Assembly (NCBI RefSeq): GCF_963506605.1
Contig: NC_083283.1
Coordinates: forward strand, 6,820,001-6,884,000
Length of the DNA stretch: 64,000 nucleotides
Reading direction: 5' to 3'
Source of the DNA: Zootoca vivipara
Lineage: Eukaryota
In this document: positions 1 to 64,000 of the stretch, piece after piece
Numbering within the stretch: position 1 is the first letter of the stretch
Layout: the number at the start of each line of letters is the position of its first letter
Position numbers and translations under genes: made by a program
The notes under the pieces: generated by a model
Databases searched by the model: none
Told to the model about the DNA's origin: nothing
The model's input: the letters and a program-made list of their open reading frames with translations, nothing else

Positions 1-111
1 TCTTTTAATAAATCTGGGGAAAATATTTTCTTCTGTTTTCTTCAAACATTCGAGTTCTACATGTGAAGAATTGTTTACTTCATTCCCTTTGCAATGAATC
101 TGTTTTCCAGA

Positions 112-371
112 CAGTGGCGGAGCTTCATGCTCCGCCCTGGGGGGCGGGGGCGGGGCTGGCGCCCATTCCAGGGCCATGGCATGCCTCCCAGAGGGCCGTG
201 GCGTATGTTCCAGGCGCGGGGCGCTCCTCCTGGAGGGGCATGACACACATTCTGGGGGGCGGGGCAGGCATTTTGGGGGCAGGGCGAGTGCCCATAATGG
301 GGCCCCTTGGAGCCCGCCACTTGGGGCAGACCGCCCAACCGCCCTACCGCCCCTATCTTCCTACGCCCCTG
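112..371. mobile_element. GC-rich hAT-type MITE
   Basis: Termini CAGTGGCGGAG / CTACGCCCCTG (imperfect TIR); 8-bp TSD TTTCCAGA (104-111) / TTTCTAGA (372-379); paralogous empty site at ~13510. Confidence 0.8.
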
Positions 372-538
372 TTTCTAGACCATTTAGCAAGTCATCCCTC
401 TCAACTCAAAATCTGTTGAAGCGGCATTTTTTTTTATTTCATTTTCTAAAACATACAAAACATTAATCCTAACAAAAAGGCAATCCAAAGGGCTTTTAAC
501 GATACTGTTAAAACAAGGATAAAAATTAACAGAGTAAA

Positions 539-539
<1 letters not shown>

Positions 540-578
<39 letters not shown>
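540..578. repeat. (AAT)n microsatellite
   Basis: Perfect trinucleotide run. Confidence 0.95.
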
Positions 579-609
579 GTACAGAGGAAAACAAGTACCA
601 AGAAATACC

Positions 610-1304
610 ATTCCATCTGCCCAGGTTGGGCAGGACCAATTCCATCTGACCCATTTGGGTCAGGACCATTTCCATCTGACCCCCTTTTGGGTCAGGACCA
701 GCTCCGACTTACCTAATGGTAGGTAAGTCAAGTAAACACCCTAAGGGATTGGAGGTACAGTTCACAGGCACTCTCCTCCCGCAAGGAATGTTCCCCAAGG
801 CTCATCTCTGTAATGGCCGCACCATCCTTGCCTATGGCAGGATGAATGGACTAGAGTCCCTGAGCCCCAGGATTCCTTTAATGGAATACTTCTATAAGGA
901 GCAAGTTAGGGGGGTAGGCATTTTTATGCCATGCCCCTCCTATACCAATTTTTAACGGCCAACCTAACAAGTTGTGACAAGTTGCTTGTCAGTAGGCAAA
1001 ACCAAATGGCAACAGCCAATCAGCCAAGTGGCAAAATTCCTACTGGGCCCCTGAAGACAGACGACCCCCGCAAACGGGCAAGCAGTGTCGATTAAAGCCT
1101 ACAGGAGCAGCGGCGGGCGGGTGGGAGATTCGAAGGCTTTCCGAGAGTGAGGCTAAAACGAAAGCAACTGAGCATTAAGTAAAAGGCTGCTGTCAATCAA
1201 AACTGCGACATGCCCCATGACTCAGCCTAAGAACAGCTCACCCCCTCCCACATTTCTTTTGAGCTCATCCGCAACCCCCACTACGCTCTATGGAGCGTAA
1301 TGGG
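610..1304. mobile_element. Unclassified insertion with ~30-bp tandem hairpin repeats, possibly a LINE 3' UTR on the minus strand
   Basis: Absent from paralogous units; three ~30-bp repeats at 611-700 each forming a hairpin; further hairpins at 706-729 and 1282-1299. Confidence 0.45.
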
Positions 1305-1521
1305 CTTTACAAAAGCATCAAACCCAGAAATGATATTATGGAGAAAGTAACTATATATGCAATAATTATATGCAAAAGCATTCCAAAACATTATGGAGGT
1401 AATTAAAGTTCTGGGCCTCAGACCACATCCAGTTCTCAATCCTTGGGCTGAGTCCTTTGACATCAGTCCAACAGCAAGTTAATTCCTCTCTTTTGAAACA
1501 TCAGATTTACTTTCATTAAAA

Positions 1522-1554
<33 letters not shown>

Positions 1555-1890
1555 GGGGGGGGGAGACTGATTGCTGGAGCTGGGTTGGAAGACAGTAATC
1601 TTTCTCTGCCACCCATCAGGTGCTTTGTGCCATTCTGATGATGAGTGTTACTTTCTGAGGCTGAACCCCACCACCCCACCACCATCACTGCATGAACTGA
1701 TATAGCAGATAATTTTAAAATATAAATAATAAATAAAATAAAAGTAATAAATAGTTAAGAAACAATTAAAAGAACCACAAAGAACTGCAGGCTTCACTCA
1801 TCTGACATCTCTGGGCATATATAAATTCAATAAATAATAATCAGCCATTGAAAAAATGGAGGGAGGTTTTACTTCTATGTCTCCACAGAG

Positions 1891-1935
<45 letters not shown>

Positions 1936-2009
1936 TATTATTATTATTATTATTATTTAGACCCCGCCAATCTGGCTCTTTTCCCCCAGCCATTCTGGGC
2001 AGCTTCCAA

Positions 2010-2287
2010 GGGAGCCAGTGTGGTGTAGTGGTTAAGAGTGGTAGACTGGGGAATGGGGAATGGGGTTCGCGTCTCCGCTGCTCTACATGCAGCTGCTGGG
2101 TGACCTTGGGCTAGTCACACTTCTCTAAAGTCTCTCAGCCCAACTCACCTCACAGAGTGTTTGTTGTGGGGGAGGAAGGGAAAGGAGAATGTTAGCCGCT
2201 TTGAGACTCCTTAGGGTAGTGATAAAGCGGGATATCAAATCCAAACTCCTCCTCCTCCTCCTCCTCCTCCTCCTCCTCTTCTTCTTC
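2010..2287 (+). mobile_element. tRNA-derived MIR-like SINE (L2-type tail, Squam3/POMSINE-like)
   Basis: Box A TGGTGTAGTGG, box B-like GGTTCGCGTCTCC, core GTGACCTTGGGCTAGTCAC, (CTC/CTT)n tail; related copies at ~9190 and ~19830. Confidence 0.75.
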
Positions 2288-2697
2288 AACAGAACATTGA
2301 AATACAATAATATATTGAACGTTAAAAGCTTCCCTAAACACTAATAATCTGTACTGTTCACATAATTATGTTCATGAGAGGAATAATCAAGGAAGTATGG
2401 GCAAGTTAAGGGAAGCAGTAATTAAATCAATCCAGTTAATCCGGGAGGAAGATAAGTGGAAGTTGTATGAGAGGAGAGGATAGTTTTATTTGTTTTATTT
2501 TAGTTAGTATTGTATCCTTATTTACTGTATGACACTTAATTTGAGTTAAGCCGAGAAATGAATAGATAGAGAGGTAGGCTATAAGAGATGAAGTTGCATA
2601 ATAGAGTATATTTACAACTTTATGTATTATCTGAAGGTTTGTAAATTATGATTTGTAAATTTTATATTTTTATGTTTTTGATTATTTTCAATAAAGC

Positions 2698-2740
<43 letters not shown>

Positions 2741-3240
2741 GTTATTATTATTAAAAAGCTTCCCTAAACAGGGCTGCCTTCAGATGTCTCCGAAAAGTCT
2801 GGTAGTTATTTTTCTCTTTGAAATCTGTGAGAGGGCATTCCACAGGGTGGGTGCCACTACCGAGAAGGCCCTCTGCCTGGTTTCCTGTGACTTGTCTTCT
2901 CGCAGTGAGAGAACTGCCAGAAGGCCCTCGGCACTGGGCAGTGTCTGGGTAGAACAATGCGGGTGGAGACAGTCCTTCAGGTATACTGGACCAAGGCCAT
3001 TTAGGGCTTTAAAGGTCAGCACCAAAACTTTGAATTGTGCTCAGAAACGTATTGGGAGCCAATGTAGATCTTTCAGACTGGTGTTACATGGTCTAGGTGG
3101 CCACTCCCAGTCACCAGTCTAGCTGCCGCATTCTGGATTAATTGTAGTTTCTGGGACACCTTCAAAGGTAGCCCCACGTAGAGCGCATTGCAGTAGTCCA
3201 AGCGAGAGATAACTAGAGCATGCACCACTCTGGCGAGACA
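2698..3240 (-). mobile_element. L2 LINE 3' fragment with (TAA)n tail
   Basis: Translations VHALVISRLDYCNALYVGLP...IQNAAARLVTG and LTFKALNGLGPVYL...RAFSVVAPTLWNAL are L2 ORF2 C-terminal motifs. Confidence 0.85.
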
Positions 3241-3272
3241 ATATGTGGATGTTAACAAATAGATTTATAATA

Positions 3273-3658
3273 CAGTGGTACCTCGAGTTAAGAACTTAAT
3301 TCGTTCCAGAGGTGCGTTCTTAACCTGTAACTGTTTCTAACATGAGGTAACACTTTAGCTATTGGAGCCTTCCGCTGCCACCGCGCCACCACCCCACGAC
3401 TTCTGTTCTTATCCTGAAGAAAGGTTCTTAACCTGAGGTACTATTTCTGGGATTGCGGAGTCTGTAACCCAGGCATCCCCAAACTTCGGCCCTCCAGATG
3501 TTTTGGACTACAATTCCCATCTTCCCCGACCACTGGTCCTGTTAGCTAGGGATCATGGGAGTTGTAGGCCAAAACATCTGGAGGGCCACAGTTTGGGGAT
3601 GCCTGCTGTAACCTGAACCGTCTGTAACCTGAAGCATCTGTAACACGAGGTACCACTG
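3273..3658. mobile_element. Tc1/mariner (Tigger-like) MITE with a nested hAT MITE
   Basis: TIR CAGTGGTACCTC...GAGGTACCACTG with TA flanks; empty paralogous site ~20935; uninterrupted paralog at 24843-25100. Confidence 0.85.
3470..3605. mobile_element. hAT-Charlie (URR1-like) palindromic MITE
   Basis: TIR CAGGCATCCCCAAAC / GTTTGGGGATGCCTG; perfect 8-bp TSD CTGTAACC (3462-3469, 3606-3613). Confidence 0.9.
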
Positions 3659-3848
3659 TAATAAGATACTGAGTTCAGAGTAGAACAAGTACCAAGAAGA
3701 AATAGAAGATGAAGCTTTCTGGGAGGGAAAAACCAATTGGAAAAACCAATCGGTTTTTTATTAAAGCCCTTGTGTTACAAAGCAAACATATAAACAGGGA
3801 AAGATACATCTGTCATCTCCATTTCAGTTCACAATCTTTTTTCACTTT

Positions 3849-3972
3849 CAGCTAGGTAGCCGTGTTGGTCTGACACACTCTCTCTCTATATATATACTGT
3901 ATTCCAGTAGCACCTTAGAGACCAAATAAGGTTGTTCTTGATATAAGCTTTTGTGTGCATGCACACTTCTTC
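3849..3972 (-). mobile_element. Degenerate Penelope pLTR-end fragment with hammerhead relic
   Basis: Minus strand GAAGAAGTGTGCATGCACACAAAAGCTTATA...GGTCTCTAAGGTGCTACTG...AGACCAACACGGCTACCTA matches pLTR 53689-53805; core motifs mutated. Confidence 0.8.
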
Positions 3973-3996
3973 GATTTTTTTTTTTTTTTGCAGTTA

Positions 3997-4967
3997 TCAG
4001 ATCCGGGTTTGGACCTGAAAGTCTCTTTTTTTGCTGCAATCTTCCTCTTCCTTGAAAACCCTCTGGAATATGACCTTCACGCTCTCCCTAGACGGACTGT
4101 GTTTCTTTCTTCCAACCAGGAAATAAATCAAAGGGTTAACACTGCTGTTTAGGCAACTGCATAAGAGCCCAAACAATATTGCAGTATCATTGTCACCATT
4201 GTGGGAGATATATAATAGAATGCAGGTTAATGGAAAAGCTAAGAAGAGGAAGAAGAGGAGGGCAAGTAGGATGGCTGTTAAAGCTTTTCCCTTCTTCCTT
4301 TGTTTTGATCTAAAGTAAACTTTTATAAACAGGACCAGAGTGGAAACAGTCATGAGTGGGAGGCAAAGGATAGCATTCACTAGAAGCAGGTAGAAAAGGG
4401 GATACGTTGTAACTCTAAAAATAAAAAGAATCATGCCGATTACAGTGAGCAGGAAAGAAATGATCCATATTGTGGCACAAACAAGGGTGGAAAAGTGTGG
4501 TGGTCGGTGGCATCGATGCCAAAGGGGGAAGACGACAGAAACACACCTGTCCATGCTAATGGCTGTCAACAGATATTGACCTGTGTTGTAAATGAAGAAA
4601 AACAAATTATGAACAAATAAATATTAGTAATTGTGTCTGAAAATGAACTCAGAATTCTCATAATCAAAAGAGAAGATAAGCACATGAGAGCCCCAAGGTC
4701 AGCAACAGCCAGATGTAGTATGAAAGTGGTGAAAGGATTCCTCTTCATGCAAAAACCAAGAAACCAGATGACAGTTCCATTCCCTATCAGTCCAAAAATG
4801 CTAATAACTGGAATTAAGACAAAGAGAATAATGTCTATTATAGGATATAGTGATGATCCATGATCAAAACCATCCTGGGGTTTTAGGAGGTCAGTTCCAT
4901 TTTCTGCTCCAATATCTTCCCATGAAGCATTCAAAGTGGACCAGGATTCCAGGCTATCATTGCTCAT
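3997..4967 (-). pseudogene. MAS-related GPCR copy 1, frameshifted
   Basis: Two overlapping ORFs (4566-5096, 3997-4605) join into a 7TM receptor (GNGTVIWFL, LAVADL, SMDRC, NPLIYF); ~4-nt deletion near 4606 relative to copy 5; ATG at 4967 follows a pyrimidine-rich ...TTGTAG acceptor (exon starts ~5011). Confidence 0.85.
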
Positions 4968-5981
4968 CTTGCTGGATCTCTGCTTTTTAGCTAATGCTTG
5001 CAAGGCTCTTCCTACAAGAGGAAAATAAAGAAATGTGGATAAAGAAATTAATAAAAAGTTTTGGCTATAAAGCTCAATGATACTAAGGTGATACACTCAA
5101 ACAATAATAAAAGAGACATGCTATGGTGAGAATTCATGACTGATAAATAAACATGTGAAGAATATTGTTCTATGTTTGTCAAAATTTATCGGCTTCAAAG
5201 GCTTTGGGGGGATGCAGTTTGTCAATGGGTTATGGATCTTTCCTCCGAGTAAAAAAATCTGCAGGCACAGCATTTCTGAACTAAAATCCTCATTTTCTGG
5301 TCTCTGACTCAGCCTTAAGATATGGAACTAACCTCTCCTGTCGTAGACATTGTGAGTGGGATGGTTGGGTGGTGGTGAAGAGGAGTGGGAACAGCTCTTG
5401 TGATTAGGGAAACAAAGGCAGAATGATTTGGGAAGGCATCTGTAATTTTATTATTATTAAAATGTGATTTTGAACAAAAGTGGATAAAATAAAACTCAAG
5501 TCGAATTGAGATTGATAAGAAATTTGAAAATCAAAAAAGACCCACAATAGATTAGTGAGACATCAAGATTTAGTCTTTCCTGTCTAGTACTTTCTGCTCT
5601 GACTGGATTTGGAAACCAAAAATTCCTGCCGTCTTCACCAGCCACCAACCTGTATCCTTCTAACCGAAGACTCCATGGAGTTAGCTTGGCCCACTTATCT
5701 GCAAAAGGTGCTCAGCATTGCCATTCAGCTACACTTGCCTCCTACCTTTGTTAATGAATGAAATCAAATTTAGCTATTTACATACCTGTCTAAAACTGTG
5801 GATCAGCATCCCTCAGGCATGCTGAGTGGGAGCAGCAAGTGGTGCTGGAATAAGCAGGTAATCTGGATATTTGCAGAAATTGTTCAGATGCCTCATCTGG
5901 TTCTTAGCAAGATGTGTAGGATCCTTCCCATGTGTATCCATTTCTGTGTAATCCATCTGCCAGCATCATGTAATAAGATGG

Positions 5982-6349
5982 TGTTAAGTCTCGAACCTCA
6001 AGACGGCCACACGTTCCAACGTTGAAGAGAAGTTTTATTTACAGTAACAAAATACAACAAGCTACAGTCTCAAGCCACGGCTCTCACTGAGTGTTCGGCG
6101 TTGTTCCGCCTCCCTTTATCCCTCTGTGGGAACCACACCTTCTTCCTTCTATCAAGTGACGTCAGCCTCCCTCTCTCTTGTAACCCGCCCTCTGTCTCTG
6201 CTTCACGCCAAGTGGATTATTAAGAGCTTCGGGAGAGCTGTTTCCTGATATCTCTCTAAACTGTTCACTCCCCCTCTGCATTCCCCAATTCTGGGCCACC
6301 ATCCAAATCAGTCAGCTGTGAATGTTCACTTGTTGACCCTATGCTGACC
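5982..6349 (-). mobile_element. Solo LTR
   Basis: 368-bp insertion absent from paralogs; 5-bp TSD GATGG (5977-5981, 6350-6354); starts TGTT, ends CTGACC (CA end mutated); AATAAA on minus strand, TGACGTCA and GC boxes inside. Confidence 0.7.
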
Positions 6350-7586
6350 GATGGTTGTATTGCACATTGCGTCTCAGGATAGCATTTGACAAACTCTTGC
6401 CTTCTAAAGTTCAGTGTCCCAAGCAGGCACACTTGAGAATAGAGAGTTTTCAAATGGTAAGCAAGCCCAAGTTCTCTTTGTCCCTATCTGGAGAAATATC
6501 AGTATTGATTAGAAATATCATTATTGATCACCTTACCCATTAACAGAAAGACCAACCAGTGTATTCAGAGAGTAATCAGCTTGCCATTGGATCTGCTGGG
6601 GAAGAACGTAGGCTGGGGTGCAGAACTATATCTGAAGAACAAAAAGAGAGTCCTGCTAGATCAGTTCACTGTCCTCTTGTCACAGTGGCCAAACAGATGC
6701 TTCAAGAAGCCCACAAACAGCTTCTGAACGCTTCTGCCCTATCCCAGATGCATCAGTTCTTTAAAGCTTCTAATTTTTTGGAGTCCTCTTCATTCCATGC
6801 TGTGTGTGAGAGAGACCTATTGCAACCCTCCCTTCTGCCTGGTTCTTCGTTTTTCTCCCCCTCAGTCATTCAATATCACATGCCACTGAATCTTCTTCTG
6901 TTTGTTCTGGGGGTTTAATGCCCCTCTCAGAATTACTGAAGCATGCCTCTTATACAATGGTGGTATAGTTTTGAAAACAGGAGTCCAAACATGGGAAGTA
7001 TCAACTTGATATTACTGCGCATGAGACTCAAATATTGGATATAGAAGACTCTGTATGAGAGTGGTATGCTGGGCACATGTTCATGACCGTTAAATGTCAG
7101 GACATTGTTATCTGCCACCAGAGGTATCTTGCTTGAACATCTGCAGAAGATAGTTGGGTGTTTTCTGTGAGAGAAGACGGTTACAAAAGCATCAGACCCA
7201 AAACTTACATTATGGGGAATGTAACTACAGTATATATCCAATAATTATATGCAAAAGCTTTCCAAACATTATGGGGGTAATTAAAGTTCTGGGCCTCAGA
7301 CCACCTCCAGTTCTCAATCCTTGGGCTAAGTCATTCAGTATCAGTATAACAGCAAGTTAATTCCTCTTTGAAACATCAGATTTACTTTCATTACCCCCCC
7401 CCCCCCCCGAGAGAGAGAGAGAGAGAGGGAGAGAGCATGATTGCTGGAGCTGGGTTGGAAGACATTAATCTTTCTCTGCCACCCATCCGGTGCTTTGTGC
7501 CATTCTGATGATGAGTGTTACCTGCTCAGACTGATTTTTGTTAGCCTTTTATGTAACCAGCTTGCTGCCTCTCAATTGCATTTGAG

Positions 7587-7810
7587 TAGGGGTCAGCAAA
7601 CTTTTTCAGCAGGGGGGCTGGTCCACATTCCCTCAGACCTTGTGGGGGGCTGGACTATATTTTGAAAAAACAACAACCCAGAGATGCATTTTAAATAAAA
7701 GGACACATTCTACTCATGTAAAATCATGCTGATTCCCGGACCATCCGCGGGCCGGATTTAGAAGGCAATTGGGCCAGATCCGGCCCCCGGGCCTTATATT
7801 GGGGCACCTG
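7587..7810. mobile_element. hAT-Charlie MITE
   Basis: (T/C)AGGGGTCAGCAAAC...GGGCACCTG ends; ~8-bp TSD CATTTGAG/CATTAGAC; empty paralogous site ~29010. Confidence 0.75.
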
Positions 7811-8150
7811 CATTAGACCCTTTGGACATTGTGGTAGGTCACTTAGGTTGCGCCAGTGAAAAGCTAATCAGCTGAAGAGGAGCCCAGTCGTCTTCTCTCC
7901 TGCTCAGAGGTGACTCTTCCAACTCAAAGTCTGTTGAAACGGCATTTCTTTTTATTTCATTTTCTAAAACATACAAAACATTAATCCTGCAAAATAGGCA
8001 GGGGCTTTTAACGATACTGCTAAAATGAGGACAAAAATTAACAGAGTAAATGAATCCTAAATTAAAAAAAGAGTGAGTACAGAGGAAAACAAGTACCAAG
8101 AAATACACCAAGAGATAGAAAATGAAGCTTTCTGAGCTATTTTGAAGTCT

Positions 8151-9119
8151 TCACATCCAGGTTTGAACTGGAACTTCTCGCTTCTCTCTGCAGTTTTCCT
8201 CCTCTTTGAAAAGCCTCTGGAGTATGACCTTCATGCTCTCCTTAGATCGAGCCCTCTTGTTTCTTCCAATCAGGAAATAAATCAGTGGGTTGATACTGCT
8301 ATTCAGGCAACTGCATAATAACCCAACAGATATAACAAATTGCACATTGTAATCTATAAGTGGAGTGAAAAAACGGATTAATAAAATGCAAGTAAATGGG
8401 AAAGCTAAGAAGAGGAAGAAGAGGAGGGCAAGTAGGATGGCTGTTAAAGCTTTTCCCTTCTTCCTCTGTTTTGATCTAAAGTAAACTTTTATAAACAGGA
8501 CCAGAGTGGAAACAGTCATGAGTGGGAGGCAAAGGATAGCATTCACTAGAAGCAGGTAGGAAACACTAAAAATAGAAGGAATCATGCCGATTACAGTGAG
8601 CAGGAAAGAAATGATCCATATTGTGGCACAAACAAGGGTGGAAAAGTGTGGTGGTCGGTGGCATCGATGCCAAAGGGGGAAGACGACAGAAACACACCTG
8701 TCCATGCTAATGGCTGTCAACAGATATTGATCCGTGTTGTACATAAACATAAAACAATACAAGAACAAATCCATATAGGGAGGTGAAAATGAAAATAACG
8801 CCAGAAGAAGCATTATCAAAAGAGAGCATAAGCACATGAGAACCCCAAGGTCAGCAACAGCCAGATGTAGTATGAAAGTGGTGAAAGGATTCCTCTTCAT
8901 GCAAAAACCAAGAAACCAGATGACAGTTCCATTCCCCATAAGTCCAAGAATGCTAATAACTGGAATTAAGAGAAAGAGAATAATTCCTGCTATAGGATAT
9001 GTTGATAATTCATGATCAAAACCGTCCTCGGGGGTTAGGAGGTCAGTTCCATTTTCTGCTCCAATATCTTCCCATGAACCATTCAAAGTGGACCAGGATC
9101 CCAGGCCATCATTGCTCAT
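8151..9119 (-). CDS. MAS-related GPCR copy 2 (MRGPRH/MAS1-like), 322 aa
   Basis: Intact ORF, 7 hydrophobic segments, GNGTVIWFL, RNPFT, LAVADL, AISMDRC, WHRCHRP, NSSINPLIYF. Confidence 0.92.
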   Translation of the reverse strand: MSNDGLGSWSTLNGSWEDIGAENGTDLLTPEDGFDHELSTYPIAGIILFLLIPVISILGLMGNGTVIWFLGFCMKRNPFTTFILHLAVADLGVLMCLCSLLIMLLLALFSFSPPYMDLFLYCFMFMYNTDQYLLTAISMDRCVSVVFPLWHRCHRPPHFSTLVCATIWIISFLLTVIGMIPSIFSVSYLLLVNAILCLPLMTVSTLVLFIKVYFRSKQRKKGKALTAILLALLFFLFLAFPFTCILLIRFFTPLIDYNVQFVISVGLLCSCLNSSINPLIYFLIGRNKRARSKESMKVILQRLFKEEENCREKREVPVQTWM

Positions 9120-9188
9120 CTTGATGTATCTCTACTTTTGAGCTACTCCTTGCATGGCTCTTCCTAGCAGGAGAAAATAAAGAAATGT

Positions 9189-9440
9189 GGAGTCAGTTTT
9201 GGTGTAGTTGTTAAGAGCGGTGGAATTATAATCAGGCGAACTGGGTTCGCTTTCCCGGTCCCCACATGCAGCTGCTGGGTGACCCTGGGCTAGTCACACT
9301 TCTCTGAAGTCTCTCAGCCTCACTCACCTCATAGAGTGTTTGTTGTGAGGTAGGAAATGAAAGGAGATCGTTATCCGCTTTGGGACTTTTTGAGGAGAGT
9401 GGAAGGCGGGATATCAAGTCCAAACTCCTCCTCTTCTTTT
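9189..9440 (+). mobile_element. tRNA-derived MIR-like SINE
   Basis: Same family as 2010-2287; lies just upstream of the coding-exon acceptor of copy 2. Confidence 0.7.
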
Positions 9441-9749
9441 CACCATGAAGCTAAACTATGTTAAACTGTGATATACAATCAATAATAAAAGAGACATGCT
9501 AGAGCAGAAATTCGTGACTGATAAAGAAACAAAGAAACACTTTAGGAATATTGTTCATTTATTTGAACAAGCCAGGACCAAATAAAAATCAAGTCAAATT
9601 CAGATTGATAAGAGATATGAAATTCAGAAAAAGACCCACAATAGATTATCCAGACAGCAAGATTTAGTCCATCCTGCCTATTACTTTCTGCTCTGACTGG
9701 ATTTGGAAACCAAAAATTCCTGCCCTCTTCACCAGCCATCAACCTGTAA

Positions 9750-10211
9750 TAATAATAGTAATAATAATAATTTATTATTTATACCCCGCCCATCTGGCCG
9801 GGTTCCCCCAGCCACTCTGGGCGGCTTCCAACAAAACAGAAATTCTAAAATACAGAAATCCATCAAACATTAAAATACAGAAATCCATCAAAAATTAAAA
9901 GCTTCCCTAAACAGGGCTGCCTTGAGATGCCTTCTAAAGGTCTGGTAATTGTTGTTCTCTTTGACCTCTAGTGGGAGGGCATTCCACAGGGTGGGTGCCA
10001 CTACCAAGAAGGCCCTCTGCCTGGTTCCCTGTAACTTGGCTTCTCGTAGTGAGGGAACCGCCAGAAGGCCCTTGGAGCTGGACCTCAGTGTCAGGGCAGA
10101 ACGATGGGGGTGGAGACGCTCCTTCAGGTATACCGGACCGAGGCCGTTTAGGGCTTTAAAGGTCAACACCAACACTTTGAATTGTGCTCAGAAACGTACT
10201 GGGAGCCAATG
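9750..10211 (-). mobile_element. L2 LINE 3' fragment
   Basis: ORF 9888-10175 LVLTFKALNGLGP...TFRRHLKAALFREAF; TAA-rich tail; absent from paralogous units. Confidence 0.85.
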
Positions 10212-11517
10212 TATCCTTTGAACTGAAGACTCCATGGCTCACCTATCTGCAAAAGGTGCACAGCATTGCCATTCAGCTACAGTTGCCTCCTACCTTTGCT
10301 AATGAATGAAATCAAATTCGGCAATTCGCATACCATACCTGTCTAAAACTTTGGATCAGCATCCCTCAGGCATGGTGAGTGGGAGCAGCAAGTGGTGCTG
10401 GAATAAGCAGGTAATCAGAAGATTTGCAGAAATTGTTTAGATGCCTCATCTGGTTCTTAGCAAGATGTGTAGGATCCTTCCCATGTGTCTTCAGTTCTGG
10501 GTAATCCATTTGCCAGCATCATGTGATAAGATGGTTGTATCGCACATCGCGTCTCAGGATAGCATTTGACAAACTCTTGCCTTCTAAAGTTCAGTGTCCC
10601 AAGCAGGCACACTTGAGAATAGAGAGTTTGCAAGTGGTAAGCAAGTCCAACTTATCTTTGTCCTTATCTGGAGAAATATCTTTATTGATTAGAGTGTCAC
10701 CCGACAGAAAGACCAACCAGTGTATTGAGAGAGGAATCAGCTTGCCATTGGTTCTGCTGGGGAAGAACGTAGGCTGGGGTGCAGAATTATATATGAAGAA
10801 CAAAAAAGAGAGTCCTGCTAGATCAGGTCAGTAGCCCCTGCAGCCAACTGTCCTGGTCTCACAGTGGCCAAACAGATGCTTCAGGAAGCCTACAAACAGC
10901 TTCTGAACACAATAGTACTTTCCTTCCACATGATGTTCTGCTGGCAGGCCTTAATCTCCTTAATTTTACAACCTTGTTGGGAAAACTTTGACATGTGGGA
11001 GGCCAATCTGTGTTTTTGGGTGGGACCTGGGCACACTTCTGCCTAATCCCATATTCATCAATTCTTTAAAGCCTCTATCTTTTTGGAGTACTCTTCATTC
11101 CATCCTGTGTGAGAGAGAGAGACCTTCTGTGTGCCGCCTTCCACCTGGTTCTTATCCCCCCCTCCCACAGTCATTCAATATCCCATGCCACTGAATCTTC
11201 TTTAGTTTGTTCTGGGGGTTTTATGCCACTCTCAGAGCTACTGAAGCATGCCTCTTACACAATAGTGGTATAGTTTTGAATACAGGAGTCCAAACATGGG
11301 AAGTATCAACTTGATATTACTGTGCATGAGACTCAAATATGTGATATAGAAGACTCCGTATGAGAGTGGTATGCTGGGCACATGTTCATGACCGTTAAAT
11401 GTCAGGACATTGTTATCTGCCACCAGAGCTATCTTGCTTGGACATCTGCAGAATATAGTTGGGTGTTCTCTGTGAGAGAAGACGGTTACAAAAGCATCAG
11501 ACCCAAAACTTACATTA

Positions 11518-11559
11518 TGGTATCTGAAGAAGTGTGCATGCACACGAAAGCTCATACCA
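11518..11559 (+). ncRNA. Minimal type I hammerhead ribozyme
   Basis: TGGTAT-CTGAAGA-A-GTGTGCATGCACAC-GAAA-GC-TC^ATACCA; predicted cleavage after C11553. Confidence 0.8.
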
Positions 11560-11653
11560 AAATAAAAACTTAGTTGGTCTTTAAGCTGCTACTGAAGGAA
11601 TTTTTTTATTTTACTTCGACCCAGACCAACACGGCTACCTACCTGTAACCAGA
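11521..11653 (+). mobile_element. 133-bp ORF-less Penelope pLTR-end insertion with intact hammerhead motif
   Basis: Two mismatches seen versus pLTR 53684-53816; 7-bp TSD ATTATGG (11514-11520, 11654-11660); empty paralogous sites at ~7210 and ~28597. Confidence 0.9.
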
Positions 11654-12031
11654 ATTATGGGGAAAGTAACTATATATGCAATAATTATATGCAGAAGCAT
11701 TCCAAAACATTATGGGAGTAATTAACGATCTAGACCTCAGACCACATCCAGTTCTCAATCCTTGGGTTCAATCCTTCTGCAGCAGTCCAACAGTAAGTTA
11801 ATTCCTCTCTTTTGAAACATCAGATTTACTTTCATTAATTCCTGCCCCCTCCCCCTCTCTCTCTCTCACACACAGAGAGCATGATTGCAGGAGCTGGGTT
11901 GGAAGACAGTAATCTTTCTCTGCCACCCATCCGGTGCTTTGTGCCATTCTGATGATGAGTGTTACTTGCTCAGGCAGATTTTTGATTAGCCTTTTATGTC
12001 AGCAGCTTGCTGCCTCTCAATTGCATTTGAG

Positions 12032-12258
12032 TAGGGGGCAGGAAACTTTTTCCGCTGGGGGGCTGGTCCACCTTCCCTCAGACCTTGTGGGGGGCCGGAC
12101 AATATTTTGAAAAAAATAAAATAACACAGAGATGCATTTTAAATAAGAGGACACATTCTACTCATGTAAAATCATGCTGATTCCCAGACCGTCCACGGAC
12201 CGGATTTAGAAGGCTATGGGGCCAGATCCGGCCTCCGGGCCTTATTTTGGGGCACCTG
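12032..12258. mobile_element. hAT-Charlie MITE (duplicated with the unit)
   Basis: Paralog of 7587-7810 with the same flanks. Confidence 0.75.
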
Positions 12259-12596
12259 CATTAGAGCCTTTGGACATTGTGGTGGGTCACTTAGGTTGTG
12301 CCAGTGAAAAGCTAATCAGCTTAAGAGGAGTCCAGTCGTCTTCTCTCCTGCTCAGAGGTGGCTCTTTGCTCTGCAATGCAGAGTGAACTGCCTGGTTTCC
12401 CCTGAATGCTTTCTTCTCCTGCCCCATCCCAATACTTCTTCATAAGGGTTGACTAGAATGATGTGTCAAGGTGAGTCTTTCTCCATGGTGATTCTGGTTC
12501 TTCACCATATAAGGAGTCTCAGAGAAGTTTGGATATAGGCTTGATGCCTAGCATTGAGTGGAAAGTTCATTGTGGCGTGATATGGAACCATCTCCC

Positions 12597-13008
12597 TGTT
12601 GGGATCCACAAAATGCAGTGTGAGATAGTAAGTCTGCAGGCCTGAGTGTACTTGTAAAGTGAAACTAGCTGATGCAAGTGGCTGGTGCAAACTTTCTATA
12701 GTTTTGCTGGGTCAGAATAACTCAGCAGTAATGTGCTGTCAGTTGATTGGCTGTCATCGGTTTAAAAGGGAAACCTTTCCAGAAGTGAGTGTGGTGGTTT
12801 TGTAGAAGGGTGTGGTCAGTGAGAGGATTAGAGAGAGAGACGTCTTCCTACACGCCTTAAGGTGCAGCCATGTATCCTGGTTATTTGTGTGAACTCCTTG
12901 TGTATCATAGCCTGTAGATATTTGTATATAGCTCACAATAAATATACTGCCTGAAGAACCTGGAACTCTTAACATTTCTGCTAAAGTGCCGTGAAGGAAT
13001 TCACGACA
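12597..13008 (+). mobile_element. Probable solo LTR
   Basis: TGTTGGGAT...TTCACGACA ends, ATTGG, TTTAAAA and AATAAA motifs; absent from paralog at ~29350; no clear TSD. Confidence 0.5.
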
Positions 13009-13234
13009 CTAAACCCCGGTATAGTGAGTCAGACACACACACACACACACACACACACACCCCGGTATCCTCTGGTGTTTCCCCCCCAAAATATTATTGG
13101 AAAGATAAACATTGATGTCATGAATCACTTCTGCTAATTGTCACATTGCCCTCTGAAGGTGTACAGGGCAGAATTTTGTGGATTTCTATATGCACATAGC
13201 TATAATTTCTATATCACTACATCCATATAATAAG

Positions 13235-13370
13235 CAGGGCTCTTTTTCAACTGGAACTGACAGGAACTCAGTTCCAGCACCTCTCAGGTGGGTGCCATTA
13301 CAATTATAAGAGACCAGGTGAGGCCTTCATGCTGAGTTTCTGCACCTCTTTTTCTAGAAAAATAGCACAG
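13235..13370. mobile_element. Short hAT-like MITE
   Basis: CAGGGCTCTTTTT...AAAAATAGCACAG ends; family copies at ~18235, ~29529 and inverted at 51479-51607. Confidence 0.55.
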
Positions 13371-13780
13371 AAAATGGGGGTTATAGTGGTGGAATATTCC
13401 ATCATTCACTTTTCAAAAAATCATTGATAAATCTTTATTCTCTTTTCTTCAAACATTTTGGCCTTACATGTGAAGATTTCTTTACTTCATTCCCTTTGGC
13501 AAGGAATCTGTTTTCTATACCATTTAGCAAGTCATCCCACCCAACTCAAAGTCTGTTGAAACGGCATTTCTTTTTATTTCATTTTCTAAAACATACAAAA
13601 CATTAATCCTGCAAAATAGGCAATCTAAGGGGCTTTTAACGATACTGCTAAAATGAGGACAAAAATTAACGGAGTAAATGAATTTAAAAAATTAAAAATA
13701 ATAGTGAGTAGAGAGGAAAACAAGTACCAAGAAAAACACCAAGCGATAGAAATGAAGCTTTCTGAGCTATTTTGAAGTCT

Positions 13781-14773
13781 TCACATCCGGGTTTGAACTG
13801 GAACTTCTCGCTTCTCTCTGCAGTTTTCCTCCTCTTTGAAAAGTCTCCTGAGTATGACCTTCATGCTCTCCCTAGATCGAGCCCTCTTGTTTCTCCCAAT
13901 CAGGAAATAAATCAGTGGATTAATACTACAATTCAGGCAGCTGCATAATAATGCAACAGATATTGTCACAGATTCTACATTATTATTTATAAGTGGAGTG
14001 AAAAAACAGATTAATAAAACGCAAGTTAATGGGAAAGCTAAGAAGAGGAAGAAGAGGAGGGCAAGTAGAATGGCTGTTAAAGCTTTTCCCTTCTTCCTCT
14101 GTTTTGATCTAAAGTAAACTTTTATAAACAGGACCAGAGTTGAAACAGTCATGAGTGGGAGGCAAAGCATAGCATTTACTAGAAGCAGGTAGAAAAAGGG
14201 ATACCTTGTAACTGTAAAAATCAAAAGAACCATGCCATTTACAGTGAGCAGGAAAGAAATGATCCATATCGAAGCACACACAAGGGTGGAAAAGTGTGGT
14301 GGTTGGTGGCATCGATGCCAAAGGGGGAAGACGACAGAAACACACCTGTCCATGCTAATGGCTGTCAACAGATATTGACCAGTGTTGTACATGAAGAAAA
14401 ATGAACACTCGAAAACTGATAACAAATGAAGATTGGTAATTGTGTCTGAAAATGAACTCAGAACTTTCATGATCAAAAAAGAAGATAAAGACATGAGAGC
14501 CCCAAGGTCAGCAACAGCCAGATGGAGTATGAAAATGGTGAAAGGATTCCTCCTCATGCAAAAAACAAGAAACCAGGTGACAGTTCCATTCCCCATAACT
14601 CCAAAAATACTAAAAAGTAAAATGGAGACGGAGATAAGAATGTTTGCTATAAGATATGGTGATAATTCATAATCAAAACCATCCTTGGGGGATAGGTCAG
14701 TTCCATTTTCTGCTCCAATATCTTCCCATGAAGCATTCAAAGTGGACCAGGATTCCAGGCTATCATTGCTCAT
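13781..14773 (-). CDS. MAS-related GPCR copy 3, 330 aa
   Basis: Intact 7TM ORF; true ATG (MSNDSL) at 14773; the longer GTG-initiated ORF reads through the splice acceptor. Confidence 0.9.
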   Translation of the reverse strand: MSNDSLESWSTLNASWEDIGAENGTDLSPKDGFDYELSPYLIANILISVSILLFSIFGVMGNGTVTWFLVFCMRRNPFTIFILHLAVADLGALMSLSSFLIMKVLSSFSDTITNLHLLSVFECSFFFMYNTGQYLLTAISMDRCVSVVFPLWHRCHQPPHFSTLVCASIWIISFLLTVNGMVLLIFTVTRYPFFYLLLVNAMLCLPLMTVSTLVLFIKVYFRSKQRKKGKALTAILLALLFFLFLAFPLTCVLLICFFTPLINNNVESVTISVALLCSCLNCSINPLIYFLIGRNKRARSRESMKVILRRLFKEEENCREKREVPVQTRM

Positions 14774-16832
14774 CTTGCTGGATCTCTGCTTTTTAGCTAA
14801 TGCTTGCAAGGCTCTTCCTACAAGAATAAAATAGAGAAATGTGGATAAAGAAATAAATAATGAGTTTTGGCTATAAAGCTCAACGATATTAAGGTGATAC
14901 ACTCAAACAATAATAAAAGAGACATGCTGTAGTGAGAATATTGCTCTATGTTTGTCAAAATTTATCAGCTTCAAAGGCTTTTTTGGGGGGGTGGGTGCAG
15001 TTTGTCAATGGGTTATGGATTTCTCCAAGTAAAAAAATCTGCAGGCACAACATTTCTGATCTAAAATTCTCATTTTCTGGTCTCTGACTCAGGCTTAAGA
15101 TCTGAAACTAACCTCTCCTGTCGTAGACATTGCGAGTGGGATGGTTGGGTGGTGGAGAAGAGGAGTGGGAGATGGAGTTGAACAGCTCTTGTGATTAGGG
15201 AAACAAAAGCCAGAATGAATTGGGAAGGCATCTGTAATTTTATTATTCTTAAAATGTGATATTGAACAAAAGTGGATAAAATAAAACTCAAGTCGAATTG
15301 AGATTGATAAGAAATATGAAAATCAGAAAAAGACCCACAATAGATTAGCCAAACAGCATGATTTAGTCCATCCTGCCTATTACTTTCTGCTCTGACTGGA
15401 TTTGGAAACCAAAAATTCCTGCCTTCTTTACTAGCCATCCACGTGTATCCTTCGAACTGAAGACCCCATGGAGTTAGCTTGGCCCACCTACCGGTATCTG
15501 CAAAAGGTGCACAGCATTGCTATTCAACTACACTTGCCTCCTACCTTTGCTAATGAATGAAATCAAATTTAGCTATTTGCATACCTGTCTAAAACTTTGG
15601 ATCAGCATCCCTCAGGCATGGTGAGTGGGAGCAGCAAGCGGTGCTGGAATAAGCAGGTAAACAGTAGATTTGCAGAAATTGTTAAGATGCCTCATCTGGT
15701 TCTTAGCAAGATTGTGTGGGATCCTTCCCATGTGTCTTCATTTCTGGGTAATCCATTTGCCAGCAATATGTGATAAGATGGTTGTATTCCACATTGGGTC
15801 TCAGGATAGCATTTGACAATCTCTTGCCTTCTAAAGTTCAGTGTGCCAAGCAGGCACACTTGAGAATAGAGAGTTTGCAAGTGGTAAGCAAGCCCAACTT
15901 CTCTTTGTCCTTATCTGGAGAAATATCTTTATTGATTAGAGTGTCACCTGACCCATTAACAGAAAGACCAACCAGTGTATTCAGAGAGTAATCATCTTGC
16001 CATTGGTTCTTCTGGGGAAGAACGTAGGTTGGGGTGCAGAACTATATCTGAAGAACATAAAAGAGAGTCTTGCTAGATCAGTTCACTGTCCTCTTGTCAC
16101 AGTGGCCAAACAGATGCTTCAAGAAGCCCACAAACAGCTTCTGAACACTTCTGCCCTATCCCAGGTGCATCAGTTCTTTAAAGCTTCTATTTTTTGGAGT
16201 ACTCTTCATTCCATCCTGTGTGTGAGAGAGACCTATTGCAATCCCCCCTTCCGCCTGGTTCTTCGTTTTTCTCCCACACAGTCATTCAATAGCGCATGCC
16301 GCTGAATCTTCTTCTGTTTGTTCTGGGGGGTTTAATGCCCCTCTCAGAGCTACTGAAGCATGCCTCTTATACAATGGTGGTATAGTTTTGAAAACTGGAG
16401 TCCAAACATGGGAAGTATCAACTTGATATTACTGCACATGAGACTCAAATATGGGCTATAGAAGACTCTATATGAGAGTGGTATGCTGGGCACATGTTTA
16501 TGACCGTTAAATATCAGGACATTGTTATCTGCCACCAGAGCTATCTTGCTTGAACATCTGCAGAAGATAGTTGGGTGTTCTCTGTGAGAGAAGACGGTTA
16601 CAAAAGCATCAGACCCAAAACTTATATTATCCGGAAAGTAACTACAGTATATATGTAATAATTATATGCAAAAGCATTCCAAACATTATGGGGGTAATTA
16701 AAGTTCTGGGCCTCAGACCACATCCAGTTCTCAACCCTTGGGCTAAGTCATTCAGTATCAGTATAACAGCAAGTTAATTCCTCTTTGAAACATCAGATTT
16801 ACTTTCATTAATTCCCCCCCCTTCTCTCTCTC

Positions 16833-16882
<50 letters not shown>

Positions 16883-17034
16883 CATGATTTCTGGAGTTGT
16901 GTTGGAAGACAGTAATCTTTCTCTGCCACCCATCAGGTTCTTTGTGCCATTCTGATGACGAGTGTTACTTGCTCAGGCAGATTTTTGATTAGCCTTTTAT
17001 GTGAGCAGCTTGCTGCCTCTCAATTGCATTTGAG

Positions 17035-17266
17035 TAGGGGTCAGCAAAATTTTTCAGCAGGGGGGCTGGTCCACCTTCCCTCAGACCTTGTGGGGGGCCG
17101 GACTATATTTTGAAATTTTTTTTTAATAATAACCCAGAGATGCATTTTAAATAAAAGGACACATTCTACTCATGTAAAATCATGCTGATTCCCGGACTGT
17201 CCGCGGGCCGGATTTAGAAGGCGATTGGGCCAGATCCGGCCCCCGGGCCTTAGTTTGGGGCACCTG
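17035..17266. mobile_element. hAT-Charlie MITE (duplicated with the unit)
   Basis: Paralog of 7587-7810 and 12032-12258. Confidence 0.75.
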
Positions 17267-17604
17267 CATTAGAGCCTTTGGACATTGTGGTGGGTCACTT
17301 AGGTTGTGCCAGTGAAAAGCTAATCAGCTTAAGAGGAGTCCAGTCGTCTTCTCTCCTGCTCAGAGGTGAGTCTTTGCTCTGCAATGCAGAGTGAACTGCC
17401 TGGTTTCCCCTGGCTGCTTTATTCTCCTGCCCCATCCCAATCCTTCTTCATAAGGGTTGACTAGAATGATGTGTCAAGGTGAGTCTTTCTCCATGGTGAT
17501 TCTGGTTCTTCACCATATAAGGAGTCTCAGAGAAGTTTGGATATAGGCTTGATGGCTAGCATTGAGTAGAAAGCTCATTTTGGCACGATATGGAACCTTC
17601 TCCC

Positions 17605-18017
17605 TGTTGGGATCCACAAAATGCTGTGTGAGATAGTAAGTCTGCAGGCCTGAGTGTACTAGTAAAGTGAAAGTAGCTGATGCAACTGGCTGGTGCAATA
17701 CTTTCTATAGTTTTGCTGGGTCAGAATAACTCAGCAGTAATGTGCTGTCAGTTGATTGGCTGTCATTGGTTTAAAAGGGAAACCTTTCCAGAAGTGAGTG
17801 TGGTGGTTTTGTATAAGGGTGTGGTCAGTGAGAGGATTAGAGAGAGAGACGTCTTCCTACATGCCTTAAGGTGCAGCCACGTATCCTGCTTATTTGTGTG
17901 AACTCCTTGTGTATCATAGCCTGTAGATATTTGTATATAGCTCACAATAAATATACTGCCTGAAGAACCTGGAACTCTTAACATTTCTGCTAAAGTGCCG
18001 TGAAGGAATTCACGACA
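17605..18017 (+). mobile_element. Probable solo LTR (duplicated with the unit)
   Basis: Near-identical to 12597-13008 with identical flanks. Confidence 0.5.
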
Positions 18018-18774
18018 CTAAATCCCGGTATAGTGAGTCAGACACACACACACACACACACACACTCCGGTATCCTCTGGTGTTTTCCCCCAAAAACATT
18101 ATTGGAAAGATAAACATTGATGTCATGAATCACTTCTGCTAATTGTCACATTGCCCTCTGAAGGTGTACAGGGCAGAATTTTGTGGATTTCTATATGCAC
18201 ATAGTTATAATTTCTATATCACTACATAATAAGCAGGGCTCTTTTTCAGCTGGAACTGACAGGAACTCAGTTCCAGCACCTCTCAGGTGGGTGCCATTAC
18301 AATTATAAGAGACCAGGTGAGGCCTTCATGCTGAGTTTCTGCACCTCTTTTTCTAGAAAAATAGCACAGAAAATGGGGGTTATAGTGGTGGAATATTCCA
18401 TCATTCACTTTTCAAAAAATCATTGATAAATCTTTATTCTCTTTTCTTCAAACATTTTGGCCTTACATGTGAAGATTTCTTTACTTCATTCCCTTTGGCA
18501 AGGAATCTGTTTTCTATGACATTTAGCAAGTCATCCCACCCAACCCAAAGTCTGTTGAAACGGCATTTCTTTTTATTTCATTTTCTAAAATATACAAAAC
18601 ATTAATCCTGCAAAATAGGCAATCCAAGGGGCTTTTAACGATACCCCTAAAATGAGGACAAAAATTATCAGAGTAAATGAATCCAATAAAATAAAATAAA
18701 TAGTACAGAGGAAAAGAAGTACAAAGAAATACGCCGAGATAGAAAATGAAGCTTTCTGAGCTATTTTGAAGTCT

Positions 18775-19758
18775 TCACATTCGGGTTTGAACTGGAACTT
18801 CTCGCTTCTCTCTGCAGTTTTCCTCCTCTTTGAAAAGCCTCTGGAGTATGACCTTCATGCTCTCCCTAGATCGAGCCCTCTTGTTTCTCCCAATCAGGAA
18901 ATAAATCAGTGGGTTAATACTGCTATTCAGGCAGCTGCATAAAAACCCAACAGATGTAACAAATTGCACATTGTTGTCTATAAGTGGAGTGAAAAAACGG
19001 ATTAATAAAATGCAAGTAAATGGGAACGCTAAGAAGAGGAAGACGAGGAGGGCAACTAGAATGGCTGTTAAAGCTTTTCCATTCTTCCTCTGTTTTGATC
19101 TAAAGTAAACTTTTATAAACAGGACCAGAGTGGAAACAGTCATGAGCGGGAGGCAAAGGATAGCATTCACTAGAAGCAGGTAGGAAAAGGGATACGTTGT
19201 AACTCTAAAAATAGAAGGAATCATGCCGATTACAGTGAGCAGGAAAGAAATGATCCATATTGTGGCACAAACAAGGGTGGAAAAGTGTGGTGGTCGGTGG
19301 CATCGATGCCAAAGGGGGAAGATGACAGAAACACACCTGTCCATGCTAATGGCTGTCAACAGATATTGACCCGTGTTGTACATAAACATAAAAAAATACA
19401 AGAACAAATCCATATAGGGAGGTGAAAATGAAAATAACGCCAGAAGAAGCATTATCAAAAGAGAGCATAAGCACATGAGAACCCCAAGGTCAGCAACAGC
19501 CAGATGTAGTATGAAAGTGGTGAAAGGATTCCTCTTCATGCAAAAACCAAGAAACCAGATGACAGTTCCATTCCCCATAAGTCCAAGAATGCTAATAACT
19601 GGAATTAAGAGAACAAGAATAATTCCTGCTATAGGATATGTTGATAATTCATGATCAAAACCGTCCTGGGGGGTTAGGAGGTCAGTTCCATTTTCTGCTC
19701 CAATATCTTCCCATGAACCATTCAAAGTGGACCAGGATCCCAGGCCATCATTGCTCAT
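18775..19758 (-). CDS. MAS-related GPCR copy 4, 327 aa
   Basis: Intact 7TM ORF, near-identical to copy 2. Confidence 0.92.
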   Translation of the reverse strand: MSNDGLGSWSTLNGSWEDIGAENGTDLLTPQDGFDHELSTYPIAGIILVLLIPVISILGLMGNGTVIWFLGFCMKRNPFTTFILHLAVADLGVLMCLCSLLIMLLLALFSFSPPYMDLFLYFFMFMYNTGQYLLTAISMDRCVSVIFPLWHRCHRPPHFSTLVCATIWIISFLLTVIGMIPSIFRVTTYPFSYLLLVNAILCLPLMTVSTLVLFIKVYFRSKQRKNGKALTAILVALLVFLFLAFPFTCILLIRFFTPLIDNNVQFVTSVGFLCSCLNSSINPLIYFLIGRNKRARSRESMKVILQRLFKEEENCREKREVPVQTRM

Positions 19759-19828
19759 CTTGCTGGATCTCTACTTTTGAGCTACTCCTTGCATGGCTCT
19801 TCCTAGCAGGAGAAAATAAAGAAATGTG

Positions 19829-20080
19829 GAGTCAGTTTTGGTGTAGTTGTTAAGAGCGGTAGACTCCTAATCTGGGGAACCAGGTTCGCATCTCCGCTCC
19901 TCCACATGCAGCTGCTGGGTGACCTTGGGCTAGTCACACTTCTCTGATGTCTCTCAGCCTCACTCACCTCACAGAGCGTTTGTTGTGAGGTAGGAAGGGA
20001 AAGGAGATCGTTATCCGCTTTGGGACTTCTTAAGGAGAGTGGAAGGTGGGATATCAAGTCCAAACTCCTCCTCTTCTTTT
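19829..20080 (+). mobile_element. tRNA-derived MIR-like SINE
   Basis: Same position and sequence family as the 9189 copy. Confidence 0.7.
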
Positions 20081-22344
20081 CGCCATAAAGCTAAACTATA
20101 TTAAACTGTGATATTCAATCAAAAATAAAAGAGACATGCTAGAGCAGAAATTCATGACTGATAAACAAACAAAGAAACACTTTAGGAATATTGTTCATTG
20201 GAATGTTTGTCAAAAGGCTTAGGGGGGAGATGCAGTTCGCCGAGGGGTTAAGGATTTTTCTTCCAAATAAAAAATCTGCAAGAACAGCATGAGTAAGCAC
20301 ATCATTTTTTAACTAAAATTACCCTCTTCTGCTCTCTGAGTCATTCTTAACATCTAAAACTAACATATAGTGTCCTAAACACAGAGTGGGATGGTTGGAT
20401 GGGCTCAGTGATTCAAATCTGGAGTGGAGAAAAGGAAGGGTTGTAGCAATTGAGCATTAAATTAAAAGGAAGGGTTGTAGCAACAAAAGCCATTATTATT
20501 ATTAGTAGTAGTAGTAGTACCCCACCCATCTGACAGGATTTCCAGGATGTTTCCCAGCACAAATACCTCATTATTGACATTGATTTTCTCCACTCTCATA
20601 TCTTATGGAATATGCCCCATTGCCAATTTCTAATTAGGAAAATGCTTGACTTTTGGTCAGAGAGTCCCACCAACACCACTGCATGAGATGATATAGCACA
20701 TAATTAAAAAAACAAAAACAAAAACATTAAAAATAAATAAATAGTTAAGAAGAAATTAAAAGAACAGCAAAAAAAAAACCAACAACTGCAGGCTTCACTC
20801 ATCTAACACCTCCGGGTATTGGGCGCTATATGAATTCAATAAATAATAATCTGCCATTGAAAAAAATGGAAAGAGGGTTTTCTTCTATCTCTCCTCAGAG
20901 ATTTACAATTCGTGCAAATTAACAAATAGATTTATAATAGTAAGATACTGAGTTCAGAGTAGAACAAGATATCTAAGAAGAGATAGAAAATGGGGTATTC
21001 TGGGGGTGAAATTTAATCAGCTTTTTATTAATGCCTTTCTGTTACAAAGCAAACAGATAAACAGGTAATGTGACATCTGCCAGAGCTTCAAATCTGCAGT
21101 GGAGAAGGGGAACAGGAACAGGAGTTGAACAGCCGTAGTGATCAGGAAAAGAAAAGCCATTATGATTATTACTACCCCACACATCTGATTGGGTTCCCCA
21201 GCCACAGTGGACAGCTTTCAACATAAATAAAATCATAACGAAACAATGCTTTGGGAAGGCATGTGTAAGTTTTCATTATTATTAAAATGTGATATTTAAC
21301 AAAACCAGATTAAATAAAACTCAAGTCAAATCCACTGCCCTGGTCTCACAGTGGCCAAACAGATGCTTTGGAACACAAACGTCCTCTCTTCTTCTTCTGT
21401 GCTTTTCTTCTGGTCCACCGGCTCTTTAATTTTCCAACCCTTCACTCGGGGGCAACTTTGACATTTGTGGGAGACCAACCTGCTTTTTTTGAGGGCATGG
21501 GGGCACTTCTGTACAATCTCAGATACGATGACATTCCTCAGATGAAAATAGGTACATTTTCCACTCCTATCCTATTGAGCCTCCTCAACCCCTATTTTTT
21601 TTTGTCTCTCACATAGCATTTACAACTGAAGAAAGACAAGTGCCACCACCAGTAAACTGTTTATGGAAAAACCAATATGAACCATAGCAGAAAATTAGAA
21701 CACAAGTTAAAGTGAATAATGCATGTACACTTCAGCCTTTGGTTCCTCTCCCACTTTTGAAAATGAGCTATGTCAACTTGAGACATTCACATACCTGTGA
21801 GCAACTGTTGATCAGCAGTCAAAAGACCAGGTGAGTTGAAGGCAACAAGAAGCACAAAATCATGTGCTGGAATGAAGAGGCAGTCAGAAGACTGGCAGAA
21901 TTGACTACAGCCCCAAGGAGGAGAAAATAGATGTATCACCAAGCTCTCCGTAAGATGTTTAGTGCCCCACCCATTACGCTTCATTTGTTCTTAAGCAGTT
22001 TGCCAACATCCTGTGACAAGAAGATTTTTGTTCATTGGTTGTTGAGAGAGCTGATTAAACAGGAGGTTCTTACCTCCAAAGTCTTGATGCCATAGAGAAG
22101 CATTCTTGAGAAAAGTGAGTAAATAAGTTGCAGGGAGCAACTGGGTGAGGCTCAAAACTACAGTGCCTGGGATTCTTTGGGGGGAAATGATATGCTTTGA
22201 AGGCATGGTATCTATGGAGCCCCACAAGCATAACTATGGAACCTGGAAGGGGGCAGGGGGGGGGCTCTGAACGACTAAGAAGGGGAAAATGGTTAAACAG
22301 GTGGGAGAGGAGAACAGAATGGAATGGTTGGATGCGATGGCACG

Positions 22345-22389
<45 letters not shown>

Positions 22390-23582
22390 ATGTATGTTAA
22401 GGTCTATGTGCAGTAAATAACAAGACATGTTGTGGCTAGATCATTTTCCTTGTTAAACTGAGGGCGCATCCACTCTTCCACCAGTCCCATTCCAAAAAGG
22501 CACAGTTTCAAGTCTTTTCCAGGGACCTTCCAGGCAGTGGTCCAAGTGGACTTGCCTTTGCTGTGCAGCTTCCCCCTGAAAAACACGCTCGTTGCCTCTG
22601 AATTGGAATGAACAGCAATCTGCAGAAAACCCAATGGTCATTTGTTTTGATTCAGCAGTAAAGAGAAGGTTTTCCTGGTGGGAAATGGAAGGCCAAATGA
22701 GGTGTGGAAGAGCCCTGAGTACCTGTTTTTATATGCCCCGTGAGATGTTAGAGGGTCAGCCATAGACATGAATGGAGACATTTGGAAATTTGTGTAATTT
22801 GAATTGGGCAGATATGGCCATTATCTATTTTCACAATAAATATATTAATTAAATGGCTGTGGGGAAGTCACAAATGTAGAGGGGATCCCAAAATCTACCC
22901 ATTGCTCACTGCAAAAGGATTTGGGGAAATGACAGAGAAGAAACAGGGAACTGATTACTTGAAATACTCACCTCTTGTTCCAGCCAAAACCCTAGACATT
23001 AGCCTCTATGTTCCAAGTATACATTTTGTATTTCTTTGGATTTCAAGCATGGGCAAAGTGCCTCTAACTGTGATGTTCGTTCTGCTGCTACGGTAGTCGT
23101 CTTTTCCCTTCTTGTTGCAACCTAGTTGCAAAACTAACCACCACACCATTTCTCATTCTCACACAATCAGCACTTAGCTGTTATGTTTGGGACAGAAATT
23201 TGGTAACAGATGTCACTGAGTTGTGCCTGAGTACTAAGAATAATTTCATTTGTGAATCTGAAGACTTCCTTCAATTTCTTGGTTCTCAGTTTCACACCTA
23301 TAATCTGAGAGGATAACCAAAGTGAGCCAAGGTATTGGGAAAACAACAGTAGCAGGGACAAAGAGGATATGTAGCTTTTGTTACTATTTATCCAATTTTG
23401 TTTCTTAGAGTAACACATCTGGGTCAGTTCCTAAATCCACATATTAAATACACAGACAAACAATCAAGTCAGTCATGGCTCACATATGAAAAAAACAACA
23501 ATGATATTTTAATCTACACTTTATTGTACCCTAATCTGCTCTCATCCGGGCTCTCTAATCACAGAATGCATATAGGAAAGAA

Positions 23583-23836
23583 CAGGGGACAGCAACCCTT
23601 TCCAGCAGGGGGCCAGTCCACTGTCCCTCAGACCTTATGGAGGGGCCAGACAATATTTTGTAGAAAAAAAATATGAACGAATTCCTAATCCCCACAAACA
23701 ACCCAGAGATGCATTTTATATAAAAGGACACATTCTACTCATGTAAAAACATGCTAATTCCTGGACTGTCTGCTGGCTGGATTTAAAAGGTGTTTGGGCC
23801 GGATCCAGCCCCCGGGTCTTAGTTTGCCTACCCATG
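23583..23836. mobile_element. hAT-Charlie MITE, independent insertion
   Basis: Same family as 7587-7810; TSD GGAAAGAA / GTAAAGAA. Confidence 0.75.
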
Positions 23837-24842
23837 GTAAAGAATAACAGGAATACCATTTATGTCACAAAGAAACTGGCATCTCTTCAAGAGTATTCCT
23901 CCTGCATGCCCACCTCTGCCACCCAATTATGGTTCTCTCTTGGCTTTTACACACTAATTTCTATCTGTTCTACTTTCTGTTCTTGTCAATATCATGAGGT
24001 GAGATCCCCCCCTCCCAATTGGTTATCAAGATGGGTTGTGTAGGAGGAGATTCTTCACTGCATGCAAGGTTGTATCAAACATAAGAAACACCAGAAGAAG
24101 AAAAATAATTCATTAAGACAAGCCCTCTATGAAGAGCAACTCTTCAGCTTGATTTTTATGATTTGTTTTCTTCTTACGGGGTGCCTTATGTTTGATATCT
24201 GTTGTACTATTACTATAGCAGCAGGATCAGTGGGAAGTGGAGGAGAGGTGGGTGGGCTTACAACAAATACCTTTCTACTCAGATCCGCTTCCTCACATTA
24301 CAATGTCTTTGTCCATCTCTCACATGGGGAAGGGTGAACTGCTCAGCTCTGAATATGCTTGGCTGTTCATACTATCCAACACTCAGGTGTCAGAATCATT
24401 CCCTTTCCTCACCATTCAGACTTTCTGACATCAATCCCCAATTCTATTTACGGGATTTCCAGTATGTTTCCCAGCACAAATACCTCTTCATTGACCTTGA
24501 TTTTCTCCACTCTCATATCTTATGGAATATGGCCCACTGCCAATTTCTAATTAGGAAAATGCTTGACTTTTGGTCCGAGAGCCCCACCACCATCCCTACA
24601 TGAGCTGATATAGCAGGTGATTTTTAAAATAAAATAATAAATAAAAAATTGAAAATAATAAATAGGTAAGAAAAAATTAAAAGAACCACAAAGAACTGCA
24701 GGCTTCGCTCATCTGACGCTTCTGGGTATATATAATTTCAATAAATATTAAACAGCCATTCAAAAGAAATGGCGGGAGGGTTTACTTCTATGTCTCCACA
24801 GAGATATACAATATATGGATATTAACAAATAGATTTATAATT

Positions 24843-25100
24843 CTGTGGTACCTCGGGCTAAGAGCTTAATTTGTTCAGGAGGTCCGTTCATAACCTGAAA
24901 CTGTTATTAACCTGAAGCATCACTTTAGCTATTGGGGCCTCCTGCTGCCGCTGAACCACCACCTCACGATTTCTGTTCTCATCCTGAAGCAAAGTTCTTA
25001 ACCCGAGGTGCTATTTCTGGATTAGCGGAGTCTGTAACCTGAAGCGTCTGTAACCTGAAGTGTCTGTAACCTGAAGCGTCTGTAACCAGAGGTACCACTG
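24843..25100. mobile_element. Tigger-like MITE
   Basis: Paralog of 3273-3658 lacking the nested hAT element. Confidence 0.8.
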
Positions 25101-25295
25101 TAATAAGATACTGAGTTCAGAATAGAACAAGTACCAAGAAATATAAAAAGAAATAGAAGATGAAGCTTTCGGGGGGGGGGAATCACTCAGTTTTTTTTAT
25201 TATAAAGCCTATGTGTTACAAAGAAAACATATAAACAAGGAAAGATACAGTACATCTGTTGTCTCCACTTTCAGTTCACAATCTTTTTTCACTTT

Positions 25296-25420
25296 CAGGT
25301 AGGTAGCTGTGTTGGTCTGACACTATATATATATATAGAGAGAGAGAGTGTGTCAAGTAGCACCCTAGAGACCAACTAAGTTTGTTTTTGTATAAGCTTT
25401 TGTGTGCATGCACACTTCTT
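25296..25420 (-). mobile_element. Degenerate Penelope pLTR-end fragment with hammerhead relic
   Basis: Paralog of 3849-3972, ~25 nt downstream of the copy 5 stop codon. Confidence 0.8.
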
Positions 25421-25444
25421 TGATTATTTTTGCAGTTGTCAGAT

Positions 25445-26413
25445 TCAGGTTTGGACCTGTACGAAGTCTCCCTTCTTTCTGCAATCTTCCTCCTCCTTGA
25501 AAACCCTCTGGAATATGACCTTCAAGCTCTCTCTTGACCGACAGTGTTTCTTTCTTCCAACCAGGAAATAAATCAAAGGGTTAACACTGCTGTTTAGGCA
25601 GCTGCATAAGAGCCCAAACAATATTTCAGTATCGTTTCCACCATTGCGGGAGAAATATAATAAAATGCAAGTAAATGGGAAAGCTAAGAAGAGGAAGAAG
25701 AGGAGGGCAAGTAGGATGGCTGTTAAAGCTTTTCCTTTCTTCCTCTGTTGTGATCTAAAGTAAACTTTTATAACCAGGACCAGAGTGGAAAGAGTCATGA
25801 GTGGGAGGCAAAGTATAGCATTCATTAGAAGCAGGTAGAAAAGGGGAAATGTTATATCTCCAAATTTCCAAAGACTAATGCCGATTACAGTGGGCAAGAA
25901 AGAAATGATCCATATTAAGGCACACACAAGGGTGGAAAAGTGTGGTGGTCGGTGGCATCGATGCCAAAGGGGAAAGACGACAGAAACACACCTGTCCATG
26001 CTAATGGCTGTCAACAGATATTGACCTGTGTTGTAAATGAATAAAAACAAAAAACTAATGTATAAATCAATATCGGTAATTGTGTTTGAAGATGAACTCA
26101 TAATTCTCATAATCGATAAAGAAGATAAGCACATGAGAGCCCCAAGATCAGCAGCAGCCAGATGGAGGATGAAAGTGGTGAAAGGATTCCTCTTCATGCA
26201 AAACCCAAGAAACCAGATGACAGTTCCATTCCCCATAACTCCAAAAATGCTAATAACTGGAATTAAGACAAAGAAAATAAGTTCTATAAGATATAGTGAT
26301 GATCCATGATGAAAACGATCCTCGCGGGTTAGGAGGTCAGTTCCATTTTCTGTTCCAATTTCTTCCCGTGAAGCATTCAAAGTGGACCAGGATCCCAGAC
26401 TCCCGTTGTTCAT
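25445..26413 (-). CDS. MAS-related GPCR copy 5, 322 aa
   Basis: Intact 7TM ORF; ATG (MNNGSL) at 26413; closest to copy 1. Confidence 0.9.
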   Translation of the reverse strand: MNNGSLGSWSTLNASREEIGTENGTDLLTREDRFHHGSSLYLIELIFFVLIPVISIFGVMGNGTVIWFLGFCMKRNPFTTFILHLAAADLGALMCLSSLSIMRIMSSSSNTITDIDLYISFLFLFIYNTGQYLLTAISMDRCVSVVFPLWHRCHRPPHFSTLVCALIWIISFLPTVIGISLWKFGDITFPLFYLLLMNAILCLPLMTLSTLVLVIKVYFRSQQRKKGKALTAILLALLFFLFLAFPFTCILLYFSRNGGNDTEILFGLLCSCLNSSVNPLIYFLVGRKKHCRSRESLKVIFQRVFKEEEDCRKKGDFVQVQT

Positions 26414-28244
26414 CTTGCTGGATCTCTCCCTTTGAGCTAATGCTTGCTTGTCTCTTCCTACAAGAAGAAAATAAAGAAACATGGATAAATAAATAAATAA
26501 AAAGTTTTGGCTATAAAGCTCAATGATATTCAGTTGATACACTCAAACAATAATGGTGAGAATTCATGACTGATAAAGAAATAAACATATGAAGGATATT
26601 GTTCAATATTTGTCAAAATTTCAACTTCAAAGGTGGACGGGGGGGGGGATGCAGTTTCCCAATGGGTTATGGATTTTTCCTCCAAGTAAAGAAATCTTCA
26701 GGCACAGCAGTTCTGAGCTAAAATTCCCCTCTTCTGGTCTCTCCCTCAGCCTTAAGATATGAAATTAACCTCTCCTGTCATAGACATTAAGAGTGGGATG
26801 GTTGGGTGGTGGAAAAGCGGAGTGGAAGAAGGAGTTAAGCAGCTCTTGTGATTAGGGAAACAAAAGCCAGAATGAATTGGGAAGACATCTGTAATTGTAT
26901 TATTATTAAAATGTGACTTTTAGCAAGCCAGGACAAAATAAAAATCAAGTCAAATTCAGATTGATAAGAAATATGAAAATCAGAAAAAGACCCACAATAG
27001 ATTAGCCAGACAGCAAGATTTAGTCCATCCTGCCTAGTACTTTCTGCTCTGACTGGATGTGGAAACCAAAAATTCCTTCCCTCTTCACCAGCCATCCACC
27101 TGTATCCATTGAACTGAAGACTCCATGGAGTTATCTTGGCTCACCTATCTGCAAAAGGTGCACAGCATTGCCATTCAGCTACATTTGCCTCCTACCTTTT
27201 CTAATGAATGAAATCAAATTTGGCAATTCGCATACCATACCTATCTAAAACTTTGGATCAGCATCCCTCAGGCATGGTGAATGGGAGCAGCAAGTGGTGC
27301 TGGAATAAGCAGGTAATCAGAAGATTTGCAGAAATTGTTTAGATGCCTCATCTGGTTCTTAGCAAGATGTGTAGGATCCTTCCCATGTGTCTTCAGTTCT
27401 GGGTAATCCATTTGCCAGCATCATGTGATAAGATGGTTGTTTTGTACATTGGGTCTCAGGATAGCATTTGGCAAACTCTTGCCTTCTAAAGTTCAGTGTC
27501 CCAAGCAGGCACACTTGAGAATAGAGAGTTTGCAAGTGGTAAGCAAGCCCAACTTCTCTTTGTCCCTATCTGGAGAAATATCTTTATTGATTAGAGTGTC
27601 ACCTGACAGAAAGACCAACCAGTGTATTGAGAGAGGAATCAGCTTGCCATTGGTTCTGCTGCGGAAGAACGTAGGCTGGGGTGCAGATCTATAGCCAAAG
27701 AACAAAAAAGAGAGTCCTGCTAGATCAGGTCAGTGGCCCCTGCAGTCAATTGTCCTGGTCTCACAGTGGCCAAACAGATGCTTCAAGAAGCCCACAAACA
27801 GCTTCTGAACACAACAGTACTTTCCTCCTACATGATGTTCTGCTGGGAGGCCTTAATCTCCTTAATTATACAACCCCGTTGGGAAAACTTTGACATGTGG
27901 GAGGCCAATCTGTTTTTTTGGGTGGTAGCTGGGCACACTTCTGCCTAATCCGATATTCATCAATTCTTTAAAGCCTCTATCTTTTTGGAGTACTCTTCAT
28001 TCCATCCTGTGTGTGTGAGAGAGAGACCTTCTGCATGCCGCCTACCACCTGGTTCTTAGTCGCCCCCCCCCCACTCAGTCATTCAATATCCCATGCCACT
28101 GAATCTTCTTCAGTTTGTTCTGGGGGTATTATGCCATTCTCAGAGCTACTGAAGCATGCCTCTTATACAATGGTGGTATAGTTTTGAATACAGGAGTCCA
28201 AACATGGGAAGTATCAACTTGATATTACTGTGCAGGAGACTCAA

Positions 28245-28411
28245 CAGGGCCGGCCCTAGGGCAAGGCTGGGTGGCGCGGGGCGCCAGGGTGTCCCCCACC
28301 GCGCTGAGCACAGCGCCCTCCAAGCAGCCACGCTGGGAATCGGGGCAGGGGGGGGCAGAGGGATCGTTGCATCACAGCGCCAGGGCGCCAGATATGCTTA
28401 AGATGGCCCTG
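28245..28411. mobile_element. GC-rich hAT MITE
   Basis: CAGGGCC...GGCCCTG termini; perfect 8-bp TSD AGACTCAA (28237-28244, 28412-28419); empty sites in paralogs (~11330). Confidence 0.9.
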
Positions 28412-28778
28412 AGACTCAAATATGTGATATAGAAGACTCCGTATGAGAATGGTATGCTGGGCACATGTTCATGACCGTTAAATGTCAGGACATTGTTATC
28501 TGCCACCAGAGCTATCTTGCTTGGACATCTGCAGGAGATAGGTGGGGGTTTTCTGTGAGAGGAGGCGGTTACAAAAGCATCAAACCCAAACTTATATTAT
28601 GGGGAAAGTAACTATATATGCAATAATTATATGCAAAAGCATTCAAAAACATGATGGGGGTAATTAAAGATCTAGACCTCAGACCACATTCAGTTCTCAA
28701 TCCTTGGGTTCCATCCTTTTGCAGCAGTCCTACAGCAAGTTAATTCCTCTCTTTATAAACATCAGATTTACTTTCATT

Positions 28779-28781
<3 letters not shown>

Positions 28782-28864
<83 letters not shown>
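28782..28864. repeat. (GA)n microsatellite
   Basis: Long perfect dinucleotide run. Confidence 0.95.
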
Positions 28865-28865
<1 letters not shown>

Positions 28866-30071
28866 GGACTGCAGGAGCGAGCATTGAAGACAATAATTTC
28901 TCCCTGCCACCCATCGGGTGCTTTGTACCATTCTGATGATGAGTGTTATTTGCTCAGCCTGTTTTCTTTGTTAGCCTTTTATGTGAGCAGCTTGCCGACT
29001 CTCAATTGCATTAGAAGCCTTTGGACATTGTGGTGGGTCACTTAGGTTGTGCCAGTGAAAAGCTCATCAGCTTAAGAGGAGCCCAGTCGTCTTCTCTCCT
29101 GCTCAGAGGTGGCTCTTTGCTCTGCAATGCACAGTGGACTGCCTTGTTTCCCCTGGCTGCTTTATGCTCCTGCCCCATCCCAATCCTTCTTAATAAGTGT
29201 TGACTAGAATGATGGGTCAAGGTGAGTCTTTATCCATGGTGATTTTGGTTCTTCACCATGCAAAGGAGTCTAGTGTATGCATCAAGATATAGGCTTGATG
29301 GCTAGCATTGAGTTGAAAGTGCATTGTGGCATGATTTGGAACCATCTCCCCCCTGTATCCTCTGGGTTCCCCCCCCCCCAAACACTTTATTGGAAAGAAG
29401 AGAAACTGATGTCATGAATCACTTCTGCTCATTGTCACATTGCCCTATAAAGGTGTAGATGTCAGAATTTGGTGGATTTCAATATGCATATAGTTATAAT
29501 TTCTATATCACTACATCCGTATAACAAGCAGGGCTCTTTTTCAGCTGGAACTGACCGGAACTCAGTTCCAGCACCCCTCAGGTGGGTGCCATTACAATTG
29601 TAAGAGAACAAGGGAGGTCTTCATGGTGAGTTTCTGCACCTCTATTTCTTGTAAAATAGCACAGAAAATAGGGATTATAGTGGTGGAATGTTCCATAATG
29701 CACTTGTTAAAAAATCCTTAAGAAATATTTTCTTCTGTTTTCTTCAAATATTGGAGCTCTATATGTGAAGATTTCTTTACTTCATTCCCTTTGGCAATGA
29801 ATCTGTTTTCTATACCATTTCGCAAGTCATCCCTCTCAACTCAGTCTGCTGAAGCGACATTTATTTTTATTTCATTTGCTAAAACATACAACATGTTAAT
29901 CCTGCAAAATAGACAATCCATGGGGTTTTTAACGATACTGCTAAAATGAGGGGGGAAATTGACAGAGTAAATGAATCCAAAATTTAAAAAATAGTGAGTA
30001 CAGAGGAAAACAAGTACCAAGAAATACACCAAGAGATAGAAAATGAAGTTTTCTGAGCTATTTTGAAGTCT

Positions 30072-31055
30072 TCACATCTGGGTTTGAACTGGAACTTCTC
30101 GCTTCTCTCTGCAGTTTTCCTCCTCTTTGAAAAGTCTCTGGAGTATGACCTTCATGCTCTCCCTAGATTGAGCCCTCTTGTTTCTCCCAATCAGGAAATA
30201 AATCAGTGGGTTAATACTGCTATTCAGGCAACTGCATAATAACCCAACAGATATTGCAACAGATTGCACATTATAATCTGTAACTGGAGTGAAAAAACAG
30301 ATTAATAAAATGCAAGTAAATGGGAAAGCTAAGAAGAGGAAGACGAGGAGGGCAAGTAGTATGGCTGTTAAAGCTTTTCCCTTCTTCCACTTTTGTGATC
30401 TAAAGTAAACTTTTATAAACAGGACCATAGTGGAAAGAGTCATGAGTGGGAGGCAAAGTATAGCATTCATTAGAAACTGGTAGAAGTCTGTATACGGTGT
30501 AAAAATGTCGATTGCAGTGAACAGGAAAGAAATGATCCATATTGAAACACAAACAAGGGTGGAAAAGTATGGTGGTCTGTGGCATCGATGCCAAAGGGGG
30601 AAGACGACAGAAACGCACCTATCCATGCTAATGGCTATCAACAAATATTGACCAGTGTTGTACATAAACAATAAAGGAATAGTGCCAAATGACATAAACA
30701 AATTATAAACATACCAAGGTAGGAGTGAAAATGACCAAAGAAGACTTACAATGGCGAAAAAAATTAAGCATATGAGTGTCCCCAGGTCAGCAGCAGCCAG
30801 ATGGAGGATGAAGGTGGTGAAAGGATTCCTCTTCATGCAAAAGCCAAGAAACCAGATGACAGTTCCATTCCCCATAAGTCCAAAAATGCTAATAAGTAAA
30901 ATGGAGACGGAGATAAGAATGTTTGCTATACGATATGGTAATGATCCATGATCAAAACCATCCTGGGGGGTTAGGAGGTCAGTTCCATTTTCTGCTCCAA
31001 TATCTTCCCATGAAGCATTCGAAGTGGACCAGGATCCCAGGCTACCATTGCTCAT
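30072..31055 (-). CDS. MAS-related GPCR copy 6, 327 aa
   Basis: Intact 7TM ORF with family motifs. Confidence 0.92.
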   Translation of the reverse strand: MSNGSLGSWSTSNASWEDIGAENGTDLLTPQDGFDHGSLPYRIANILISVSILLISIFGLMGNGTVIWFLGFCMKRNPFTTFILHLAAADLGTLICLIFFAIVSLLWSFSLLPWYVYNLFMSFGTIPLLFMYNTGQYLLIAISMDRCVSVVFPLWHRCHRPPYFSTLVCVSIWIISFLFTAIDIFTPYTDFYQFLMNAILCLPLMTLSTMVLFIKVYFRSQKWKKGKALTAILLALLVFLFLAFPFTCILLICFFTPVTDYNVQSVAISVGLLCSCLNSSINPLIYFLIGRNKRAQSRESMKVILQRLFKEEENCREKREVPVQTQM

Positions 31056-31252
31056 CTTGCTTAATCTCAGTTTTTGAGCTATTTATTGTATGGATCTTCC
31101 TACCAAGAGAAAATAAATGTGGAGTCAGTTTTAGGTATAAAGCTCAACCATATTAAACTGAGACACTCAACCAATAACAAAAGAGACATGCTATAGTGGA
31201 AATTCATGACGGATGAAGAAACAAACACTTTAGGAATATTGTTTATTGGAAT

Positions 31253-31414
31253 AAAATAAAATAAAAATTCCTTCCAGTAGCACCTCAGAGACCAACTAAG
31301 TTTGTCATTGGTATGAGCTTTCGTGTGCATGCACTTAGTTGGTCTCTAAGGTGCTACTGGGAGGAATTTTTTAAATTTTGTTTTCACTACGGCAGACCAA
31401 CACGGCTACCTACC
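31253..31414. mobile_element. Miniature inverted Penelope pLTR-end insertion
   Basis: Antisense pLTR piece joined to a sense pLTR piece; 13-bp TSD TGTTTATTGGAAT (31240-31252, 31415-31427); empty paralogous site ~20195. Confidence 0.85.
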
Positions 31415-33863
31415 TGTTTATTGGAATGTTCATCAAAACTCATCAGTTTCAAAGGCTTAGAGACGAAATGCAATATTTCGGTGGGTTATGGATCTTTCCT
31501 CTGAGTAAAAAACCTGCAAACACAGCATCTGTAAGCATATAATTTGCAAACTGAAATTCTCCGAGAAGGAGTTGAACAGCTCTAGTGATTAGGGAAACAA
31601 AGCCAGAATGAATTGGGAAGGCATCTGTAATTTTATTATTATTGAAATGTGATTTTTAAAACAAAAGTGGATTAAATAAAACTCAAGTTGAATTGAGATT
31701 GATAATTAATATGAAAATCAGAAAAAGACCCACAATAGATTAGCCAGACAGCAAGATTTTTACAATGTGAAATGAATAAGACAAACCATTAGTCTATCCT
31801 GCCTAGTACTTTCTGCTCTGACTGGATGTGGTAACCAAAAATTCCTGCCGCCTTCACCAGCCACCCACCTGTATCCTTCTAACTGAAGACTCCATGGAGT
31901 TAACTTGGCCCACCTATCTGCAAAAGGTGCTCAGCATTGCCATTCAGCTACACTTGCCTTCTACCTTTGTCAATGAATGAAATCAAATTTAGCTCTTTAC
32001 ATACCTGTCTAAAACTTTGGATCAGCATCCCTCAGGCATGGTGAGTGGGAGCAGCAAGTGATGCTGGAATAAGCAGGTAAACAGTAGATTTGCAGAAATT
32101 GTTAAGATGCCTCATCTGGTTCTTAGCAAGATGTGTAGGATCCTTCCCATGTGTCTTCAGTTCTGTGTAATCCATTTGCCAGCATCATGTGATAAGATGG
32201 TTGTTTTGTGCATTGGGTCTCAGGATAGCATTTGGCAAACACAGGACGAGATTCTTCCCTTCTAAAGTTCAGTGTGCCAGGCAGGCACTCTTGAGCAGAG
32301 TGAATTTGCAAGTGGTAAGCAAGCCCAACTTCTCTTTGTCCCTATCTGGAGAAATATCTTTATTGATTGCCATTGGTTCTGCTGGGGAAGAACGTAGGCA
32401 GGGGTGCAGAACTATATCTGAAGAACAAAAAAGAGAGTCCTGCTAGATCAGGTCAGTAGCCCCTGCAGCCAACTGTCCTGGTCTCACAGTGGCCAAACAG
32501 ATGCTTCCAAAAGACCAAAAACAGCTTCTGAACACAACAGTACTCTCCTCCCCCGTGATGTTCTTCTGGCAGGCCTTAATCTCCTTAATTTTCCAACCCC
32601 CTTGGGACAACTTTGACATGTGTGGGAGGCCAACCTGCTTTTTTGGTTGGGGCATGGACACACTTCTGTCCGGTCCCATATGCACCAGTTCTTTAAAGCC
32701 TCTATTTATTGGTATCGAGTACTCTTCATTCCATCGTGGGGGACATGGGGTAAAATATCTGTCTGAACAAGGCTTAGCCATACCTTAAGATGTTATTTCT
32801 GGGATATTGTTTGTGGGAGAGAGAAAAAGAAAGAAGGAGAGAAAGCCACTCCATTCTATTCCACTCCAATCCATTCTCAGTCCCCCCCCACACTCATTCA
32901 ACATTCCATCCCACTGAGTTTTCATTGGGGTGTTAAGAGGTAGGAAGTATTTTTGCTGTATTTTTATTCTCTTTTTTGTGTATTTCATGTAATATAAGTA
33001 AGTATTTTAGCTTTATCCTCGTTCCTTTACTACTTAAGTCTTATTTGAAATATCGAAATTATGGTTTGAGTTAAGGTTCGGATTAAGTTAGGTTATGTTA
33101 AGTTAGGTTATGTTATGTTAATTTCTTTATATTATGCTAATTTCTTTTTTTTGTTAATTTTGTTAATTTGTTATTTGTTATTTTGCCAATTTATTTATTG
33201 ATTTGCTAATTTGTTAATTGTTTATTTGATTTTGCTTTGTCTATTTTGTATCGTTGTATAATTGAAATAAAGTTTTTCTTTTTATTAAAAAAAAAAAAGA
33301 GGTTTTTATGCCCCTCTCAGAGCCACCCAAATCTACTGAAGCATGCCTCTTATGTAAAGGTCATACAGTTTTGGCTACAGGAGCCCGAACATGGGAAGTA
33401 TCAACTTGGTGTTACTGCATATGAGTCTCATATATACGAATTTGTATGACATGCTGGGCACATGTTATTGGCAGTTAAACACCAGGACATTATTATCTGC
33501 CATCAGAGCTATCTTGCTTGGGCATGTGCAGATGATAGTCACGTGTTTCCTGTCGATGAAGATAGTTACATGTCTTGTGAAAAAATAACTATATACAAAA
33601 ACATTCCCAAGCAGCCTTCTGCCCCCCCCCAAAAAAACACTAGTCTTGTCAACACTCCTTTGACTCATCTGAAAGTTTTGCCTGAGAGAGCCATGAACCT
33701 TGTCCTTGCCTGCACATTTGCATTCCAGTGCTGGACTAAGAGTGGAGAGAGCTGGATTTAAATCACTATTTAGCAATGACACTTAGTGAGCGCCCTTGAT
33801 TCAGTCACAAACACTCACCCTAACCTACGTCACATAATTGTTGTAAGGATAAATACCATATTT

Positions 33864-34113
33864 TAAGGGACGTGGGTGGCGCTGTGGTCTAAACCACTGA
33901 GGCTCTTGGGCTTGCCGATCAGAAGGTCAGCGGTTTGAATCCCTGCAACAGGATGAACTCCCGTTGCTCTGTCCCAGCTCCTGCCAACCTAGCAGTTCGA
34001 AAGCCCCCTTGGACAAACGCTGGCTCCCTCAGCCTGAAAGCGAGATGAGCACCACACACCCCATAGTCACTTTTGACTGGACTTAACCATCCAGGGGTCC
34101 TTTACCTTTACTT
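33864..34113 (+). mobile_element. Sauria SINE (Squam1)
   Basis: GGGACGTGGGTGGCGCTGTGGTCTAAACC head, box B GGTTTGAATCC, (ACCTTT)n tail, 11-bp TSD ATACCATATTT. Confidence 0.85.
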
Positions 34114-34796
34114 ATACCATATTTAGTTGGCATGGCAGAAGTGCATACCCCTTATCCCAGGCTTCATCCTGAAGGAGAGTAGGCAGGCTTTCCTGGCATC
34201 CCCATGCCTTTGCATGCTGGTGAGCCGTTCTTTATCTGGCTTCTAAAAACTATTGCTAAACAAACACTGCTGGCAAGAAGCTTTGGGGAAGAGGTAGATT
34301 AAATCTTGCTCCCCTCGTGTGCACCATGCATGTGAGTTGTGGGCGGGGGCAGGAAAAGTATCTGATATGTCCAGCTGCAGTTGCATGACATCACATCGGA
34401 GTTCTCTGTGTTTACTTTTAGTCAGGGTGAAGCATGGAGTCTCATGCAAAGTGCTCTCAATGTGTTTGATTAATAGTGCTCTGTTGTTGCCTTCCACAAA
34501 TGCAGCACCGTAGCTAGGGCCGGGGGAGGGGGAGGTTTAAGCTGGGACTTTTGCCCTGGGTGAAACCTCCAGGTGGTACCATTGATGCTCCTAGCTTGCA
34601 ATTCATTTCACTGTCTGGGCTTTAGAACAGCTCTCCCTGCACCTCTGTGTGTGTGAGACCGAGAGTGGGAATGTAGGGTGGGGAGAAGACTCTTTCCAAA
34701 TCCTTTCCCTCCTCCTTCCTTTTCTCCCACACAGATTGTGGACTTCTCTCTACCGCAGCCTCTTCCTGCTCACTAAACCCTGTTACCTCTTCAGCT

Positions 34797-34859
34797 TCCT
34801 CCTCCTCCTCCTCCTCCTCCTCCTCCTCCTCCTCCTCCTCCTCCTCCTCCTCCTCCTCC
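34797..34859. repeat. (CTC)n microsatellite within an LTR-like repeat
   Basis: Perfect run; downstream ...GTCCATGACA (34967) resembles an LTR end. Confidence 0.8.
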
Positions 34860-35460
34860 CTCTGACCGCTCATCGTTGTCCCACCGCAAATCCCCTAGCT
34901 CTTCTTCCCTGGGGGTTCTTCAGCTGCTGCCTCCCACCACTTCTCTGCCCCCACCCAGTCCATGACAGCATTTTACAATGGCAATCCAAACAAGTATAGA
35001 CATGTTACAGCTAGATGCAAACTTGTATTAGAAAGGGTGGCATACAAAGCAATACATGGGGTGATTATACATACAATATGATATCAAATATAGATGAGGG
35101 GGTTTGTGCATTCATGATTCTGGTAACTAGTTGTAAAACAGAGACATGGTTTTTGATGGTATAGCATGCTTTGCTTCATAACTCTACAAGACTTAGAATC
35201 ATTAAGAGCTTTGGAGTTCATCTAGTTCACCCACCTGCTGAAATTCTAAACACATCCTGGAATCAATAGCCCACACTGAATACAGGTCAAGAAAAGTAAT
35301 GGTAATGGATACAAAACTTACAGAGGTATAAATCCTTTGGAGCCATTGAAGCTTAATCTCAGCAGTGGATTACAAATATACACTTGTTTACTTAGGAGGA
35401 GCTAGAACGGCTTATAGTAACCAGAGTAGTATAGCTATAAGTTGTACTCTTTCAAAGCCA

Positions 35461-36426
35461 TCACAAGGGACTTAAAACACAGGTCTCCACTTCCTCTGTA
35501 TGGTTTTCTTCTTCCTTGAAAATATTTTGGAGTATGGCTTTCATGCCCTTTACACGTCCGCCTCTCTTTCGTCTCCCAAACACAAAATAGATCAAAGGGT
35601 TAACACTGCTGTTCAGAGTGCTGCACAAGTAACCATATTGCAAGCGATGCAAAGTTGGAATATTGAAAACATAATGGCCAATGTAAAAAGCATTCAGTGG
35701 GAAAGAAAGAACGATAAAGAAGAAAAGAGTAAGGAGGATAACTATAATGAGCTTTCCCCGCTTCTGCTGTTGTGTTTTAAAGCAGACCTTGATGAACAGG
35801 GTCAAAGTGGAGATGGTTATTAGTGGGAGACAAATGAAGCCATTCACAATGTACTGGTAGAGTCTGATGTGATCGTGATACTTCTTAACCGTCAGGTAGA
35901 GAATGAAATGTGTTCCAGGGAGAAGGAAAGAAAGAACCCAGATTAAGGCACAAACAACAGTGGACAAATAAGGTGGTCGGTGGCATCCATACCAAACTGG
36001 GAAGAGTATAGACACACACCTGTCGATGCTGATGGCCGTCAGCAGAAATTGACCCGTGTTGTACATGAATTGGAAAATATCTTCTAAGAATTCAAAGGCA
36101 ACACCCTCATCCTGTTTGCGATTCTGAAGCCAGCGTATTTCTAGAATAAGGTCCACAGCAAGTAAACCAAAGTCTGCAACGGCGAGGTTTAGGATGTATG
36201 TGGTGAAGGGGGTCCTCTTCAGACGGAATCCAAGCAGCCAGATGACAGTTCCATTCCCCAAGCACCCCAAAATGCAAACTATAATTATTGATACACACAC
36301 TATATACATTGTCACTGTCTTGTATACAAATTCTGGATCATCATTGCTGTGGCTACTGTTGGCGTAAGCGCTTGTGTTGAATGCTGCATTCAAAGGGGGC
36401 AGGGGTGTTGGGCTGAAGCTGGCCAT
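35461..36426 (-). CDS. MAS-related GPCR copy 7 (second subfamily), 321 aa
   Basis: Intact ORF; ATG (MASFS) at 36426; GNGTVIWLL, LNLAVADF, AISIDRC, NSSVNPLIYF. Confidence 0.92.
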   Translation of the reverse strand: MASFSPTPLPPLNAAFNTSAYANSSHSNDDPEFVYKTVTMYIVCVSIIIVCILGCLGNGTVIWLLGFRLKRTPFTTYILNLAVADFGLLAVDLILEIRWLQNRKQDEGVAFEFLEDIFQFMYNTGQFLLTAISIDRCVSILFPVWYGCHRPPYLSTVVCALIWVLSFLLPGTHFILYLTVKKYHDHIRLYQYIVNGFICLPLITISTLTLFIKVCFKTQQQKRGKLIIVILLTLFFFIVLSFPLNAFYIGHYVFNIPTLHRLQYGYLCSTLNSSVNPLIYFVFGRRKRGGRVKGMKAILQNIFKEEENHTEEVETCVLSPL

Positions 36427-37001
36427 TGTGATCAACCCTTGCTTTTGTGTTTCGTTTGATGTGGATAGTCCTGCTGGAAGACGTGGGAGAAAAGTGGGAT
36501 TAGCCTTTGCAGTTTGTCAGCAATGATAAAAAGTAACATGTTCATTGGAGTCAACAAAGAGACCATGTCAAGAAGGGGCCAGATTGCCAGCAGAAGCAGT
36601 GAGAGTGGGGGGAAAGAAAAATAGTATTCAATATGAATAATATTCACTGTGGTTAGCAAGTGGAAATAACCATAGCAATAATTTCAGAAGGTTGGGTAAT
36701 ATGCCCACAAGCTTTGGTTGGCTGGCTGGCTCACTAATTAGTAAGGATATATATAACCCTAGTAGGCTAAACTACCCAAGCTGGCTGCTTCGTGTTGTTT
36801 GTTTGTTGTTAGCAATTTCTAATGCTTCTGCTGCTGATAGTAATAATTCTTAGCAATTAGAATATATGCAAAGTGTTTTGGATTTCTTTTCTTTTTTAAA
36901 GGATGGGAGAGGAATTAATTAGGAGAGGTTAGAAAGCAAATAAAAGCTGAACAAATGACAACAAACATTTTCTAAGAGACAGCATTTGCAAAAGAGACCT
37001 G

Positions 37002-37052
<51 letters not shown>

Positions 37053-38717
37053 AAATTAAGATTTCACCGCCTTACCCCAGGTACTGTGACTGGAGAGTTT
37101 TGGGTAAGGCGATAAGACTCTTAAGCTGGTCTTGCAGATCTCAACAATTAAAACAATAATTAATTTGATTTTGGGTAAAGGCACATAGATTTATTTTGTT
37201 TAGGATAAAGATGAAGAGGTTAAGCCAAAAGCTTTAGAGGAAATACTGGCTTTGAGGAGGGGAGTGAAGGAGAAGAATGGAAAGTGACGTCCAAGATGAA
37301 GAAATTGTGTCATCAGGAAAAGATCCTCTACAAAACATTTCCTACCTTATTCCAACCACAGGTGTTTGCTCACAAGGTTCGAGATGTTCTCTGATGCCTC
37401 TAGGGTATTAGCTGATATCTCTTCTCTGTGTTCAAAATAAAATGCTCATCCAGAAGTCAGCACACGTTTTGGGCAGAGAATGTCAAATGGAAGATTTGTT
37501 TGTTCAGCAAGTGTGGGGCAGATAACAGATATCCTGTTAAAAAGTGCAAATCCATTAGGCATGGGTTCTCTTCCTCTTGTGAATGCATGTTTCTTTAGAA
37601 CTTACAAAAACCTCAGGATATATATGCACTTTATACTTTATACTTACAGGTGTTTCTAGGGTCATAGCTGATAGTAAAATTTGACAGGGTCTTAAGCTTT
37701 TGGATTCTGGACAATCAACTGTCATATGAACTTTAGTACTGGACACTGCGAGATCAATAGCTCAAATGAACTTTACTCCAGTAAACATGCAATTTTTTCT
37801 TTAGTCAATATATGCATCTGCCTAAAGGGGGGGGGAGTGGATTTAGAATGAACTGTTTTTTATGCCATGCCCTTTGCCGGACCCCAAGAAGACATATTGG
37901 GCAAATGCTAAGATTCTGAAAATGCACAGATGCAGGAATTTTTAGATGAGATTCCTGCATTGCAGGGGGTTGGACCAGATGACCCTTGGGGTCCCATCCA
38001 ACTCTACAATTCTATGATTCTATGAAATGCACCATAACACTTTAACCACAAACTGCCAAGCTAGCTTTTTAAGGAGGTAAACATGCTAGTGTGGCCGAGA
38101 GCTGAAATATATACAGAGAGACAGGGTTGGATAAGGTCCATTTCATTAAATGTTAGACATATACCTGCAGAGAAGAGTTGTGGGTGAGGTAACTGACTAT
38201 GACTAAGAAATCCCATAGCTATTAGGGCAAACAAACCCCTCTTGCGTCAATGGCAAGCCTATCTTCTTACCCCAGCCACACTAGGTTCTGTGCCAACCAC
38301 CACCCAAAAGCCAACTATTAAGGATAAAGCAGGCACTGGCTAAGGCTACTGCCTGGTGCAACTATAAAGTCCACAAGACCTAACCAGCCATAGGTCACGG
38401 GTTTATCAATATCTGGGCCTGAATAATATTTCTCTAAGTCTTCCACTCAAAATGGTCACAAAGCCAAGGCCCTCAACCAGACCCTCCAAGTGTCCCTATT
38501 TTCCAGGGATATTCCTGGATTTACAGATGCCGTCTCAGTTTCTGATTTGATCCCATAATGTCCCACTTTTCCTTAGGATGTCCCTATTTCCACTGGAGAA
38601 GTGTTGAAGGGTATGGGGTTATGGGATCCCCAAGGCAAGGAGATAAGTAACTATACAACCTTTTGAAGACATCTGAAGGCAGCCCTGTATAGAAAGGGCA
38701 GTATATAAAAAAGTAAC

Positions 38718-38773
<56 letters not shown>

Positions 38774-38989
38774 TTTTAATTATGCTTTATATATGTTGGA
38801 AGCTGCATTGTCACGTGGATGGGGTATTATTATTATTATAGAATAGGTCATCCCTATTTTCATCTGAGAAATGTTCAAAGGCATGGTCATTGTGCTGAAG
38901 CCAGGCCTGCTCTAAAATGGCTGGCGCTGGACTCTATAGCCAAAGTGGGTCTAAAATAGCAGAGCCACGAGCAGAGCTAATGGGGAAGG

Positions 38990-39317
38990 GCAAGTGGCTG
39001 TAGCAACAGAGCAAGCCGATTGGGCGCCTGGGGCGGCGCGTGTGCCCTGCAGCCAGGTGGGAGCGGGGAGAGCCAGGGCAGGATGCTCTGTGGGGCCTCC
39101 AGAGTCTGCCTGCCTGCTCCCCCTCAGCTGCCTTAGACCATTTGGGGAAGCGCCGAGCCTGTGGGTGCTCAAGCCACTGCATCACTCCCAGGAGAGACGC
39201 ATGGCTTGGGCGTGCTGCAGGCCCCGTGGTGAGTGCCGCCCGGCATTTTGTCACCCCCCCCTTAGTGGTGACACCCGGGGCATACCACTCCCACTGCACC
39301 CCCTTCCTCCGCCACTG
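38990..39317. mobile_element. GC-rich hAT-like MITE (left end uncertain)
   Basis: Right terminus CTCCGCCACTG resembles the TIR of 112-371; GC-rich island. Confidence 0.4.
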
Positions 39318-40873
39318 GGTGGCTAATGCACACACTCAAATCTGAGAGAGCGATGGCCATGGGGCCCTAAATTGCAACACTCGTGGCACAAGCCAAACCA
39401 GCCACCAAGGGGACAGCTCTGTGGGGCGTGTGCTGCCCAAGTCCCACATTGTTCTTTCGACCAAGCTGCTCAGCAAGGGCTCACATGCCTGAAAGACACA
39501 GAGCAGGAGAAGGTAGCCGAGCTCAAGGTTTGCCTATCTGCCAACTCAAAAAGTGCCCTGCCAGGTTCCCACGCTAAATGGAGCTCAAACGCCCCAAGAG
39601 ACACCAGCAGTAAAAACAGAACAGTAGAGTCAGTAATTTTGAATAGCTATTTTATTAGCAAGCAAATACCTATATAAGTACAACGTCCATCAAACACCAC
39701 TGAACACTCTCAATCGTCTATTCATCCTAAAGATACATTAATATAGACCAGCACTGAGTGCACATGCAAATGGTGCTTCAGAATAGGGCAGAGGAGGGTG
39801 TATGGAAATGGGGCAGGTCTGTGTGCAAGGGAGAGTTGAGAAAAGAAGGAAAGAAGAGGTAGAAAAGAGGGGTGAACATGAGACTGGTGTGCTTGCAAAG
39901 GGGGCCGTGCAATAAGAGAGAGGGGGAGGCTTTGATTGTTTGCCAACCTTCATCTGAGTATCACAGGGTGGTTTACAGTATAAAAACACAAAAAATACAT
40001 AAGATAATGACACACAAAATGATGCCCCCCCCAACACAATTTAAAAGGCCATAGATTGTACAACTAGTATAAGCTCTGGGAAAAGAGGAGAGGAATGATC
40101 CCTCACCGTTCCCCCCAGGCACCTGATGATATGTAAGGAAGGCACCAGGCAAGATTCCCTGGGGAGAAGATTCCACAAGTGGAGAGCCATCACAGACAGG
40201 TTCGTTTTCATGTTGTCATCCTCTGGACTGCTCTTGGGGGAGGCAAACAAAGAAGGACCTGATTATGATTTCAGGGTCCGAGTTGGTTCATATGGCGAGA
40301 GGTGGTCCTTGAGGTATTGCAGTTACGGGCTGTTGTTTCTTTCTTTAAAAAAATCCTGTATCTGGATGTTGCTTTAGAGGCCCCCAACCTCTTATTTATG
40401 TTCCTCTATGCACACTCTATGGGCAGGATGGAATGCATCCCAAGGGTTCCTCTTCTTCTCTCCAGCTTCTCTCAGATTTTCTCTTTCTGCATTAGGCACG
40501 GAAATAGGGTTGATCTCTGTGAAACGGAGACTGGAGCGGGGTGGGAGGAAGACGGTGAAGGGGAAAGGGGTGAATGTGAAAATTGGGATGCTAAGGGGCT
40601 TACCACGAAGCAGGGAGGAGGATGCATGGGGATGAGGTTGAGGTTGAGAGCAGGGGCATGAAAAGGGTGGCGAATAGGAGGGGGCATGTGTGAAAGAAGG
40701 AGGTGCAGATTCTAGTTTACTTATTAGATGGTGACATCTACCCCCTGCCCTGTTCCTCTGTTCCTCTCTCAGCTAGTTTTATGGTGTAGCCTCAATCCAT
40801 GCAGAGGCAGGTGGGAACCATCTTGAAGAGGCAAGCTCAATGTAGGCCACTGCAAATCATCCCATATTCTTTG

Positions 40874-40895
40874 AATAATAATAATAATAATAATA

Positions 40896-40941
<46 letters not shown>

Positions 40942-41346
40942 TTTTATTATTTATACCCCGCCCATCTGGCTGGGTTCCCCCAGCCACTCTGGGCGGCTTC
41001 CAACAAAATATTAAAATACAGAAATTCATCATACATTAAAAGCTTCCCTAAACAGGGCTGCCTTGAGATGCCTTCTAAAGGTCTGGTAACTGTTGTTCTC
41101 TTTGACCTCTGGTGGGAGGGCATTCCACAGGGTGGGTGCCACTACCGAGAAGGCCCTCTGCCTGGTTCCCTGTAACTTGGCTTCTCGTAGCGAGGGAACC
41201 GCCAGAAGGCCCTCGGCGCTGGACCTCAGTGTCCGGGCAGAACGATGGGGGTGGAGACACTCCTTCAGGTATACTGGATCGAGGCCGTTTAGGGCTTTAA
41301 AGGTCAGCACCAACACTTTGAATTGTGCTCGGAAACGTACTGGGAG
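40874..41346 (-). mobile_element. L2 LINE 3' fragment with microsatellite tail
   Basis: ORF 41029-41370 is L2 ORF2 C-terminus; near-identical to the 9750-10211 copy; ~70 nt downstream of copy 8 stop. Confidence 0.85.
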
Positions 41347-41418
41347 AAACGGAAGGTGAATCTTGAGCACAGTGGGTAAGAATGTGTGATTGCCTGATTG
41401 ATAAATCTTTTGGAGCCA

Positions 41419-42402
41419 TCATAACTTAGTTTCAGCAGAGGGTGCCACTTCATCCGGACAACTTTCTTCCTCTTTGAAAACATTCTGAAGTATGCCTTTC
41501 AAGCTCCTCCTAGGTCTGCCTCTCTTTTGTCTCCCAACCAGGAAATAGATCAAAGGGTTAATGCTGCTGTTCAGAGTGGCGCACATGTAGCCATATTGTA
41601 AGCGATGCAAAGTTGGTGACTCAAAAACATAATGGCTTATGTAAAAGGCATTCATTGGAAAAGAAAAGGAAAGAAAGAAGACAAGTGCAAGCAGGATGAC
41701 AGTGATCAGCTTCCTCCGCCTTATCCGTTGTGTTTTAAAGCAGAACTTGATAAAAAGGATCAAAGTGGAGAAAGTAATGAGTGGGAGGCAAATGAAGCCG
41801 TTCACAATATACTGGTAGCACCTTATATAGGTGTGTTCCTTCTTAGTAGTGAGGAAGAGAAGGAAGTGAATTCCAGGGAAAATGAAAGAAAATATCCATA
41901 TCAAGGCACACAAAATGGTAGACAAATGTGGCGGCCGATGGCATCGATACCAAAGGGGGAACAGGACACAAACACACCTGTCGATGCTGATGGCTGTCAG
42001 CAGAAACTGACCAGTGTTGTACAGGGATTGGAAAATATCTTCAAAGACTTCAAACACGATGCCTTCATCCTGTTTACGGTTTTGAAGCCAGCGTATTTCT
42101 AAAATAAAGTCCACAGCAAGTAAACCAAAGTCCGCAATGGCAAGGTTCAGGATGTAGGTGGTGAAGGGATTCCTCTTAATACGGAAGCCAAGCAGCCAGA
42201 TGACAGTTCCATTCCCCAAGCATCCCAAAATGCAAACTATAATTATTGACACACACACTATATACACTGTTACTGTCTGATATATATATTCTGGGTCGTC
42301 ATTACTGTGGCTGTTGTTGGAAAAAGCACTTGCATTGGATGTTCCATAATATTTCTCTCCAGCACTCAAAGGGTACAGGGGTGTTGGGCTGAAGCTGGCC
42401 AT
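41419..42402 (-). CDS. MAS-related GPCR copy 8 (second subfamily), 327 aa
   Basis: Intact ORF; ATG (MASFS) at 42402; paralog of copy 7. Confidence 0.92.
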   Translation of the reverse strand: MASFSPTPLYPLSAGEKYYGTSNASAFSNNSHSNDDPEYIYQTVTVYIVCVSIIIVCILGCLGNGTVIWLLGFRIKRNPFTTYILNLAIADFGLLAVDFILEIRWLQNRKQDEGIVFEVFEDIFQSLYNTGQFLLTAISIDRCVCVLFPLWYRCHRPPHLSTILCALIWIFSFIFPGIHFLLFLTTKKEHTYIRCYQYIVNGFICLPLITFSTLILFIKFCFKTQRIRRRKLITVILLALVFFLSFSFPMNAFYISHYVFESPTLHRLQYGYMCATLNSSINPLIYFLVGRQKRGRPRRSLKGILQNVFKEEESCPDEVAPSAETKL

Positions 42403-43639
42403 TGTGTTCAACTTTGGCTTTTGTGTTTTGTCTGGTGTAGAGATTCCTGCCTGGAGAAGTGCGAGAAAAGATCACGTTAGCCTTTGCTAACAAGGTGAAC
42501 AAACTTTTTCAGTTTAGTCTTTCTTGCTTCAGTCTGAGAAACCACTGTTAAGGTGAAATGCTTCTTATTATACCCTTTCCAGTTAAAGTTGCATTTTCAG
42601 AAAGACACATACAGACAATAAAGTTATCCTACCACTTTCCATTGTTTCATTTTTCTACCCCATTGTTTGCAGAGGACATGAAGCTATCCCAATTGGACTT
42701 GCTTGCCTACTTTGAATGCGGCCATCCAGAGCAGTAAAGAAGGCAAGGCAGGTGAAGGAATGGAAGGTTCTGGAACAGAAATCATGCAGTGACAGACGAT
42801 AGTTTCACTCTTGCTGTCAATGTCTCATTTCAAATAGTAGAATTTAGTTTTCTTTTCTCCCTCTTAAAAAGTGTGTGTGTTTGTTTTTGTTATTGTTGTT
42901 GTTGCTGCTGCTTGTTCTTGTTGCTTGTTTGCATTTCATACTATCCTGGTTCTAGTAGAGTTCTTTTTTTTTTCCTCTGTAAGCAGTGATTTTTCTCCCT
43001 TTAATAGTATCCTGGTTCTATACTTGTAACCCAAAAGCCAGCTCTTTTTTTGCACTTAATCAATTGCAGAAAGCTGAACTGGGATGGGAGTGCCCCATCC
43101 ATCTCAAGAGTGCCCCACCCAAAAATACCCAGAAGCAGCAATACCACTGGGAAAAACATGGGGACTGCAAGGGTGACAGTCACCATCCTGCCGTGACTTT
43201 GATCCATGGGGAAATAGCATCAGAGGAACACACTGTTTAAATGACAACAGCAGAGAAGGCAATTTGGAAAGGAAGAGATGGATATGAGCAAAGGCATTTG
43301 GAAATAATTTACCTTCATTCTGGATGAAGGTGAAGATGTTAAGCCCAAAGCTTTTGTCTTTAAGGTGGGGTGTGGAGGAAGGGAGATTTGAATGTGGCCT
43401 CAAAGAAGAGGAAGATGTGTCACCAAGGGGGGGGGGAATCTGCACAGAATGTCCTACCTTAATTCCAATCACAGATGTTTGCTCTCCAAGCTGTTCTCTT
43501 AGAATTCTAAGGTCTGAGCCAGTATTTCTTCTCCGTTGTCAAAACAAGTTGCCGATCCAGATGTTAGCACTCAGCTTTGAGCAGAGAACATCAGATGGAA
43601 TATCATGTTGCTTCAGCAAGGGTGGGGCAGGTAATTGAT

Positions 43640-43987
43640 TGTTGGGCAAAATACGCATCAACCGAGTGGCAACAGCGGCAGGGCCGACGAAATAACAAAG
43701 TCGTCTTCAGTATCTCTGCTTGCTTTTATTTACAATTATATACACCACACCCCTCTACTCCATTCCTCTCATTTCACAATAGATCACCACCACACCCATG
43801 AACCATTTGCTTAAATACAGAATTCAAAATAGTCAATTACCCAATCACATTACAGTAAGCAAACTCTACCTTCAATTATTCAAATTAGCAAAAGCTCACA
43901 GGTGTGCTAACATTCAGAACAAGGTTACAAACACACATCTCTGTGTAGCACCATTGACCACATCAGTCTTAAAGGAAAAACCCAACA
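43640..43987 (-). repeat. Copia 3' LTR
   Basis: TGTTGGG...CCCAACA; PPT AGCAGGGGGT adjacent (43988-43997, minus). Confidence 0.95.
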
Positions 43988-43999
43988 ACCCCCTGCTGG

Positions 44000-46900
44000 T
44001 CAATGATGCGTAGCAGTAACATTTAGCATTTTCTGTGTATGTTTAAGATGCGTAGCTGTTGGCAAAGCCTTTGTGAAAATATCTGCTATTTGCTCTAGTC
44101 CAGCTACGTATTCAAAAGTAATAATTTTTTCATTAATCATTTGTTTTGCAAACTCCAAGTGTAACCGTAACGTTCTGGTACGTTGGGTATTGCCTTCTGG
44201 TGTCAAAATGGCTATTCCACTTTGGGAATCAATGTGCACAGGTATTGGTAATTTTACTTTTATTTTTAGGTCTGCAAACAACTGCAAAAACCATTCAATG
44301 TCTCTGATGGCTTCAGAACATGCACAAAGTTCACTTTCTGTGGTTGACATACAAATTATATGCTGTCTGCGCGTTCTCCATTCAAATGGACATTCATTGT
44401 ATCTATAAACAAAACCAGACACACCTTTATATTTGAAATGTTCAGACGCATGAGATGCATCACAAAAAATATCGAACCCTGAGTCATTATGCGCCTTAAA
44501 ATGTAACCTGTAATGCAGTGTGTGTTTAAGATAAAGCACCACTCTTTTTAACGCTCGAAAACACTGCTTGGTTGGATTCTCCACAAATGTGGAAAGAAAA
44601 TTAAAACTGAAAGATATGTCTGGTCTGGACACGCGCTGAATAAAGTTCAGCTTTCCTAATATCGACCGGTAAAGTGTTTTGTCATGAAAAGGTGTATCCT
44701 CTTTAGTAAAAGTAAATCCACATGTTAATGGGGTTTCTTTTCCTTTTGCGTTCTCCAAATTTAGCACTTCTATTAAATCTTTAATTTTTGCAGTTTGATG
44801 TACAGCAAAAGAACAATCTGCAGCCCTGTCTATTTGCATGGACAGGTAATTCTTAACTTTCCCCAAATCTTTTACATCAAAACGTTTACAAAGTTGAGAA
44901 AGAAACAACTGGTATTCCTTTAAATGTTTACATGAAAATAATAAATCATCAACATAAACGGCCAATTTGACAACAGAATTTCCACATTGTTTGGTAAAAA
45001 TGCAATCATCAGCTTTCCCCTGCGCAAACCCAAATTCAATCAAGGTTTGTTTTAAAGTTTCATGCCAATTCCTGCCACTTTGATGTAGGCCATACAGAGA
45101 TTTGTTTAATTTACAAACTACTCCAGGTGCAGCATCTACACCATCCGGAACTTTCATGTATATGTTTTCATGCAAATCAGCATTAAGATAAGCTGTGGAA
45201 ATATCACAATGGTACAATTCGCACTCATTTTTAACAGCGTCTAGCATCATCAACTTTATACTTTCAAACTTCACACTCGGAGAAAACACATTCTCATAAT
45301 CAATGCCTTCCAATTGTTGGTAACCCCTTGCTACTAACCTAGCTTTATATCTCATAACTTTATTTTTATCATTAAGTTTTACTTTGAACACCCATCTTGA
45401 GTCTATGACCCGCATATCAGGTGTTTGCTTCACAAAAGTCCAGGTGTTATTTTGATTTAGAGATGCAAGCTCAGAGTCTATCGCTTTCATCCATTGTTGA
45501 GCTTGTGACTTTGGCATGGTTTGTATCTCTTTAAAACTTATTGGTTCAAAATTAACATGGTTACAATATACATTGTTTGCAACTTCTTCTATTTCCTCAT
45601 CAACAGTAGCAATATTTCTACGTTTAAACAACTGCTCCTGTCGTTTCTGCCTTTGTAGCTTTTGTTCATTGATGTAACGCTGTGGCGGTCTAGTTATTCT
45701 ACTGGAGCGTCTAAGCTCTGGTAAACTTTCACTGTCAGCTTTTAAATTTCCTTCCAAAACTTCAGAAATGCGGCTAGTAGAGGGCTTTGGACTTAAAGTA
45801 TGGTCTGAGTTGTCCATTGCCTCTTGTTCCCCTTTAAACTCACATTCTCCAATCTCTGACTGATTACTGTCAGGATCGGTGTCAACTGGCTGCTCGTTAG
45901 CATCAGCTGTACTCTTTGGGGATATTTCTTTAAGACCATCACTATCTTGAAACTCAGCTACACCATCCCAGTGTACTGAAGGTATAATGCTACGGGTAAG
46001 GTGAAACTTTTTTGTGTCTGGTAAATAAATGCGATAATTCCCTTGTTGATATCCCATAAATTTACCCGGGATACCTCTTTCCTGCAGCTTCCCTTTAGCT
46101 GGGTAATGCATCATAACATCACTGCCCCAAATGCACAAATACTTTAGATTGGGATGCTTTCCAAAAAGCATTTCATAAGGTGTTACTGTTAATGCAGAAT
46201 GATAGGATCGATTCTTTATATGAGTATAACAGCTCAAACATTCAGCCCAGAAGCTATCAGGAAGTTGAGCATCATGGAGCATTGTTTTTATCCCAGATTG
46301 TAGGTTTTTGTTAACAACCTCAGCAATCCCATTCTGCCAGGGACTCCTGGGTGAGGACACTTGGTGTACTGTCCCCTGCGCATTTAGGAACTCTTCAAAA
46401 TCCTGCGACATAAATTCACCTCCAAGATCAGAGTACAGATTTTGTATATTTTTACCAAAATGAGTCTTAACCCAATTGCAAAACTTTTTATACATTTCTA
46501 GTGCTTGAGACTTCTTAGAGATTGCATATGTCCAAACATATCTGGTTTTCTGGTCCACAAGTGTTAGCCAGAATCGGGACCCTCCAAGTGATTCTGGCAA
46601 TGGTCCTACTAAATCACAGTGAACCCTTTCGAAAGGCTCTACTACTTCTCTCATAGTGCTTTTGCCCTTTCGTGCCACCTTAATTTTATGTTTGCAGCAT
46701 GACAGACAGTTCATGTAAAATTTACACGGTTTAATCTCTAGACCATGCACTATATCCCTTGTTTTCAAAACATCTGCAAAGTTTTTATGGCAAAGTTTGC
46801 GGTGAGCTTCATGTAGGCAGTTTTTATGTGGCTGGCAATTTGCCAACCCCTGCCTGCTCCTATTGGCTACACCACAACATCTATTGCTTCCTCCTGAAGA

Positions 46901-47434
46901 GGAGTGAAACTTGAGCCTGTAAAGCCCATGAGTCTGTTTTGCATAGAGAACCTGCTTGTTGGCCCGATAAAATTGGCACATTTTTTCAGTAAATTTAGCT
47001 CTAACACCTTGACGTGCAAACTGATAAACTGATAATAAGTTCCCACACAGTTCAGGGCAATAAACAACATCTGATATAGTAATATTCAAACTATGCAGTT
47101 TTATAGTACCCTTTCCAAGTGAGGGCAAAACTATTCCATTCGCTAAATGCGCATTTCCAGTCTCTGGTGTGTAATTTATGAAGAGACTGCGATTGCTGCA
47201 CAAGTGCTGCGATGCGCCACTATCGATGATGAAGAAGTCCCAGTTACCTCTTTTAACTTCACAAGCCTGTGGTTCTGCAAAGAATGCTTGTGGCTCGGGT
47301 CGACTACCTCGTTGCGGTCGCTGCGAAGGCTTCCATGCCTGAGTGGCTGTGTGTCCCTTTTGCGACCTAGAGGAAGTCTTTTTTACTCTTTGCTCTGCAT
47401 TCCGAAGCAAAATGTCCCAAAAGGCCACAGGCAA
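44000..47434 (-). CDS. pol: Copia pol (protease, integrase, RT, RNase H)
   Basis: IDSGASQH protease; HRKLCH..CLSC zinc finger; HCDLVG/YSDLGGEF/NGIAE DDE; YKARLVARGY, SLYGLHQSG, YVDD; FCDAS..ADIFTK; no internal stops. Confidence 0.95.
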   Translation of the reverse strand: MPVAFWDILLRNAEQRVKKTSSRSQKGHTATQAWKPSQRPQRGSRPEPQAFFAEPQACEVKRGNWDFFIIDSGASQHLCSNRSLFINYTPETGNAHLANGIVLPSLGKGTIKLHSLNITISDVVYCPELCGNLLSVYQFARQGVRAKFTEKMCQFYRANKQVLYAKQTHGLYRLKFHSSSGGSNRCCGVANRSRQGLANCQPHKNCLHEAHRKLCHKNFADVLKTRDIVHGLEIKPCKFYMNCLSCCKHKIKVARKGKSTMREVVEPFERVHCDLVGPLPESLGGSRFWLTLVDQKTRYVWTYAISKKSQALEMYKKFCNWVKTHFGKNIQNLYSDLGGEFMSQDFEEFLNAQGTVHQVSSPRSPWQNGIAEVVNKNLQSGIKTMLHDAQLPDSFWAECLSCYTHIKNRSYHSALTVTPYEMLFGKHPNLKYLCIWGSDVMMHYPAKGKLQERGIPGKFMGYQQGNYRIYLPDTKKFHLTRSIIPSVHWDGVAEFQDSDGLKEISPKSTADANEQPVDTDPDSNQSEIGECEFKGEQEAMDNSDHTLSPKPSTSRISEVLEGNLKADSESLPELRRSSRITRPPQRYINEQKLQRQKRQEQLFKRRNIATVDEEIEEVANNVYCNHVNFEPISFKEIQTMPKSQAQQWMKAIDSELASLNQNNTWTFVKQTPDMRVIDSRWVFKVKLNDKNKVMRYKARLVARGYQQLEGIDYENVFSPSVKFESIKLMMLDAVKNECELYHCDISTAYLNADLHENIYMKVPDGVDAAPGVVCKLNKSLYGLHQSGRNWHETLKQTLIEFGFAQGKADDCIFTKQCGNSVVKLAVYVDDLLFSCKHLKEYQLFLSQLCKRFDVKDLGKVKNYLSMQIDRAADCSFAVHQTAKIKDLIEVLNLENAKGKETPLTCGFTFTKEDTPFHDKTLYRSILGKLNFIQRVSRPDISFSFNFLSTFVENPTKQCFRALKRVVLYLKHTLHYRLHFKAHNDSGFDIFCDASHASEHFKYKGVSGFVYRYNECPFEWRTRRQHIICMSTTESELCACSEAIRDIEWFLQLFADLKIKVKLPIPVHIDSQSGIAILTPEGNTQRTRTLRLHLEFAKQMINEKIITFEYVAGLEQIADIFTKALPTATHLKHTQKMLNVTATHH

Positions 47435-48083
47435 AGCATTTCTTGTTGGCTCTTAAAGCTACAACATCCCTATTGTCATTTGAATGCACATTCTGCTCTT
47501 TGGGAACCGACATAACAGAGGCGTCTCGCCTGTCCAGCTCCGCCATCAGTTTTGCAGTCACGCCTTCAATACTCAGCTGGTCAGGAGGGACCAAAGCGAG
47601 CTGGCTTGCGACTGCATCATACTCTTTGTTTAATGAGCAGAGGATTATAAAACAAAATTGATTAACAGGAACCACAACGTCTCTTCTCAAAAGCTCCAAC
47701 CTGATTTCCTGTAAATGTCTCAGGTGAGCTGCCAAGTCACCGCCAGGTTGCAGCTTTGCCTGATAAAGCTGGCGGTAAAAAGCCAAGGCTGACGCAGACT
47801 CTTTTCTCAAATGGACCGCAGCCAAACTCTCCCACATTTCTTTAGCCGATGTTTTATCTCTGATATATACAACTTGCTGGTCGGACACTGCTAAGTTTAT
47901 AAAGGCTTTGGCTTTGTTATCCCCCCGTATCCATTCAGGGGTGATTATCTGAGGAGGGTCATCTGTGGCGTAGTCAAACAGGTCCTTACATTCGAGTAAT
48001 CCTCTCATTCTAAAGGACCAAAGGCTATAATTACCATCAGTTAGTTGAGGATAGGTAAGTGCCATCTTTTCGCCGTCATCCAT
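47367..48083 (-). CDS. gag: Copia gag
   Basis: LTDGNYSLWSFRM N-terminal motif and CX2CX4HX4C knuckle CFACGLLGHFASEC. Confidence 0.93.
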   Translation of the reverse strand: MDDGEKMALTYPQLTDGNYSLWSFRMRGLLECKDLFDYATDDPPQIITPEWIRGDNKAKAFINLAVSDQQVVYIRDKTSAKEMWESLAAVHLRKESASALAFYRQLYQAKLQPGGDLAAHLRHLQEIRLELLRRDVVVPVNQFCFIILCSLNKEYDAVASQLALVPPDQLSIEGVTAKLMAELDRRDASVMSVPKEQNVHSNDNRDVVALRANKKCFACGLLGHFASECRAKSKKDFL

Positions 48084-48173
48084 CCTGGATATACTTATGG
48101 CTCCTTTTCGACCGGCAGATAGCTCAGCTTCGCAGCCCTCTTAGCAAGCAGTTCAAACACCCATGCACAGTTT

Positions 48174-48187
48174 CTGGGCCCATAACC
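48174..48187 (-). promoter_or_regulatory. Primer-binding site, copia half-tRNAiMet type
   Basis: GGTTATGGGCCCAG 3 nt downstream of the 5' LTR; matches the Drosophila copia PBS as I recall it. Confidence 0.85.
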
Positions 48188-48190
48188 GGA

Positions 48191-48538
48191 TGTTGGGCAA
48201 AATACGCACCAACCGAGTGGCAACAGCGGCAGGGTCGACGAAATAACAAAGTCGTCTTCAGTATCTCTGCTTGCTTTTATTTACAATTATATACACCACA
48301 CCCCTCTACTCCATTCTTCTCATTTCACAATACATCACCACCACACCCATGAACCATTTGCTTAAATACAGAATTCAAAATAGTCAATTACCCAATCACA
48401 TTACAGTAAGCAAACTCTACCTTCAATTATTCAAATTAGCAAAAGCTCACAGGTGTGCTAACATTCAGAACAAGGTTACAAACACACATCTCTGTGTAGC
48501 ACCATTGACCACATCAGTTTTAAAGGAAAAACCTAACA
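48191..48538 (-). repeat. Copia 5' LTR
   Basis: 348 bp; 6 substitutions counted by eye versus 43640-43987. Confidence 0.95.
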
Positions 48539-49604
48539 TCCTGTTAAAATGTGCAAATCCATTAGCTGGTGTTTCAGAAAAGGCGAGGTTAGGGTTAACT
48601 TCCTTTCCCGGGATGCATCAGCAATCCCCTGTGTGCGCTTCAAATTGTTTTGGTTGTAAATTAGCAAAGCCTCAGAAGATATTGGCAGTTTGTAGTTGCA
48701 GCTGTTTCAAGCTTAGTGGCATCATGTTGCAATAATAGTCAGATTCTGTACTGAATCAACGGCGACAATGGAGCTTTTCAATCTGTTGCATCTTCAGGCA
48801 GAGCTGTAAAAGGTTGTTGTCAGAAATCCTGGAGAACGCCTGTCAACCAGTGTTAACAGTACTGAACTAGAATCATAGAATGGTAGAGTTGGAGTGGATC
48901 CCAAGGCCCATGTAATCCAACCCCTTGTGATGCAGGATAACTAGATGGAGTAATAAGTTTAACTTGGTATAAGGCAGCTTCCTATGTTCCTGCTTTCACA
49001 GACATGCACATACCTTAAGATCTGAGCTGTGGACCTGACAGAGGCCAAAACAGACTGAAGGAAAGATCAGGACAAAGGAATCAAACCCAAGGTTTTTCTG
49101 TAAATGCTGCTTTTGAAGAGGAGTGTAATGAAAGAGAGGGAGAAGTGGGGGCAGCACAGAGAAGGAGGAAAAAAGCAGGAAGGAAAGATTTCATGCTTCA
49201 GTGCCAGCCCATTAAAAGTGTTGCTTTAAAAGGATTCCAAATGATACTGCAAATGGTTTCTTGCTGCCTTGTTAAAACACCAGTTCCTGATTACGCACTC
49301 ACATTGCTGTATTCTATCCCTGCAAGCAACTGCTTTATGCTCTTGCCCAATTTTATCTACACTACATCTGGGATGAAAGAAGACCGAGGGATTTCAAGCC
49401 TCAAACATACTACTTCCAACCAATCATTTGATCACAGATGAGAACAGACAGGTTTGAGATATTCCAGAACGTCATACAAGACTCCCCTCTCACAAGTGTG
49501 CTACGTGTCAAATGTAACGTGATCATATACTTGAGTTGGCAAAAACACACACACCATAGGAACATGGACTTGGTTCCTTAGAGCATGCAAAGGTTCCAGA
49601 TTCA

Positions 49605-49682
49605 TGGAATCCTAGAATCATAGAGTTGGAAGAGACCACAAGGGCCATCCAGTCCAACCCCCTGCCAAGCAGGAAACACCAT
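49605..49682 (-). mobile_element. CR1 LINE 3' tail fragment
   Basis: Reverse complement matches the CR1 end at 57960-58045. Confidence 0.75.
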
Positions 49683-49833
49683 TCAGTCTTAGAATTTTCG
49701 GGTAGGGCTGGAAGAACACCAAGCGGTGATGGGAGTGTTTTCAATTGTGTCTGTCTCCATGTGCACCCATTGTTTCGTCTTGTCCTATAGGATTATGTGG
49801 TGCACTTGGTTGGCGATGGAGTAGAGTTCTATA

Positions 49834-50051
49834 CAGTGGTACCTCTGGTTGTGCACGGGATCCATTCCGGAGCTCCGGTTGGATCCTGAGGAATTCACAA
49901 CTGAGGCTGCCTTTTCTGCGCATGCGCATGGCTCGTAGAGCGCTTCTGCGTATGTGTGCATGGCGAAACCCAGAAAAATACTTCTGGGTTTGCCGCATTC
50001 GCATCCTGAAGGATACACAAGCAGAGGTGTGTGTATCCAGAGGTACCACTG
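49834..50051. mobile_element. Tigger-like MITE
   Basis: CAGTGGTACCTCTGG...CCAGAGGTACCACTG with TA flanks. Confidence 0.85.
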
Positions 50052-51139
50052 TATTGGGAATCCCCTACCCTCCCCCTCACACATGCCAACAAAACTCACT
50101 GCAGTCAACTGAAGGCAAGCAACCAAGCTCTGGGCTCCTTGCAACTTCTCTCACTGGAAAAACAAACAAACTAATAAATGAATGGGAAAAGAATCTGCCC
50201 ACATATCGGTGACACAAAAAACTCGCACATACATTATGTCAAAGAATGAAAGTTTTATACCCCCCCTTCTCTCCCCCCATGCCTCTCTTCTCTCCCATCC
50301 TCATATGGTCTATAACATTAGTGTCATCTGACTAAATATTGTTGTTGTTTACTTTCACCACCCTCAGAGGTTCAGGGGCTGAGTGCAAGGAGATATAACT
50401 TCTGTGTTACACACATTAAGTTGTGATATTCCCTCCCTACACAGATGCATCTGGTACCTTCATTATGCACCTTTTACCATATACAGATCCTGCACCTCTT
50501 TATCCTGGCCTTTGACACCCGAGAGTCTGGTGTCAGGTGCTTTTAACATGCTTTATTAATAGTGCTCTTCCGCAAATGCTTTCAATGAAAAGTCTCTTTG
50601 ATCCAGATGAATACAATTGTGCAGTACTGATATTAATATAAACTTTGAAATCATTAATCAAGAAGCAAACTGGTCTACAGGATGGCACTCAAGTTGGATC
50701 TCTGTTGAGTTTTACAATTAATATTGCTTTTACTTTGTTCTTCGATTCAGGAAGTTTACCTTTCTCTAAACTCTCATTCTTATCCCAACTAATTGTTGCA
50801 TCAAAATAATAATATCATAATAAGGCAATCTCTTTCATGCATAAATCATATAATTCACATTACATCATGAATCATATTTCAGGATTTCCAGATAGCCATC
50901 CTTGCTGCTCTCTGGATAACCATAGTATAGCAAGCATCACAATCTAAAAACATCACTCAGCAGTTGGAAAAATAAAATAAGTGGAGATCTCTGAAGCTCT
51001 TCAGACATATACACTGTATGGTAAATGCATTTGTTTGAATAAAAAGCTGAAAGGAGCATGCACTATAATCAGAAGAGAAATGCAAAAGTTTCTGATTACC
51101 GGTACTTTGAAGACAACATACCAGGTTTTGCTCCTGGAA

Positions 51140-51363
51140 CTCTAGCTCCTCTGTATCTTCCTTCTCCTTCAGAAGAATCTGGAGTATGACCTATATGTTC
51201 TGCTTAGATCAGCCCCCTTTCTTTCTTCCAAACAGGAAACACACCAGTGGATGAAATATGATATTTAGACAGCTGCATAATAACTAAAAATGTGTAGGAG
51301 TCAAATGAAGAAATGATCAGTTAAGAAAAAACAAAAAAAAACAAAATTTATGGGAACGCTAAG
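51140..51363 (-). pseudogene. Degraded MAS-related GPCR remnant (TM6 to C-terminus)
   Basis: Minus strand reads LAFP*...LLCSCLNIIFHPLVCFLFGRKKGG*SKQNI*VILQILLKEKED, homologous to copies 1-6; not in the ORF track. Confidence 0.75.
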
Positions 51364-51440
51364 TCTGTTGTAATCTCAAAAATAGTTTTATCCTGTTCAT
51401 AAAACTATCTTTGAGATTACAACAGACTTAGTGTTCCCAT
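51350..51440. repeat. 42-bp inverted repeat with 7-nt loop
   Basis: Arms 51350-51391 and 51399-51440, two mismatches. Confidence 0.9.
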
Positions 51441-51478
51441 TAATGTTGTGGACATAGTCCTTAGTGAGAGGTCACATA

Positions 51479-51607
51479 CAGTGCTATTTTTCTAGAGGAA
51501 GAGGTGCCAGAACTCGCCATGAATGCCTCCCTTATAATGGAAATGGCACCCACCTGAGAGGTGCCAGAACTGAGTTCCAATGAGTTCTGGCAGGAAGAAA
51601 AGCCCTG
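51479..51607. mobile_element. Short hAT-like MITE
   Basis: CAGTGCTATTTT...AAAAGCCCTG; inverted relative of 13235-13370. Confidence 0.6.
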
Positions 51608-52064
51608 ACCACACATGAAATAATATTAAGCCCACTTTTCAGAAGAGACACGGAGGAGGCACTAGAGAAGTCTTTGTTGTTCTCCTGACCTGTAGATCAC
51701 TGCTATAGTAACTTCATCAGGATAAATCCCTTTATTGATTGTAGTTATGCCTTGATTTTATATTTCCATGCTTAAGCTGCTTAGCAGAATCAGGGATACA
51801 CAACCCACAACCCAAGGTATCAGATATTGCACAGGTACAGTTTCAGATGGTGCCACAGATAGCACTTCTCTCTGTGTTTGATCGAGATAATAAAAGCACA
51901 GCATGTAAAGAACTTGAAACATTTTTTCTTGGTAACTGAATGTTTTATCTGTTGTATAAAAATGGAAAACTTTACAGGATTTCTGTGATGCTCTTGCATA
52001 AGAAATGTATGGAAGACTAATCCTTCTTAAGGCTGCAGAGATTGGCTAAAGGTACTCCATTTCA

Positions 52065-52283
52065 CCTTTGTCCATGGAGTTTTCTTGGCAGGGATACTGG
52101 AGTGGCTTGCCAGTTCCTTCTCCAGGTGGATCACGTTTAGTCAAAACTCTCCACTATGACCTGTCCATCTTGGGTGGCCCTGCATGGCATAGCTCATAGC
52201 TTCTCTGAGTTATTCAAGCCCCTTTGCCACGACAAGGCATTGATCCATGAAGAATTGATGCTTTTGAATTATGGTGCTGGAGG
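52065..52283 (+). mobile_element. BovB/RTE-derived non-autonomous element, 5' part (split by Penelope)
   Basis: BovB 5'-like TGTCCATGGAG...ATACTGGAGTGG...CCTTCTCCA joined to ORF-end GAATTGATGCTTTTGAATTATGGTGCTGGAGG; TSD ACTCCATTTCA at 52054-52064. Confidence 0.8.
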
Positions 52284-52338
52284 AAAATAAAAAAATTCCT
52301 TCAGTAGCACCTTAAAGACCAACTAAGTTTTTATTTTG

Positions 52339-52376
52339 GTATGAGCTTTCGTGTGCATGCACACTTCTTCAGATAC
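52339..52376 (-). ncRNA. Minimal hammerhead ribozyme (inverted pLTR)
   Basis: Reverse complement of 53683-53720. Confidence 0.8.
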
Positions 52377-53682
52377 AGTGAAATGGAAGTTTCCAGGCAC
52401 TTATGTAGAGAAGGGGTGGGGAGGGGTGGGGATGGGGAGGGGGGATCACTCAGAAGGGTGGTGGAAATGGGTGATTGACTGACTGATAGCTGTTGATGAC
52501 CGCAAACGACTGCAAATGGTTTTGCATGAAAAAGCAAGGGTTGAGATGGCTGAAGATCGCTTATCATGTATAATGAGATAAGAACCCGATATCTCTGTTC
52601 AAACCAGGTCCCTCCATGGTTTTGAGCTTGGTGATAAGTTGCAATTCAGCAACTTCTCTTTCCAGTCTATTTCTGAAATTCTTTTGTAGTAAGACAGCTA
52701 CTTTGAGATCTTGTATAGAATGTCCTGGGAGATTGAAGTGTTCTCCTACTGGTTTTTCTGTCTTCTGGTTCCTGATGTCAGATTTATGTCCATTTATCCT
52801 TTGGCGTAGGGTTTGGCCTGTTTGTCCAATATAGAGAGCTGAAGGGCACTGTTGGCATTTGATGGCATACACAATGTTAGAGGATGAGCAATTAAATAGT
52901 CCTGAGATGGTATGTTGGATGTTGTTGGGGCCAGTGATGGTGTTGTCCGGGTGTATGTGGCAGCAAAGTTGGCATCTGGGTTTATTGCAGGCTCTGGTAC
53001 CAGTGTCCATGTTAAGTCTGGTGGTTGTATTATTGTGGGTGACTTAACATGGACACTGGTACCAGAGCCTGCAATAAACCCAGATGCCAACTTTGCTGCC
53101 ACATACACCCGGACAACACCATCACTGGCCCCAACAACATCCAACATACCATCTCAGGACTATTTAATTGCTCATCCTCTAACATTGTGTATGCCATCAA
53201 ATGCCAACAGTGCCCTTCAGCTCTCTATATTGGACAAACAGGCCAAACCCTACGCCAAAGGATAAATGGACATAAATCTGACATCAGGAACCAGAAGACA
53301 GAAAAACCAGTAGGAGTACACTTCAATCTCCCAGGACATTCTATACAAGATCTCAAAGTAGCTGTCTTACTACAAAAGAATTTCAGAAATAGACTGGAAA
53401 GAGAAGTTGCTGAATTGCAACTTATCACCAAGCTCAAAACCATGGAGGGACCTGGTTTGAACAGAGATATCGGGTTCTTATCTCATTATACATGATAAGC
53501 GATCTTCAGCCATCTCAACCCTTGCTTTTTCATGCAAAACCATTTGCAGTCGTTTGCGGTCATCAACAGCTATCAGTCAGTCAATCACCCATTTCCACCA
53601 CCCTTCTGAGTGATCCCCCCTCCCCATCCCCACCCCTCCCCACCCCTTCTCTACATAAGTGCCTGGAAACTTCCATTTCACT

Positions 53683-53720
53683 GTATCTGAAGAAGTGTGC
53701 ATGCACACGAAAGCTCATAC
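53683..53720 (+). ncRNA. Minimal hammerhead ribozyme (5' pLTR)
   Basis: GTAT-CTGAAGA-A-GTGTGCATGCACAC-GAAA-GC-TC^ATAC; predicted cut after C53716. Confidence 0.85.
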
Positions 53721-53819
53721 CAAAATAAAAACTTAGTTGGTCTTTAAGGTGCTACTGAAGGAATTTTTTTATTTTACTTCGATCCAGACCAACACGGCTA
53801 CCTACCTGTAACCAGAACT

Positions 53820-56521
53820 ATGGAAGGCACCACATTGAGCCGCATGAAATGGAAGTCCATCAACCTCACCAAGAAACTTGCCCAGGTACAAACTGACATC
53901 CTCTTTCTATCTAAATGCAAAAACCTGGACATTGTACCTAAGGGTCTTAGAATTAAGAACCCTCTTCAATCAACTTATCCCACAGAATATGCCAGAAAAC
54001 TATGCCACACTTTATCTAAGAAACTGCTGAAACATCTTATCGGCGTTCTGTATTCCAAACAGAAGTTAATAAAGGAGGAACTCTCTGCACTGGAGAACTC
54101 CATCAGGAATCACCCGGCCTGGCAGAAGTTCCACAAGGAAAAACAAACCATTTACCACTCTCAACTGGAGTTACTGAAGAACCAGAAAAATAAAAAACTC
54201 TGCAACCTTTCCAACCTACAGGCCACCAATCAAAACAAGATCAACAACATTGTCAATCTTTCACAGCAAACACTCAGCCCAGCTGAGGAATCCGTCCTTT
54301 CACGGGGACTATCATTCTGCCCTGCCAAATCCCAACACATGATTCAGTTCTGCGGGGACCTGGAAGCATTTTTCCGCCGTTTACGCCTGAAGGAGTATTT
54401 TCATCACACACAAGAACAAGACAAAGTAGAACAAACTACATCCCCACAACACAACACCTCTCAACTTACTGGGGAACAACCATCACCCTCCAAACGCATC
54501 AATGAACAGAACATTGACCACCAACTACCACCGAAAAGAAGTTACACAAAAAGGGACTCCACATGGACCCCTCCTGATGGACGCAATACCACACTAGATC
54601 TGTACATCGAATGCTTCCGCCACAGAATCCAAACGGATGTGACCAGAAAACACCATCGCTTACAACAAAATCTAAACCATGCTGAAAGGAGAGCCATAGA
54701 AAATCTCAGGAACAACCCAGACATTATAATTAAAGAGGCAGACAAGGGTGGAGCTGTCGTCATCATGAACAAAACTGATTACATCCAAGAGGCCCACAGA
54801 CAACTTTCCAATACTGCCTTTTACATGAAATTGGACTCAGACCCCACACAAGCATACAAAAAAGAACTGAACAAGATTATTAAGGAGCTACCCCTACACA
54901 TCCAAGAACAGATCCTCACAAACACACCAGCGGAACCTCGGCCAGGAACTTTCTATCTTCTACCCAAAATACACAAACCAGGAAACCCAGGACGCCCCAT
55001 CATCTCAGGTATTGGCACCATTACAGTGGGTGTTTCCGGCTATATGGACTCTGTTCTGAAACCATATGCTATCAGTGCTCCCAGCTACGTACGTGACACC
55101 ACAGATTTTCTGAGGAAAATACAATATTTGAACAATCTTCCTAACAATACTATACTAGCCACTATGGATGTGGAATCTCTATATACCAACATCCCACACA
55201 ATGATGGTTTACAAGCCATAAGGAACACCATTTCAGATAAAACCACAGCGGACTTTGCTACCAAACTCTGCCACTTTGTCCTTACCCACAACCACTTCAA
55301 ATTTGGTGATGGTTCCTCCAGATCAGCGGCACAGCCATGGGCACCCGCATGGCCCCACAGTATGCCAACATCTTCATGGCAGATTTAGAACAACGTTTCC
55401 TTAACTCCTACCCACTCAAACCTCTCCTGTACCTGCGATACATTGACGATATTTTTATTATCTGGACACATGGACAACAGACCCTGGAAACCTTCCACCA
55501 GACATTCAATGACTTTCACCCCACCATCAACCTAACAATGAACCAATCTATGCAAGAAATACATTTTTTGGACACTACTATAAAAATACAGGATGGACGT
55601 ATAGACACCACCTTATACAGAAAACCAACTGACCGACAAACATATCTACATGCTTCTAGCTACCATCCCAAACATACCAAACAATCCATCGTATACAGCC
55701 AGGCCTTACGTTACAACCGCATCTGTTCCAACTCTACAGACAGAGAATCTCACCTAAGAGATCTACAGCAAACCTTTTTAGAACTAAAATATCCACCTGA
55801 TGAAGTTAAACAACAGATCAACAGAGCCAGACAGATACCTAGAGAGAACCTGCTGCAAGACAGACCCAAAAAAGAAAATAACAGAACACCACTAGTCATC
55901 ACATACAGCTCCCAAGCTAAAACAGTACAACGCATCATCAGAGATCTACAGCCTCTCCTGGACAATGACCGCTCCCTTTCTCAAGCTCTGGGAGGAAGAC
56001 CTTTCATTGCCTACAGACAGCCACCCAATCTTAAACAACTCCTCACCCACAATAATACAACCACCAGACTTAACATGGACACTGGTACCAGAGCCTGCAA
56101 TAAACCCAGATGCCAACTTTGCTGCCACATACACCCGGACAACACCATCACTGGCCCCAACAACATCCAACATACCATCTCAGGACTATTTAATTGCTCA
56201 TCCTCTAACATTGTGTATGCCATCAAATGCCAACAGTGCCCTTCAGCTCTCTATATTGGACAAACAGGCCAAACCCTACGCCAAAGGATAAATGGACATA
56301 AATCTGACATCAGGAACCAGAAGACAGAAAAACCAGTAGGAGAACACTTCAATCTCCCAGGACATTCTATACAAGATCTCAAAGTAGCTGTCTTACTACA
56401 AAAGAATTTCAGAAATAGACTGGAAAGAGAAGTTGCTGAATTGCAACTTATCACCAAGCTCAAAACCATGGAGGGACCTGGTTTGAACAGAGATATCGGG
56501 TTCTTATCTCATTATACATGA
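53820..56521 (+). pseudogene. Penelope RT/GIY-YIG ORF with a single frameshift
   Basis: ADKGGAVVIM, LPKIHK, GRPIISG, MDVESLYTNIP, AMGTRMAP, RYIDDIF, FLD, CNKPRCQLC linker, IVY..YIGQT; frames join at 55311-55312 (probable 4-nt deletion). Confidence 0.92.
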
Positions 56522-56708
56522 TAAGCGATCTTCAGCCATCTCAACCCTTGCTTTTTCATGCAAAACCATTTGCAGTCGTTTGCGGTCATCAACAGCTATC
56601 AGTCAGTCAATCACCCATTTCCACCACCCTTCTGAGTGATCCCCCCTCCCCATCCCCACCCCTCCCCACCCCTTCTCTACATAAGTGCCTGGAAACTTCC
56701 ATTTCACT

Positions 56709-56746
56709 GTATCTGAAGAAGTGTGCATGCACACGAAAGCTCATAC
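56709..56746 (+). ncRNA. Minimal hammerhead ribozyme (3' pLTR)
   Basis: Identical to 53683-53720; predicted cut after C56742. Confidence 0.85.
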
Positions 56747-56839
56747 CAAAATAAAAACTTAGTTGGTCTTTAAGGTGCTACTGAAGGAATTTTTTTATTT
56801 TACTTCGATCCAGACCAACACGGCTACCTACCTGTAACC

Positions 56840-57198
56840 GGTGCTGGAGGAGACTCTTGAGAGTCCCATGGACTGCTAGAAGATCAAACCTATCCATTCT
56901 TAAGGAAATCAGCCCTGAGTGCTCCCTGGAAGGACAGATCGTAAAGCTGAGGCTCCAATACTTTGGCCACCTCATGAGAAGAGAAGAATCCTTGGAAAAG
57001 ACCCTGATGTTGGGAAAGATTGAGGGCACTAGGAGAAGGGGACGACAGAGGACAAGATGGTTGGACAGTGTTCTCGAAGCTACGAACATGAGTTTGACCA
57101 AACTGCGGGAGGCAGTGCAAGACAGGAGTGCCTGGCGTGCTATGGTCCGTGGGGTCACGAAGAGTCGGACACGACTAAACGACTAAACAACAACAACA
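56840..57198 (+). mobile_element. BovB/RTE-derived element, 3' part
   Basis: WRRLLRVPWTARRSN...YFGHLMRR..LEKTLMLGKIEG.RRRGRQRTRW; (CAA)n tail; TSD ACTCCATTTCA at 57199-57209. Confidence 0.9.
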
Positions 57199-57640
57199 AC
57201 TCCATTTCAAGATATATGGCAGCATTTTATTACACGTGTAAACATGCATCTTTTACATCAACAGCTCCCAACAGTAACATTAAAACTTTGGAATTCCTAA
57301 ATCTACTGGGTTTATTTCATGAAGCAATAGGCTACTTATACATCTCTCCTGTTATTAAGATTATTACTTTTGTTAAATAAAAATGCATTGATTAAAGGGG
57401 AAAAAAACACCCACATATATACATACAATATTACAACCTAAGAATAATCATAACAACATCCTTTCTGGCAAACTGGAAAGTGGGATATATATCCCTCCCT
57501 TACTGACATTCTCCGAGTTGGTCGCATAGCAGCATCAGTGGAAAATGGAGGAAGAATTGGCAGTGCCCCCTCCCCCAACTCCATTCTTCCTTGTACTTTG
57601 CTCCCCATGTTTAGTCAGTCATGGTGCTTCTCCTTGCACA

Positions 57641-58046
57641 AATGAGGAACGGCTTAGGGAGCTGGTTATGTTTAGCCTGGAGAAGAGAAGGTTAAGGGGT
57701 GATATGATAGCCATGTTCAAATATATAAAAGGATGTCATCTAGAGGAGGGAGAAAGGTTGTTTTCTGCTGCTCCAGAGAAGCGGACATGGACCAATGGAT
57801 TCAAACTACAAGAAAGAAGATTCCACCTAAACATGAGGAAGAACTTCCTGACAGTAAGAGCTGTTCGGCAGTGGAATTTGCTACCAAGGAGTGTGGTGGA
57901 GTCTCCTTCTTTGAAGGTCTTTAAGCAGAGGCTTGACAGGCATATGTCAAGAATGCTTTGATGGTGTTTCCTGCTTGGCAGGGGGTTGGACTGGATGGCC
58001 CTTGTGGTCTCTTCCAACTCTACGATCCTATGATTCTATGATTCTG
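57641..58046 (+). mobile_element. CR1 LINE 3' fragment
   Basis: EERLRELxMFSLEKRRLRGDMI...RKNFLTVRAVRQWNLLP; (ATTCTATG)n tail. Confidence 0.9.
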
Positions 58047-58787
58047 AATATCCTGCCATTCTTCTCCATCTCCTCAGTTAAAAATGGTTCAGACTCTCAG
58101 TGATCATCTCCTGCATGGTTTACTGTGACACTTTCCTCTCTGAGCTTCCTCACTGTTCCACTTTATCCAAAACTCGGCTGCCCCAAGCATTCACATCTCC
58201 AGCCATTCACACCCTCTGTTGTATCTCCCCTGATTCCCTTCCATGGCTTCCCAGTCCTTTCCACCATTGGTAAAACTCTGTATCCCTGTTGCTGGATCTG
58301 AGCTGGTCTATAAGACAGTCACATGTGAACCTCTATGCTAGTAAAAGCCATATTATATTTGGAACTGACACCCAAAAGGTCAGCAAGAGCAAAACTAGAG
58401 GCAACTTTGGAGACAGAACGCAAAATGCGATTGAAGAGTTTTCTCGTGTGTCCCTAGGTTGTCAGTGGGCTTTTCCAGATGAGCAGTTTACATCTGGAAG
58501 CTTTCCCTTTGAAGGGAATCAAAATGATTTTGACAGAAGGCTCCTTGGGAAGGTTCTTTTTTAAGCACAGTTATTTTTCTCATGACATGGGTTTTGTGTC
58601 AAATGCAGTTGTAACTGCCTTCACCACAGAAAACACTCAAATCTAATCTATATACGTCCAAGCCATGCTGTTAGATCAAAACTTCGTGGCATTTAACAGC
58701 CAAGAGCATGTGCCCCACATAGCATGTTCTTGATTCTGTTTGGTTTTATGGTGAATTATTATTATTGTATTCTCTATATTGTGTCCA

Positions 58788-58895
58788 GGGGGAGGGATGT
58801 AGTTCAATGTTAGCACATCTGTCTTGCTTGCAGAGCATCCCAGGTTTAATCCCTGGCATCTCCAGATAGGGCTGTGAAACACTCCTACCAGTCAG
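58788..58895 (+). mobile_element. Degenerate tRNA-derived SINE
   Basis: TAGTTCAATG box A and CCCAGGTTTAATCCCTGGCATCTCCAG box B region. Confidence 0.5.
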
Positions 58896-59087
58896 CATAG
58901 GTGCCAACTCAAAGGGGGCATGGGGGCTTTGGCCCCCACAATAAAACATTTGAGGGGACCGGGGCCCCCACAAAGTTGATGGGCATTGCCATTCAGGTGG
59001 TGGGTGTGCACTGTGCCATGTGATTGATTATGTGGGGTGGGGCTTTCCTGGGCCCCCACGATATTTCATTCAAGTTGGCACCCCTTG
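58896..59087. mobile_element. hAT MITE
   Basis: GGTGCCAACT / AGTTGGCACC TIR; TSD CCAGTCAG / TTAGTCAG. Confidence 0.65.
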
Positions 59088-59102
59088 TTAGTCAGTGATA
59101 TA

Positions 59103-59462
59103 CAGGTGAAACTTGGAAAATTAGAATATCGTTGAAAAGTGCATTTATTTCAGTAGTGCGACTTAAAAGGTGAAACCAATATATGAGAAAGATGCATGAC
59201 ATGCAAAGCAAGATATGTCAAGCCTTTATGTGTTGTAATTGTAATTATTTGTCATTAGGCGGGCCAATTATAAGTGGAATGTAATTATAGAAATATAATA
59301 GCGATGTTTATTTTTTGTCTATTTTTGTATTATTGTAACTATTTGTTTTATTACTGTGGAATTTCCAAAAGAAAGCATTTGTAAAAATTAAAAAAATAAT
59401 AAGTTGCATTACTGAAATAAATGCACTTTCCGATGATATTCTAATTTTCCAAGTTTCACCTG
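59103..59462. mobile_element. Tc1-type MITE with ~60-bp TIRs
   Basis: CAGGTGAAACTTGGAAAATTAGAATATC... and its reverse complement, TA flanks. Confidence 0.85.
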
Positions 59463-59756
59463 TACAATTCAGAGCTATAGGGTCCAATGGTCACTTCGCT
59501 CCTTATGCTTCTTTGGTATATGATTAGGTGAACTATAAATGTCCTTAAAAAATTAAGTTTTCATATGTGGAACTTCTCATGTTTGGACTAAGGCAGCCAA
59601 ACCTCATCTCCCTTGAACAAAAAAAGAAATATCAGCAGATTTGGCATAAATATCTAAATAAGTAGAAACTATAGTGTCTTATCGCAACTAGAGTGATATA
59701 GCTAAAACCTATATTCTTTGGAGTCATCATAAGCGAATTTCAACAGAAGTATGCAC

Positions 59757-60686
59757 TTACTTTGTAGAGTTTTCTTCCTCTTTGAAAACATTCTGGAGCC
59801 TGGCTTCCATGCTCTCCCTAGGTCTGCCTCTCTTCTGTCTCCCAATCAGGAAATATATCAAAGGGTTCACACTGCTGTTAAGAGCAGTGTTTAAGTAGCA
59901 AAAAGGTAAGGAATAGGGCATTGGTGAATGAAAAATATAAGTGGACATGTAATAGGCATTCATTGGAAAAGACAAAAAGATGAAGAAGAACAGAGTAAGC
60001 AGGATAACCATTAGTAGTTTTCCCCGCTTTCGTTGTTGTGATTTAAAGCAGACCTTGATAAACAGGATCAGGGTGGAGAAAGCCATGAGTGGTAGGCAAA
60101 AGAAGCCATTAAAAGTATACTGATAGTATTTTATGAGATCCTGTTTTTCCTTAATAGTCAGGAGGGCAATGAAGTGAATTCCAGGGAGAAGGAAAGAAAA
60201 CACCCATATTAAGGCACACACAATGGTGGGCAAATGTGGCGGCCGGTGGCATCGGTACCAAAGTGGGAACAGGACAGACACACACCTGTCAAGGCTGATA
60301 GCTGTCAGCAGAAACTGACCGGCATTGTACATGGATTGGAAAACGTCACCAAGGAATACATTCAGAATGCTCTCATTCAGACCTCCTACTACCCAAACTA
60401 CTTCTAAAATCAATTCAATTGTGAGTAAGCCAAAGTCAGCAATGGCGAGGTTCAGGATGTACGCGGTAAAAGGGCTCCCCTTAATACGGAAGCCAAGCAA
60501 CCAGATGACATTTCCAGTCCCCCAGCACCCCAAAATGCAAATTATAATTATTAATACAAATACAACATATGTTTCTAATCCATAATGCACAATCGATTTG
60601 GGGTCATCATTACTGTTGCTATTGTTGGAAAAAGCAGTTTCATTGTACAAAGGGGACAAAGATGTAAGGTTGAAACTGGTCGTCAT
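59757..60686 (-). CDS. MAS-related GPCR copy 9 (second subfamily), 309 aa, C-terminally shortened
   Basis: 7TM ORF, ATG at 60686; stop TAA is followed in frame by VHTSVEIRL* homologous to the copy 8 tail. Confidence 0.82.
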   Translation of the reverse strand: MTTSFNLTSLSPLYNETAFSNNSNSNDDPKSIVHYGLETYVVFVLIIIICILGCWGTGNVIWLLGFRIKGSPFTAYILNLAIADFGLLTIELILEVVWVVGGLNESILNVFLGDVFQSMYNAGQFLLTAISLDRCVSVLFPLWYRCHRPPHLPTIVCALIWVFSFLLPGIHFIALLTIKEKQDLIKYYQYTFNGFFCLPLMAFSTLILFIKVCFKSQQRKRGKLLMVILLTLFFFIFLSFPMNAYYMSTYIFHSPMPYSLPFCYLNTALNSSVNPLIYFLIGRQKRGRPRESMEARLQNVFKEEENSTK

Positions 60687-60937
60687 CTCCAATCTTGGTT
60701 TCCGTGCTTCTTCTGGTGTATATATTCCTGCTGGAAGTAAAGAATCAAGGGTGGAATTAGTCTTTGCTAATGAAGCTGAGCAAATGAAGATTGAATTAAA
60801 GCTTTCTGTTTAGTCTTTCTTGCCTCATCCATTATAGCAATTTCATAAAATATTGTTGAATTGAAATATTTCTTCCTGGCTCATCTCCAGTTACTGTTGC
60901 ATTTTCAGGAACACACATAAAAATAATGATAATTATT

Positions 60938-61095
60938 AGCCTGGATAGTTCAGTTGGTTAGAGCTTGATATTGGCAACGTCAAGGTTGCAGGTTCAATCC
61001 CTTTATGGGACTGCTGCAGATTCCTGCATTGCAGGTGATTGGACGAGATTATCCTCTGTGTTACTTCCAGCTCTACAGTTCTATGATTCTATGAC
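60938..61095 (+). mobile_element. tRNA-head SINE with CR1-type tail
   Basis: TAGTTCAGTTGGTTAGAGC, GCAGGTTCAATCCC, then CR1-like end TTCTATGATTCTATGA. Confidence 0.7.
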
Positions 61096-64000
61096 CTTAT
61101 TCTACGTGCTCTGAATTGATTAATTTTTCTATCTTTCCATACATTCCTGTAGATTTTTAAAAACAATTCCAGGTTGAAGCTGAACTGCAGATAGTTGCTG
61201 AGATAATCCCTCTTTCTTCTCCATTCCTGCAGAGCATGGAATCATAGAATCATAGAGGTGGAAGCAGAGTTTCACCCTCAATATGGGTCTCCAATTAGAG
61301 TGACCAAGGCTGATTCAGTCTGCAAACTGCACCTGAATCGAGACTGAAGTGCCCTGAAAATTCTTACGGCATGTTGCTATGTGTGCTAATGCCAAATAAT
61401 ATGATTTATCAGTAAGAAAACATGCTTAGCTACAAGTGTGCTCAGAAACTTATCTATTATTATCTTTTATCAATTAAATTTCCTTCATTCGAGGATCACA
61501 GGGTGGTTTACAATATTAAAAAAACCCACAAAAATGCATACCATCATAACAAACAAAAACAATACCCCACCGCAGGTTAAACGGCTAACTATTATTTAAT
61601 TAGCCAAAGACCTGAAGGAAGATAAATGTATTTACCTAAATATATGTAATGAAGGCACCAGGTGAGTCGCTCTGGGGAGAACATTCTATACGTGTAACAT
61701 TATTAATTGTGTTACATGCCCAGCATAGGGGTGAGGGGAGTCTGCTCTGAACAAATGTTGCTTAAATTTGCATAAAGTGCCCTAAAATGCTGAATAATCT
61801 TAATTTGAATTTTTTTTATTTTAAGAAATGGCAAGTTACTGCAGAAGTGTGGAGAACTGAATTGAATAATGCAAAAATAAAAATAAAAATATGAGGAGTG
61901 GGGAAAACTACAAAGGACAGATTCTTCCATCCCCAGAGGAAACAACTGAGAAGATATGATGGAAGATTACATACTTTCTCTCTTTCTGGACAGCATGGGG
62001 GGGAGACAATTGGGGAGAGTTGGGGGAGGGGAAGAATATGCCATCAAGAATATGCACACACCCGGATTGCAGAATTTTTGTCTTCTTCCCCATTAAATAA
62101 TGGTTGCTTGCAGAGAACATGAAGTCCTGGCGGGACTTGGTCAGTCACCTACTTCATACGCTGCCACGTGGTATGATCTTTTGAAGCCACCAGAGGAGCC
62201 AATGCAGGCAAATGAATGGGTGGTTCTGCAACAGATACCATGCAACAATAGTTATTTATTTAACAACATTTACACAGTATGATCGTGTTCCAGGGGTGGT
62301 GTGCATCTACAAAAAATGCATATACTCAAACCACTTCTTTGGAACTGCCCCCATTCTTATCTTTCTAGGACCATGCACTGAGTGGGCCATGCGTGAGAGC
62401 ATCCTGGATAATATGCTAGGCAGAGAGCTTAAAAGCACTTTCTGCACCAGGAAAACTCTGTACAAAAAAAGAGTTTTTAAGCTCTACACCTTCTGTGCAT
62501 TTCGTCTGTGTGATTTCTTGTTTCAACAGGCTTTTGGGATCTGATGGCTTTTAACAAAAGTGCTAGTGCTGTGTTGCTTTCATTGTAATTATTTGTACGG
62601 TTTTAATAGATTATGTGTATACAGTTTTAATTCTATCAATGTTTAATGGTTTTTTAATGATTGGGTTTCCCCCCCCCCCGTGTTTTTAGTGGTCTGTATT
62701 TTTACCTGTAAGCCACCTTGAGTCAGGCCAGCGAAGAAGGTGGGGTATGAATAAATCTCTAGTAACAATAATAATAATTTACACTGGCTGGCCTTCAGCC
62801 ACATAAAGTCCAATTCACACATGATAAATGTGTGTAAGTTGCAATCATATTTATAATTGTAAAAAAGAAATACTCAAAGTGGTTTACGAAAAGATAGCAT
62901 AGATACAGCATGTCAATTTCTCCTTCGGAACAGAATTTAGTTTTCCTTTTTCTCAACCCACCCTGTTTTTAGTATTATCTTGTACTATAGTGGTTACTAG
63001 AAAACAAGCTTTTCCCTTGCAGTTAGTCATCTTTGCAAAGCTGCTCAGAGAGGGTACATGCAAACTTTAAGGGATGTGCCATCCAAAATACTCAAGTAGT
63101 GTGGATCTCATTGATGGAAAAGATAGATATAACATACATGTGTGTCAGTGACCATCCTGCTATTACTTGGGTCCATGGTCACACTTGGAGAAATTTCAGA
63201 GGAACCCACCACTTAAATGTCAAAAACAGAGAAGGAGATCTGGAAAGGAATACAGTACAGTAGATGAATATGAGCAAAGTCTTTTAGAAATGGGTTGCTT
63301 TCATTTTGGTTAGGATGATGACAAAGAAGTTAAGCCAAAATCTTTAGAGAACAGGTTTTCTTTGAGGAGGATGTGAAGGAAGGGAGAATAGGAAGTGGCA
63401 TCAAAGAAGAGGAAAATGGACCACCCAAAATATCCTACCTTATTCAATCCCACCTGGTTTCCCCCCACAAGGCTTGGGATCTTCTCTTAGAATTCTTGGG
63501 TCTGAATCAATCTCTCTTTTCTGGTTTCAAAAGAGATGTTGCCCATTCAGAAGGCAGCACTCAACCTTGGTCAGACAACATCAGAGAGATTTGTGTTTGT
63601 TCAGGAAAGGTGGGGTAGAAAACCGATATCCTGTTAAAATGTGCAAATCCATTAGCAGGTGCAGGTTCTCTTTCTCCTTCTGGGTTCTTCAGCAATCTTC
63701 TGCATGTGTGATCTGACTTCCTATTTTTAATGGGTTGAGTTATGCAATGTATTGCTGGGTTGATATTGTGTATAATTTGATGTGTTGCATTGTATGTGTC
63801 ATTTGTTATGTGTTATGTGCCATTGTGCATTATGCATTACAGTGCAATCATCACACACAAGAATTCTGTTACAGGTGAAGTGTGTTTGTGCAAAATCCGT
63901 ACATAACCAAAAGCCTCTGGCTAACAATCTGGGGTGATGCCCTGCCCAAAGGCTCTCCCTGTGTCTCCACTGCTTTTCAGTGGTACTTCCGGTTATGAAC

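What the first reader, a model, noticed from the sequence alone, without database searches (positions are those of the whole stretch)
11514..11660. 133-bp ORF-less mobile unit made of just a hammerhead ribozyme plus a stem-loop
Seen: a young insertion (2 mismatches to the pLTR, TSD ATTATGG, empty in paralogs) begins exactly at hammerhead stem I and ends just before the Penelope ATG. Host bases TGG extend stem I from 4 to 6 bp (TGGTAT/ATACCA). A second stem, GTTGGTCT/AGACCAAC, follows. The target (A)ATTATGG resembles the element's own continuation AACTATGG, suggesting microhomology priming. The relics at 3849-3972 and 25296-25420 have nearly the same boundaries. Inference: either a recurrent RT stop at the ribozyme structure or a discrete SINE/retrozyme-like non-autonomous family of about 130 nt mobilised by Neptune.
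Basis: partly seen in the sequence, partly recalled or inferred. Interest (0 to 1): 0.72.

Follow-up and report, generated by a model that had tools for sequence, protein, structure and literature searches.

The report
Penelope run-off copy, not ribozyme SINE
This 133-base insertion is one of thousands of tiny copies of a Penelope-type jumping gene that all begin at the first base of its hammerhead ribozyme, likely because the gene's capped RNA starts there and the copying enzyme runs off its end, so it is likely a dead-end by-product that records how the element is copied rather than a self-spreading ribozyme element.

Summary
The insertion is real: 133 bp, TSD ATTATGG, absent from four paralogs, 2 mismatches to a young Neptune-type PLE. 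Its 5' boundary is a genome-wide peak. Of 14,816 exact copies of the ribozyme's first 28 nt, at least 4,114 (28%) lose the native base just upstream, against 2.1% at the predicted cleavage site and 0.7-4.3% at upstream controls. It is not a discrete SINE or retrozyme. Short copies share haplotypes with long copies of each main subfamily and are rejected as one clade (p-AU 2.6e-6). Long copies have the same 3' ends. A TATA-like box lies 31 nt upstream, and G is the commonest non-native preceding base (66%), as expected from copying a cap. Best reading (0.7): reverse transcription starts internally in the 5' pLTR of a capped transcript and runs off its 5' end, like strong-stop DNA. RNA-seq did not show the start site. 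The two relics are one duplicated event. The scan reached similar readings before on other genomes.

The parts
11514..11520 (+). 5' target-site duplication ATTATGG; its last G overlaps +1 and its next-to-last G sits where many copies carry an extra G
11520..11557 (+). Minimal type I hammerhead motif: stem I GTAT/ATAC, core CTGAAGA, extra A, palindromic stem II, GAAA, palindromic AGCT; predicted cut after C11553 (+34)
   Evidence: sequence, folds, definition in PMC4209133; activity not tested
11573..11630 (+). Second stem GTTGGTCT/AGACCAAC; its A/T-rich loop holds the first cluster of 3' ends (66 to 101, mostly +87 to +98)
11631..11653 (+). 3' part of the PLE 'tail'; second cluster of 3' ends (+126 to +134)
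   Evidence: tail described in PMC8557442 and PMC11167929
11654..11660 (+). 3' target-site duplication, matching the element's own continuation at 6 of 7 bases
52281..53042 (-). Inverted 5'-truncated arm of the window's PLE, 3' end at about +95
53041..56839 (+). Partial-tandem PLE (pLTR-ORF-pLTR), RT and GIY-YIG, CxxxxCxxC linker, one frame break near 55310-55340, 3' end at +131
53652..53682 (+). Putative core promoter: TATA-like TACATAAG at -31 to -24 and initiator-like TCACT at -5 to -1, after CCCCACCC runs; missing from the short insertion
   Evidence: similar arrangement in PMC3846280; function inferred
3849..3972 (-). Older short copy (about 86% identical), same event as 25296-25420
25296..25420 (-). 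Paralogous duplicate of the 3849-3972 relic

Best explanation
The unit is a short insertion of the first 135 bases downstream of the hammerhead's first base in a Neptune-type Penelope-like element, likely made when reverse transcription starts internally in the 5' pseudo-LTR of a capped transcript and runs off the RNA's 5' end. Shown: the insertion, the sharp boundary at +1, the G excess before it, the TATA-like box at -31, the two 3' end clusters, and the mixing of short and long copies. Inferred: (1) a TATA/Inr promoter in the pLTR starts Pol II transcription at about +1; (2) the transcript of a tandem element carries the RT start sites (+90, +130) twice, once per pLTR; (3) priming in the 3' pLTR gives long, variably truncated copies, while priming in the 5' pLTR can copy only 90 or 130 nt, like retroviral strong-stop DNA; (4) the extra G is the copied cap; (5) the product lacks the promoter and is a dead end, with the ribozyme a passenger copied uncleaved.
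For: Boundary: base before +1 among 14,816 exact copies is G 2,721, A 874, C 519, so 4,114 (27.8%) are non-native. Controls: 309 vs 14,387 at the cleavage site (2.1%), 134 and 21 of about 3,082 at -3 and -5. Position-ordered sample: 22 of 100 5' ends lie in the 12 positions -4 to +8, 11 in +9 to +31, 14 in -45 to -5, 53 farther up. Extra G: 2,721 of 4,114 against 1,217 expected from base composition. Of 42 G-class junctions, 4 show TSD plus exactly one G and 5 a TSD ending in G; several others are hairpins that need a terminal extra C on the cDNA. An extra G marks full-length capped L1 insertions (PMC11702581). Promoter: 47 of 53 TATA-like matches among the 100 sit at -31 across subfamilies with different spacers. 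3' ends: 46 of 100 at 66-101, 49 at 126-145, 5 run on; in 18 of 18 head-to-head pairs one arm falls in each cluster. Internal RT start at two sites and uncleaved RNA as template were shown in vitro for an anole PLE (PMC11167929). Short copies: 35 of 81 are identical to one of 23 long copies, 45 of 81 within one difference; no clustering, monophyly rejected.
Against: The start site is not shown in RNA. In three RNA-seq runs of one study, 79-92% of laid reads ran on into unlike sequence (host read-through), no pile-up of starts was called at +1, and the only called starts were 7 and 5 molecules at -26 and -24. The peak is smeared to +8 and is only about 4-fold over its neighbours in the 100-copy sample, which comes from the first 4.3 Mb of one contig, where G-preceded copies are 8 of the first 100 against 18% genome-wide. 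The extra G also pairs with C39, so one-base snap-back on stem I is not excluded. Constant TATA spacing can reflect common descent. The initiator-like TCACT would put the start at -3, not +1. D. virilis Penelope has a TATA-less internal promoter (PMC2377424). 28 of 81 short copies are nearest to another short copy and 10 to a long one; long copies were under-sampled.
Confidence: 0.7

Rival explanations
1. Structure-driven termination: RT copies a longer RNA, but the new cDNA folds back or is released once stem I is completed, so copies end at +1 without an RNA end there.
For: Hairpin and stutter junctions are common at +1; L006 shows a fold-back exactly on stem I; an added G would pair with C39.
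Against: Stem I is only 4 bp. Stem I snap-back predicts TTG before +1, seen in 6 of 42 G-class junctions. For R2, snap-backs follow full-length cDNA, so they also fit a run-off (PMC11371274). It does not explain the TATA-like box at -31.
Confidence: 0.12
2. The RNA end at +1 comes from processing (a splice acceptor or another cut), not from transcription start.
For: In D. virilis the intron's 3' end maps to the 5' end of helix I (PMC4209133). Several subfamilies here have a pyrimidine tract and AG one base before +1.
Against: The window's subfamily and most of its sister have CACT, with no AG. Short copies show host, inverted or hairpin sequence upstream, not one shared upstream exon. Splicing does not free an exon 5' end.
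Confidence: 0.07
3. A discrete SINE- or retrozyme-like non-autonomous family of about 130 nt is transcribed from its own master copies and mobilised in trans.
For: Thousands of short copies with a fixed 5' end and TSDs; their sequence is abundant in RNA-seq; PLE-derived retrozymes exist in vertebrates (bioRxiv 10.64898/2026.07.22.740005).
Against: No short-specific substitutions; the four commonest haplotypes all occur in long copies; monophyly rejected; 3' ends range from about +66 to +185; no promoter inside; boundaries do not match the cleavage site; the RNA signal is mostly host read-through. A small self-propagating subset is not excluded.
Confidence: 0.06
4. Ordinary random 5' truncation with a bias to short lengths; the match to stem I is chance.
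For: 53 of 100 sampled copies extend beyond -45 and end at scattered places; ends also occur on both sides of +1.
Against: 27.8% break at one position against 0.7-4.3% at three control positions; the G excess is unexplained.
Confidence: 0.03

Closest known systems
Endonuclease-bearing Penelope-like elements (Neptune/Nematis type) with pLTR, inverted 5' arm and one-sided 30-40 bp tail (PMC8557442, PMC3846280; passages read)
   Same: RT plus GIY-YIG with a Cys linker, partial tandem, inverted arm, tail on one arm only, TATA plus TCACT in the pLTR (as in Adineta Pen2a)
   Different: The passages read do not describe mass integration of a 90/130-nt unit with a fixed 5' end and an extra G
Minimal hammerheads of metazoan PLEs, dispersed as single motifs (PMC4209133; results and discussion read)
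   Same: Short helix I, bulged base before helix II, palindromic remnant of helix III; mostly solo or opposite-strand copies, attributed to truncated PLEs
   Different: Here the truncation point is fixed at helix I and linked to a putative start site; cleaved RNA leaves no genomic trace
PAc Poseidon of Anolis: internal RT initiation (PMC11167929; main text read)
   Same: Two adjacent internal start sites defining the tail; uncleaved RNA used as template
   Different: PAc's start sites lie 111-118 nt into the ORF; here the 3' ends lie just upstream of the ATG, and a different PLE clade is involved
Non-LTR retrozymes (PMC7229834 passages; bioRxiv 10.64898/2026.07.22.740005 parts 1-2 of 5)
   Same: Non-coding, type I hammerhead, PLE-related, TSDs
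   Different: Retrozymes are tandem repeats of canonical ribozymes yielding circular RNA; this is a monomer with a minimal motif whose ends are not the cleavage site
Retroviral/LTR minus-strand strong-stop DNA (recalled) and capped full-length L1 5' junctions (PMC11702581 passage)
   Same: Short cDNA from an internal primer to the RNA 5' end; extra G from the cap
   Different: Target-primed and integrated directly, no tRNA primer, no strand transfer; an analogy, not membership

Membership tests
EN+ Penelope-like element (source) | ORF with RT and C-terminal GIY-YIG | tested here: met
   Pfam RVT_1 E 1.7e-5 (below curated cut-off) and GIY-YIG E 2.9e-5 (above) in 55337-56518; no family for 53820-55319
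EN+ Penelope-like element (source) | pLTR, partial tandem, inverted arm, one-sided tail | tested here: met
   18 of 18 pairs
Neptune clade | Zn-finger-like Cys linker between RT and EN (shared with Nematis) | tested here: met
   CNKPRCQLC before GIY-YIG; PMC8557442
Neptune clade | RT phylogeny within Neptune rather than Nematis | not tested
Minimal PLE hammerhead | CUGANGA...GAAA...UH core, short helix I, palindromic 15.2-16.2 | tested here: met
   Sequence, fold; Rfam gave no hit
Minimal PLE hammerhead | Self-cleavage (as dimer or protein-assisted) | not testable with these tools
   Cofold favoured pairing through stem II, not the active dimer; no genomic ends at the cut site
Non-LTR retrozyme | Tandem repeats with a ribozyme in each unit | tested here: not met
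   Monomer in the window; other loci are solo or head-to-head, with a few irregular direct repeats
Non-LTR retrozyme | Circular RNA made by self-cleavage | tested here: inconclusive
   No dominant back-joint among the joints shown; 34 rows were not shown
SINE / discrete non-autonomous family | Own lineage with diagnostic substitutions | tested here: not met
SINE / discrete non-autonomous family | Internal Pol III promoter or tRNA/5S/7SL head | tested here: inconclusive
   No Rfam match over the unit; the whole unit is pLTR sequence; A/B boxes not scanned

The most novel reading that the evidence does not exclude
In this PLE the hammerhead is the first 38 nt of the capped mRNA, and the genome holds thousands of integrated strong-stop-like cDNAs that map the start site and both RT start sites to within a few bases. 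A ribozyme in that position would cut off the cap, so it could act as a dimer- or protein-gated off-switch for translation rather than as a unit-length processor.
Probability: 0.3. Interest if true: 0.65.

Novelty: new variant of a known kind. Interest (0 to 1): 0.4.

Why it matters
How Penelope-like elements integrate and what their hammerhead does are open questions (PMC8557442, PMC11167929). If the reading holds, the short copies give base-level predictions for the start site (+1), the RT start sites (+90, +130) and the use of uncleaved capped RNA. It would also explain the many solo minimal hammerheads in animal genomes as by-products and warn against annotating them as SINEs or retrozymes. 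As an object the insertion is an ordinary dead-end copy.

Tried and rejected
Rfam: no hammerhead hit., 11 sample (23 of 29 other loci starting at +1 to +3) was set aside as biased by the query's flanks and replaced by position-ordered and pattern counts. Cleavage-site boundary: rejected. A seemingly short-only haplotype (34 'short', 0 'long') was a classification error: long copies with another TATA variant carry it; relabelled. The nearest-neighbour test was void (all ties) and was redone. Run search: no RNA holder listed; three raw-read RNA runs came by species label; their lay was uninformative on the start site, and no second subfamily could be examined in RNA. Literature: 'Penelope + strong-stop + retrotransposon' gave 1 unrelated paper; searches listed no paper describing this unit, judged from listings and the papers named; subscription journals, Repbase/Dfam entries and supplements were not seen, and a short Neptune derivative may be annotated there. 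Zingler 2005 was not held. PMC10018344 and PMC13000458 (passages) did not bear on a cap-derived G. Microhomology priming as a general rule was not tested beyond looking at junctions.

Full report
Observation. The window is a tandem cluster of GPCR genes in a 1.44-Gb genome. At 11514-11660 one paralog carries 133 bp between two copies of ATTATGG; four other paralogs are empty. The insert matches the pLTR of a Penelope-like element at 53041-56839 with two mismatches. I number from the G of GTATCTG (+1). The insert spans +1 to +135; the ORF's ATG is +138. A minimal type I hammerhead occupies +1 to +38, with predicted cut after +34, and an 8-bp stem joins +54-61 to +104-111. The two older relics lie in one duplicated block and count once.

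The 5' boundary. Exact-match counts in the genome: 14,816 copies of +1 to +28; preceded by G 2,721, A 874, C 519; the remaining 10,702 by the native T, of which 3,082 by CT and 5,665 by AGT. So at least 27.8% break exactly at +1. The same measure gives 2.1% at the cleavage site, 4.3% at -3 and 0.7% at -5 (one subfamily, denominator approximate). These counts cover exact matches only, that is young copies. In the first 100 position-ordered copies, 22 5' ends fall in -4 to +8, 11 in +9 to +31, 14 in -45 to -5 and 53 beyond (automated calls are uncertain by a few bases), about 4-fold per base over the neighbours. A continuum exists, but with a clear peak.

The 3' boundary is not special to short copies. 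Of the same 100, 46 end at 66-101, 49 at 126-145 and 5 run on; in 18 of 18 head-to-head pairs one arm ends in each cluster (counted). This is the known one-sided tail (PMC8557442, passages), which in the anole PLE corresponds to two internal RT start sites (PMC11167929, main text).

Not a separate family. After removing duplicates, 81 short and 23 long copies reaching +124 were compared (from 279 distinct copies; the rest ended earlier or had intermediate 5' ends). 35 of 81 short copies are identical to a long one over +10 to about +126; the four commonest haplotypes occur in both classes. The label is not clustered on the tree (17 changes, 15.4 shuffled, 431 of 500 shuffles as low) and one clade of short copies is rejected (p-AU 2.6e-6; 118 columns, quick tree, so resolution is low). 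The window's insertion is one change from long and short copies of a sister subfamily.

Why +1. First, RT has already copied the whole ribozyme at +1; a stall or a cleaved template would end near +35 to +39. Second, G is 66% of non-native preceding bases against 30% expected. Among 42 G-class junctions from the first 40 loci, 4 have a TSD plus one extra G, 5 have a TSD ending in G, and several are CTTCTTCAG hairpins that need a terminal extra C; the rest are joins to inverted arms or unresolved. An extra G marks capped full-length L1 insertions (PMC11702581, passage). In the window's insertion the target's GG could have paired with that cDNA end, which explains the host-extended stem. Third, long copies have a TATA-like box at -31 in 47 of 53 matches, with different spacers between subfamilies, and TCACT/TCAGT-like bases just before +1; a similar pair was noted in Adineta Pen2a (PMC3846280, passage).

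Model. A tandem element is likely transcribed from the upstream pLTR starting at about +1. Its RNA holds the RT start sites twice. Priming in the downstream pLTR gives long copies; priming in the leader gives 90- or 130-nt run-off cDNAs, integrated singly or as head-to-head pairs. They lack the promoter. The absence of ends at +35 agrees with the in vitro result that uncleaved RNA is the template. All these steps are inferred.

Against. RNA-seq (3 runs, 1 study, about 6% of each read) is dominated by host read-through, shows loose ends before +1 to +7 that mirror the genomic junctions, and calls no starts at +1; its only called starts are at -26 and -24. The extra G could be one base of snap-back on stem I. 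D. virilis has a TATA-less promoter (PMC2377424, passages) and an intron ending at helix I (PMC4209133, results and discussion), so a processing origin is kept as a rival.

Comparison and verdict. The parts are known: minimal hammerheads as dispersed single motifs, pLTRs, tails, internal initiation. It works like strong-stop DNA (recalled analogy) and fails membership tests for retrozymes and SINEs. I found no paper on the fixed +1 end in the searches. Earlier AI notes of this scan reached similar readings on other genomes; my reading was noted before that look-up, and those notes are not independent support. New variant of a known kind; interest 0.4.

Noticed in passing
window 3997-42471 and 59757-60809: Tandem cluster of about nine single-exon GPCR genes on the minus strand, resembling MAS-related receptors (label recalled, no family scan); several recent segmental duplications.
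   Followed up: no
window 43640-48541: Young Copia-type LTR retrotransposon by appearance: 351-bp LTRs 98% identical, long pol frame of 1,150 aa and a separate gag-like frame.
   Followed up: no
window 31247-31417: Older head-to-head mini-pair of the same pLTR turning at the stem II palindrome, flanked by a TGTTTATTGGAAT duplication.
   Followed up: partly
L087 (G000:C1:2776000-2781500): Four tandem 598-bp units made of the pLTR plus the first 80 nt of ORF, each with promoter and hammerhead: a retrozyme-like array.
   Followed up: no
G000 genome-wide: At least five pLTR subfamilies with distinct promoter spacers and over 14,000 exact-match young copies, pointing to recent or ongoing activity.
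   Followed up: partly
window 51350-51440, 3496-3579, 58793-58864: A near-perfect 91-bp palindrome, an 84-bp hairpin repeat and a tRNA-like match.
   Followed up: no
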